A stretch of DNA of 64,000 nucleotides from Podarcis gaigeae (lineage: Eukaryota). Under the pieces are notes generated by a model. That model was not told the DNA's origin and ran no database searches. It saw only the letters and a program-made list of their open reading frames with translations. Of the stretch, positions 1 to 64,000 are shown piece after piece. Position numbers and translations under genes: made by a program. The number at the start of each line of letters is the position of its first letter. Positions within the stretch are counted from its first letter, which is position 1. The DNA lies in assembly GCA_964106915.2 (NCBI GenBank), contig OZ066923.1; one strand, written 5' to 3'.

Positions 1-348
1 GTTTGGTCGGACCAGCAGGGGTTTGGGTGGCAGAGCTGGTGGATCTGTAGGGATGGGGATGGAAAGGCTGTGAGGTAGCGGGACAGGGCGCCTCAGTGTC
101 CGCTCATAAACGCTATAAGGTGGCGGAGTCTTGCTCTCTTTTCTCACGGGCTCTTCGGACATGTTGCAGTTAGAAATAGGTACTGGGTGCTCCATGACTT
201 GAGTTTCAAAGCCGGACGTCTCAGACGTGCTACACCGACTGAGGGAGGAGATGCCACTGCTGTAACTTCCAGACAAGACTGGGGAGTTGGAAATGAGTCC
301 CGAGGAATGGTAGTCCACAGGAGATGGAGTAAACGATTGTATTGAACC
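1..348 (-). CDS. DOCK4: DOCK4 terminal coding exon (runs off window)
   Basis: cccag|GGT; GSIQSFTPSPVDYHSSGLISNSPVLSGSYSSGISSLSRCSTSETSGF...KTPPPYSVYERTLRRPVPLPHSLSIPIPTDPPALPPKPLLVRPN; contains PPxY and PxxPxK motifs. Confidence 0.96.
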
Positions 349-1222
349 CTGGGTAAAAAGAAAAGGAATTAGTCCCCCACCACCGCCACCAATCAAAAAA
401 AAAAGAGGAGGTAGAGGAGGAAAGTATTTCTCTGAAGAAAACATGCTAAATTATGGATAAATGTTCCTTCGCAACAAGTTCTGGGTTCCATGTGATATGG
501 CACACTGAAATTATGCCCCTACCAGAAACGCAGGGCAGTTTTCTCATTTTGCACCTTCAAAACCAGAAGCTGAGCAGAGCTCTTGTTTATCACTACAGTA
601 CATGCCCATTCGCTAGCAATGCTATAAAAGCCTCTAGAATTAATGGTAGCACTGTGCCCTCTAATGCCAGATATGAGTACTTTCACAACAAATCTGTAGA
701 CTGTTAATGCTGAATCTGCTTCCCAGAATTAAACCTTTTGACTTTTCAGATCTCAGAAACAGGCAGTGGCAATACAAGATAGGAGAAGCAATTCTGTATA
801 ACAATTGCCACTGCATAAATCTTTCAAGAGAAGTAACAGTTTTTGTAGGCATTGGGTATAAAATAAAAACACATGAGTTGTTCTGTGTTCACTCCAGCTT
901 AAGGCCGCTGTCATCTGAAAGCATAGGACCAACTTGCTGCTACAGATACAGGCGCTGTCATATCAAAAAATAAAGTATATGCTTATTTTATTTATTTATT
1001 GCCTCATAACCTAACCTCTCTAAGCTGTTTTAATAAAAAGGAAACATGAATGTGCTGGTTTCAAGGGCTAAGCTTTTATGATATGAGTTACCCTCAAAAC
1101 ATTAAGATTCTGAAGGCAATATGCATGTCAGAATATGTGTCAATATTACAAGGAGAAAAGAAAAGCATCGTATTGTAAACAGGAAGAAACACAAAATAGT
1201 TCAAATTCCATTTAGCCACTAC

Positions 1223-1284
1223 CTTCATTGGTGATCTTCCAGCAGGAGAAGGGGAAACTGAGGTTAGGTGTCGAGGTGATGCTG
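1223..1284 (-). CDS. DOCK4: DOCK4 exon, 62 nt
   Basis: tttttag|CAGCATCA...ATGAAG|gtagtg; (A)ASPRHLTSVSPSPAGRSPMK; tandem acceptor allows an alternative start at 1281. Confidence 0.92.
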
Positions 1285-3063
1285 CTAAAAAAAAAAGGGA
1301 GAATTTAACAGATTTGAGAATTCTATTGTAATGAGAATAATAATGAAGCTTAAAATGGACATTATATCAAAGCTTACACACGCGCATGGACACTAAGATA
1401 AAAATTTGGTGAATTATGAGAGTGTTTGTGGGGGTGGTGTTTTTTACTCCCCTATTTTCCTCATTTCGTGCTATTTTTTCCTTTTTGTAGCAGCTTTTAC
1501 CTTACTGACAGAATTATATAGTATGTATCTATTTATGTGTAAGTGTTGCTTGATAATAACATTATGATGGCCAGTCATTATAGTCCACGTTCATCATTTA
1601 CTTTCCTTTAAAAACAAACCTAGGCTTTGTCCTCAGACCCCCAAGGAAGCAACTCCACAAGGAAAGGATCTTGCCCCCTGCCTCCATTACCATAAAAGTC
1701 ACCACCCCACAGTTCTTGCTTTTCGCCTTTGCAGCTCCAGACAGAGAGCACTGATAGAACTTTTCAACCCAGGGGCTTCTTTTATCTGCAAAAGCCCTCG
1801 AAGAATGGAGGAAAACACTTCCTCTTATTTCCCCCTCTCCAGTTGCACTGAGGACTCATAAAATATCTCTCCAGGCTGGAGGCACCAGGCTATCTCCAAT
1901 AGCAACACAACATAAGCAACACAATTGTGTGTGTGTGTGTGGACAAACAGGTAGTTGAAAAAGAGCAGGCAGCGGCAAGAAATATGGGACCCATTGCAAA
2001 AACAAAAAACTAGCCTGCAGGCCCTCTGGCAACATCCCTGTGCCTGTTTCCCACCTTCCTAGTCCCTTCCAGGTCCTTGAAAAATAACCTGTTCCCAGTC
2101 TGCTTGCCTTGTCCCTCTTCAAGCCATCTATTGCTCTACTGGGCTGGGAACATTTGGCTGCTGGCTATCATGAGCTCTTCTCATGGCGCGTCTCCTAGCC
2201 ATGCAACTCCTGGACCTACTCATCCTGGTTTCTCAGATGAAACCTGAGCTGAATTCAGCCTGTGGCAGACCATTCCCTTGCCTGGTACTAGGTAATGTTA
2301 ACAGAGAAATATGAGGGCTCCCTTGGACAAAAACCAAGGACACCAGCCAGGAATACCAGAGCAAAACAGCAGCCAGTAGGCTTGGTCTTTGTTGAAGACT
2401 GTCACAACAGGACTCCCACCTGCAACAAGGTGGAACAAGATGGAACCCCAAACAAAGGAACCCCCAAACTTTTATTAGCTGCTAATCCCCATGTTACACC
2501 CCCCCAAATACATCACACATACATCATGGTTACATCATGAAAGGGGAGGTCTGGTGGCAGTAATCTGAGCATCCTGGACCCTGCCCCATGGTTCTCCTTG
2601 CCCTCCACCAAACACCCATCAAGTGTAACAAAAAAGATATTTACATTTCCCTGTTTCCCAGCCAAGTTAATCACACCCTTTTGTCTTCATCTGGGTTTGT
2701 TATTTCTGGAATGGCTACCTGTCTGGCACTCAGGTGTCAGGATGCCAGGGATTATCACTCAGGCAGAGGGGCTGCTGAGCTCACATGTCTATATGAATTT
2801 CTGAAGTTTTCCCAGTCAGCCAGTATATAGATACATTAATCAGTGAATTGTTACATTTGGTATTGTGCAGCAAAGGCCCTTTGAATAGATAGGAAGAAAC
2901 TGTGATGAAGTGTTGTGTGGGGAAAACTCACAAAAGTCACAAAAACGATTGTGCTGATTTTGGTAGCGGGCTGCATGTACATGATATCTGCTGGAGGGTC
3001 AACCCCCCCAACCTATACATAAATTCCTGCAACAATAAGAACAGTTGTGATGTATCCACATAC

Positions 3064-3177
3064 CAGTTTGCGTGGGGCGTGGGGGCACAGGAGGAGACAT
3101 AAGCTTTGCACTCTCTGACATGTTCCTGGCTTCCTTCCCGCTGTCCAGGCTCCAGCTGCTGGGAGTGCTGTTTACAG
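3064..3177 (-). CDS. DOCK4: DOCK4 exon, 114 nt (frame-preserving)
   Basis: atccag|CT...ACTG|gtatgt; AVNSTPSSWSLDSGKEARNMSESAKLMSPPVPPRPTQT. Confidence 0.95.
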
Positions 3178-3798
3178 CTGGATAAAGATGACAAAAATCA
3201 GCATTGGTCTTCTAAGCTGTCAAAAGTTAAACTACATATAAGCCAGTTTTTCAAAGTTGGCTACAAATTCTCGATTCAGGCCCCTCGAGTGAATTTACTT
3301 AACTAGTTTCTGTAGCCTCCAGGTTAAGGGTTATCTTTCAAGGACAGGGGTTTAGGCCTCTCTTCTGCCTGAATCTACTGAGGAAGCCATTGTTTTACAT
3401 TTATTTAGACTCACTATTTCAACTTACTGAACACCACTGTGGTATTTAACTGCAATATGTATAGTACTGAATGCAAAATTGATTACAACTGTGTATATAT
3501 CTATTAGGTAGTATCTGAATAAATCATGCTTACTAAATCAATAAAAATCAATCCATTAGCTTATAATCATGACTAGGTTACAGTAAGTCCTTTATTTCAA
3601 TGGGTCTCCTATGAAGATGACTAAATGGGGTGTCACCCATTATATATATTATATTACATTATAACACTACATTGTATATTATTTCTGCTTGACAACTTTT
3701 TATTATTGTACATTGCTTTACTTTTTTTCTTATGAGAGCCACCACAGATATTTTACAGAAAGGTAAGATATGAACGTCAAAATAATTAAAATGCTTAC

Positions 3799-3871
3799 CT
3801 TTCTCAGGACCAGACAAATTAGGATCGCTTCGGGGCAAAGCACCATCTCCAATGTGATTGAACAAAATTCT
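3799..3871 (-). CDS. DOCK4: DOCK4 exon, 73 nt
   Basis: ttttag|AGA...AAAG|gtaagc; RILFNHIGDGALPRSDPNLSGPEK. Confidence 0.96.
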
Positions 3872-5800
3872 CTAAAAAAATCACAACATTTTTATGACAG
3901 CATTTTTATTAAACCTTTAGATGTTTTTTTATTAAACCTTTATATGTTTGCAAATATAAAATTAAATTTGGGAATAAATTATCTTTTAAAAAAAACCCCA
4001 GACTAAAGCATGATTGATATGGATTTTCTTTAACTATGAGTCCTAAGAGGACAGCTATAAGACAAAAAACAGAGTAATTTAATTTAAATACCATGTACAA
4101 AAACAAAGGTCAGTCAGCTCTTTCTGTATTGAAAAACGAGGGATAATTAATCTGCAGAAGGGCTATGAATTGAACAGTGAAAAAATAAGGCATTCCCGAG
4201 GCTTGCTTTTTTTAAACCAGTGGAAGCTAAAATGCTTCAGATAACATTCAAATTCAACTGCAGAAACTCTTGAGATCTTAAAAAAATATGAAAAGAGCTT
4301 CCTGATTTGGGGGGGGGGAGGGTCCTGCCTCTACTTAATAAAATATATATCTGATATAATCTGGGCAAATCCCATTCATACAACCACACTTGACTCATGT
4401 GTAAAACACCATTTTTCTAACCACCCAATGATACTGGGATTTTCTTAAGGACAGTTAGTAAATAATATATTATATAATAATTACTATATGTCATTAAGAA
4501 CTAGTTAGCAAAAGTCAACTGGATGAATTTTACAATCTCCTTTGAAAATGATAGTTTGATAGTAATACAGATACAGTCATCAGATAAACCATTTAGACCA
4601 AGTTTGTGAAGGCAACAAAACAGAGTTTATTCTAGAATATAAAGTAACATCATTTAGTCAATGGTACCTATACAAAAAATCCCAAGGCAGTTCCCACATC
4701 TCCCTCCAGGGGCAATTACTGATTATATACAAGAAGTGAGGCAAAGATGTACAAATGAAGTCTGAGTGAAGGTATGCACTTAAATTGAAGATTATAAAGT
4801 AGATTTAGATGTTTATATAACATTAGTAGGTCCTGAAAGAGCTAGTGAAAAGGAAGAAAGCACCCATAAGGTCATTGGATGTGACTGCTAAACTACCAGT
4901 AATTTCCAATTTCCAATGCAAGAGCCTAAATACTGGTTAAGCAAATGGGTCAAAATCAAGGTTAGCAAATGCAACATTTGCACGAGCTTCGGATCTTTTC
5001 TGTGGGAGAGTATACAGGGACCAGTCAAGGAACCAAAGTCACTTATAGATTAGCGGAAGCAAACTCATAAGACAAGAACTGCCAGATACCCAAGGCAAAC
5101 AATACATTAACGAGAACAGGGAACTGTGGGGTACTTGCGAAGAAAGAAAAGGGGGGAAAGTGTGGCAACTACAATGAAGCTGGAGCAGACAGTAAGGGTA
5201 TGCAAAGCTTTATCACTAGAAACATCGACATGCAGACACGTCAATTAGAAGATGGAGAATAAGCATGACAGGTCATGACAGCGCAGCCAACAGCCATATT
5301 CTCAGAACAGGAAACGATCAGACCGCCTTTCTGACCAGCCAAATGTGTCAGCAACTCGGTCTAACAGGCCAGCCTGTGAATTTGTTAAAAATGGGCAAAT
5401 CTGAGTGGCGGCGGTAAAATATGGAAATAGTTTGACTATAGCCCATGTTGTACCACCATCGCGTCCCATATTTACTAAATTCACCCCTTACAAAAACGAG
5501 GCACGTTGTTACCAAATAATGATTTTGTCCTGGTGTTGTGACATAGGGAAGTACAGCAAAAGGCAAGCAGCGTGGAAAGGAACCATACAAATGGGCAGAT
5601 TCCTGGTCAGCCACCCTGAGCATGAAGAAAGCTAGAATGATAGACTTGTCGCCCAAGTCTGGTCACCGCTGTCAAGTGCTCTTAGTGAGGTTTCTATGGT
5701 CTGAAATGAATTACTGAAACTTCCAAGTCTGTTGTTTTCATTCTCCTGAGGCAAATGACCACTTGGATCTCAATATCCAGTGCTTTCTTTTATGTGGGTA

Positions 5801-6155
5801 AAAAAGGTAAAGAGACCCCTGACCAGTCCAGGTCCAGTCGTGGCCGACTCTGGGGTTGCGGCGCTCATCTCGCTTTATTGGCCAAGGGAGCCGGCATACA
5901 GCTTCCGGGTCATGTGGCCAGCATGACTAAGCTGCTTCTGGTGAACCAGAGCAGCGCACTGAAACACCGATTACCTTCCCGTCGGAGCGGTACCTATTTA
6001 TCTACTTGCACTTTGAGGTGCTTTCGAACTGCTAGGTTGGCAGGAGCAGGGACCGAGCAACAGGAGCTCACCCCGTCGTGGGGATTCGAACCGCCGACCT
6101 TCTGATTGGCAAGTCCTAGGCTCTGTGGTTTAACCCACAGCGCCACCCGCATCCC
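5801..6155 (-). mobile_element. Sauria SINE (Squam1), full length
   Basis: tRNA-like head with B box GGTTCGAATCCC, (ACCTTT)n tail, TSD ttatgtgggta; four more copies in the window. Confidence 0.9.
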
Positions 6156-6459
6156 TTCTTATGTGGGTAGGTGGACCCAATTCTGAATGTGAGGCTACAG
6201 GGGAACTGCTATTGCCTCCAGCAATGACTTGGTGAACTGTGACAAAGCAGTAGGCCATTTCTCCCACCCCATATCCATGTCTCTAGCGATAGCCCAGAAG
6301 TCCCTTCTATGGTGATGTTCTATAGCACAGGGCCACCACAAGAAAATGTCCTTCTCCTCTTTGATTTAGTTTAAAGAGGTGACAGAGAAAAGGAACTGCT
6401 TGAGTCGTTATCTGCATAATGTTTGCATGAGAAATAGGTGGGGGGGTTTTTCTACTTAC

Positions 6460-6627
6460 CCTGTCGGGGGCTACACAGGTTGTTGACAGATTGTGAGACT
6501 TCCCTGTCAGGTAAGCCTCTGGGTGAGCAGATACTGGGCATATGTGCTCCTCAGGCTCCTTTGGTGAATCTCGGATGCATCGCGGAATAGAGGCCTCATT
6601 CCACTTGGCAAAGCAAGGGTTTGCAGG
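6460..6627 (-). CDS. Candidate alternative DOCK4 cassette exon, 168 nt
   Basis: tttttgctcccag|CCT...GACAGG|gtaagt; 56 codons with no stop; phase 0-0 matches the flanking exons; absent from the human protein as I recall it. Confidence 0.55.
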
Positions 6628-7536
6628 CTGGGAGCAAAAATGGTACAGTTCTTTCTTTGTGGCATGCACCAAAAGCCACTTTAACACAAGAACATTCCTC
6701 CAGGGGCCCATTTCCTGCCCTGGCTGCTCCAGCGGATGATAGAAAAGTTTAGGCTGATTCAAAAATAATGTTTGCTGTCGCTGAGTAAATGTCAGCTACA
6801 ATGGCAACCAGCGAGTCATAACAAGACTAGAGGAGATCACATTATAGAACGACAGAGCAAGAGCTTCCTATCGGAGAAAATGAATTACAAAGACCCAAGG
6901 GACGTTCGTTTCTGAAGATCCTTTGAAACTGCAATAATGTTCTACCAACAGAGCCAAAACTCCACAAATCATAGGAAACCTGCTCCAAGGTTTCCCCAAG
7001 TCTTAGCATGAGAACTACATTGTTAATAGCATGGTGTGGTGATGGAATGGTCTACAGAGGTTTTCAAGAAATATGCCAAGGGTAAATGTGATCGTTAAAA
7101 AGAATGGCTGTCGATTATAAATCGCATTATGTAAATGGAAAACGGTAGGTACTTTGACCTCATGTTACAAGAACTTCCTATGTAAAGGAGTCTGCGCTGC
7201 TTTAAATGATAAAACAGTGACACTAAAGGAGAAAACAAAAACAAAAATCCTGGGTTTTCTTCATTCACAACACTTCTCTGCTATTCTTCAAGAAACTGCC
7301 ATAATGAATCAAGCTAAGAAATTTAGGAGCTGAATTATTACTTACCCTAAAAGTAAACATCTAAGCATTATCATCTGATGAGGAAGATCAACAATGCTCA
7401 GAAGATCTACTGTATCTTTTACATGCACAAAAAGTAACCTGTTTGAATTCGGTAGGTAGGTCAATATCATTTCTGCCCCACAGAAGCTCACATGAGGGGC
7501 GTCTGCCCTGTCAAAGTCACCCTTAGCAATGCCTAC

Positions 7537-7646
7537 CTGTGAAGACTCAGCAGGATTTGGGTAAATGGCACTACAAGGCCTCTCCCTTGGAGACAAACAA
7601 GAATTTTCTCTGGAATGTTTAAGCTTGTCAGACAACAGAGGCGAGC
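7537..7646 (-). CDS. DOCK4: DOCK4 exon, 110 nt
   Basis: ttccag|GC...CAG|gtaggc; SPLLSDKLKHSRENSCLSPRERPCSAIYPNPAESSQ. Confidence 0.96.
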
Positions 7647-7861
7647 CTGGAACAAAAGAGAAACCTGCAGAATCAGTACAGTTCTCCTGACCTTCAGTTT
7701 GGTGTATTATTCTGGTGAGGCCACAATGGACAGAGACTCTACAGTGTCTTGCCTCGCACTGCAGAACTGCAAATGGTGTGATCGAGAAATGGGTTGCATT
7801 AAAATCATTTAGTAGTGCCCAGAAAGCTTCCTGAAGGAACTTTAGGTAATGAAGCACTAAC

Positions 7862-7943
7862 CTCTGGCACTGGATGGAGCAGAGCTGGTCACATTAGGTG
7901 AAGCTGAATGAGTGGAACTCAGGCTTGAGGTAGATGGACTTGG
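7862..7943 (-). CDS. DOCK4: DOCK4 exon, 82 nt
   Basis: ttccag|CCA...AGAG|gttagt; PSPSTSSLSSTHSASPNVTSSAPSSAR. Confidence 0.96.
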
Positions 7944-8721
7944 CTGGAAATACAAGAGTCACAATATCTCAATGTCCTCATCATGTGACATGATGATAAA
8001 CAGGTGAACAACAACATGATCTGATTCATGGTATGGTAGATTATGGAGAGGTTCAACATACAGGATCCAAGGCTTGACTTATTTAACAAATGATAAATTG
8101 CAGCAAATATATGATTGGGTGTTAAGCTGGTGACTGATGGTGCAATCCTGTGCATGTTTACTGAGAAGGTTTCAAAGGGATGTACCCAAATGTACTTGGT
8201 TGCAGCTGAAATTCACTTCTCACCCCAAAACCATAACCTCATCTTTTTGTACCGTTTATTGCCTTTACAAACCATACAGTAAACCTAGTAACTTTGTGTG
8301 TCAGGATTAACAGTGAGCCTTTTTTGTGTGATAGGAAGGAACATGGAAAGGCAGCAAACAATCAGAAACATTAACAAATGTACTCAACCTTTAAAGAATA
8401 TTTTATTTACTGAAAAAATATTCTCATCTTGCACTTGCCACCCTAAATAAAACTAGCAAATTGGTCCATAATAAAATACTAAAAATGAAAAAATGTGTTT
8501 TTGAATGTTATCCATAGAAAATTATTTCTGGTTGCTAAACTGATGACCCTTGGGATCCTTCCCAACTCTATGATCCCTTTGTTTTCTTATGCCCATTCCA
8601 CTTCTCCAAGGGGTACAGCCCTTACCCGGCTTTAGTTTCCTTTGGAGGTTCACTGGAGACTCGTGGCCTAGTTAAATATTTAAATTTATTTACCAAATAC
8701 TGTACACAGGTTGAGTACAAG

Positions 8722-9469
8722 TGATGTCTGGAAGCGGTTGGAGGATGGATGGCAGCTAACAGATTGAGGTTGAATCCTGACAAGACAGAAGTACTGTTTT
8801 TGGGGGACAGGAGGCGGGCAGGTGTGGAGGATTCCCTGGTCCTGAATGGGGTAACTGTGCCCCTGAAGGACCAGGTGCGCAGCCTGGGAGTCATTTTGGA
8901 CTCACAGCTGTCCATGGAGGCACAGGTCAAATCTGTATCCAGGGCAGCTGTGTACCAGCTCCATCTGGTACGTAGGCTGAGACCCTATCTGCCTGCAGAC
9001 TGTCTCGCCAGAGTGGTACATGCTCTGGTTATCTCCCGCTTGGACTACTGCAATGCGCTCTACGTGGGGCTACCTTTGAAGGTGACCCGGAAACTACAAC
9101 TAATCCAGAATGCGGCAGCTAGACTGGTGACTGGGAGCGGCCGCCGAGACCATATAACACCGGTCTTAAAAGACCTACATTGGCTCCCAGTACGTTTCCG
9201 AGCACAATTCAAAGTGTTGGTGCTGACCTTTAAAGCCCTAAACGGCCTCGGTCCAGTATATCTGAAGGAGCGTCTCCTCCCCCATCGTTCTGCCCGGACA
9301 CTGAGGTCCAGCTCCGAGGGCCTTCTGGCGGTTCCCTCACTGTGAGAGGCCAAGTTACAGGGAACCAGGCAGAGGGCCTTCTCGGTAGTGGCGCCCGCCC
9401 TGTGGAACGCCCTCCCATCAGATGTCAAAGCGATAAACATCTACCTGACATTCAGAAGACATATGAGGG
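8722..9469 (+). mobile_element. L2-clade LINE, 3' ORF2 fragment
   Basis: ORF 8749-9345: WMAANRLRLNPDKTE...VRSLGVILD...SRLDYCNALYVGLP...LHWLPV. Confidence 0.88.
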
Positions 9470-9581
9470 CAAATAATCTCCAAAGAGACCTGGAACTATG
9501 TGTGACAATATTTTAAATGGCTCTGCAGTTTGTTGTCATGGATTAACATGGCTTATCACCCCACTCCCAATGAAGAGAGTA

Positions 9582-9907
9582 AAGGTAAAGGGACCCCTGA
9601 CCATTAGGTCCAGTCGTGAGCGACTCTGGGGTTGCGGCGCTCATCTCGCTTTATTGGCCAAGGGAGCCAGCGTACAGCTTCCGGGTCATGTGGCCAGCAT
9701 GACTAAGCCACTTCTTAAGCCATTTACCTTCCCGCTGGAGTAGTACTGATTTATCTACTTGCACTTTGACGTGCTTTCGAACTGTTAGGTTGGCAGGATC
9801 AGGGACTGAGCAATGGGAGCTCACCCTGTTGCAGGGATTCGAACTGCAACCTTCTGATTAGCAAGCCCTAGGCTCTGTGGTTTAACCCACAGCGCCACCC
9901 GCATCCC
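9582..9907 (-). mobile_element. Sauria SINE
   Basis: Near-copy of 5801-6155 with an internal deletion; TSD caatgaag(a/c)gagta. Confidence 0.9.
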
Positions 9908-10398
9908 ACAATGAAGCGAGTACAGTAAGACCAAACCTTGATACTAATATATTTAAGATCCTCTTCTTGAATATGGAGTCTGCATGACAAAGGGTAGTTG
10001 GAGACTGAACCTTGTGGGCTTCACCATTAAGTGAAGAACAGCTTTTCTCTGGAGATTTGCCAAAGGCAAAGCTAGAGCTTCCCCCCCCCAGCACTTACTG
10101 AATGATTAGTCTTTGTTTGTCAGGATTATAAAATAAAAAGGGTATTTTAAATCCATAAATCAATATTTATATTGCAACGGGGATTGGTAGTTTCAAGCTT
10201 TATTTCTAATCCTGAGCTGATTAAATTGGATGTGCTAGAAGTGCAAATAAAAATAATGAAATAAATCTTGTAGCATCCTCAGCATCTGCTCTTTCCCTCC
10301 GTACCCCTTCAAAATAGTACCCCCAACCTCCCAAAACTAGAAAAGTCCTCAGAAAGATATAAACTAATCCAGTTGTAGACAAAGGGAACATTTTGTAC

Positions 10399-10519
10399 CT
10401 GCATGTTGAAAACTTCATCGGAGCTTTCAGACTGTCCAGTTATATTGCTGACCTCTGCAGAGGCTTGAGAGGACAGTGATGAGGAAGAGTATCTGTTGAC
10501 AGCTGGGTAACTTAAGGGG
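10399..10519 (-). CDS. DOCK4: DOCK4 exon, 121 nt
   Basis: taacag|C...CAG|gtacaa; PLSYPAVNRYSSSSLSSQASAEVSNITGQSESSDEVFNMQ. Confidence 0.96.
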
Positions 10520-10975
10520 CTGTTACAAAGAAGAAAACAAGTTTTCATCCACTCTGATCCTTTATCAGTTTGTCATATAGCGCGCGCACACACGCACACA
10601 CACACATCATACAACTAAGCCATACGACCTCCCCCCCAAAAAATATATATCCTGGAAACTGTAGTTTGTTAAAGGTGCTAGGAATTGCAGCTCTATGAGG
10701 GGTGAACTGCAACTTGCATGATACTTTGAGGGAAGCCATGTGCTTTAAACGTACGGTGTGTACTCAGCCAATGTGTCAGCACTCAAGACTGCTTTTCCAC
10801 ATGTTGGTATTGGACTTTAATGCGGATCCACATATTCTTTAGGATGGTTTTTTAAAAACACCAAAAACCACAACTGACCATGAGAATGTTGTGGGTCAAT
10901 AACAGCAGCTCATCCTACAGTAGAGAAAGGAGGGAACCTACAGGCCTCCAGGTGTTGTTGGACTACAGTTCCCAT

Positions 10976-11336
10976 TTTTTTTTAAAATAGATATTTATTA
11001 AAGTTTCAAAAATTATATAAAAACAAAACAAAACAACAATACAAACAAACACAAACAAAAACAAGTATAATTTCAATCCCTTATTTTCTTGTAACTTACT
11101 TCCCCGACTTCCTCATACCTCCCCTTTCTGTATTCCAATTTCTAATTATTAATTCAGCAAATCCTCTCCCTTATTTTTCATTTAGTTTTTAACCTTTCTT
11201 TTCTTTTTACTTAACCATTACAGCTGGAAACCACATAATTTCTAAACCAACGTCATTCTAACATTCATTAGTTTTGCAATGTTTCCTAAGATAGTCCTTA
11301 AATTTTTTCCAATCTTCTTCCGCTGTCTCTCTTCTC
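10976..11336 (-). mobile_element. 5'-truncated L1/Tx1-like LINE 3' end inserted in a MITE
   Basis: Poly(T) at the left on +; 17-bp TSD tggactacagttcccat (10959-10975, 11337-11353); minus frame ends ...AEEDWKKFKDYLRKHCKTNEC*. Confidence 0.75.
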
Positions 11337-11817
11337 TGGACTACAGTTCCCATAATCCCTAGCCACTGGCAATCCTGCCTGAGCCTGGTGGACTCCAAGA
11401 GGACTTGGGAGGTCTTCAGGTTCTCCATCCGTATTGTAGAGCAGGGTTTCCCAAACTCGGGTCTCCAGCTGTTTTTAGACTACAGCTGCCATCACCCCTG
11501 ACCACTGGTCCTGCCAGCTAGGGATAATGAGTGTTGCCCTAGAGTGTTGCAAAACTGTAAGACTAATGGGATTATCCAATTTGTGCCCTAAAACAGTTTC
11601 TCCGTTACTTCAAGCTTTCTGCCCTCCATTACAAATGCCTGCCCAACTTTATTTTTATGAATACCTTTAAATGAAGGAATCACTATAACCTCCCTTGGCA
11701 GCTGTTGTTATTATTATTATTTTCTATTTCAAGATTCTCCAACTTTGGTGAGCATTTGTCCACCTGTATAAACATGTACAAATATTGGAAACACGGAACT
11801 CCACTTTTTCCACTTAC

Positions 11818-11939
11818 CTGCGTCTGGGAATCACTCTGACACCATCTGGACTCATAGAAACTGGGATTGAATTTCTAGAGATGCGGGGGCTTCCGTTCGG
11901 AAAGTGAACTGGACTGGCCTGGATGCATGCAGCAAATTC
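11818..11939 (-). CDS. DOCK4: DOCK4 exon, 122 nt
   Basis: acttag|GAA...CAG|gtaagt; EFAACIQASPVHFPNGSPRISRNSIPVSMSPDGVRVIPRR. Confidence 0.96.
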
Positions 11940-12254
11940 CTAAGTATACATTTAAATTTGAAATATTAGGGACCAGGATAAATTTTTTAAGGGCATACTT
12001 TGTTGTTTTGAAGACAACTTTTATATATGGCAAGTATCTTGTAAAAAAAAAAAAGAATATATAAACTATAAACTAAGGAAATTAGATTTTTCTTTTTTAA
12101 TGCCCCCCCTCCACGGTATGCATTTTTCTTTGAAACAGGAAGGTATAAATTACAGTGATGTAATATAGGCCTACAACCAGAAGATGTCACTGTCTGTTGC
12201 TTAATAAATATACTATGTACAACCTAAGGGCCTTTCATCATGAATTGCACATAC

Positions 12255-12374
12255 CTGTATTCCCAAACTTGATTTCATCACAAAGAACTGATCCACTAGT
12301 TTTTTATGTAAAGGTCTCATATCTTGAGGGACAAACTTCTCATGCACAGCTAAGCCAAATTCCAGAATCTGGGC
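12255..12374 (-). CDS. DOCK4: DOCK4 exon, 120 nt
   Basis: gtgaag|GCC...CAG|gtatgt; AQILEFGLAVHEKFVPQDMRPLHKKLVDQFFVMKSSLGIQ. Confidence 0.96.
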
Positions 12375-12449
12375 CTTCACACAACAAAGGGAGAATGATT
12401 ATTAGTATTTGTCTTCATATGTATCTTTGTTATGACAGCAATTTCTAAT

Positions 12450-13043
12450 CATGTACAGCACCGTCAAATCTTGGGTGAGCACCTCCTTCCCTCAGCCAGG
12501 GCATTGAAAATGGGTCGAGGATGGGTATTCCAGCATGACAATGACCCAAAACACACGGCCAAGGCAACAAAGGAGTGGCTCAAGAAGAAGCACATTAAGG
12601 TCCTGGAGTGGCCTAGTCAGTCTCCAGACCTTAATCCCATCAAAAATCTGTGGAGGGAGCTGAAGGTTCAAGTAGCTACACATCAGCCTTGAAATCTTAC
12701 TGACTTGGAGAGGATCTGCAAAGAGGAGTGGGACAAAATTCCTCCTGAGGTGTGTGCAAACCTGCTGGCCAGCTATAAGAAACATCTGACCACTGTATTT
12801 GGCAACAAGGGTTTTGCCACCAAGTACTAAGTCATCTTTGGCAAAGGGATCAAATACTTATTTCACTCATTATAATGCACACCAATCTCTGACATCAGTT
12901 TTCTGGGTTTCTGGGGGTTTTCCTGTTGTTATTCTGTCTCTCGCAGCTACAATAAACCTACCATTAAAATTATGGACTGGTTATTTCTTCGTCAGAAGGC
13001 AAATGGGCAAATTTAGCAAGGGGATCAAATATTTTCCCCCCTC
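12450..13043 (+). mobile_element. Tc1 transposon 3' fragment (dead DD34E transposase and right IR/DR end)
   Basis: [14 protein letters not shown]...[17 protein letters not shown] (catalytic E to K); premature TGA at 12690; native stop near 12830. Confidence 0.9.
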
Positions 13044-14076
13044 CAAACTCCATAATTGGTACTGTCAACTATTCAGGCAACTATGAAGCTAAGGAAGTCC
13101 AGATGCCATGATATTATGTAAGGTGACCATTATTTATGGTGACTTCGGTGAACCACAGTGAGCTCTTCCTCCTCATTCCTCCATCCTTATAGCTATGAAG
13201 AAATTGGAAGATTTTGCTTCCATTTTTTAATGAAGTATAGTTTTATTAACCACCATAAACTATGACCAATTTTAACTATGGTTTCTTGAAACAAGCCAGC
13301 TTCATAACTCACTGCTGGATTCAGATAAAATCCCAAACTGTAGTTAATCAAAAAGAGAAGCAAAAACTCCTATTTCCTTCTCATGACTATGCTGGAGGAA
13401 GTCACTGTGACTTGCTCCCATCACAAGAAACTATGGCTTATGCCCAAACCAGCACGCTGTTGGATACGGAATAACATAGTTCTGCATACATAGATCTTTG
13501 CCACTACGCCAAGAGCAATCCTTGTGGGCTGCTGGAGCCAGCTGTAAGCATACGGCATACGGCTGTTCCAAGAAATTAAATCCCGCTAGAAATATGGACA
13601 TTTAAAGGGCAGTGAACTGCAAAAGACATAGCTGCTAGACTGCATAATTCATCTCCAGTTTTAAGGAGACTCAGAATTAATACCGCAAAGTAATCGTTAA
13701 GATTTTTTAAAAACCACCCTTGTTTCTGATCCCCTTCATTCCCTGTTTTAAGCCAGATGGAATCCTTCCTACAGTACATTTCAAGCAGCATATTATTAAA
13801 ATATATGCAGACAGTCACGTGGCAAAGTTCTGCCTGTCACCCACTCTTCAGTTTAGGCTGCTCTGCCGAAAACAAGAGAAATAGCAGTTTTAAAAGATCA
13901 GAGGGATGATGTTAACAACACTTAGCTTGCTCACTCGCCCTTAGCATTGCCATCTGAACATCAGTTCTACAAATCCCAGAGCCCTCTGAAAAGCAGAATG
14001 TTGCCTTGTTGTGCTTTTTCCTGGGTTCATGTCAATTTCAACAGACAGCACATGGCTTGCTTGGGTTCCCCTTTAC

Positions 14077-14160
14077 CTGCTCAAGCATAAGTTCCCTCAA
14101 GCATGCGATCTTCTCTCCATCCTCTGGGTGGTTCAAGATATATTCCTTCACAAAGAATGC
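14077..14160 (-). CDS. DOCK4: DOCK4 exon, 84 nt
   Basis: gctcag|GCA...CAG|gtaaag; AFFVKEYILNHPEDGEKIACLRELMLEQ. Confidence 0.96.
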
Positions 14161-14698
14161 CTGAGCAGAATATAATTGTAGCACAGGGTCTACATGTTAG
14201 TTCAAAGTACATCGTGTTTACAAGAGTTTCCATCCAAACCCAGTCCTCCTGACAGCAGCCTGCCATCTCCTTAAATTACATTTCAGCTCAAAAGAGCAAT
14301 GCAGGTTCACGGTCAGTTCATTTCAACGGTAATACATGTTTGCAAGGTATTATTGTTACCGTGCTGTTACTCACTCACTTCTACATCTAACGGTGCATAA
14401 GCAGCTGCCTGTCACCTTAAACCCAGGTTCTCTGATGAACATTGCTTTAATAAAATGTGTCAATTTCCATTCCGTGTTAATCAGCATGTCTGCAAAACCA
14501 AGGAAGGGTCCTGCAGCACTTTAAAGTTGAACACATTTATTATGGCACAAGGTTTTGTGGTTTTAATAAATTGCTGGTAAGTGTCATATGGGATGCATCC
14601 AACTGAGTTTTTCTTAGAGCAGGCACATTGAATTTAATGGTCTTGATGTATCTATTTATTTCAATAGGACTTCTCTGAGTATGACTGTTTATCTAGAT

Positions 14699-15091
14699 CA
14701 GGGGTAGGCAACCTAAAGCCCGTGGGCCGGATACGGCCCAATCACCTTCTCAATCCAGCCCACGGACGGTCTGGAAATCAGCATGTTTTTACATGAGTAG
14801 AATGTGTCCTTTTCTTTAAAATGCATCTCTGGGTTATTTGTGGGGGCTGCCTGGTGTTTTTACATAAGTAGAATGTATGCTTTTATTTAAAATGCATCTC
14901 TGGGTTATTTGTGGGGCATAGGAATTCATTCAATTCCCCCCCCCCCCAAAAAAAATATAAAATGCATCTCTGGCTTATTTGTGGGGCATAGGAATTCATT
15001 CAATCCCCCCCCCCCAAAATATAGTCTGTCTCGCCACATGGTCTAAGGGATGATGGACCAGCCCACAGGTGAAAAAGGTTGCTGACCCCTG
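14699..15091 (+). mobile_element. Non-autonomous hAT (Charlie-like) element
   Basis: TIR caggggtaggcaacct / aggttgctgacccctg; 8-bp TSD atctagat; internal triplication of aaaatgcatctctgg..ttatttgtgggg. Confidence 0.9.
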
Positions 15092-15321
15092 ATCTAGATA
15101 CAGTCCCCAAGTACTGGGATTGTATCTGGGAAGAAGGGCTGGATAAAATGGTGATAAATGCTATCTCAGCCTACATAGTCAATCAGATTTCTAAACAGTC
15201 CCAATTAGTGTGACAGATAGGATTAAGTTAAATATTATTATATAGCTAAGTAAGGTGGAGCAGAGGGGTTTTAAATAAGAATACACCTTAACCCCCAGCA
15301 CTTTAGGTAAGAAGGACGTAC

Positions 15322-15498
15322 CTCTTGGTACCTGGTGACTCCACCGTTCACCGCTGCATCAATGACCCCATTCAAACACATTGTGAGGGGGTTGATGTTC
15401 TGCATCTGTCGAGTCTGACACTGACTGATCAGTGTCCTCAGCTGTTGGTTTTTATTTTCCAGCACTTCAATAGCATTCTCCAAGGGGCTCATTTCCAC
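15322..15498 (-). CDS. DOCK4: DOCK4 exon, 177 nt (DHR-2 nucleotide-sensor VNGG motif)
   Basis: tttcag|GTG...GAG|gtacgt; VEMSPLENAIEVLENKNQQLRTLISQCQTRQMQNINPLTMCLNGVIDAAVNGGVTRYQE. Confidence 0.97.
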
Positions 15499-16361
15499 CT
15501 GAAAACCATCAACAGCAATGCATTTGCTTATTTGACACAGACTTAGCAGCTCCTTTGCAACTGCCGACAGCTTTGACAACTTCATCTCTGATGTGCTATT
15601 CTGACTGAAGAGAAATTAAGCACCACCCCACTTCCCAGTGATGTTCTGGAAAGCTTGAGGATATGTAGAGTGTCGGGTGAAATCTGTGACCAAAATTACA
15701 AGAGGTGTTAAAGCTACTATCTAGTGCTATTTATTTAGCCCTGCACCTCAGCTAAAAGCAGCATGGAAGAGATATCATAACTATACATGCCATGTATTTG
15801 TTGTAGTGGTTTAGAACTAAATCTTTATGCGCAATGACTATAGCTATAAGATTTCTATATTTACATTTCTGTTAAATGCACTTGGTTAATGTTTATTCAC
15901 ATTCAGAAATAATTATATAACAATCTCTTTATTTCTCCCTCTCTCTGTCTCTTTCATGGGATGAGCTTCTATCCAGTTTTAGCAGTTCCCAGGATATGGT
16001 CCCAGAGCATTGTGTACCCAAGGCAGATATGACCACCATTTTGCTTAAATTAAGCAGATCTGATCAGTGCCTACATGGGAGACCTTCTGGGGACCACATT
16101 TATGTCATTTTGGGTTTGATGGGTGAAGAGGGGTGGAATATAAATGGAAGAAAAGAAATAATTTCTGCACTGAGTTCGTTCACTCCCCAACCCCAAATAC
16201 CATACCATACCATTTCATTTGCTATTTGTTATTATCTAACTCATTTAATTTACAACAGTGCCAGAGGAGGATGGTCAACTAGGTAGGAGGGATAATTTTA
16301 TTTGGCCAGCAAATAAACCGATCTAATTTGCACTGAGTGGACTGATACACAGACTGGAAAG

Positions 16362-16778
16362 TATTGTACTTTTCTGTGTGTAAGACTTGGTTTTTTTCTT
16401 TAAAAATTATGCTAAAAAGCAGGGGTTGTCTTATACATGGATAGTGCATAAGGTGGACATTTGGTTGGTTGCTGCCATGGCTGTCAGTGACTATTGGGTG
16501 TGGTATTGGATGCTGCATCAAAGGCTGGTATTGATTGGCTGATGTTGGGCAACTGGGTGGGCGATTTGCAGCTTCTGCCGGCAAGGGGACAGAGAAGCGA
16601 ATGTGCAGGTGAGCGATTTTTGGAAACCCCCTCCCAAAAAGCTCAACAACCCTGTGCAATCCCCCCCCTCAAAAAGCTCAACAACTCTGAGGCTTCCCTC
16701 CCCCCCCCCCATTTTCTTAAATTTGAGTCCCCCAAAATAGGGGGCGTCATATACATGGGGGTGTGAAAAAATACAGCA
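16362..16778. mobile_element. Degenerate Tc1/mariner-superfamily MITE (CCGTA-terminal type)
   Basis: Motifs gtgtaagac, gtcttatacatgg and ggggcgtcatatacatggg resemble the ends seen at 63778 and 27600-27687. Confidence 0.5.
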
Positions 16779-16914
16779 ATTGTTCTTCAGATTTTCCTCT
16801 TTGAATTTTTGTCACATAGTTCTTTGCTCACAAATGTGCTTAACAGATATTTTCTTTTAAATAAAATGCATTTGCACTGATATAAATACGCATCTAAACA
16901 CTTATGCTATGAGG

Positions 16915-17385
16915 AATAATAATAATAATAAACCTTTATTGTCACTACACCACCTGTGTGCAGTGAAATTAAATGAGCCCCCCCCCCATACATTCAGTCT
17001 TGTTCCTGCTCTGTGTGCTTGTCAGAAGTCAATTACACCACTATTTTTTCCCATTCAGCAGCCTAACAGCCACGGATAAAAACTGTTCTTTAACCTGTTG
17101 GTGCAGCTGACTATACTTCTGTATCTCCTGCCCAAAGGTAGGAGATTAAAAAGTGCTGGCCAGGGTGTGAGTCATCCCTAAGAATTTTCCTCACTCTCCT
17201 GAGGCAGCGGTCTCCCACAATGTCATTTAGCAAACTCAGAGGACAGCCCATGATGTCATGTGTTGTATTCACCACCCTCCATAGGGACTTCCTGACCGTG
17301 GCTGTCAAACCAGCGTGTCACACTGTTATACAGTATGAAAGGACACTTTCTATTGTGGACCGGTAGAAGGAGATCATCAATACCA
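16915..17385 (-). mobile_element. Rex1/Babar LINE 3' fragment
   Basis: Minus frames: FYRSTIESVLSYCITV...RVVNT...RCLRRVRKILRDDSHPG...GRRYRS; (TTA)n tail. Confidence 0.8.
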
Positions 17386-17547
17386 ATGAAAGTAACTTGT
17401 TTTTTAAATAATAAATAATTCACAGATGAATATAGAAACCGGACAGAATTAACACGTACAAAATTTGCATGGAGGGGCTACAGACTGATACATCTATCAC
17501 TATGGTCAGTACCCAAAATGACGAGGGTAAATTCAATCCATACTCAC

Positions 17548-17634
17548 TACTTCACGTTTCTCCACTTCAAACCAACGTGAAATCCCAGGCAAGCTCTGCA
17601 CCAAGATCAGTGTGGTTCTCTCCACCCACAAACT
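17548..17634 (-). CDS. DOCK4: DOCK4 exon, 87 nt
   Basis: tttcag|AGT...GTA|gtgagt; SLWVERTTLILVQSLPGISRWFEVEKREV. Confidence 0.96.
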
Positions 17635-19129
17635 CTGAAACAAAGGAACGTTAATTACACAGCAGCCCAAATTCCTTACCCGCTATTCTTGAGTGGGTGT
17701 GGGTGGAGCACAGATGCCATGCTACCCAGCCTGGACCTAAATCTGCTGGTCTCTGCTGCCAGCAGAGGAGCCCCGCCAACAAGGGGCACTCCAAAGTGTC
17801 GGCCCAAGTGGTGGGCAGAAGAGACCACGGGTGGTTCCCCTGCCAGAAACAGCCAGCAGAACCCTCCACCCCTGAAGTGGGCAGCCATATACACCACCTC
17901 AAGCTCCTTGGAGAAAAGTTAGAATATAAATGCAAAAACAAATTGATAATACTGTAGGTCTTTCCCCCCAGAATAAATTGATAATAGGTAATTTTAATAA
18001 TAATAATAATAGGTCATTGATAACAGGTCATTGATAATAGGCAATGCAAGGACAGAGGTAATTGATAATAGGTAATTGATAATTGATAAATAAATTGATA
18101 ATAGGTTTTTTCCCCCCAGAAGTATGTAGGAAGAGAAAGTATTCAGCCAATGTTATCTGGTCTGCATTTATTTCATAAAATTTTATATATTGTTTGACTG
18201 TAAACAGTAAACAAAAAAGAACCCTCAAAGCAGTTTATAGAAAGTTATCCTTGGATTCTCATCAGTAATTGATGCAAACCCAAAAATATAATGGGAAGTT
18301 TATATTTATGAGTGAAAAATCTCACACCGGATACAATGCAGGGGGGGGGAGTTCTGTATACCAAGGAGGCTTTGAATTTGAACACATACACACATACATA
18401 GGGGGCATTTCAAAAGGCAGCTGTTGGGGTTTTTAAAAGCCACATGCAAGATGTCCATAAACATTAATTTCAGAAAAGCCCACAACTATAAATTTTTTCT
18501 TTCATCCACAATCAACCTACGAGTCATCCTCGTCCCTCCACCACTGCTTTTCTCCTAATAGCCAACCCATCCCCGCCAAATGGAACATCAAATTTCAGGG
18601 AAAATTGGATAATAATAACAACCAGAAATCCACAGACCAAAATGAAAAGAAAGAAAAAGAGGAAAGAGCAGAAGGAGGAAATAAAACAAATGAAACCCCA
18701 GCTATACAAAGATGAAATCAATTGTTGCACATTTTCCAATAAACTAACGGTTTTGATAAACTTGAAATAGCTCAAGGAATCCCTGCCAAATATTTTGAAA
18801 CTTTTCCAGAGTTTCTAAATAGGTTATTCTCTCTTTTGCAGCTATGTCAATTAGACATAAATCTCCAGGCCTCACTGCCTTCCAGAACAGCAGGATTAAT
18901 TATCTGGTGACAATTGCTGCACAGTACAAACCAATCTCTCTGATACTTGTTTAGCATCATATCTGTGGTATGTACTCTGGAAGTACATGGGCAGAGTATG
19001 AATTAAATGGCCTATGTAGCACCATGAGAATCGGGGCCAACGCTTCATTCCAGAAAGGCGGTAGGAAGTAAAAACAACCTGAGCATGCCCAACCAATTAA
19101 AATCAATCAGAATTGAGGAAACATCTTAC

Positions 19130-19296
19130 CTTGAATTCATTGTCCTTGTCTTTGGTCCCTTTGTGGAATGGCCTATCATATCGGAATCGCCAGATGTGAT
19201 TCACTTTATAAAAACTTTTGATGTTATCTGGAATGCCTTCTCTTTGCAGCACTTCCTGGCTTTCTGGAATTGGTGTCACGGCATAAATTTGCAGGT
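19130..19296 (-). CDS. DOCK4: DOCK4 exon, 167 nt
   Basis: acatag|AC...AAG|gtaaga; YLQIYAVTPIPESQEVLQREGIPDNIKSFYKVNHIWRFRYDRPFHKGTKDKDNEFK. Confidence 0.96.
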
Positions 19297-20342
19297 CTAT
19301 GTGTAACATGTTAAGGTCAAAGCCAACTTTCCAACCAGCAAAGCTAAACAGATGACCCTTTTCACTAGAAGGAAGGACTCTATTGTACAAATGAAGGTTT
19401 GTACAAATGATACGTATTTGCCATTTGAAAACAAAATATAAACCTTATTATGACATCAGAAGCTTCCACCACAAGCCCCCACCCACTTTCCATTCCAAAA
19501 TTTACCTAATGACAGTGGAGAATGCTCACAATGGAAACGTTTGCAATGAGCCCAAGTGTTTTGTGGTCACCAGGAAGCACAGGAAATATAGTTCCCATGG
19601 TTTTTGCTTAAAACCCCACCCAGATTCATGAAATGGGTAATGATATCAGTGGAATCAAGTGTTAATAAAGAATCATAGGAATCCTGCGATTCTTTGCAGT
19701 CTAGTGCACAAGCAACATAATGAAATAACAGATATTCATAGCTGTGAGTATTCTAGTTTGCAAAAGCTTAGATAGGGTCCACAAAGCGGCACCATGGATT
19801 TTTAAATATAACACCACAACTGGGACAACAAAATGGTGCCATGTGGAGTGCTTCTCTCCAGCGTCTCAGTCAACCAGACACAACTTCTTTCAGGATATGC
19901 TATTCCATTCCCCTTCCCCAAAATATAATTATGCAGCCACTGAGCATGTTTTGTCCCATCAGGCTATGGGAGGGCTGCCCCTTTAGTTTTGCTCTCCTAA
20001 ATACCTCTCTCTTGTTTCTCTGTCTTGCTCTGTCTTAGCAATATGGTCATCATAACTAAAAGAAAAAAATGTTCATTTCAGCTTCACCAATGCTAACAGT
20101 GGTTTTCCTTTGATTACACTGGGGGGCGTGGAGAATGCATGCTAATAATGAACAGGTGATCTAACTGCTAGTATATGTGATTTCATTATTTCCATACTTT
20201 TGTCAGAAAAAGAAGAAAAAGCCATCCTTTGCACCGGCACTGCTGAAGTGGGCTTTTGGAGGAATTTCATTCATTTCAACCATGCTACAGGTGAACTGTG
20301 TGCATTAAGGCAGGCATACTGTACTGTCAACCGAGTGGATAC
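19297..20342 (-). other. U12-type (minor spliceosome) GT-AG intron
   Basis: Donor GTATCCAC; branch site ACCTTAAC about 14 nt before the AG; no polypyrimidine tract. Confidence 0.85.
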
Positions 20343-20484
20343 ACTGTGCTTCTGCTTGAAAGATGGTTTCATCGGGTTGATTGGCATGTTGCATAGCAAT
20401 GGCATGTGGAAACTCGTTCAGCATCCGCTGTTGAAAAGCCTCCAAACGCTCATAGTCATGCCCTCGGCAAACAAATTCTTTGTT
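20343..20484 (-). CDS. DOCK4: DOCK4 exon, 142 nt
   Basis: tcccag|AAC...CAGT|gtatcc; NKEFVCRGHDYERLEAFQQRMLNEFPHAIAMQHANQPDETIFQAEAQ. Confidence 0.96.
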
Positions 20485-20897
20485 CTGGGAGGAATAAAAG
20501 CAAAGTAAGTTACACAAAAACAGCAACAACAAAAAAGAGGCTACCATTAGCCAGTAAGATAATTCACAAAGGTGTTTCCTCCCCACCCCTCCCCCAATTC
20601 AAATTAGAAATAAAAAACACTGAAAGCATTTTCACTGTCATAGTCAAGAAGCTTTGTAATTCCCCTTATTCCACTCCTTTTTTGTCAGACTGTGTGTAGT
20701 TTTGGTTATTACGTGTAATCACACCTTTTGCACCATGTGATATTCTTCGTGATCGTGGCATAAGAGAACAGTTCTTAAAAATAAAGATGGTTTTAAGAAG
20801 AGAGTGATCTTATTTCCAAACACATAATTTTGCAAAAGAAAGCATAAAAACCGGCAACAAACTATAAAGATGAAAATATCCAGCGGTGCTGTAGAAC

Positions 20898-21086
20898 TGG
20901 GGAAGGAATGTAGCTCACTGGCAAAGCACCTGTTCTGCATGCAGAACATCCCAGGGTTGAACCCCCAGCAATTCCAGGTAGGGCAGGGAATGTTCCATGT
21001 CTGAAATCCTGGACAGTTGCTGCAGCTCAGTATAGTCAATTCTGACCAATGGGCTGATTCGGTATACGGCAGCTGCATATATTCCT
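20898..21086 (+). mobile_element. tRNA-derived squamate SINE (Squam3-like)
   Basis: tRNA-like head gtagctcactggcaaagcacctgttctgcatgcag...; similar copy at 23807. Confidence 0.7.
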
Positions 21087-21519
21087 CAGAGGACTCTTGT
21101 TCTTGGAATGATCTCAGTGCATTTGCAGCTTATTTCTCAAGAGTGCCTTGATTTTCGAACTCCTCCCAAGCCTAACTTGCTTTCCCTCTTTTCAATTGTT
21201 TCCCATCTCTTTACCATCGAAATGAAGCAAAACAAAGAAACTCTGTTTTGTAGGTACTGCAAACCCCTCGAGAAAGAGCCGTAAGAAGATAGGAATGCAT
21301 CTGGGTTAGTTTTCAAGACTAAAAATAACCTCTTAGAGCACTGTGGATATTTTATCTCGTTTTCATTGTAGACTGCTGTTCATGTTTCTAAACTATAAAG
21401 GCAAGCCAGACCAGTCGTATATCCCTTATGGGAAATGTATCTTATTTTTCTTTATCAGGGCCTTTACTCAAAGTGCAAAAGCAGCCCCTCACAAACTGCA
21501 CAAAGTAAACAACAGGAGC

Positions 21520-21690
21520 AACAGCAACAATTATTTTTACTACACCCATCTGACTGGGTTGCACTAGCCACTCTGGGCAGCTTCCGACATATATAAAAAC
21601 AAAATAAGACACGAAACATTAAAAAGCTTCCCTATAGCAGGCTGCCTTCAGATGTCTTCTAAAGGTTATATAGTTACTCATCTCCTTGAC
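21520..21690 (-). mobile_element. L2 3' end fragment
   Basis: Matches the 3' UTR of the L2 copies at 32170, 46930 and 52533. Confidence 0.75.
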
Positions 21691-22599
21691 AGTAAGACAG
21701 TGCATTGGGTTTTAAGGATAGGAAGAGGTCACCACTACTGAGCAGTGATCTGAAGTTACGGGGGGAAGCTCCCCATGTCTTTGAAGGCAAAACATATGGG
21801 GCAGCAGTGGAGGGACCAAAGGCAGGAGATGGACATATCTACATGGTGCTAAGTCCACAATGGGTTTTCCTAGGTAGTCAGTGGCTGTGCATCTTCAGTG
21901 TTACATTCAGCAATCCCCTTGCTTCTACCATGGACCCATGACTCTGCTGTTAAGAGACTTTTCCTTCAGTTGCCACTCGCTGGCGACAGCCTTTTCTAAT
22001 GACTTTCTAGCCATTGTGCCAGATCAGCAGCCACCACTGGTGCTAGGATTTGGAAGGCTCATGAATGGCTCAGTAGTTGTGCTACTGATACTAAAAGATC
22101 TCTTTCCACTCCAGTTCCCTGTATCTCAGATCAGTAATGCTCCACTTGCACAAGAACCTCACTAATTCTATATATGACATAATTTCCCTACGTCCAGTGT
22201 GTTGTAAATAATATATGCCTTTGGCACTTCCGTTTATATATATTTTTTTTCTCGTAGCAAAGCAATTCACTGGGTTTCTCCCCATACATCTTTATGGTGG
22301 TTCTCTAGGATTTGATGATACAATTATCTTGAAAACCACCAGACACAAACAATTACCAACTTGACAACTATAGGAGCATGAACCGCGTAGAATTCTTATT
22401 ATTTACAATCGAAACACTTCACGTTGCTATGGGAGCCGAAAAGATTCCTTGAAGGAGATAAAAATACCACACCTCGAGTAAACCTTGTATTCCTGGAATG
22501 GTTTACAAAAGGATTCAGAAATTGGCATTGATCTAAACGTTTGTGTTTGAGGGGCCCTGTAAATTGCTACAGATGTAATCACTCTGCAAGATTATTACT

Positions 22600-23230
22600 A
22601 TTGTTCTCTTTATCACTATTCTTTCATTAGTCCACTGCCTCATATACCTCAAGGGTCTCGAGGCAACTTACATCAGTAAAACAGAACATAGGAAAACATG
22701 TACAATAAGACACAAAATTATTAATTGTGCACAAATATCCAAACATTAAAATCTCCAGTTTCTAGCCTACTTACACTATGCTCCACCATTAAGCCAACCA
22801 GCTAAAGAATAACTATGAAATTTCAGCAGCAGAAAAAGCATCAACCACCAAACACCTGGGAGTAAAGCAAAGTCTTGGCACGGGACCAAAAAGATGACCA
22901 TGTTTGCACCAGACAGGCTATCCTGGTGAGAGAAGTTCACAGCTGGTGGACCACTACTGACAAGTTCCTTTGTCCAGTCGCCACCCTCTGTACTTTTGCC
23001 GCAGGGGCCACTGAGAGGAGGGCCTCTGATGATGACCCAAGGGTAAAGGCAGGTTCATCTGGAAAGAGACATTCTGGAAAGTAATGAGGCCTTGAGCCGT
23101 GGAAGGCTTCGTAGGACAAACCCAGCACTTTCAACTCTGCCCAGAAATGTACTGAAAGGCAGTGAAGTCACGCTAGAACTGGTGTTATGATTTCCAACCA
23201 TTAGCAATCTGGATGCAGAATTATGCTTCT
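22600..23230 (-). mobile_element. Older L2 3' fragment
   Basis: Minus frame KVLGLSYEAFHGSRPHYFPECL...SSSEALLSV aligns with the L2 ORF2 tail. Confidence 0.6.
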
Positions 23231-23806
23231 TTAGTCACATTTGAGCTTCTAACTGGCTTACCGTCCCAAGTAACTCAAATTATTTAATAAGTCTGCTGTT
23301 GTTTATGAACTGACTAATGGAACTACAGAAGGCAAACACTGCAACAAAATCAAATGACTTCTAAGACAACGCCTAAGAGAATATGATGTCTCATGTTACT
23401 TTTAGTAAGTGTGTGGGTGGGTGTCTGTATCTGTCTGTCTGCATATTCCATTGCACTCAACCAGCAATGTGGGGACCCCCAACTTTCACATGTGATATGG
23501 TGAGAGAACTGAGAGAGCAGCCTACATAAAGTAGGTAGGTGGGATGACGACTGCATGCTCACTTTCCCCCCATAAAAGCTGTACATCAGAATCAAAGAGG
23601 AAAAAATGGAGGGAAGGCATAGCCTCAGTGACACAAAAGGTTGTTGCAACTTCTTGAAGTTCATGCCAATGACCTGAATGACCACAGGGGAGTGTTCCTC
23701 TCCTATTCATTTAAAATGGGGAGGCTTCATGATCGCAGTTGACCCTGTCACACACCTTTAAGCTCCTAGAAGGCTGAGCTGCTGTAAGCCTGATTCCTAT
23801 ATGTTT

Positions 23807-23968
23807 GGGGGAAAGGCTGTAGCTCAGTGCTAGAGCATCTGTTTGCATGCAAAAGGTCCCAGATTCAGTCCCCAGCATCTCCAGGTAGCGTTCGGAGAGC
23901 AACTGCCAAGTCACCATTGGCGATACTGAGGTAGGTGGACCAATGGTCTCTCTATAAGGTAGTTCCCA
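23807..23968 (+). mobile_element. Squam3-like SINE
   Basis: gctgtagctcagtgctagagcatctgtttgcatgcaaaaggtcccagattcagtcccc tRNA-like head. Confidence 0.7.
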
Positions 23969-24183
23969 AGCTGCTAAGCAGTGGGAATTAGTGGTATTGA
24001 TGAAATCAGGAATTTATGTCTGCATGGTGAAGCACAATGGCCTTATAGCTGGGTGTGGGTGACCTTATAGCTGGGGGAAAGGGCATCATTTAATGCTCTG
24101 CTTCAGGCGGCAAAAGGTTTTGGGCTAGCTCAGTCATGAATGAAGGCCTTAGTGCAACGTAAGTAGATACAATATATACTCAC

Positions 24184-24288
24184 TCGTAAGAAAAAGGGAA
24201 ATTTTTTCCCATAGAATCCAACTCGGAAAAACTCTGGCTCCAAACGTTGTTGATCCATAATTTTATCATACAAAGAAGCTTCCATCAC
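24184..24288 (-). CDS. DOCK4: DOCK4 exon, 105 nt
   Basis: actcag|GTG...CGA|gtgagt; VMEASLYDKIMDQQRLEPEFFRVGFYGKKFPFFLR. Confidence 0.96.
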
Positions 24289-25175
24289 CTGAGTAAGATC
24301 AGATTGAAAATAAACAAATCAGATAAGCAATATCAATAGCTAAAATGCAAGCAAGGTAAACGAGAGTTCCCCAGCCCACATAAAGATGCTTGAATGTATC
24401 TTTCAGCTTGTGCTTATCCGCATTGGCTCAATATACATCTGGATTTGTATAGACAGGAGGACAAATTGAACATGAGGGGTAGCACAGTGTTTGTAGAATT
24501 AACAAAAGTGTTACTTAACGATTGTGGTTTAGTGTTCAGAGATTCATCAGTCTAAATATAATCAATGTGGAAGGCAGCATTGTACTGCAGTTTAAAAAAT
24601 AAATTAGAGTAGAAATAGAAACCAGTACTGAAGTCGATGGTGCTTGGCAAATGCGAAGCATAATCCTGCCTCAACCTGGCACAATGTTTCTTGGCTTGAA
24701 TGGGCCTGATTCGTGTCTTCTCTTGCCAGGATTTTAAGTACATTACTTAAGAGTTTGGGCATGGCCAGTAGGTGAAATAAGTCCCATTGAGTTCAGAAGA
24801 GCTCAGGTAAGTATATATAGGATTGCAATCTCAATATAGTACAGGAACTACACTGCAATTGCATACAATTTGAACCATTTGTAAATGGCTTTAAAATAAC
24901 ATAGAAGTGTGAGGGTCTCTGCTTTCCTTTTTTGCAGCAATCTGACCCAGGCAAACATGTATGTTAGAATAACAAATGTAGCTAGAACAGGGATTGCTGG
25001 GTTGTAAGAACCTGTTGTAAAAAAAGATTAAGTCAAAACAAAACAAAACAAAACATGAGCATCACAGTTTCAGCATGAAAGTTTCAATGGGAAAAATTAA
25101 ATTGCTGCCTTGCTGACTAAACAAAAGCCAGTTTTATACTGATTCTTAATGGCCAAATACATCTATCTCCATTAC

Positions 25176-25262
25176 CCGCATCTTGCTGAGGTTTCTGTAG
25201 TCGTAATAGCTTTCATACTGCTCAGCGATCTTCCTGCATAAGATAATGCCATTCTCCCAGCA
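25176..25262 (-). CDS. DOCK4: DOCK4 exon, 87 nt
   Basis: ctacag|TGC...CGG|gtaatg; CWENGIILCRKIAEQYESYYDYRNLSKMR. Confidence 0.96.
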
Positions 25263-25869
25263 CTGTAGACAAGCAAGAGAAAAGGAATGTTTGGCAAATA
25301 GAAGGCTCTTAAACGCTTTTTAGTTGTTTCAAACAGAGTTTCAAGTGTCCCAGTTGGCAGTACAATCTAGCATTAACCAGCGCTTTCAGAGAACATTAAC
25401 CAACAGGCAGAAAACAGCTGCTTATGAGAACTGACAATATGGTATTATAAAGCCTCTTCCTTTTTGGGATAGGTGAACTGCACTCACACTTGTCGTACAA
25501 AATAAACCTGAATCATCCCTGTTCATCTACCATGCATCAAAATCCATGGCAAAAGAAGCGTCTGGTCACATGACAGCAGCAGTCAAGAATCAATTCCACA
25601 GCAGCGTTCCTAGAATAGGAACTTTGGGGGGGGGGGGTAAGGTTCTTTTTCGGTTTCAATTCCACAGCACTATTATTCAAATAGGAACTTTTAGGGTTCT
25701 TAAAATCTAGGTCTGTTAAACTTGAGTTCTGCAATTACTGCCAGTGCTAGCTGTGGGAGAGAACTGTGAGTACGTACGTACATTACTATTCAGCCAATGG
25801 CTTGGTTCACACACCACATTAAACCATAGCTTAAAATAAACTATGGTTTAACTCACAATACTGCTTTTC

Positions 25870-27782
25870 CAGGGGCGCCGACTTATAAAAAATATTGGGG
25901 GGGCCCATACCGGGGTCCTGCCCCGGGACGTTTTCTAAATTTTAGATGAAAATTAGTGAGTTTTAAAGTTTTTTTAAAGTATTTTAGAGTCATATGATCA
26001 ACATTAGAACCCCGAAAACTCGACTCTCTATAACTCCACACTCCGGGAAACTCGACAAGCCTGAAACACTTTTTGGCTTTGAAAAAAGAAACAAAACATA
26101 AACAAGCACGGTATTTTCGTAAAAAGCTAATTTAATTTACAGTAACAATTATGCTTATAGACTATTACAGAGCAGTGAATATATAGCTCTGAAAAGACTG
26201 AAATGATATTTAAATAAATCCTAAACTATCATTAAAAGAATAAAACATAAAATATTGCTGTCGCACAGTAATAGCACTTTGATTAATAAGTGAAATAGCT
26301 AATTTAAGCTTACTTTGAATAAGGCTGAGGGTTCATTAAATAAAAATAATATCTCAAAGTTAATGCTTTAATACAGTTAATAAAGTTAATACAGTATGCC
26401 TAATACTGTATGTAAATACTGTAATACTGTATGTAAATAACGGGCTTTAATTGGGTCTTACACCCTAAAAATATTTAAGTATTTGAAAATAACTAATACA
26501 GTACTATAGTAATATAGAAATACAGTACTAAACTAGTACTAATATTTCAAAACTGAAAAATTAACATTCTGTATGTATTTAATTCTCTATTTTATAAAGA
26601 TTTTTAATATCTGACAGTGAGTTTGGAGTAGCCCAATGCAAAAATCCTGAGGATCCATGTGGATCCGTGCTTTGTAACCATGTTTTTGCACCACTGTGAC
26701 CCTAGGCAACAGTGGGTGCGTGATTTTTTTGGTGCAAGATGTAGCCATGGACATGCTATGTGATCTGATGGTGAATCTGGGGTGACCCAATGCAAAAATC
26801 CTGAGGATCCATGTGGATCCGTGCTTTGTAACCACGTTTTTGCACCATTGTGGCCCCAGGCCACAGTGGGTGCGTGATTTTTTTAGTGCAGGCTGTAGCC
26901 ATGGACATGCTATGTTATCTGATGGTGAATTTGGGGTGACCCAGTGCAAAGATCCTGTGGATCCATGCTTTGTAACCACGTTTTTGCACCATTGCAGCCC
27001 CAGGCAACAGTGGGTGCGTGATTTTTTTGGTACGGACTGTAGCCATGGACATGTAATGTGATCTGATGGTGAATTTGGAGTGACCCAATGCAAAAATCCT
27101 GAGGATCCATGTGGATCCGTGCTTTGTCACCACGTTTTAAATGGGGAGGGAAGGAAAAACACAGAAGGAACAAGAAGCACAAGAGGGGTGTGTGGAGAAG
27201 CAGCTGGCTAAGAATGCAGGGGAGGAGTTTAACGGGGTGGGGGGAGGAAAGGAAGGCAAAAGTCCCCCCCCAAGCCAGCCCTCTCTCTCTCTCTCCCACC
27301 TGCGAGTCCCTAGAGCACGGAGAGGAGGAGGTGGTGGGCTGGAGCCTGCAGGCAGTGTGACTAGGAAAGAGTTAGAAGGAAGGACTCGATCCTTTCCTTA
27401 ACCCTCTGCTTGCCAGGAGGGCAGGGGATTCCCTGCTCTTTGTTGAGTTTGAGCAACAGAAGCGGGTGGGCAGTAAGACCCTGAGGCAGAATGCAGGAAA
27501 GCAGCAGCTTCCGCCTTCCCTCCGCCCGACCGCCCGATCTTATTTTTGCCTGATTTTTGCCTATTTTTGCCCCTGCGCTCCGGCGAGTCAGCTCCAGGGA
27601 CCACACATTCGCTCAATAACACGCACAGACATTTCCCCTTACTTTTTAGGAGAAAAAATCTGCGTGTTATAGAGCGAAATTTACGGTAATAATTTTCTTA
27701 AATTATTGGGGGGGCAGAGCCCCCCAAACGAATTTTTGAGGGGGCTCGGGCCCCCTCAGGCCCCATGGAGTCGGCGCCTATG
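25870..27782 (+). mobile_element. Non-autonomous hAT element, copy 1 (1913 bp)
   Basis: TIR caggggcgccgact / agtcggcgcctatg; perfect 8-bp TSD tgcttttc; no transposase ORF. Confidence 0.93.
26631..27137. repeat. Internal tandem array, about 154-bp unit, about 3.3 units
   Basis: ggatccatgtggatcc recurs at 26651, 26805, about 26955 (10-bp deletion) and 27103. Confidence 0.92.
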
Positions 27783-27914
27783 TGCTTTTCTCCTATCCTA
27801 CTCCTGGCTGCTGTGCTGGGAAGGAAAGAAGCCAGAGCAATGTGTGAACCAAGGCTTCTCTCCAAACAAACCATGTCACAGTGGCCAGTCAGATGCCTAT
27901 GGGAAAGCGCAATA

Positions 27915-28805
27915 ATATATAATATAATAATAAAAAAATTTTATACCCCGCCCTCCCCGGCCAAGACCAGGCTCAGGGTGGCTAACACCAAATATAAATA
28001 TAGTAAAAACTTTTTTAAAAACCAAGAAACCCCCCAACAAACAGTTGATTAAAATATAAGTTAGAATATAGTTTAAAATGCAGCTTAAAATGCAGCCTCG
28101 TTTTAGTGGAAGGCTATAGCTCAAAGCCAGAAGGGGAGAAAACATCAAATATTCACTGGGGCCAACTATCCATGCTGGACCTACATGGGCCAGCAAAAAG
28201 AGCCAAGGGAAAATTCATATATAAAATCCCATATAAGGGGTTCTATCAAAAAAATAAATGGGGGGGTTAGAATGAGTCCAGCCCAAAGGCCAGGCAGAAC
28301 AGCTCCATCTTGCAGGCCCTGTAGAAAGATGTCAAATCCCACAGGGCCCTAGTCTCTTGAGACAGAGCATTCCACCAGGCTAGGGCCAGAGCTAAAAAGG
28401 CTCTGGCCCTGGTTGCGGCCAATCTAACCTCCTTGGGGCTCGGGACTTCCAAAGTGTTGTTATTTGTGGACCTTAAGGTCCTCCACGGGGCGTACCAGGA
28501 GAGGCAGTCCCGTAGATATGAGGGTCCTAAGCCACATAGGGCTTTAAAGGTCAAAACCAGCACCTTAAACCTGACCCTGTACTCCACCAGGAGCCAGTGC
28601 AGCTGGTAAAGCACTGGATGAATGTGGTCCCGCAGCAAGGAGCCTCGCCACGGTATTCTGCACTTGCTGCAGTTTCTGAGTCAGCTTCAAGGGCATCCCT
28701 GCATAGAGCAAATTACAATAATCAAGCCTGGAGGTGACCATCGCATGGATCACTGTGGCCAGACTGGGCAGAGAAAGGTAAGGGACCAACTGCAAGAGCC
28801 CTCGC
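27915..28805 (-). mobile_element. L2-clade LINE 3' fragment (second family)
   Basis: SRLDYCNLLYAGMP...LHWLLVEYRVRFKVLVLTFKAL; AT-rich tail. Confidence 0.85.
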
Positions 28806-29211
28806 TCCTCCTGTGGATTCCAGCAACTGGTATTCAGAAGTATTACTGCCTTCAACAGTTGAGGCAGAGTACAGCCATCATCACTAGTAGCCATCTTGAT
28901 AGCACCTGGGATGTGCTCATCAAGAAACAGACTCCCCAAGGCTTTGTGGCCATTTGAAACCTGCAGCATTGCTCTCCTTTGAAAACAACACAACAAAAAC
29001 TAAATATCCAATCGAAATATGGTCATTAAATCAAATATATTCAAAAAATCTATCCATGCCGTGGGGAATACACAAACTTTAAACCTGTACCAGTTTTCAG
29101 CTAGGCAAACTGGCCAAGATGCTTGCTAATGTGCAAACAGTCAGTTTAAGCAAGCAATGAATGGACTGCTTACAGGCGCAGAGTCTGCTTGGATAAATAG
29201 GATAATATATA

Positions 29212-29451
29212 CAGTGGTACCTCGGTTTATGAACTTAATCCATTCTGGAAGTCCGGTCTTAAACCGAAACCGTTCTTAAACTGAGGCGCACTTTCCCTAA
29301 TGAGGCCTCCTGCCGCCGGAGCCTTCCACCATTTGGATTCCATTCTAAGACCGAGGTAAAGTTCACAAACCGGGACACAACTTCCGGTTTTGCGGAGTTC
29401 ATTAACCGAATAGCTCGTAAACAGGGCTGTTCTTAAACCGAGATACCACTG
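29212..29451. mobile_element. Tigger/pogo-type MITE
   Basis: TA|cagtggtacctcggttta ... taaaccgagataccactg|TA. Confidence 0.88.
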
Positions 29452-30084
29452 TATGGACTTTATACAAAATGTAGTAGACTATTAACATTTGCATGAGTAT
29501 AACACTATACCAATTTATATAAAAATGTATGGGAACATCATATGTTGCATTTTTGCATATACACACAAACACACACACAAAATAATAAAAATATGTATCT
29601 TTGTTTTCTCCCCCTCACCTTTCCTTCTTTTTTCTATATCAATTTATTTCTTTTAATTGAAATCACTTCAATAAAATATAAATATTTAAAAAAAACACTC
29701 GGTTTAAACATATGGTTGCATCACTTAAATGAGATTAAAAACAGGTGCGTGCTGAATTGTTCTATAGAATTGATTAATAACATTGGAAAGGATGGTGGAT
29801 GTCAACTAGCCCAACTCCTTGTTCAATGCAGTCTCCTTAATGCAGGGTGAAACCACTGGCCCCTGCTTAAATAACTCCAGAAAAGGCATTTAAGAGGCAT
29901 AGCAATGGCCAACCTCAGATTTCATACGAGAATATTTTATTTAAAGGACGACTCACGTTGTATAGAAAAGTGTTATTTAATCAATCAGCAGTGCAAAATA
30001 TATCGACTGCAAACCATGATTAAGAATCGGTTTGGTTTAATAAGAAAACAAACAGAAAACACCACCACCAAAAACCCCACTTAC

Positions 30085-30233
30085 TTTTCCCCTGTCAAAG
30101 TTCTGGATGATAGTGAGATGAAGGTATTCTTTGCGCTGCCACTCGGTCTGCATGGGATAGTTCAGAAACTCTCTCAGTGGCCGTTCTGACCATTCCAACA
30201 GCTCGTCATACAGCAAGAGTGTGTATGCAGCCT
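30085..30233 (-). CDS. DOCK4: DOCK4 exon, 149 nt
   Basis: caacag|AG...AAA|gtaagt; EAAYTLLLYDELLEWSERPLREFLNYPMQTEWQRKEYLHLTIIQNFDRGK. Confidence 0.96.
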
Positions 30234-30979
30234 CTGTTGGGTGTTAGAAGTAAACAGGAAGAAAATTTAGTGGGTGCATATTTTCATGACAAATGGCACA
30301 GGCAAGCAGAACTGATCATTTCAGCTCTTGCCCGGAAAACAGACACACTGGAGGAAATATATATAACAGTTTCATGGGTCAGCCTGCTTAGGGCATCCAT
30401 GCCAAAGGCTGGTGGACAACAGAAGTATAAATAGAACCAAGGTGCCTGATTCACCTTTGAGGCACACAGATCAACTGGCGGGGTGTGGGTGGGTGTCCTC
30501 AAATCTGCTGCAGATTCACTAGAATAGATCTGGGTAAAGCTTTCCCTCCATCTTGCTCACTGATTGCTGGACTGAACAAGCCCACAGTTGCATTTTCTAT
30601 GCGCCACTTTCAAAGATACCAGGTGCTGTTCTGCCCACATGAAGATCTTGTGGGCTACCCTTTGCAGAGACGTTGATCTTGCAAGCTTTTAACACATTGT
30701 CCGTGTTAATCAGTAGGTTCTTCTTGATGAGAGGCCCAAACACCTGGAATGTCTGGGCAGGTAGCCAGGAGCTACCAACAGTTTGCATTTCTCAGAGAGC
30801 CCTCCAACAGCTAGGTACCCTTATCTGTGGTTGCATGTGGACTTCCCACGTGGTGTCGTTTTCTTGACAACCGTGCTGCCTTGTTATCAGAGGAGATACA
30901 AGACTGCCCTATCTTAGAACCTCCGGAGAATAATATTGATAAATTAAATGGTATCAATTAATTAACTGTTTTGTATTTA

Positions 30980-31115
30980 NNNNNNNNNNNNNNNNNNNNN
31001 NNNNNNNNNNNNNNNNNNNNNNNNNNNNNNNNNNNNNNNNNNNNNNNNNNNNNNNNNNNNNNNNNNNNNNNNNNNNNNNNNNNNNNNNNNNNNNNNNNNN
31101 NNNNNNNNNNNNNNN
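30980..31115. other. Assembly gap
   Basis: 136 N. Confidence 1.
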
Positions 31116-32169
31116 ATGCATGGGCAATGAAGAGATGACACAGTAATGTCCCATACAGCAATCTCCCATACAGTCTCTGGCATGCATACTAAAAATGAAA
31201 AAAGAAATCTGCCTCTCGTGTGCTATGATGTAACAAGCAAGTTATGCAAGAACCTTTCAGAGAACCATTTCTCTTTCATGGCAATATTCAAAAATTCAGA
31301 ATGATAACAATAGTAAATAAACTCATTCAATTTGAAAAAAAAACACATTTTACACCTTAAAAATTAGTAGTACCAATTAATCCATAGCAGATTTACCTAT
31401 AAAGCACAGGTTGAAATAAAAATGTCATGGGAGTTTGTTTTTAAACAAATCAGTAATGCTGTAGCTACATGGGTTTCCAGGGAGATAGAGTTCCACAGAT
31501 AAGAAGCCACCATAGGAAAAAAAGTAAAAAACACAACTGCCCCTGATACCCAACAGTCTGGAGTATATACTTGTATATACTCAACCTGACTCTTCAAGGG
31601 GACTGCAGGCCATACACTGATATGCAGATCAGCAGATTTCTCAACCCACCAGATTTCTCTTTTGAATATTACTCATACTAAAGAAACAACTGACAGTTAT
31701 ACAAATCCCCATACAGGAAAATAAATCCCAAGGAAACCTAACCGGAGGAAATCATGCTGTGAAAAGCAACATTCTCTTGGTAGAAGGTCAGAAAGTTTAT
31801 AAGAAATAAAGACTGCAAATCGATAAATATCAGTTCTCAGAAGGGAGCACACCAGCACACTCTAGGTTAAATGTATCAAGCCCTGCTGCTGTTTAAGCAT
31901 CAGCTGCAGACATGGTCTCTTGAAAACACATCTACGATGCTTAGCAACCCAATTTGCAATTGTCACCAAGGAGCAGCATTGGCTGCCAGCTGTTCGAGGG
32001 AAGATTTAAACTTGACATTAAAAAGGAGTGGGCTTTGCCAAGAATTATTGGCATGTAACACTAGCCAGGGGAGAGAGAAAAAAACAGATACAATCATGCA
32101 AAACTAGCAGCATCTATGGATTTCAATTACATCATTTCTCTCCAACAAAGATCACTAATAATCTTGATA

Positions 32170-32597
32170 TACTAATACTAAAACTAATAATAATAATAAT
32201 TTATTTATACCCAGCCCATCTGGCTGGGTTTCCCCACCCACCCTGGGCAGCTTCCAACCGAATATTAAAAACAATACAGCATCAAACATTTTAAATTTCC
32301 CAATACAGGGCTGCCTTCAGATGTCTTTAAAAAGTAAAATAGTTGCTTATTGCCTTGACATCTGAAGGGAGGGCGTTCCACAGGGCGGGTGCCACTACCG
32401 AGAAGGCCCTCTGTCTGGTTCCCTGTAACCTCACTTCTTGCAGTGAGGGAACTGGCAGAAGGCCCTTGGAGCTGGACCTCAGTGTCCGGGCTGGACGATG
32501 GGGGTGGAGACGCTCCTTCAGGTATACTGGACCAAGGCCGTTTAGGGCTTTAAAGGTCAGCACCAACACTCTGAATAGTGCCCGGAAATGTACTGGG
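32170..32597 (-). mobile_element. L2 3' fragment
   Basis: Near-identical to the reverse complement of 9190-9460, followed by 3' UTR and (TTA)n tail. Confidence 0.88.
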
Positions 32598-33525
32598 ATG
32601 GTACGCTTAATGGTAAAAGTAAATCACTTTGATTCCAGGGAGCACGTTCTCAATATCAAGGGATGCTGATAAACAAAGTCACTTCTGAAGTGGGATCATT
32701 TCTACTCCATTTCCATTTTTATTTTTTTTAAGCAAAGGAAGACCTGGCAGCTAAGTCTGCCAGGAAAAGATTACTCACTTTCCATATGAGGACCTGCTGC
32801 AGTACAGGTACAAGTGACTACATGTCTCACCTAACGAGAGGCTCCTATTACACAGGCCTTAATGGTCCTGTTAGCTTCTTATGTTACAGGTTGGTGCCTT
32901 AGGTGGTCAGATGCAAGATTCTCAATGCTTCACACTAGAGTTGGAAGGTGCCAAGAGTTCCCTCCCGTTTGGTCCTGAGCAAACTAAAGGTTGTTCTTAT
33001 TTAAGGCAGGCCCATCCATTGAGGAGGCCACCCTAGGCAGCTGGCTTTGGATATCATAAAAAGGCAGAGAATGGTTGAGCTATTTAATATTGTATTTTTT
33101 TACTGCCAGGGAAGGTGGAGGCGCTTGTGGAATTTCCCCCCCACAAGTTAACTGACCTTGTATACAAAGTACCTCAACTTGCATGCAGGAAGAGCAGGCA
33201 CAATTTGTTGCTCTGCCTCAAGCATAATATTTTGGGGGCTTGCTCCTGCTACTACCTCTGCAGTCAAACCATATTTTGCATCCAAACTAGGGACTGAAAT
33301 CTATAGAGCTTTGGAGATACTACCAACTTGAAGGCATATCTGAGAAGGTAAGATCAGTTCCCATGAAGGCGTCCACGACTCTGCCTTGCTATATCCAGCT
33401 TTTTCCAGAAAACACAGATGCCAGCTTGAGACACAGAAGGAATTCCTGCACCTATTTATTCCACTAATCTGCACCCATGTCTCAAAACATATACTGTTAA
33501 CAGGATTATTTGGTGAATTATTTAC

Positions 33526-33619
33526 CTGTGAAGTTTTGTGCTTTAAGGTGCAGATCATACAGTTTATGTATGTATCGAATATACATCTCCTCCTTATTCA
33601 ATTCTGTCTTGTAAAAATT
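33526..33619 (-). CDS. DOCK4: DOCK4 exon, 94 nt
   Basis: ttccag|AAT...ACAG|gtaaat; NFYKTELNKEEMYIRYIHKLYDLHLKAQNFT. Confidence 0.96.
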
Positions 33620-36600
33620 CTGGAATAAAAACACATTGCAAAGCATGATAGTTATAAAAGACAAGGTAGCAACATTATCTATGCCTTTTATCCTATCTCT
33701 GATCTTTCTCTCTCTCTTGAAAACCATTCCTTATCAGATAGCAGAAAAGCTTTGGAATCAGAAAAAAAGCATTTTTGTGAAATGTTGTGATGAATCTCAA
33801 GCAGTCATTTTAGTCTTTTAAAACAAAAAAAATGTGTTACTTAAAAAAAAGAGGAAAATGTAAAAAAAAGATGAAAATGTGTGATAGGTTATATTGGTAA
33901 CAAAATAAATTAAAACATATGAGTAAGGAGTTGGGAATGGGGTCCAATGATGCTGCAAAATGTACGGTATGTTTTCAGAAATCTGCATTGATTCTTATGG
34001 GTAATTATTTTCCACGGGTTTGTTTATCTCTGTGCACTGGGTAAAATCTAGCTTCTGTTATCCATAGTGTGGGACATCTGCTATACATATCCCTGCTGCT
34101 TTTTATTACATACAATGCCAGAATAACTGCCAATTGGTACCTCATTACACATTGATATTAGTATAATGTTGTAAATAGAGACTGAGAAAGATAAAGCTAG
34201 TTCATTTAGTCATCGCTAGTGCTCCAACCTTGAAAATGGAAAAACTTAATTATGATTCAGTGTTCCTAATCTGTGACAAAATATTTCACAGGGGGCATTA
34301 CATTTTAAACAATTATCTGTGAATTTCAAACTGATACTTGCTTTTTTCTTCTTCTACTCTTTATATTGTGTTCTTAGTCACTGTGAGAAATCAATGAAGC
34401 TAGGGTGATGGAGTTTACGTTTTAAAATAAATGTATTTGTATAGTTTTTGTATTTAACATATGTGCATACATTTTAATAATCAGATACCTCTCAAGAAAA
34501 GAGGTGTTCAGGGAAACAATATTAAAAACCTAATCTGGAGATGCAGCCATTTTGAATACAGATAGTTTAAAACGGCACCTGAGTCTCAGCTAAGTTGGAA
34601 TGTGAAATCTGTATGGGTATGGTTTGAATGAGTTTATACTACCTTTGGACACACTGAATTTTCAAGGATTAGAAAAAATAATGGTTCCTTGAGGCTGAAA
34701 GCAGCATACATAGTAGGCTCAAATCACATAGATGTCCCAAGTGGGACTTATGTATATTGGAATTTATACCTAACTGTTATATCCAGACAAGAACATTTGG
34801 AAGAAAACAAAAATAGGCAAATGTGCCTTGTCTGCGTTGTGGAAAGGAAACACTCCCACACCAGGTATATCCACTTTTTGCATAGGGATTTGTTCAAATA
34901 GGGTCTTGGGTTTCTCAGATTTTGTACATTGAGTTTGCTTTTACACAAATATTCCTCTGCAGTAGGCAAATAAACTGTACCAATATTTTAATGTGAATGT
35001 GCAGGGTGCTGGTGCCCATTGCTAAAAAAGTATAGTTCCACTTCTTCCCTGCTCCTGTCAACACAATCAGAAAACAAGCCAGAGTTTGTTTTTAGCTGTG
35101 GTCTAATGTGATGTACAAACTGGATCAAAGACTTGCATGTATAAATCAGCCTTCACAGAAAAAACAAGCATATTTTCTCAGAGATGGTATATGTTAGACA
35201 CAGCTAGTTCTAACTCTGCAAAAATCAAAGCACAGCACCTCAACTCATTTAGTCCAATCCCATTACAGAGAATGCAGTTGTTTTCTTTGTAGACAAAACA
35301 GTCAATAGCACTAGTCTGGGCAAAATCATAACATATGAAAATCCCATAGCAAACTCTTCATGGACCACCTTGCCTAGAGGAAAGGGAAGGGGGATGTAGA
35401 AATACATTCAAAGTATGGGTCTAAATGTGTTGAATAGAGTGGTCATGTGTGCTGCTAGGCCTCTATTTGAAGACTTATCTATAAATAAGCATTTGCAAAT
35501 TGCATGCAAATGTGTGTCCTCTTTTGCAATGATACATTTCCTCCTTTTTGGCAATTTGCATATGGCCATCCTAGTTATTTAAATGCTATTTGTCTCTGTA
35601 GTCATTCAAAAGACAGATTCTTTCATCCTTCCTCCCCAAACTGAATGCTTTGAAAGATCAATGACTTATCACTCCATCTGGTGATATTAACAGAAATTTC
35701 CCTTTTACATAGGATCTACGTCAGACACAAACAGCAATGCAAAGCATCGAAAGCAGCATTGGTGAGAAGAAGCTACGCAGCACCATGTTTGAGTGAAGCA
35801 GAACTGCAGAGGTCAAGGACTCTGGTGAAGTGCAATACCACAGGTGCATTCAAAATGGATTTGCTGGATTGTAAAGCCATGCCTACATGCACATCAGGGG
35901 AATCTAATCTGAGGCATGTGGAGACATTTTCGTTAAGTATTGTGAATGGTAAAGTATAGTCCACATTGATGGTTTTCGAGGCAGAGAGATGAAAAGAATA
36001 GAGCAGCCTGAGCCCATGGATAAATAAAAAAGAAACAACAACTTGCAATTAAAGTGTCACCAAGGTGACACTTTTCTTAACCTGACAAGCTCTTGCTGTT
36101 AAGAAAATGGTTAAGAGCCTATTTGGCTCTTCATATAAAAGGCAAAAGTTCGGGCTTCTCAGTAACAGTCTCCACTGAGTTCCTTTACTCCAGCTCCTGT
36201 ACTCATGGCAAAGAAATTCCTTTTGGATGAAAGATATGTATTTCTGTGGACATTAGGATGCAAATAATGACTTGGAGATTGGAAGGGGCCACCATCTATT
36301 TCTGCAATTGGTAAAGCAGCAGTGGTAGGTCTGGATTTGGAAGCTCAGACAAAAAAAAAAATCCCCACTCAGCTCCAAAGTTTACTGGTCCACCATTGGT
36401 GAAAAAATGGTTTGCAGCCCATTTTCATGGAGCTTTTGGCAGGTTGAAATGTGCACATAGTATGGGCTGATATGGTTTTGCTGACATTTGTTATATTAAC
36501 TGTGCTTAGAAAGTTGAGGCAATTTGAATCTCTTTTAGTATTTTAATTTTTGAATGTTTTGAATTTTTCTTGATTTTAATGCTTTATCTTTAAGGTGGTG

Positions 36601-37040
36601 TTTTGTTTTGTTTTTTTACAGCCAAGCAGTGTGTAAGTTTGAGGAAATAAATTAATTAATGGAGGAGCAATCACACATGTCTACTCAGAAGTAAGCCTCA
36701 TTGAGTTCGCTCAGGTAAGTGTATATGCAAGGAGAGAGAGCACCTTTCCAGGGGTGCACCCAGTATTGTGGAAGGCTTGACTTTACGAAGCACAAAGGGT
36801 CTCGTCTCTTGCTCTGTGCCGATTGGTAAAAATATTGTTACACGGGCAGGCTTTTGCCTGCTAAGTATCCGCTGTGAATGCCATTTTATTTCTGTGGTTT
36901 CTGTCTTTATTTTATTTTCAATGCATTTTAATGCCTTGAATTCAATGTACTTTATTGTGGTGTTTTTAATCCTATTTTATGGCATTATGATTTTAAATCG
37001 TTATAAGCTGCCCTGCATGGTTCCAAGGCACTAGCAAATT

Positions 37041-37383
37041 CAGTGGAGGAGCATTTCCCTGCACTGTCCAGGGCGGACACACTCCTGAGGGGGGCTGGGC
37101 ACAGAGGGTGCCCTCCCAGGCGCGGGGTAGCTGTTCGGGTGCACAGAGCGGCGCAAGTGCCCTGCAGCTAGGGGCAGAGCGAGCCGCCAATGGCGGACAT
37201 TCGGCGCACCGCCCACCCATGACTCTGAAACCTCCCCCAGCTGTCAAAATGGGGGGAAGGGGCAAATGCCGCTGGCTCGGGGTAGGCTTGGGAGTCGCAG
37301 GTGGGCGGCGCGCCAAATGTCACCCCCTCAGCAAAGACTCCCGGGTAGATCCGCCCCCACTGCACCCCCTTCCTCCGCCCCTG
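37041..37383. mobile_element. GC-rich hAT (Tip100-like) MITE
   Basis: Ends cagtggaggag / ttcctccgcccctg; 8-bp TSD agcaaatt/agcagatt. Confidence 0.75.
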
Positions 37384-37618
37384 AGCAGATTACAAGGGTC
37401 GGTAGAAATCTGCATTAAGTAGAAAAATGTTTTTATATCTGTTAGCCCCCACTATTATTGGCTGCTTTTGGTGAGACAAAAATGTTAACAGAGGAGGCAG
37501 CGATCACATCCTCTGACCTGATGCCCTCTGAGGAAGGCTAGGATGCAAATGTGCTTTATTATCATAAGCCACTCTGTGATCTTAAGGGATTAAGGGTTGG
37601 GCGAAAATCTTACAATTA

Positions 37619-37860
37619 CAGTGGTACCTCGGGTTAAGTACTTAATTCGACCCAGAGGTCTGTACTTAACCTGAAACTGTTCTTAACCTGAAGCACCACT
37701 TTAGCTAATGGGACTTCTTGCTGCTGCCGCGCCACCAGAGCACAATTTCTGTTCTCATCCTGAAGCAAAGTTCTTAACCTGAGGTAATATTTCTGGGTTA
37801 GCGGAGTCTGTAACCTGAAGCGTATGTAACCTGAAGTGTATGTAACCTGAGGTACCACTG
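37619..37860 (-). mobile_element. Tigger/pogo-type MITE
   Basis: TA|cagtggtacctc ... gaggtaccactg|TA; inverted copy at 49391. Confidence 0.9.
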
Positions 37861-38452
37861 TACATCCATCCATCCATACAAATAAAATAGTCATCGAACT
37901 AACCTTGAAATAATAACCCTAAATCATGCAGAAAATAAAAAGGGGGGATATCTCCCACTCTATCACACATTTCTCAGAGAGAAAATCACCTTTTGAAAAA
38001 TATTATTTCACCTGTAGATGGAAAAAGTTACACAATTCCCTATCAATTGTAAAAACCAGAAAGGTTTCTGTCCTGAATAAGAAGAAGCAAGGATGTTGGA
38101 AGAAGTATCCCTGCTTCCTTTCCTCACTGCCAGCGAAGTAGCATATGTGCTCAGAAGAATCCCACTTCTCTTGCTTCTTTCCCACCTGCCAGCTCATATA
38201 ATTAGAGACACCCCCCCACAACCCAAACAGGGCAGGGCGACTATATTTTAGCAGGCTTATCAATATATATTCAAATGCAACATGAATACTTCATGATTCT
38301 GTAATAGGTTTTGAATTCATTAATTATGCAGTGGAAAGCGTACTTTTAAATCCCAGTTTGGAAAGTAAGCTATTAAAAACACGCTCCTTATCTAAACATT
38401 CGGATCCTTAAAGTGACATAGTTAAGATCGCTCAAAAGACAGAGATACGCAC

Positions 38453-38513
38453 CAGCAAGCTGACCGTGCAGCCAATCTTTTTGCCATCCACTTCACCCAT
38501 TTTCATGCAGTCC
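38453..38513 (-). CDS. DOCK4: DOCK4 exon, 61 nt
   Basis: ctccag|G...CTG|gtgcgt; DCMKMGEVDGKKIGCTVSLL. Confidence 0.96.
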
Positions 38514-39427
38514 CTGGAGGGGTTAAAAAAATATTGTTTTAAAAAACAGAGCAAATCATGCGCAGAAGAATTAATTATGCATGTTAGTTAAAATGATGTA
38601 TCCCAAATAAATTCTGTTATTAACTGCCTCAAATACACTATTTGATTCAAGAATATATGTCAGCTAGTACTCTCACTATGAAGCCTAATGCAAGATAAGA
38701 TCTCTGAGGACCAAAGCATAGTTCAGGGTAAATCAACCTTAAACTGTAAATGCAATATCTGCAAAAATCCCTTGTCCGTTTCTGTCTTGATTATCTGCCC
38801 TTCATCTGTTGTATGGATCAGGAGTGGGACACTTTTTTTTCCTATCAAGAGCCAATGACCCACAGAGAACAAACAATTGCAGGTATGTGGATTAATGTGA
38901 GCCAAAGCTCTAGTATGTTCAGCCCCAGAGCCAGCAGGTATTGCTCCAAAATTGTTTTTCGATGCCAGATTTGAGCTCTAAAACACGTGAAGCAATAAAA
39001 TTCAGAGTGCCTTTGAGAGCCTCCCACTACAACCAGGTGAGACGGTAATCTAAATGTGAAAAGTAAATGAGTTCAGTTATTGGCAGAATAGAGTCATTCC
39101 CTATCTGAGTCCAATGCCTCTGGCCAGCCCGGAGATTCAGGCTTCGAGCCTGAGCTGCTCCACAATCAGTGTGAGGAGATGACAAAGTGACCCAAGGCAG
39201 TGTTTGTACTCCCAGCACTTCAGGCTGCTCCTCCACAGTCAATGAATAGAGCAAAGGAATTAAAAGGATGGAGTTCTGGCAGAACTGGATGAAACAGGGG
39301 AATGCCAATTGGTTGCTGTGGAGCAGAGGTGGGGAACCTCAAGTTTGGGGCATAAATGCAGCTCTCCATGCCTCTCCTGGGATCTTTTCCAAGACACACG
39401 CTTCCCTAGCCACAATGCATCTCCACA

Positions 39428-39803
39428 GGACATGGGTGGTGCTGTGGTCTAAACCACTGAGCCTTTTGGGCTTGCCGACTGGAAGGTTGGTGGTTCGAAT
39501 CCCCGCGGTGGAGTGAGCTCCCATTGCTCTGTCCCAGCTCCTGCCAACCTAGCAGTTCGAAAGCACACAGTGCAAGTAGATAAACAGGCACCGTTGTGTT
39601 GGGAAGGTAAACTGTGTTTCCATGCGCTCTGGTTTCCGTAGCGGTGTCCCATTGCACCAGAAACGGTTTAGTCATGCTGGACACATGATCCAGAAAGCTT
39701 TCTGTGGACAAACGCCAGCTCCCTTGGCCTGAAAGCAAGATGAGCGCCACAACGCCATAGTCGCCTTTGACTGGATTTAACCATCCAAGGGTCCTTTACC
39801 TTT
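39428..39803 (+). mobile_element. Sauria SINE
   Basis: ggttcgaatcccc B box and cctttaccttt tail. Confidence 0.88.
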
Positions 39804-39924
39804 AACACAGGCCATAACCCTCAATGACCATGAATCACACTTTTCATGAATACTTTGGCTGGCTGGAATGTGTCCTGGAACTCTGACCATGTTTCTTGTA
39901 TTCCAGGGTAAAATACAATGGGGG

Positions 39925-40636
39925 TGTTGTTGCAACAATAGAAGAGACAATAGAAGAGTGCACCATCGGGGTCAAACCATTGGAGAGTTTCAACACCTGC
40001 TGTGGTTGTAGAGTCCAATATGGTAGAGACATGTTTCATTGCAGCCGGGGAAGACAAAGGCATCTGGTTTCTCTGTTACAGATACACTACTGTGTTTCTT
40101 CTCTCTGCGCTCCTCGCAGCAGTCATTTCTCCTCTGATCACTGCTGTGGATGCATGAATGACGGTCTCCAGGCACTGTGATCATCTGCAAGGGATTCCCA
40201 CACTGTGGGGCTAATGTTGCCAGCCTTCATGTCATGTCTGCAGACATCTTTATAACACAGAGTTGGTCTGCCAATGGGTTTGGTGCCTGAAGCCAGCTCC
40301 CTGTATAGCACAACCTTGGGGATCCTGCCATCATACACTCTGCGTACATGACCAAGCCAGTGTAGATGTCGCTGAGACAGAAGTGTAAACATGCTGAGAA
40401 TGTGGGCTTTGAAGAGCACATCTTTGTTTGAGGCACTGTCCTGCCATGTGATCCCCAAAATCTTGCTGACACTGAACATATGGAAGGCAATGAGATATTG
40501 CTCCTGCCCAGTGTAAGTTCCATAAAGCAGTGTGCTCAACACACAAGCCCAGTAAACCTTCATCTTGGTATTGGTCTTTAGCACGACATTATCTCAGCCA
40601 TTGCTGTAGCTGCCTTGCCAATCCGCTTGTCTAACC
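39925..40636 (-). mobile_element. RTE-clade LINE 3' fragment
   Basis: LDKRIGKAATAMA; VYWACVLSTLLYG; KILGITWQD; WLGHVRRVYDGRIPKVVLY; GRPTLCYKD; C-terminal C..C..IGL..H motif. Confidence 0.88.
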
Positions 40637-42439
40637 CATAGGCGCCGACTCCATGGGGCCTGAGGGGGCCCGAGCCCCCTCAAAAATTCGTTTGGGGGGG
40701 CAGAGCCCCCCCAATAATTTAAGAAAATTATTACCGTAAATTTCGCTCTATAACACACAGATTTTTTCTCCTAAAAAGTAAGGGGAAATGTCTGTGCGTG
40801 TTATTGAGCGAATGTGTGGTCCCTGGAGCTGACTCGCCGGAGCACAGGGGCAAAAATAGGCAAAAATCAGGCAAAAATAAGATCTGGCGGTCGGGCGGAG
40901 GGAAGGCGGAAGCTGCTGCTTTCCTGCATTCTGCCTCAGGGTCTTACTGCCCACCCGCTTCTGTTTCGTTTGCTCAAACTCAACAAAAAGCAGGGAATCC
41001 CCTGCCCTCCTGGCAAGCAGAGGGTTAAGGAAAGGATCAAGTCCTTCCTTCTAATTCTTTCCTAGTCACACTGCGTGCAGGCTCCAGCCCACCACCTCCT
41101 CCTCTCCGTGCTCTAGGGACTCGCAGGTGGGAGAGAGAGAGAGAGGGCTGGCTTGGGGGGGGACTTTTGCCTTCCTTTCCTCCCCCCCACCCCGTTAAAC
41201 TCCTCCCCTGCATTCTTAGCCAGCTGCTTCTCCGCACACCCCTCTTGTGCTTCTTGTCCCTTCTGTGTTTTTCCTTCCCTCCCCATTTAAAACGTGGTAA
41301 CAAAGCACGGATCCACATGGATCCTCAGGATTTTTGCATTGGGTCACCCCAAATTCACCATCAGATCACATAGCATGTCCATGGCTACATCTTGCACCAA
41401 AAAAATCACGCACCCACTGTTGCCTAGGGTCACAGTGGTGCAAAAACGTGGTTACAAAGCATGGATCCATATGGATCCTCAGGATCTTTGCATTGGGTCA
41501 CCCCAAATTCACCATCAGATCACATAGCATGTCCATGGCTACATCTTGCACCAAAAAAATCACGCACCCACTGTTGCCTAGGGTCATAGTGGTGCAAAAA
41601 CGTGGTTACAAAGCATGGATCCACATGGATCCTCAGGATTTTTGCATTGGGCTACTCCAAACTCACTGTCAGATATTAAAAATCTTTATAAAATAGAGAA
41701 TTAAATACATACAGAATGTTAAATTTTCAGTTTTGAAATATTAGTACTAGTTTAGTACTGTATTTCTATATTACTATAGTACTGTATTAGTTATTTTCAA
41801 ATACTTAAATATTTTTAGGGTGTAAGACCCAATTAAAGCCCGTTATTTACATACAGTATTACAGTATTTACATACAGTATTAGGCATACTGTATTAACTT
41901 TATTAACTGTATTAAAGCATTAACTTTGAGATATTATATTTATTTAATGAACCCTCAGCCTTATTCAAATGAACCCTAACCCTAACCCTTATTCAAAGTA
42001 AGCTTAAATTAGCTATTTCACTTATTAATCAAAGTGCTATTACTGTGCGACAGCAATATTTTATGTTTTATTCTTTTAATGATAGTTTAGGATTTATTTA
42101 AATATCATTTCAGTCTTTTCAGAGCTATATATTCACTGCTCTGTAATAGTCTATAAGCATAATTGTTACTGTAAATTAAATTAGCTTTTTACGAAAATAC
42201 CGTGCGTGTTTTTGTTTTGTTTCTTTTTTCAAAGCCAAAAAGTGTTTCAGGCTTGTCGAGTTTCCCGGAGTGTGGAGTTATAGAGTCGAGTTTTCGGGGT
42301 TCTAATGTTGATCATATGACTCTAAAATACTTTTAAAAAACTTTAAAACTCACTAATTTTCATCTAAAATTTAGAAAACTTCCCGGGGCAGGACCCCGGT
42401 ATGGGCCCCCCCAATATTTTTTGTAAGTCGGCGCCCCTG
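40637..42439 (-). mobile_element. Non-autonomous hAT element, copy 2 (1803 bp), inverted relative to copy 1
   Basis: TIR cataggcgccgact / agtcggcgcccctg; perfect 8-bp TSD gtctaacc; end-to-end reverse complement of 25870-27782. Confidence 0.93.
41290..41652. repeat. Internal tandem array, 154-bp unit, about 2.3 units
   Basis: ggatcca(c/t)atggatcc at about 41309, 41463 and 41617. Confidence 0.92.
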
Positions 42440-42594
42440 GTCTAACCTACTGTACAATAGTAAATTCGACATTTGTTGCTCCACATATTTTTTGCCTCTG
42501 ACTCTGGCCACCACTGGCACATGTCATCCGTAAGGTTGCTGAAACAAGAATTCATCCATTGGGCTGAGAAAGATTCCCCACCCATGCCTTACAA

Positions 42595-42730
42595 CAGGGT
42601 TTTCCAAACTTGGGTTTCCAGCTGCTTTTGGACTGCAATTCCCACCATCCCTGAACACTAGTCCTGCTAGCTAAGGATGATGGGAGTTGTAGTCCAAAAA
42701 CATCTGGATATCCATGTTTGGGAAACCCAG
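42595..42730. mobile_element. Short palindromic MITE (ggactacaactccc family)
   Basis: cagggttttccaaact ... tgtttgggaaaccc; related copies at about 10925-11430, 11442-11531 and 63093-63220. Confidence 0.7.
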
Positions 42731-44520
42731 CCCCAGAAGGATACACTGCAGCTTCCATCCTAAATCATCTCTCTTTTTTGTCCAAGCTAGTGGAGCTATG
42801 ATACTAAACAATGGGTCCATGGGCAAGAGTTTGTTCTACCCCTGTCAACTGGAAGACCTAAGTGGTAAGAACAGATCCTCTCCTCCTCTGTAAAGCATCA
42901 TATACATGCACTAGCTTTGTTTGTTTGTTTAATAATAATATAAATCCCACCATATATACCCAAGCATCTTTCTGAATCTACACTGTAAATCTTTAATAAC
43001 CTGGCTATCTTGTGAAATTGAAAGCAAGGACAACAAATATGGTTCAGATCGTCCTCTTTCAAGGGTATGGAGTGAGCTGTTCTGTGGGAGGGAGGGAAGA
43101 AGTTTGGAGAAAAGGGGAAACTCAATGTATCTCCTTTTGTGCATTATTTAATGAAAATCAATAAAAAATATTGTTATAAAAATGCAAAACCAAAGGGGGG
43201 GGAGGATATGGAGTGAGACTTCCCACAGTCTAGAATTAGAAAGGGGACTGGAATTTCAAGATGATCCTGTGTTTAGGTTCTGGCAATGAAAATTTCATGC
43301 ATGGCCTCATCTAAAAACACACGCAGCCCAGCCCTAAGCATGTTGGCATGGAAGTAAGTCCCACTGAGCTGAACAATGCTCGCTCACAAGTGAATGTTAT
43401 AGGTAGGAAGAATGCAGCCAATCTTTCTGTGCTCAGTCCCCGCAGTAGAAAGGAGTTATGGTGCAGGGTAGCGATTTGATTCTTGCCTTTGCCATATACC
43501 CTCAAGGGGGCCTTAGGCAAGCCTGATTCCTGCTCACCCCATCCCTCAATCTGCAACAAGGATGTGATGCACAGGGCCACTGCAAAGATTACAACTATAT
43601 AAAGAACAAATGCGCAGCCAGAGATCTTTTGCATTTCTTTGAGAGCAGGCCTTGCAAAGCAAGGTGAGCTGCAATATGCTATTCACCACTCACCCAATGC
43701 CTGGAACTGCTATCAAACTAAACAGACCACCTGCAAGACTGGTACCACCAAAGGAAAAGCTGGACAGATGTGGACACTTCCTTTCTTTGGATTCAAGTGA
43801 TCCGTGGCTTACATGAAAAATTTAGACTAGCGCTACCTGCCTCCTACATCTTTCGTCTGCTCTGTCTAGTTGCCATCGTGTTTTCAGGCCACAGATGGCC
43901 TCTCTCTATGCCAAATGTGCAGAACCTAAGACAATTCGTCCTCGATTCTTGGCTGTGTCTGTTGCCACAGCTCCTACAGATGTCAAAAGTGAGGAGGGGG
44001 TTGCAATGCATCCCATCAGAAGATGCGCAGTAAGACCCAACCTGACACTGGCAATATGCCTGATGTAATACCATCAGACCTAGTGCACAGCTGAGGTGCA
44101 CATTAGTGCGACATGAGACTGATTTGCACTAGCATAAGAGTCATTCTTAGAGCTGATCTACATATGCAGAACCACAATGTTCTACTAATGTTCTGTGATT
44201 TATTTATTTTTTGGGGGGAGAACCTTTTACATAGAAACCTATTGTGTCAGGAAGGTGGTGAGAACTCTTCTTCCTGGCACATAAGCTTTCGACAGGCAAG
44301 AATAATTTTGTGTGGGTGGGGTGGGGTGGGGGAGGCAATCAAACATGTGGCTCACCCCCTTGTACCCTACATTGAATTATGAACTCCTGAAAACTTGGTA
44401 TCTGATGTTGTGTGTGTGCTTTCATATTCTAGCTAATGATAATTTTCTCGAAGGAATGCTGGCACCAGACTTTCAGACCATGGCATATTTCTTGCTATAA
44501 ATCATGCAGCAATTGCTCAC

Positions 44521-44616
44521 CTGTAGTCCAGCAGTCTCTCCATAAGACGGGTTACAGTGGCGATTAATGAAACGCCACTTTCTCTCCATGTTTCGCGTTC
44601 AATTTTCTTCAGCAAG
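44521..44616 (-). CDS. DOCK4: DOCK4 exon, 96 nt
   Basis: ttccag|C...AG|gtgagc; LLKKIERETWRESGVSLIATVTRLMERLLDY. Confidence 0.96.
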
Positions 44617-44792
44617 CTGGAAGGAATGAACCCAGGGCAAAATATCAGCATTTATTTTTACCGGTCTCCATAACAACCAATTTATACTCAAAGGTACCCA
44701 AAAATGCCTTAGCAGTATCTGCTCATTCACAGATTTTATTATTATTATTATTATTTCCTTCAAACTAAGCACAATTGCAAATATTCTCTTAC

Positions 44793-44819
44793 CTGGGATA
44801 AGGACCAAAGAGTGGAATT
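44793..44819 (-). CDS. DOCK4: DOCK4 27-nt microexon
   Basis: gagtag|AATTCCACTCTTTGGTCCTTATCCCAG|gtaaga; adds IPLFGPYPS; phase 2-2; resembles the LFGPYPS insert recalled from DOCK3/DOCK4 isoforms. Confidence 0.9.
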
Positions 44820-46555
44820 CTACTCCAGGAAGCATTGACAAGGCAAATTGAATTTTTTTTAGGTTAGCCAACTTCAAGACAACACACACACAGAGAGAGA
44901 AAGCATCCTATTTTCCAAATATATCTAGACATCTCACAACCTTTACACACAGAAGATTCTGGATTTATTGCATGCTCACCCCTTTGTGCTATTCATTAGA
45001 CCTGTATTTCAACATCAAGAAAAGAAACTGAAGATTTTGTTACCTAGAAGAGAGCATTTCCCATCTCACTGCTTCCCTTTCGATGAGATTTCAAATCTTC
45101 TCAATGTAGGATTTTTTCCCCCTCCGTACTTTAGTCGACAGTAGTTCTGCACCCACACAATTTACTGCATTGTAACTGCCACAGGAAAAGCCTTTTCCTG
45201 AGGAGAATTTTTTTTCTTTTTTAACCCAAACACTTTCCTTTCGCTTGGTGTTATTTATGCATTTCAATCTCATTCATTTAACTGTTAAATAATTGGTAGC
45301 TTCTTGGTGGCAAATCTTAGAAAAATGCACCAGGTCAGTTAGAATTGAAAGGTTCTGAGCCCAGCAGTAATATGAAAATACAGAAATAGAACCACTGGCA
45401 ATAATACCAATGAGCAACGGCTAGCATTTGCTTAGTTTCTAAAAATGAGAGGGGCTGGGGGTTGTTCCGGAAGTCCTTTCCCCAAATCTAGAAGCATGCA
45501 AGCCTCAGAAGGGCACATGACATATGCTCACAGAGGCTTTGTCCTTCGGGATTGCCTCTCACATTCCAAGGCTGAGCCCTAGAATACTAGGGCTGCCCAA
45601 AGGTGATTCTACAAGCGCTCAAGACCCCATCACAACTATGCCTTTTGCAGAAGTGACTTGGGAGAAGCTTTGAAACGTTTCTATGTTGATAACACAGGTA
45701 TCCTCCAGGGACGAGTCCCCCTCCCACAAATCATAAACAAGGATTCTGGGTTTTTTAAGGTGTTTTGGGCATTTGTAGATTTATAGACCTCTCCTTCCCT
45801 CTCCTGTGTGTGCTCTCTCTTTCTCTCTGTGAAAAACTAGTTGCTCCCCCATTCCAGTTCCCTTGCCTTTGACTGAATCCTGAGGTTCTATATAGTTACT
45901 GGTATGTATTTTGTAAAAGTGGGGATGTTGGACAAATTGGAGAAGGTGAGACAGTCACGCTTATGTTAGAAAGGGAAACAGACAAGGGGATGGTTAAGCC
46001 ATTCCAAAGCAACAGCACTGAAGTACCCATATATGTTACTTAGGTCAAAGCACTACAACCAACACCAGAAACTTATGGAAAGGAGAACCAAACATACCTA
46101 AGATCTATTCACACAACCATCTGAGTGCACAGTGGAGGCATCCAGCAGCATATGGAAAGCCAGTTGTACATACCAAGTGTAGAATCTGACTTCCACCACC
46201 CGTTGAAAAATGCTAATTCTCTGGCAACGACTGGCTCACCATGGGTTGGCAGCTACCATGGGCAAACTTTTCAAACATGCTCACCACAACTGTCACATAC
46301 CCAAGGGCTTTTAAATAGCCCTTGGATAACCCAAAGCTATGTTGGGCTACCCTTTGCGCTTAATGACTCTACAATGTCAGCAATTGGCAGTTTGGACCAG
46401 TCTAGCATTCCTCAAAAGTCTGGTCCCAAGACCCACAATGAGTAATTATTTCACAAATTTATAAACTGCATAATGGTCTGAGACCATTGAAGTAGTGTAC
46501 AATATAAAAGCAGGATAAAACACCAAGCCCAATTTCCCCTCAAGGAAAGCCTTCT

Positions 46556-46557
<2 letters not shown>

Positions 46558-46600
<43 letters not shown>
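46558..46600. repeat. (AAT)n microsatellite
   Basis: About 14 perfect units. Confidence 0.95.
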
Positions 46601-46603
<3 letters not shown>

Positions 46604-46929
46604 GGCATTATATATGGAAATAATTTGGTCTGGACGTTGATGCCTCTGTGGCTTATTCTTTGTAGCTTCATAACCTTGATTCTCTCTGTTACTCTTATTT
46701 TTATTTTGTTTTTACTGCTGTGACTGAATGCTAAAACTAATAAATACATTATTGAAGAGAAATATATACAATAGGCACCTAAATACCATGTTGTTAGGTG
46801 CCTGTCTAATTTATCCTTCCACTTCCTGCAGCTAACAGAAAGATAAGCATAGAATTGTGTTCCTGGGATGGGAGAAAAAAAGTTTATGTTCCTTCACATT
46901 TTGTATGAGACACACACTAGCCAGTTGCC

Positions 46930-47491
46930 AACAACAACAACAACAAATACTTATTATTTATACCCCTCCCATCTGACTGGGTTTCGCCAGCCACTCTGGG
47001 TGGCTCCCAACAGAATATTAAAAACACGATAAAACATCAAACATTAAAAACTTCCCTAAGCAGGGCTTCCTTCAGATTTCTTCTAAAAGTCAAATAGTTG
47101 TTTATTTCCTTGACATCTGATGGGAGGGCATTCCACAGGGTGGGCGCCACTACCAAGAAGGCCCTCTGCCTGGTTCCCTGTAACCTCAGTGAGGGAACCA
47201 CCAGAAGGCCCTTGGAGCTGGACCTCAGTGTCCGTGTCTGGGCTGAACGATGGGGGTGAAGATGCTCCTTCAGGTATACTGGGCCAAGGCCGTTTATGGC
47301 TTTAAAGGTCAGCACCAACACTTTGAATTGTGCTCAGAAACATACTGGGAGCCAATGAAGGTCTTTCAGAACCAGTGTTATATGGTCTCGGCGGCCACTC
47401 CCAGTCACCAGTCTAGCTGCCGCATTCTGGATTACTTGTAGTTTCCGGGTCACCTTCAAAGATAGCCCCACGTAGAGTGCATTGCAGTAGT
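46930..47491 (-). mobile_element. L2 3' fragment
   Basis: Same family as 8722-9469, reverse orientation. Confidence 0.88.
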
Positions 47492-48075
47492 CGAAAACTG
47501 TACTTGAACTGTACTTGACGTGGATAGCCCTTCAAATAGAGGACATTCCTCTGGCAGCTTTACAGATAGAGAACTATTCCCTGTAAAGTAGGACATATGG
47601 CCAACCTAATTGTCAAACTTGCACATCCTATGCAACAGCTCGAACTATACTGCCCCGACATGTCTGCACTGAGGGAAGGAAAACATTGTTCATGTTGTTG
47701 CAGTCCAAATTATTTTTAGGTCACACTTCAGCTTGCTTACACATAGCTCTTGATCCCATAATCAAGCATAGCTGTCAACTTTTCCCTTTTCTTGTGAGGA
47801 ATCCTATTCAGAATAAGCAAATTTCCCTTAAAAAAAAGGAAAACGTTGACAGCTATGTAATCAAGTGATGGCCAGTTCCACTCCTGTATGCCATATAGTC
47901 AACTCCATAGCATTTGAGGGAGATGCGCATGTCCTGGAAAGCTGAAGCCAATGCCAGCTTCCTGCCATACATCCCTGTGGGTTTAGAGGCATATGTTTCC
48001 CCTTCAGACAGAACAGGGTTCGCCTAGAGGCTTCCAGGAAACACATCCGCACAAAGCCTGAAATAGCCCTTGAGT

Positions 48076-48296
48076 CACTGGCGGAGGAAGAGGTGTGTGG
48101 GAGGAGCGCACCGCCCCCAGCAGCGCAATCCCCGTGGGGTGCCATCTTGGCTGTTCCCCCACCTGCGCTGGGCGCCACGCCCCTGCAGGCGGTATGCCCC
48201 ACCCCCAGGGCGCACGCCCCGCCCCCGGGACGCGCGCCAGCCACGCCCCCATCTGCTCTCCACCCCCCAGTGCCAGAGCATGAAGTTCCGCCACTG
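48076..48296. mobile_element. GC/CpG-rich hAT (Tip100-like) MITE
   Basis: Ends cactggcgga / ttccgccactg; 8-bp TSD ccttgagt/ctttgagt. Confidence 0.78.
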
Positions 48297-49011
48297 CTTT
48301 GAGTGACATAAATTAGGGTACCGAAAGATTGGGCTTCATCTATTTTAACGTATTCAGGGAAACGAACTGGATTCCTGCAGAAGTGCTGAGGGGATTAGGA
48401 AATTGTGCCGAAGGAAAATGTTCTCTCGCCTGGAGGTTTCTCCCCTGCCAAATATCAAAGACTTGCTGAAGGTGAGGAAACATCTCAAAATGAGAGCGGC
48501 TATAATCCCTCAGAAGTGATATGGATTAGCCAATTTAAATGCAGGCTTACTTTCAGTTTATATTTTTTGCATCCAGTATATCATGTGGGTAGGTCCTGCC
48601 TCCCTCCCTCCCTCCCTCCCACCCACCAGGAATTCATGCAAACCCTTTGCATCGCAGACCTTTCAAAGATAATGCACAAAGCAAACATTCCTGACAAGAG
48701 AGCCTCTCAAAAACAAGCCTCCGCTTCCTCGGGCAATATCTCGATAGGAAGTAAGAAGAAGGGTATTCCAGCTAAGCTGGTGTTCTCTCCTGCACACCGC
48801 GAAGCAGAAACTCTTCTGCATGCTTTACTGTAATCTTTTATTCCATCTTCCTTTGATCCTTCTCCAGAGGCCTGTTTGCTTTCCAAACACCCAGAATGGT
48901 GCTTCTTTAACCTGCAGCTAGATTGCCAGCATTCAGCAACAATCCTTGCTTGACACCGGTATAGAGTTATGTAAAAAAATTAAAAGCAAGAGTGGTTCCT
49001 TGTGCCTGTAT

Positions 49012-49131
49012 TGTAGTGGTTGGATGGCCATCTGTCATGGATGCTTTAGCTGAGATTCCTGCATTGAAGGGGGTTGGACTAGATGGCCCTTAGGGTCCCT
49101 TCCAACTCTAAGATTCTACAATTCTACGATT
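49012..49131 (+). mobile_element. CR1 LINE 3' end
   Basis: gggggttggactagatg...ggtcccttccaactct with an attctac repeat tail; similar ends at about 8541 (+) and 62954 (-). Confidence 0.8.
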
Positions 49132-49244
49132 GAGGCAACAGAAACCGTGTCAGCTGTAGTGGGTGCATAATAATAATAAGAGGAAATGTGCTTGCTTATG
49201 GGCTGTTTGTGGGGTATCTGTGCTAAATCTGAACAAGCAACAAT

Positions 49245-49388
49245 GGCTGCTGTCGCTGAATGCCAAGTCGGCTGTGAGTAAGACCTCCCTCATCCATGAT
49301 TTGATTACGAATCACTCTGTAACCCTGAGGCCTGGGTGGTGGAACAGGGTGGAGTTGGTCTCACCCAGCTGTGCCCATGGCACTTGGG
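49245..49388 (+). mobile_element. LINE AP-endonuclease N-terminal fragment (L2-like)
   Basis: LLSLNAKSAVSKTSLIHDLI resembles the LLNARS..NK..LI.DLI start of APE domains. Confidence 0.55.
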
Positions 49389-49390
49389 TA

Positions 49391-49631
49391 CAGTGGTACC
49401 TCGGGTTACAGATGCTTCAGTTTACAGAAACTTCAGGTTACAGACTCCGCCAACCCAGAAATAGTACCTCGGATTAGGAACTTTACCTCAGGATGAGAAC
49501 AGAAATCGCGCAGCAGTGGCGCGGCAGCAGCAGGAAGACCATTAGCTAAAGTGGTACCTCAGGTTAAGAACAGTTTCAGGTTAAGAACGGACCTCCAGAA
49601 CAAATTAAGTTCTTAACCCGAGGTTCCACTG
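49391..49631 (+). mobile_element. Tigger/pogo-type MITE
   Basis: TA|cagtggtacctcgggtta ... taacccgaggttccactg|TA. Confidence 0.9.
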
Positions 49632-50862
49632 TACTAGGTGCAGAATCAGGGCATAATTGAGAGTTGGGGAGGGTAAATTGCTGTGGTCTATGCAGACTCA
49701 CTCTCTCTCTCTTTCTCCAAGCTCTCTGTCCAGGATTTTTTTTTTGGGGGGGGGTGGCTTGAGTGTGAGTTCCTGGCACTGGGCAATTGGGACAGATTAG
49801 AGACTCTGCTGGTTTACCGCTTGCCTTGATGACCTTTGAAAGATAATGTACAAAGCAAATGTTCCTGACAAAAGAGCCTCTCAAAAACACTTGCTGAAGG
49901 TGAGGAAACATCTCAAAATGAGAGCTGCTATAATCTCTCAGAAGTGATATGGTTTAGCCAACATTTCTCTATAACTAGGTCTTTGGCTGATTAACATTCT
50001 ATGTGTTCGTGATAGGTGGGTTCATGATAGGTGGGTTAATGGTTTGTTTGATTGTTTGATTGTTTGTTTGATTGATTGATTGACTAATTGATTGATTATG
50101 TATTTGGTGTTCTCATTTTGTATTTCTATGATTTGCATAGTCCGCCCTGTGATTTGCTGATGAAGGGCAGTATACAAATTTAATTAATAATAAAAACAAC
50201 AACACCACTTTGTAATTATGCTGTTACTTAGATCTAAAGTTCCATTTTTCTGCAAGACTCTGGGCCACATGGAAAAGCCTCACCTCAAGCAACAACAACA
50301 CTGTGTGCAGGATGGAGAGGTGTCACAAAGGTCCTGTGAAACCATTGATAATAGAAAAATTCTCTATGAAATTTGCTATGCCTGAGATTGTCACAAGAGC
50401 GCCTGGACTAAAATTATCTATCAGAAACTTCACTCTTGTGGTTTATCACCACAACAGCTAAGCTTGAGATGTTGCAAGTATAATGAAGTACTTCTTCAAC
50501 CAGAGACAATTTTCATTTAATGTAAATCAGACATTGCACCATAGTGTTGAAGATTGGTATCTATGCATACAGAAAGTGCCGTGTTAAGACTATACCACAG
50601 GAATGCCTAATGAAATGTGAGCAACACACATACTGATTTAAAATTAACGAAATTGCAACAAAATTTCAGGAGTGATTCTCTAATAATAAAAAAAAAAGTA
50701 TCACAACATCATCTAATCTCCATTTTATCAGAATTTATATCTCTGTCTTTTTCTTCATATAAAAAGGAAGTGCACCCAACACCATTGTAACTGGAATGTA
50801 TCTAGTCAGCTATTTAGTTCAGGAAGTTTATCCGTAAAGATTCTTTAGGGTGTTCTGTTTAA

Positions 50863-51220
50863 TGCGGGTGGCGCTGTGGTCTAAACCACAATGCCTAGGG
50901 CTTGCCGATCAGAAGGTCAGCAGTTCGAATCCCCACAATGGAGTGAGCTCCTGTTGCTCGGTCCCTGCTCCTGCCAACCTAGCAGTTTGAAAGCACGTCA
51001 AGGTGCAAGTAGATAAATAGGTACCACTCTGGTGGGAAGGTAAACGGCATTTCCGTGTGCTGCTCTGGTTCGCCAGAAGCGGCTTAGTCATGCTGGCCAC
51101 GTGACCCAGAAAAACTGTCTGCAGATAAACGTCGGCACCCTCAGCCAGTAAAGTGAGATGAGCACTGCAACCCTAGAGTCGTCCACAACTGGACCTAACA
51201 GTCAGGGGTCCCTTTACCTT
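50863..51220 (+). mobile_element. Sauria SINE
   Basis: Reverse complement of the 5801-6155 family. Confidence 0.9.
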
Positions 51221-52532
51221 ACAAACATTGGAAGCCTCTCTTGAGAGCAGGTATTTTTCTTCTATTTTGCACACCAATTTATCATGACATTTCAACTTGG
51301 TGTCATGTGCCACTTGCTTTTCTGCTTTTAATAAGTGAAAAGTTATCTATGTGCAATGTCTAAATTTTGGTGAGGAAAGAGTTTATATAAATCTTAACCT
51401 GTCAGTTTTCAAGGTTGTAGAAATTTCTACAGAGCTTGGCTTTTCACCCTTGATATGTGAAAATAAATGCGCAATACTAAAAAAATAAATGGAAATAAAT
51501 AACAAATGTTTCAATCATTAAAAGGTTTCTGATGGGAATAAGTTAACTGTTAAACTCTATGCTTCAAAAAAGCCGTGTTCTTCTAACTTTTTTTTTTTTT
51601 AAAAAAAACCCAAACCCTTAGGGCATTATTGCTTTGAAATTTCCATGATTTCATGATAAAGTGAAGCAGGACAGGATAACTGGAGAGTCAGAGCCATAAA
51701 CCATTCTCTCCTCCATTTTTAGTACACCTCTTAGTTCCAAGTCAGCCATATCTGTGACTTTTCAGAGCTCCCCGGTTGAAACCAGCTAGAAGACTGATAG
51801 CTACAATTTGGCAGGATATTTCATTATAACAGAGTTTTAAGTAGCACTGGTCTCCAAACAATTTGATTTTTTTTAAATGAAGGTGAGGTGGGTGATTTGT
51901 TTCTGAAATCAATAAATACCTGAATGTTTTAAACAGCATTGTCCTATGGATTTATTTATTTTAATGCTTTATGATTTGTTCCATAATTCAAGAACTGCCG
52001 GGCAAGTTCAGTTAAAAATAAAAACCATTATCATAATAAAGTCTACCTGTGCCCTCTTTACAAGGGGGGTCACTAGAAGCTACTTTTTAAATCTGTTGCT
52101 CCAAGCTTTAAAAAGTGAAAACCAGTCAAAGATTACCCTAGAACTTTGTGAAGCTTTAACTACAGTGTACATGCTTCTAGTATTACCTCAGCTTACAGCC
52201 CAATTCATGTATAATGACTTGGAAGCAAATCCCTAAGGGTGGTGTCTACTCTGAGGAAAACTTAGTTGAATACCACTCACTGCATTCAATAATAATAATA
52301 ATAAATTTTTATTTATGGGACTTCCCCTTTCAAACAAGTGGGACCGAAGCTTTAATTTCAAGCACTGGTTCCCAATGGAACACGATGGAAATATTATGTT
52401 TAAATAATGGGTGAACGAAATGATTTTGAACACAAAGTATAACACAGACTCCCGGACTTTTTAAAAAAAAATTCCCTTTTGTTAATGATATTACAACTTT
52501 GGCCTCACTTTCAGATCCTTGCATATGCATGT

Positions 52533-52910
52533 ATGTTTCCGAGCACAATTAAAAGTGTTGATTTAAAGGCCTAAATTGCCTCGGCCCAGTATACCTGAAG
52601 GAGCGTTTCTACCGCCATCGTTCAGCCCAGACACTGAGGTCCAGCTCCAAGGACCTTCTGGTGGTTCCCTCACTGTGAGAAGTGAGGTTGCAGGGAACAA
52701 GGCAGAGGGCCTTCTTGGTAGTGGCACCCACCCTCTGGCACCCTCCCATCAGATGTCGAGGAGATAAGCAAGTATCTGACTTTTAGAAGACATCTGAAGG
52801 CAGCCCTGTATCGGGAAGTTTAAAAAGTTTGGCAGTTTTTTATATTTTTATATGTGTTGGAAGATGCCCAGAGTGGCTTGGGCAACCCAGCCAGATGAGT
52901 GAGGTATAAA

Positions 52911-52956
<46 letters not shown>
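52533..52956 (+). mobile_element. L2 3' fragment with expanded (ATT)n tail
   Basis: Same family as 8722-9469; (ATT) about 15 units at 52911-52956. Confidence 0.87.
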
Positions 52957-54622
52957 GCAATTGTCAAGCTCATCAGACATTAACCAATCCTCTCTTATAT
53001 CAACACTACCAATGGGGTTTGACACACAGTAAGTTCCCATTCCAAAGTACCCTACTGCATATACTACAGAGATGAAATGTGTATGGCTGTTTGACTCTAA
53101 TATAACATACACTTAAAATACAATTTTCAGCTTATCAGCAATGCTCTTGAGAACTTCAAATAGAACAGGTGAGGGCACACACTGAGCTGAATATTCATTT
53201 TGGACACAGGCAGGACGTTGTGCGAGACTGCATATGAACCACGAGTAAACTTTCTATAAGCTAGAATCTAGACCAAGGCAGAGAGCAGCCATAAGTGTTC
53301 TCATTGTGTCAATTCACCTTAAAAGGGATGATGTATGTTCCAGGAAGAAAGGTGATCCTTCTTTCTTTGTAAGTGGTCTCACAATCAACCAGAAAGGAGA
53401 GGGGGAAAATATACTTTTATAATAGATATTCAATCTTTGGGGACTTGAAAGCTATCTTGATATTTAAGCATTTCACAGTTTTTGTGCAGAGACAAAAATT
53501 GAGTTGCTGTCCCTCACGCTCAGAGCATGTGAGGTAATAGATCTGCCTACATTGGAGAAGGGCCCAATTAGCGGAGCTGATTCCTGCCTTGGCAGTCAAT
53601 AGTCTGTCTATAAAGATATTTGGATGGCAGCTATTACATCCAATTAGCTATGTTTCTAACCCTCTTGTCTAATTGGCATTTAGAGTCAAAACATCTGTTT
53701 GTTCTATCATACTTTCTTGAACTATTGGAAGTCATACCTACTGCATCAAAATGTGCTAATTTTTCCATTTTACTTCATAAGCTTTCTCAAAGTACTTTAT
53801 TTCCCCCCCAGTCTAATATTTTGAGGGTAAAAGATGCAAGACATAGCTATCTATAATTCTAAGTGTATCATTGACTCCTTTCAAATGAAAAGATGGGAAT
53901 TGTGAAACAATTATTTTTGAAAATACAAAAAATATGGGAATAATCCATTTAAATTTGTGCCACATTCATGCCAATGATTTCAGTGGCAAATATACAAGTA
54001 TTCACTTATCACTTCCACTGAAATCAATGTTGCTTAAAAATGCCAATCTAATTGGTTTGTACCCCATCTTCTTTAAGTTATACATAGAATTAATAACTAT
54101 ATTAGCTCAATGCATGTTCTCTAGAAAAATAAACTTTTTACTTCACATTTTACACTAAATATTTAAAATTTTAGCACCACGTTGCACATTATAACAGTAT
54201 AATATTTATTCACTGTGGGAAACTTACCAGTATTTACTTTTAATATAGGGTTTTTATGTGAGAAAATTTAGCAAAAGAGAGACAGAGACAGAATAGAAAC
54301 CAATATAGTTTCCAACGTATTGTGAAATGTTTAATAAATACCTTCTTAAAAGTCTTGCTTTTCAAAATACTACATATTGTTTGAGCTCTTAGTCAGTATT
54401 TCCAGCTCTTCCAGTTTTAACAATTAAATGAATGAGATAAGAATTAGCTCTCAAAACGAACAGGAAAACCCCACAATCTTAGTAATTAGACACAAGGAAA
54501 AGACTTGTTCACTCGTTTAGGTAAATTAAAGAGATTTCAATAAGACAAAGCATGGCCCCTTCAGTACTGGAGTTGAGCTCCATCACAAAACAATCCGTAA
54601 AGTTAGGACATTTATTACTCAC

Positions 54623-54708
54623 ATACTATTGAAGAGCTCTCGGTATGTTTCATCACCTTTGCCTTCTGACATCAAGCTATCCAATTTGTCAATCAGTTTT
54701 GCTTCCAC
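54623..54708 (-). CDS. DOCK4: DOCK4 exon, 86 nt
   Basis: ttacag|GTG...AT|gtgagt; VEAKLIDKLDSLMSEGKGDETYRELFNS. Confidence 0.96.
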
Positions 54709-57516
54709 CTGTAAGTGACATATGTCTGCATGTAAAATGAGGGTATATACATTGTTGGGTAAAAAGGTTTTTGTTTTTCACAAAGGGCTTTCCTGCACAA
54801 TTGTCCTCATATGAAGAATTAAACATTTAAGTAAGATTCCTACATTGTTCCCATTCTTTGTAGAAATGATCTCACAGGAGCCTTCTCGTGTATGGCACAT
54901 ATGCAGCAATTTAAGAGCAGCAACATGACTTTAAACTACAGGCGTTTGCTGCTGCTAAGGCAGCTATTTATGGAGCCAAACAAATGTAGCAGACAACTTA
55001 ACTCCCCATCTCAAAATTCCAGCCCAGGCTGCAAATGAAAGACAACTATATGTATATCAGCATAAAAGCCTCTCTCTTTTTTCTTCCCCATTCCCCTTCT
55101 CTAAATCCCTAGATTAACATGATCATAACCCGCCTGCCTCTTTCAGCGCTGGGTGAGAAACAGAAATCTACTGCTACAGAAACCTACCCTTCCTCCAATA
55201 GTGCTGGGCCGAATGAAAGATGCTCTTAATTTTCAAACCAGCAAACAAGAGCAGTTAGGGAAATATGAGTTTGGTAGCTAAGGACCATTGCTTAAATACA
55301 CACACGGCTGTGTTTGTTATCAAGAAAATGTAGCAAGGTGGCTCTTTGCAGTTAATATTGCATCTGTAAATTGCCTCCTGTACAGTAATAAAGACAATTA
55401 GTGAACGAAAAACCCAGAGAAAAGGCTTGCTGTAGAATTATTAAGGAATGAATGATAGCCGGCGTCTTTCGTGATAATGAATAATGCACAGATAAATATG
55501 ACTGCTTGTACCCTGTTTATATGAAAACTGTTATCCCTGATAGAGTAACTGACAGTTTATCATAGCCTGCTTATATTGCATTCACTGCATTCCACTTTCA
55601 TTCCTTAATCTCCTCGCCCGCCCCGCCCCCCGCAAGATATCTGTGCAAACTCCTCTCCAGTTATTTTGCCACTTCACTTTCCAAATTCAGACACTGTGGC
55701 TTTGCTTCATTTGAAGTAGCAGGAAAGGGAACAGAGAGAAATGGTCTGAAGACACATCGAGGAGCAGGATACAAACTGCAAGAGCAGATGGCACAGTTAG
55801 TACTTCCTTAGTTGGCATCTTCTAGACTGTTTAAGTAGCAAAAAAAGGAATTGGATTGTGACACGGCTTGAGAAGTCACGAGGGTCAAGTCTTTGGAAGC
55901 GTGAACACTGAGGCACGTTAGTGACAAATCACAGTAGATAGATAGAACCTTGCATTCACTACTATAGTCCCACCCACCCCAGTTCAGTCCATAGCACATA
56001 TGCTGACACAAGCACTTCCTGTAACAGGACCTTTCCGCACAATCATTTTTTCAAGCAATAAAAGTGCAGCCGTTACTTGTCTGTTGCATAGGAGGCCAGA
56101 CATTTTCTTTCAAGTTTTTTCTCCTGCTGCAGTGCCTTAGGATTTCAACCGCTGCCTGGAACATGACTACATGCCACAGGCTACTACTGTTCTTGCCTGC
56201 AGTGAGTGGCATCAGCCAGCCATTCCATTCATTGAAGTTCATTTTAAAAGGAACTAGATGGATGAATGGTTTGACTCAAGTTTCTTATGATCAAATCTAA
56301 AATCCTATCTACCAAATGCAATGCACTACTCTCATCCACTTTCTTGCCATCGCTGCTCTCTTTAAACATTCATTTGCTATCTGTCCTGCTTCCTTTTATC
56401 ACGCCAACCTTGCTCTAGCTACCATTTCCCTCTATGCTTGCAACTTTTCCATTTGTGAAGCAAACTTCACCTTCAAATTCCTCCTCAAAATGCAGTTATT
56501 TCCGCTATTTAATCCTCTGCTACTCGTTTTTAGCAAACCAAATCCGCTTTCTCTTTGCCCTGTCCATCATATCTTGGCACCAAGGCATTTCGGTTTTCCG
56601 GCCATATTCCCTTCAACACTCATGTGCACCTGTGATAGCAGCACTTGCCAACTGCTTTTGGGTACAGAGGCACCTCCCACACCTGCAATCACCCAATATT
56701 CCCACAAGAAAGTTTCCTATCCATTTACCGAGCCATTTCCAAGGTTGTCATATTAACTTACAAAGCCCTGAACACCTTAGGCCCAGGGTCAGCCTTGGGG
56801 ATCACCTGAACCCTTATATCCCAGCTCGATCACAAAGATCATCTGCAGGAGCATCGCTGGTCATTCCTCGAGTTGCCAAGGCTCATTGGACAACAATAAG
56901 AAACCAAGGATTCAGCTACACAGGTGCAAATAAAACACTTTAAATCTGTTGTAAAGCGCAATATACAAATGTGACACTACATGGCGACAGTGAGCTATGC
57001 AAAATTCAATTTATTTTTCAAAATTTAAGAAAAAAGCATTTTCACAACTTTTTCTTATATGTGTGTAGATTCTACCCAAGTCTTTAGTGTCCTCAGCCTT
57101 GTCCTGTGGAATATTCTGCCAACAGAGTTTTATCAGGTGCATTCTGTGCCAAATTTTAAATGCCTGCTGGAAACATTTCTGTTCCACCAGGGCTATGCAG
57201 GTAATTAAGAACAACACATCTTCCCAGAATAGTTGATGTCTGCATTTAACTTTCAATAAGTTAATTTTTTATCGTATGGTTTTTATTGTTGGTTTTATGT
57301 ACTTTTGCTGTAAACAGCTCTGATTTTTTTCTGAAGTAGTAGTACATAAATTGTTAAACAAACAAGCAATAGGAATAGACATATTGGCACCTCTTGAAAG
57401 TATCTCCCCTTAGGTTGGCCACTCATTGCCAATTGTCTCTGAGTCCTTTGTTCCTGCACTCTTAATGAATGCAGAGTTCTGGGAGAAGGGGGGTCAGAAA
57501 TACTTTCCAGTGATAA

Positions 57517-58125
57517 TGTGATGGCCTGGGATTCGGACTCGGATGCTGAACCTGAGGAATCCCAGCCTGCACAGGATTTCCTGCCTCCAGAACCAGCAGA
57601 GCCGGGGCTGGGGCTTGAGCCTGAAGGGTCCTCACCTGTGCTGGATCCTCAGGTGCAGGCACCAGCTGAGTCTATTCTGGCTCCTGAGATGATGGAGGAC
57701 CCATTGCCTGCAGGTGCTCCACTCTCAGCCCCGTCAGGGGAAGCTGAGGTTGCCTCTGGGTCCAGTAACCCTCCAGCCTCTCCTGAGCTGCAGAGGCTCA
57801 GGGCAGAGAGGCGGAGGGAACTAAGTTCCCGCAAGAGGATTGCTCGCCTCCAGGCCAGGAGAGGTGAGTCACCTGTGGACCGGGGCCGCCCTATGCCTCG
57901 GGGTAGATAAAAGCCAGCCAGCCCCAGTCCCAAGTTGCGGGAGCAACATTGTTGGTAGCCAGTTCCTGCCTGCACCCTGTCCTGCTCTCCTGCCGGAGCT
58001 CCTGACCTCACCCGACTCCCTGCCCTGCACCCAGCTTCAACTTTGATGGACTGCCTCCATACTGCACCTTCGACCTCGGACTGGACTCGGACCTCGCCTC
58101 ACAGTTAACCCACGGGACCAGCACA
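57517..58125 (+). mobile_element. Solo LTR (Gypsy-like), 609 bp
   Basis: TG...CA ends with imperfect inverted termini tgtgatggcc / gaccagcaca; perfect 5-bp TSD gataa; TATA-like gataaaag at 57906. Confidence 0.85.
57521..57910 (+). CDS. LTR U3 ORF, 129 aa, acidic Pro-rich N-terminus and Arg-rich C-terminus (hypothetical)
   Basis: ATG 4 nt inside the LTR; uninterrupted to a TAA inside the TATA-like box; strongly bipartite composition. Confidence 0.45.
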   Translation: MAWDSDSDAEPEESQPAQDFLPPEPAEPGLGLEPEGSSPVLDPQVQAPAESILAPEMMEDPLPAGAPLSAPSGEAEVASGSSNPPASPELQRLRAERRRELSSRKRIARLQARRGESPVDRGRPMPRGR

Positions 58126-58450
58126 GATAACATGTCAGCTGGCTGCTCTGCCTCTGTCTCCCCCGCCCTTCTTCTAACACTTCCCAACTCTTCTGTTTGT
58201 CTGTCTCTGAGTCATGACCTTCCTCAAACCCCTCAAGTAATCAATGCTGCATTCCTCTTCTCCTGCAGGGTCAGGAGAATGGGGTGGGTGATCTCCACCA
58301 TCCCTCTTCCATCTCATCCCCTTGAGTCCAGTCTCTGATAACATCCCTTCTTCACACATGAAAAGAGAGAGAGGATGATGTCTGTTTTCACTTTGGAATA
58401 AACTCCCTTATATATGAACTCAGGAAACTGGTTTGTTCCAACTGGAGTTA

Positions 58451-58697
58451 AAGAAGAAGAAGAGTTTGGATTTGATATCCCGCTTTATCACTACCCTAAG
58501 GAGTCTCAAAGCGGCTAGCATTCTCCTTTCCCTTCCTCCCCCACAACAAAGACTCTGTGAGGTGAGTGAGGCTGAGAGACTTCAGAGAAGTGTGACTAGT
58601 CCAAGGTCACCCAGCAGCTGCATGTGGAGGAGCGGAGACGCGAACCCGGTTCCCCAGATTACGAGACTACCGCTCTTAACCACTACACCACACTGGC
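58451..58697 (-). mobile_element. tRNA/CORE-type SINE (Squam2-like)
   Basis: Minus head gccagtgtggtgtagtggttaagagc...gggttcgcgtc; CORE-like gtgaccttggactagtcac; (TTC)n tail. Confidence 0.8.
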
Positions 58698-58803
58698 TCT
58701 TAAAGCAAACCAGGATCAAAATATAGCGTGAGGGCTACCCATTGGGGTCAGGGAATTATTTCTCTTCTCTTAACCAGTTGACCAAAATAAAAAATAAAAA
58801 TAC

Positions 58804-58952
58804 CTGTTTAAAGTTGCCACTGCGCCTTTGCTCCCAGTCCATCATGTCATGGAAAATAGGAATCATTACATTTCGAAGATCCGGTTGAGGTATCAGTGTC
58901 ACTTCTAAGAACGGGCCAATCAGTGCTGGGATGAAGTGGACTTTGTGTTCCC
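58804..58952 (-). CDS. DOCK4: DOCK4 exon, 149 nt
   Basis: ttttag|GG...CAG|gtattt; EHKVHFIPALIGPFLEVTLIPQPDLRNVMIPIFHDMMDWEQRRSGNFKQ. Confidence 0.96.
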
Positions 58953-60379
58953 CTAAAACAAAAATGAAGCCAGATTGACTTGAACTACATTCAGGGATAA
59001 AGTACTGCAAAACAGAAATGATATAACTGTAAGATGGATTGAGTTATGTGACGTCATAAAGATCTACAGTACGTTTTGTCCAATAACGTTTTCAGCGTGA
59101 ATCATTTTATGAATAGATATAAGAGAAAGAAACCAAGGACAAGATAAAGATAGGCCTAATCTTACACATGGATGAGACTGCTCATGTCTCACAGAGATTT
59201 TGAGACTGGGATGTGGAGAAAAAATAGCTCGGCCTTCTTGAAGTGTTTTCCTAAGAAATGGGTCTCTCCACCAAACCAATTCGCACTGACTACCTTGTTA
59301 ACTGGAATGCAACATGAATCAAACGGGACTATGAAATAAATAAAATCCTCAAGAAACAATGATCAAACAGGACTAGAAGCAAAGATTGCATAGTACATGT
59401 TTTCTAAAAGGCCAGTTTTGTGTTAGAGGTACAAGCTGTTCTGGCATTCTTGTATCTGAATCTTCAGAGACTGGAGCAAGTGTGAGTACCCACCTGAATG
59501 TATATGCACATCAGGTAGAGGCAAAAAAGTGCACCCACCCTCCATTTTGTAGTCACAACAATGGAAGTGCAAATTTCACCTGTAGAAAAGGAAGCTGGCA
59601 CTTAGCTTTTGGGGGGGGGGGCAACGAATCCCTTTACAAACAAAAACAAAACAACTTAAGGGTGAAAGTTGCCCACTAAGAGTGTTTCTTTAATTGGAAT
59701 TAAAGAAGTTTTATTAATTTGAGAACCGCCCAATGGTCCATGAAGAAGTTACTGAAATACGTTGGCTGAAGTAACATAATGTTCTCTCTGGCAACAAACT
59801 AGTATTACCCATCAGATTAGCAATGTTTTCTAATCTGCATGGATATGGCAGCAAACAGATGAAGTAATCCCTGCTAATAGCACCAACAGATAGAGAGACC
59901 CAGGCATGGGTTGTGGCGCACAACATGCATTGTGTTGCTTCAATATAACCCTTCACATTATATTCACATATAATTGGTTTGGCACCCTTCAGAGTCTTGT
60001 TATTTTCCATTACGAAACTTGACAGCAAATTCGCTCGTGGGAGTATTTTCAAGTTCTCTATAATGTATGTGTTTTGAAAATACAGAAGATCAATACATGA
60101 CTCTTATCTGCATTCCAAACAACACTGGCAGTTCCAGTAGAATATAATATAATACTGTATGCCACTACAAACAATGTATAATGAACCCGCAAATAAAAAT
60201 GATGATATTCCTAAGGATCCCGTGATAAGAGCTAGGCCTTGGAGCTGAACGACAGTAACTCACAAATCCAAAGCATATCCTCCACCCAGATTATGGGGGG
60301 GGGGGGGCAGCAACCACAGCCCCCCAAGCCAGCAAGGGCCAGCACAGGTGACACAGCCTCCTTTTGAAAATAATAATAA

Positions 60380-60542
60380 TGAACAAATTCCTATGACCCA
60401 CAAATAACCTAGAGATGCATTTAAAATAAATGCACTCATTCTACACATGTAAAAACACACTGATTCCCGGACCGTCCGTGGACTGGATTTAGAAGGCAAT
60501 TGGGCCGCATCCAGCCCACGGGCCTTAGGTTGCCTACCCCTG
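60380..60542 (-). mobile_element. Truncated copy of the 14699-15091 hAT element
   Basis: Ends aggttgcctacccctg and abuts a Sauria SINE. Confidence 0.8.
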
Positions 60543-60869
60543 GTCTAAACCACTGAGCCTCTTGGGCTTGCCAATCAGAAGGTTGGCAGTTTGAATCCCC
60601 ACGACGGGGTGAGCTCCTGTTGCTCGGTCCCTGCTCCTGTCAACCTATCAGTTCGAAAGCCCATCAAAGTGCAAGTAGATAAATAGGTACAGCTCCAGCG
60701 GGAAGGTAAATGGCATTTCCGTGCACTGCTCTGGTTTCGCCATACTGGCCACATGACCCGGAAAAACTGTCTGCAGACAAACGTTGGCTCCCTTGGCCAG
60801 TAAAGCGAGATGAGCACAACCCCAGAGTCGTCTGCGACTGGACTTAACTGTCAGGGGTCCTTTACCTTT
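60543..60869 (+). mobile_element. Sauria SINE (5' end lost)
   Basis: Same family as 50863. Confidence 0.88.
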
Positions 60870-61082
60870 TTATCTTTCAGTATAATGTGCCCTTTTATTT
60901 CATTGGACTATTTTTGGCAAAGTACAATTATTTTCCCTCTGGATTTAACATACCATTTGTGTCTACTACAATAATAATTCAGTAAATTCTATCAACAGTT
61001 TTTTAAAAAAACAAAAACTAAACTAAACCCACCATACACACATTTTATAGAACATTGCCTGCCCATCATTTGGGGCATATAT

Positions 61083-61114
<32 letters not shown>
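61083..61114. repeat. (ATC)n microsatellite
   Basis: About 10 units; explains the poly-M ORF. Confidence 0.95.
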
Positions 61115-63777
61115 TATTTTCCAGCATCTGTCAAGGAAGAAGCAAAACAATATTTCCACGTGGATCTGCATTCCATCCCACCCCCTGTGATTCATAAAGC
61201 ATGTGAGTTCTGCATTTTATTAAGCTAATATTTCATTATAGACCATATAAACCTTGTTTGTCAATAGTCTGATCAGCAAACAAGCATTCAAAATTACTTA
61301 TTGACTCAAGTTGTAGAAGTGAGTCTCTACGCCTCTAGGAGGTATATCTGGCACCTTCATTATACAGTTTCTGGAGAATCCTGAAGACTCTCCTTTTTGC
61401 CCTGGCTTTTGACACTTCAGGTGTACTTATTTCTGTAATTGGAAGTTGCTGTAAACTGTTTTTAATATTGTGTTGTAATGCTGCGTTTTAATGTTGTCAC
61501 TCACTCTAGGACCTTAGGGTGCGGGGCGGGTAATAAATTTAATAATAATAATAATCCTAAAAAGTAAACTGAGGTGAAGTATCCAATACTCAATTTTCTC
61601 CTTTTGCCACTTAATCATAAGTTGCTTACCAAAATTTCTTATCAAATTCATAAACCTTAATCAAAGACTATTTATACTATTTACAAGCAATCATAAACAA
61701 ATTCAAATGAATAAAATCATTTTGTGGTGACATGGAATAAGCTAATAATTAACCCCTTTCATAAGCTTCAGTAAAATGTGTATCTTAATCCAAAATTAAA
61801 ATAGTAAAAGACAACTAGCTAGAACCATCATTAATTCATTGATATTGTAATTCATTCAACAATAAGTTGTAATTCATTCAGCGTTAGGGTAAAATAACCT
61901 TATCCAAAATGAAGCCATTCATTAATCAGTTAAATAAGGCGGTCCTTCATTAATGCATGTAACCAAAGTGCATTAACCAAATATCCAAAGAACTGAGATG
62001 AATCATTTAGATGTGACAACAGAATATCCTCAAAAAAGGTGTCCTTGTTGCTATTAAAGAACAGTGAATAGATAATTGTGTAGGGAGCAATCCTATGCCT
62101 GAGAAGCTGGTGTGAAGCAAGCCAGTGTAAATTAAGCTGGCATAACGTTATGCCAGATCCAAACCTGTTCAGCAGAGAAATTGCTGCTGCTCTACTTAAG
62201 CCTGGCAGAAAGAAAGAAAGCCTTTAAAACAGTGCTCTGTGTTGGGTTCCCAGGTCACATGACTGAGCTGAACAAGCTTGGGATTGAGCCTAAGTCCCTG
62301 CTCTCTGGGTCCAGCACACCACACCCCCTTGCACACCACTTTTTTTGGGAATTCCAGCAGCCTTGACTCAGCCAGCTTTGGTCCTGGCTGAGCCAGGATA
62401 GGAAAGTTATGCCAGCGTATATTTGGCTGACCAGAGTTGGCAACTTAATGCCAGCTGAGCCAGGTATATGAGATGGAGATGTGCCCTCATCCCAGCACAT
62501 CTTGCCATAGGATATCCCTCTGAATCAGTTAATCAATTTGATGGTTAATCAGTGGGGCAATTAGTTAAGAGATTAGCAGCCTTTTATTGACTCCAATTAG
62601 TCATCTAGGTAACTGGCTTGTTGTTAAGTGGTAAGCAGTCTTTTATACTTAGGGGAGGGAGAAATTACTCTGCAATAAATCATTTAGTCTAGAGATACTT
62701 ATCCAATGCTACAGCATATTAGTCTCTTAAACTGTCAGCTGCACCACCAAGTCAATTAGGTTTGTAACAAACAGGATGTTGTTGGCTAGTTATTACCATT
62801 TGCATCTTTAGACTTCAGCATCTTGCAAGCAAGTTTTCTGAACCAAACATCTTCCACATCTTTTGGCAAAGCTGGCGATGCTTAAACGCCTTGGCAGTGT
62901 TAGAAGGGGTGGTCTAATCACACTGTTGCCATCTGTCCTCTTTAGAGTATTACAGAATCATAGAATAGTAGAGTTGAAAAGCATCACAAGGGTCATCTAA
63001 CTCAACATCCTGCAATACAGGAATCATTTGCCCAATGTGGGGTTCAAACCCTGAGATAGCCTCAACCTCTATGGTCTGAGCTATTTCTGAAAGCAGGGGT
63101 GGGGTACTGTGGTTCCCCAGATCCTGTTGGACTACAACTCCCAGCACCCTCAGCCAACATGGCCAGTGGGCAGGGACCATGGCAGTTGTAGTCCAGCATC
63201 TGCAGGACCACCCAGCCTTCAAGAAACTGGGACCATCTAGCCCTGGTAAAGCAGAAACTGACATAAGACCCTTGCCAAAATTCTCAGCTCCACACTGTTA
63301 TTTGCAATGGCTAAGAAAGATACAGGGAAAGGGAATCTGCATTCCTCCTCCTTCTCCAGCCTCGATTTCCACCCATGTGTTTCTTAGAAGAGCAGGGATT
63401 GTACAATCCTGCAGGAAGTGAGAGTGGCAACTGACAGAGGAAGGCTCTCACTGCAGTTCCTGACTCCATCCGGCTATTTGGGTGTTTGGAATTAACATTG
63501 CTTGTGACTCTGTAGTCTAGAGCGGAGGAGGAGTGATGGTTGATAACAAGCAATATATTGATTAGAATAATCAACTTCAAGGTCTGAAGCACCTTCTGCA
63601 GATGTGCCACGAAACTGCATTCACCAGATGATAGTGGTCAATGGTTTACCACAATCCTTCAAAACAGTATATTAATAAGTATTGCCTCCAAATTTAAGGA
63701 TATGGAAGCAAGTGCAAGCTTTCAGGATCCACACATAAGATCTGTTTCACTTCTAAATCTTCATTTGTTAAGGCTTA

Positions 63778-64000
63778 CCGTATTTTTCGTCCCATAGGAC
63801 GCTCTGTCCCATAGGACGCACCTAGCTTTTGGGGGGGGGGGAATAAAGGAAATTTTTTTTCCCTTTATTTCCCCCCCAAAAGCAGGTCGGGGAAACCAAA
63901 CCAGGTCGAGGAAGGGCGCTGCACCTCCCTGAGCTTGTGGGGCTGGCCGATGTCTGCCTCAGGCGGCAGGCTGCTCTCCGCAGTGTGGGGAGCCCTGCGG
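63778..64000 (+). mobile_element. Left end of a Tc1/mariner-superfamily MITE (runs off window)
   Basis: TA|ccgtatttttcgtcccataggacgc with a repeated cccataggacgc motif. Confidence 0.7.

Follow-up and report, generated by a model that had tools for sequence, protein, structure and literature searches.

A reading frame in a lizard solo LTR is very probably the integrase C-terminal tail of a chromovirus and may bear a nucleosome-binding motif

A solo LTR in the 64-kb stretch of DNA analysed here (the window) contains a 129-codon open reading frame (ORF) that is very probably the C-terminal tail of an integrase, overlapping the 3' LTR of its parent element. In related Podarcis elements the homologous sequence follows the chromodomain of Pol and includes RRSARL, an HMGN-type motif. 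We consider it reasonably probable that the solo LTR preserves the end of a pol gene that passes its chromodomain and runs on into the 3' LTR, with RRSARL likely sitting on the nucleosome acidic patch.

The LTR and its reading frame

The element lies on the + strand at 57517..58125, is 609 bp long with TGTG..CACA termini, and is flanked by direct GATAA repeats at 57512..57516 and 58126..58130. Both ends and the 5-bp target-site duplication reported in the first-pass annotation were thus verified. The 5' end reads TGTGATGG and the 3' end CCAGCACA, with seven of the eight terminal bases inverted, and the GC content of the LTR is 62% against 42% for the window. Four public runs, two DNA and two RNA, were compared with the locus. 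In DNA run X1, 90 contigs departed from it at 57517 and 76 + 40 at 58125/58126, and the contig flanks beyond both ends were mixed (agreement 0.32-0.35); the loose ends of these many contigs independently confirm the LTR ends. Joints in the public DNA runs also placed the LTR-flanking DNA, without the element, at other loci. The LTR family is large and dispersed, with 6924 and 9850 matching contig records in the two DNA runs, and parts of the stretch are present in seven organisms. No RNA source was on record in that listing, which carries no information on expression. The window holds a single copy of the LTR, and neither an internal domain nor another LTR lies close to it. Its protein relatives are Podarcis Ty3/Gypsy products, and it is through these that we assign it to a lacertid Ty3/Gypsy chromovirus family, in agreement with the earlier call of a squamate Gypsy solo LTR. 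An older repeat surrounds the LTR (57426-57516 and 58126-58237), and uninterrupted copies of that repeat occur at other loci. Two ATG ORFs, of 146 and 169 codons, overlap each other upstream of the LTR at 56316-56943.

The frame within the LTR is open already from base 2 (57518..57910, + strand), with one Val codon ahead of the ATG at 57521, and it closes at a TAA (57908-57910) inside a TATA-like GATAAAA at 57906..57912, a putative promoter element. This agrees with the ORF as first delimited, from its ATG to the TATA-like box, and the bipartite character first read from its translation was also evident. Residues 1-82 (57521..57766) include 18 Asp or Glu and 15 Pro and are devoid of Lys and Arg; the remaining 47 residues, 83-129, include 15 Lys or Arg. 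The first part is an acidic, Pro/Glu-rich linker that varies between lineages and, from its composition, is likely disordered. Codons 83-112 (57767..57856) form a conserved, gap-free basic block, SNP..LQRLRAERRREL..RL.A, in which codons 105-110 (57833..57850) occupy the position of the HMGN-type motif; the window copy reads KRIARL there and the family RRSARL. A splice-donor-like AGGTGAGT follows at 57862..57869, and because most other copies are without it, it is not a family feature. Neither AATAAA nor ATTAAA occurs anywhere in the LTR.

In a single copy an ORF of this size is not significant by itself, since 474 of 5000 dinucleotide shuffles contained an ATG ORF of at least 129 codons (181 of 5000 on the + strand alone). 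A 149-codon stop-free stretch on the opposite strand is mostly a mirror of the ORF. The caution, raised at first reading, that such a frame might be a chance occurrence is therefore sound for one copy, but it does not extend to the family. There the ORF is a common feature, with a homologous tail in Podarcis Pol proteins across three lineages, as the proposal of a family trait had anticipated.

The end of Pol in related elements

When proteins of near ORF length were searched, none of 71 candidates matched, and Pfam returned one insignificant match only for the ORF (E 0.42). A search among longer proteins gave seven Podarcis muralis matches, all of them retrotransposon products, and the named protein relatives of the ORF came from Podarcis only, which makes a lacertid lizard the probable host. 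No relatives were found among metagenome and viral contigs. The ESM Atlas returned no usable match for the ORF and, for the end of P0020, only chromodomain clusters under 0.9. One candidate relative, P0026, was dropped as an unrelated Cys-rich repeat protein.

The Pol protein P0003, a gene prediction from a sister lineage to that of the window LTR, has by Pfam the order protease, RT, RNase H, integrase, SH3 and chromodomain, and beyond the chromodomain its C-terminus continues, after a Gly/Arg stretch, as a homologue of the window ORF. Its cluster has 15 members, six of which reach the chromodomain; in five of the six the frame runs on into the tail, and P0018 ends just short of the junction. 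In P0024, which represents a third lineage, the chromodomain is likewise followed in frame by the tail, after which the prediction diverges. At the protein level, and in gene predictions, in-frame continuation is thus seen in six of seven Podarcis chromodomain proteins, representing three lineages. The distance from the chromodomain WKGY to the Val-Met pair was 49 residues in all four lizard proteins measured (47 in the frog protein P0030), and the start of the window LTR, T-GTG-ATG, is in the same Val-Met frame as these Pol proteins. The ATG is then an internal Met codon, imposed by the LTR terminus TGTGATG. For the window's own lineage, we infer Pol read-through from the sister lineages.

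P0001, to which the window ORF is most closely related (80% identity over 65% of the ORF), is joined to Gag, and through it the window lineage can be tied to the Gag family of the related elements, which has Retrotrans_gag/DUF4939/CCHC domains by Pfam. Seven predictions, P0001 among them, fuse the 5' LTR ORF to Gag and leave the ORF at seven different points. A conserved LTR-to-Gag splice was accordingly rejected (7 predictions, 7 different junctions), and these Gag-joined predictions behave, as expected, in the way that prediction artefacts would. The chromodomain-tail junction, in contrast, is shared, so that its contiguity is likely real.

The chromodomain belongs to group I, as that group is defined in passages of PMC3350952, with the three cage aromatics Y, W and Y all present when read by eye; the nearest solved chromodomains are those of HP1/CBX. 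The nearest non-lizard Pol matches were frog elements (Leptobrachium P0029, P0030), whose predictions read 110-235 residues beyond the presumed LTR start and are without RRSxR. The retrieval gave 12 further Pol proteins (two frog, the rest fungal or unlabelled), none with RRSxR in its tail.

The RRSARL motif and the competing readings

The resemblance of KRIARL to RRSARL, first suggested from the window copy, proved to be a better description of the family than of that copy. RRSARL is present in seven of the eight database loci that cover the motif position, with P0023 and P0028 counted as one locus and P0025 and P0027 omitted, as LTR fragments that miss the motif; the exception, P0022, reads RRSVR, after which its sequence diverges. 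At both deviating codons the sequence leans toward RRSARL in ~99% of the contig depth of either DNA run, and almost every read from the two RNA runs does likewise. Because the family departs from KRIARL in this direction, the window copy is a drifted family member that presumably changed at two motif residues after insertion. The HMGN-like core RRSAR(L), with its three arginines, is accordingly a property of the family and not of the window copy. Pfam HMG14/17 gave no match at E up to 10 for the ORF and up to 1 for Pol, and the marks of the HMGN protein family itself, an HMG14/17 domain in a small free protein, were not found here.

With the window copy set aside, the alignment of four lineages had 21 invariant columns out of 30 in the basic block and 16 out of 50 in the linker (Fisher p 0.0012, for block boundaries set after the alignment was viewed and for lineages that are related). 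Between P0003 and P0021, identities were 32/33 in the block, 52/63 in the acidic part, 45/48 in the chromodomain and 156/160 in RT; for this pair alone, the comparison of block with acidic part gave p 0.053. The lineages differ in length by whole codons, within the linker and not in the block, a pattern biased by a retrieval that yields in-frame proteins only. All five common indel rows within the LTR fell after the stop codon and none in the ORF (4 places, p 0.016), with one further row outside the LTR and, besides these, one single-contig joint inside the ORF. The ORF variants among the rows listed, at least 21, comprised 15 non-synonymous and 6 synonymous changes; because these rows are among the 40 listed of 203 and many are private to the window copy, they are uninformative on selection, and give no sign by which codon-level selection is either shown or excluded. 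Related-DNA contig depth, which is not copy number, was 4.5 and 6.4 times greater over the ORF than over the 3' part of the LTR in the two DNA runs. This is the reverse of the usual variability, U3 being normally the more variable part of an LTR according to passages of PMC3601003. Because the TATA-like box follows the basic block at a distance of 50-140 bp, promoter constraint could conserve the block as DNA.

We consider it most likely that the full-length RNA is translated through integrase and onward across the 3' U3, the tail being made solely as part of Pol. The Gly/Arg linker would correspond to the polypurine tract; no polypurine-tract flank was found among the loose ends listed at the left LTR end. 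The product would consist of the integrase core, SH3, the group I chromodomain, an acidic tether of ~70-80 residues and the basic block with RRSARL, and the last 110-130 residues of Pol would lie past the presumed polypurine tract. Reverse transcription would duplicate the tail into both LTRs, and recombination would leave a solo LTR with it, in which the frame would be a passenger upstream of the promoter.

A chromatin-tether role for the tail is plausible. RRSAR-type motifs are described, in passages of PMC12487698, as arginine anchors to the H2A-H2B acidic patch in HMGN and Dsup, and an RRSAR-type motif of Dot5 also binds the acidic patch (passages of PMC13347269). Whether RRSARL anchors the integrase to the nucleosome in the same manner seems to us evenly balanced. 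The group I chromodomain of MAGGY binds H3K9me2/3 (passages of PMC3350952). Somewhat more tentatively, and at a little below an even chance, the integrase could be a two-handed nucleosome reader: its HP1-like chromodomain would read methyl-H3K9, and RRSARL, flexibly tethered by the acidic linker as a U3-encoded acidic-patch anchor, would bind H2A-H2B, leaving an HMGN-mimic frame in the solo LTRs. Such a two-point hold would keep the integration complex on its target nucleosome. Structure prediction is reported to fail on the HMGN2-nucleosome complex (passages of PMC12487698).

The basic block might instead simply bind DNA or serve as a nuclear localisation signal at the end of the same Pol tail, its likeness to RRSARL being incidental, and we regard this as unlikely. 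Arg-rich ends are frequent among the other tails retrieved. Shuffling the last 50 residues of P0003 gave RRSxR in 4791 of 200000 trials, and in the literature searched RRSxR appeared for plant CMT2 only, where it occurs as repeats (passages of bioRxiv 2024.07.11.603080). The exact hexamer RRSARL, on the other hand, arose in just 54 of 200000 shuffles of those 50 residues, and in 13 of 200000 when the residues of the whole P0003 tail were shuffled. It is present in four lineages in which its neighbours differ (AP, SP or TC before it, K or Q after). Less probable again, in our view, is a functionless read-through, in which a pol stop was lost, the GC richness of U3 keeps the frame open, and the block was kept as promoter DNA. 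A 129-codon stop-free stretch was found in 1941 of 5000 shuffles, the frog elements also extend with no common motif, and the ORF variants among those listed are 15 non-synonymous to 6 synonymous. Weighing against it are the in-frame, linker-only length differences, subject to the retrieval bias noted above, the absence of common indels from the ORF when counted by places, and a known exact motif inside a conserved block.

The remaining reading, that expression of the ORF starts, mainly or additionally, at its own ATG, we think very improbable. It would be made either from a spliced or read-through transcript, as an accessory nuclear protein, or as a product spliced to Gag; the first-pass annotation had suggested an accessory nuclear protein with a transactivator or chromatin-tether architecture, and a search for a spliced or subgenomic RNA over the 3' U3. 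The ATG is present across all lineages, the Gag fusions could be taken as products of this kind, and the P. muralis RefSeq model P0023/P0028 (XP_077791897/XP_077791896) starts with the LTR ORF, keeps the motif intact, and then continues into unrelated sequence. LTR reads also occur in both RNA runs (267 and 275 reads, under a different species label), and those at least 99% identical to the window LTR numbered 3 in X21 and none in X23. However, the ATG belongs to the LTR terminus, the Gag fusions have no exit point in common, only a minority of copies have the donor-like site, and among those listed there was no RNA joint and no start or end peak inside the LTR in these two shallow runs from another species. 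The separate protein was not supported, the sequence being the in-frame end of Pol in six of the seven chromodomain proteins; at this depth the reads lend a subgenomic RNA no support but weigh little against it. First mates in X23 were mostly on the + strand, which would mean antisense RNA under common stranded protocols. The RefSeq model suggests occasional exonisation of the LTR. Fragments of the LTR ORF also lie inside CEP63/Deup1-like and family 3 GPCR predictions (P0025, P0027), where they are probably annotation artefacts.

Known systems and other elements in the window

Vertebrate Sushi-like chromoviruses with a group I chromodomain share with the lizard elements the Gag domains, the PR-RT-RH-IN-SH3-chromodomain order, a TG..CA LTR and a 5-bp target-site duplication. 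They differ in that the lizard Pol tail fills the presumptive U3 and ends in RRSARL, a motif that is absent from the frog relatives retrieved. A layout in which Pol enters the LTR is already known, since in plant CRM group A elements the coding sequence reaches over into the 3' LTR and has a targeting motif there; some Reina elements (Bingo1-4, 7) likewise have an ORF extension into the LTR (passages of PMC3059260 and PMC3605345). According to these passages the CR motif of CRM replaces the chromodomain, whereas the lizard motif is added to an intact one, and we liken the two by layout alone. What differs in the lizard family is that a vertebrate element combines an intact chromodomain with an exact HMGN-type motif placed after it. 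In the top listings of the literature searched, which covers neither subscription papers nor Repbase/Dfam entries, there was no report of a retrotransposon integrase with an HMGN-type motif, and none of this lizard family.

The MMTV sag and lentiviral nef genes are separate U3 genes on spliced RNA. They have in common with the lizard ORF that U3 is coding, but the lizard ORF would be the end of pol, and an ORF that fills U3 in a solo LTR can thus be of this origin and not an accessory gene.

In comparison with HMGN, Dsup and Dot5, the lizard RRSARL(K/Q)A matches 7/8 residues of RRSARLSA and keeps the three essential arginines described in passages of PMC12487698 and PMC13347269. It differs from them in being a putative binder, in being carried on an integrase, and in standing after the acidic region and not before it. 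Foamy virus Gag CBS, KSHV LANA and HCMV IE1 are likewise short arginine-anchor tethers, and the foamy virus Gag tether steers integration sites (passages of PMC9040877); these viral tethers are borne on Gag or nuclear antigens, and are neither LTR-encoded nor on integrase. If the lizard motif binds, a retrotransposon integrase would join the short list of HMGN, Dsup and Dot5, and two-point nucleosome tethering by an integrase would be open to a simple peptide-level test. If the two-handed reading is true, each solo LTR would spread an ATG-initiated HMGN-mimic frame that host transcripts could capture. Lizard LTRs of this family also seed predicted exons in annotations.

Elsewhere in the window, two copies of a 1.9-kb element lie in opposite orientation at 25869-27769 and 40637-42440 and are 86-99% alike by segment. 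The element has short terminal inverted repeats and internal 154-bp tandem repeats, with an 8-bp duplication at the first copy, and it looks like a non-autonomous hAT-type DNA transposon.
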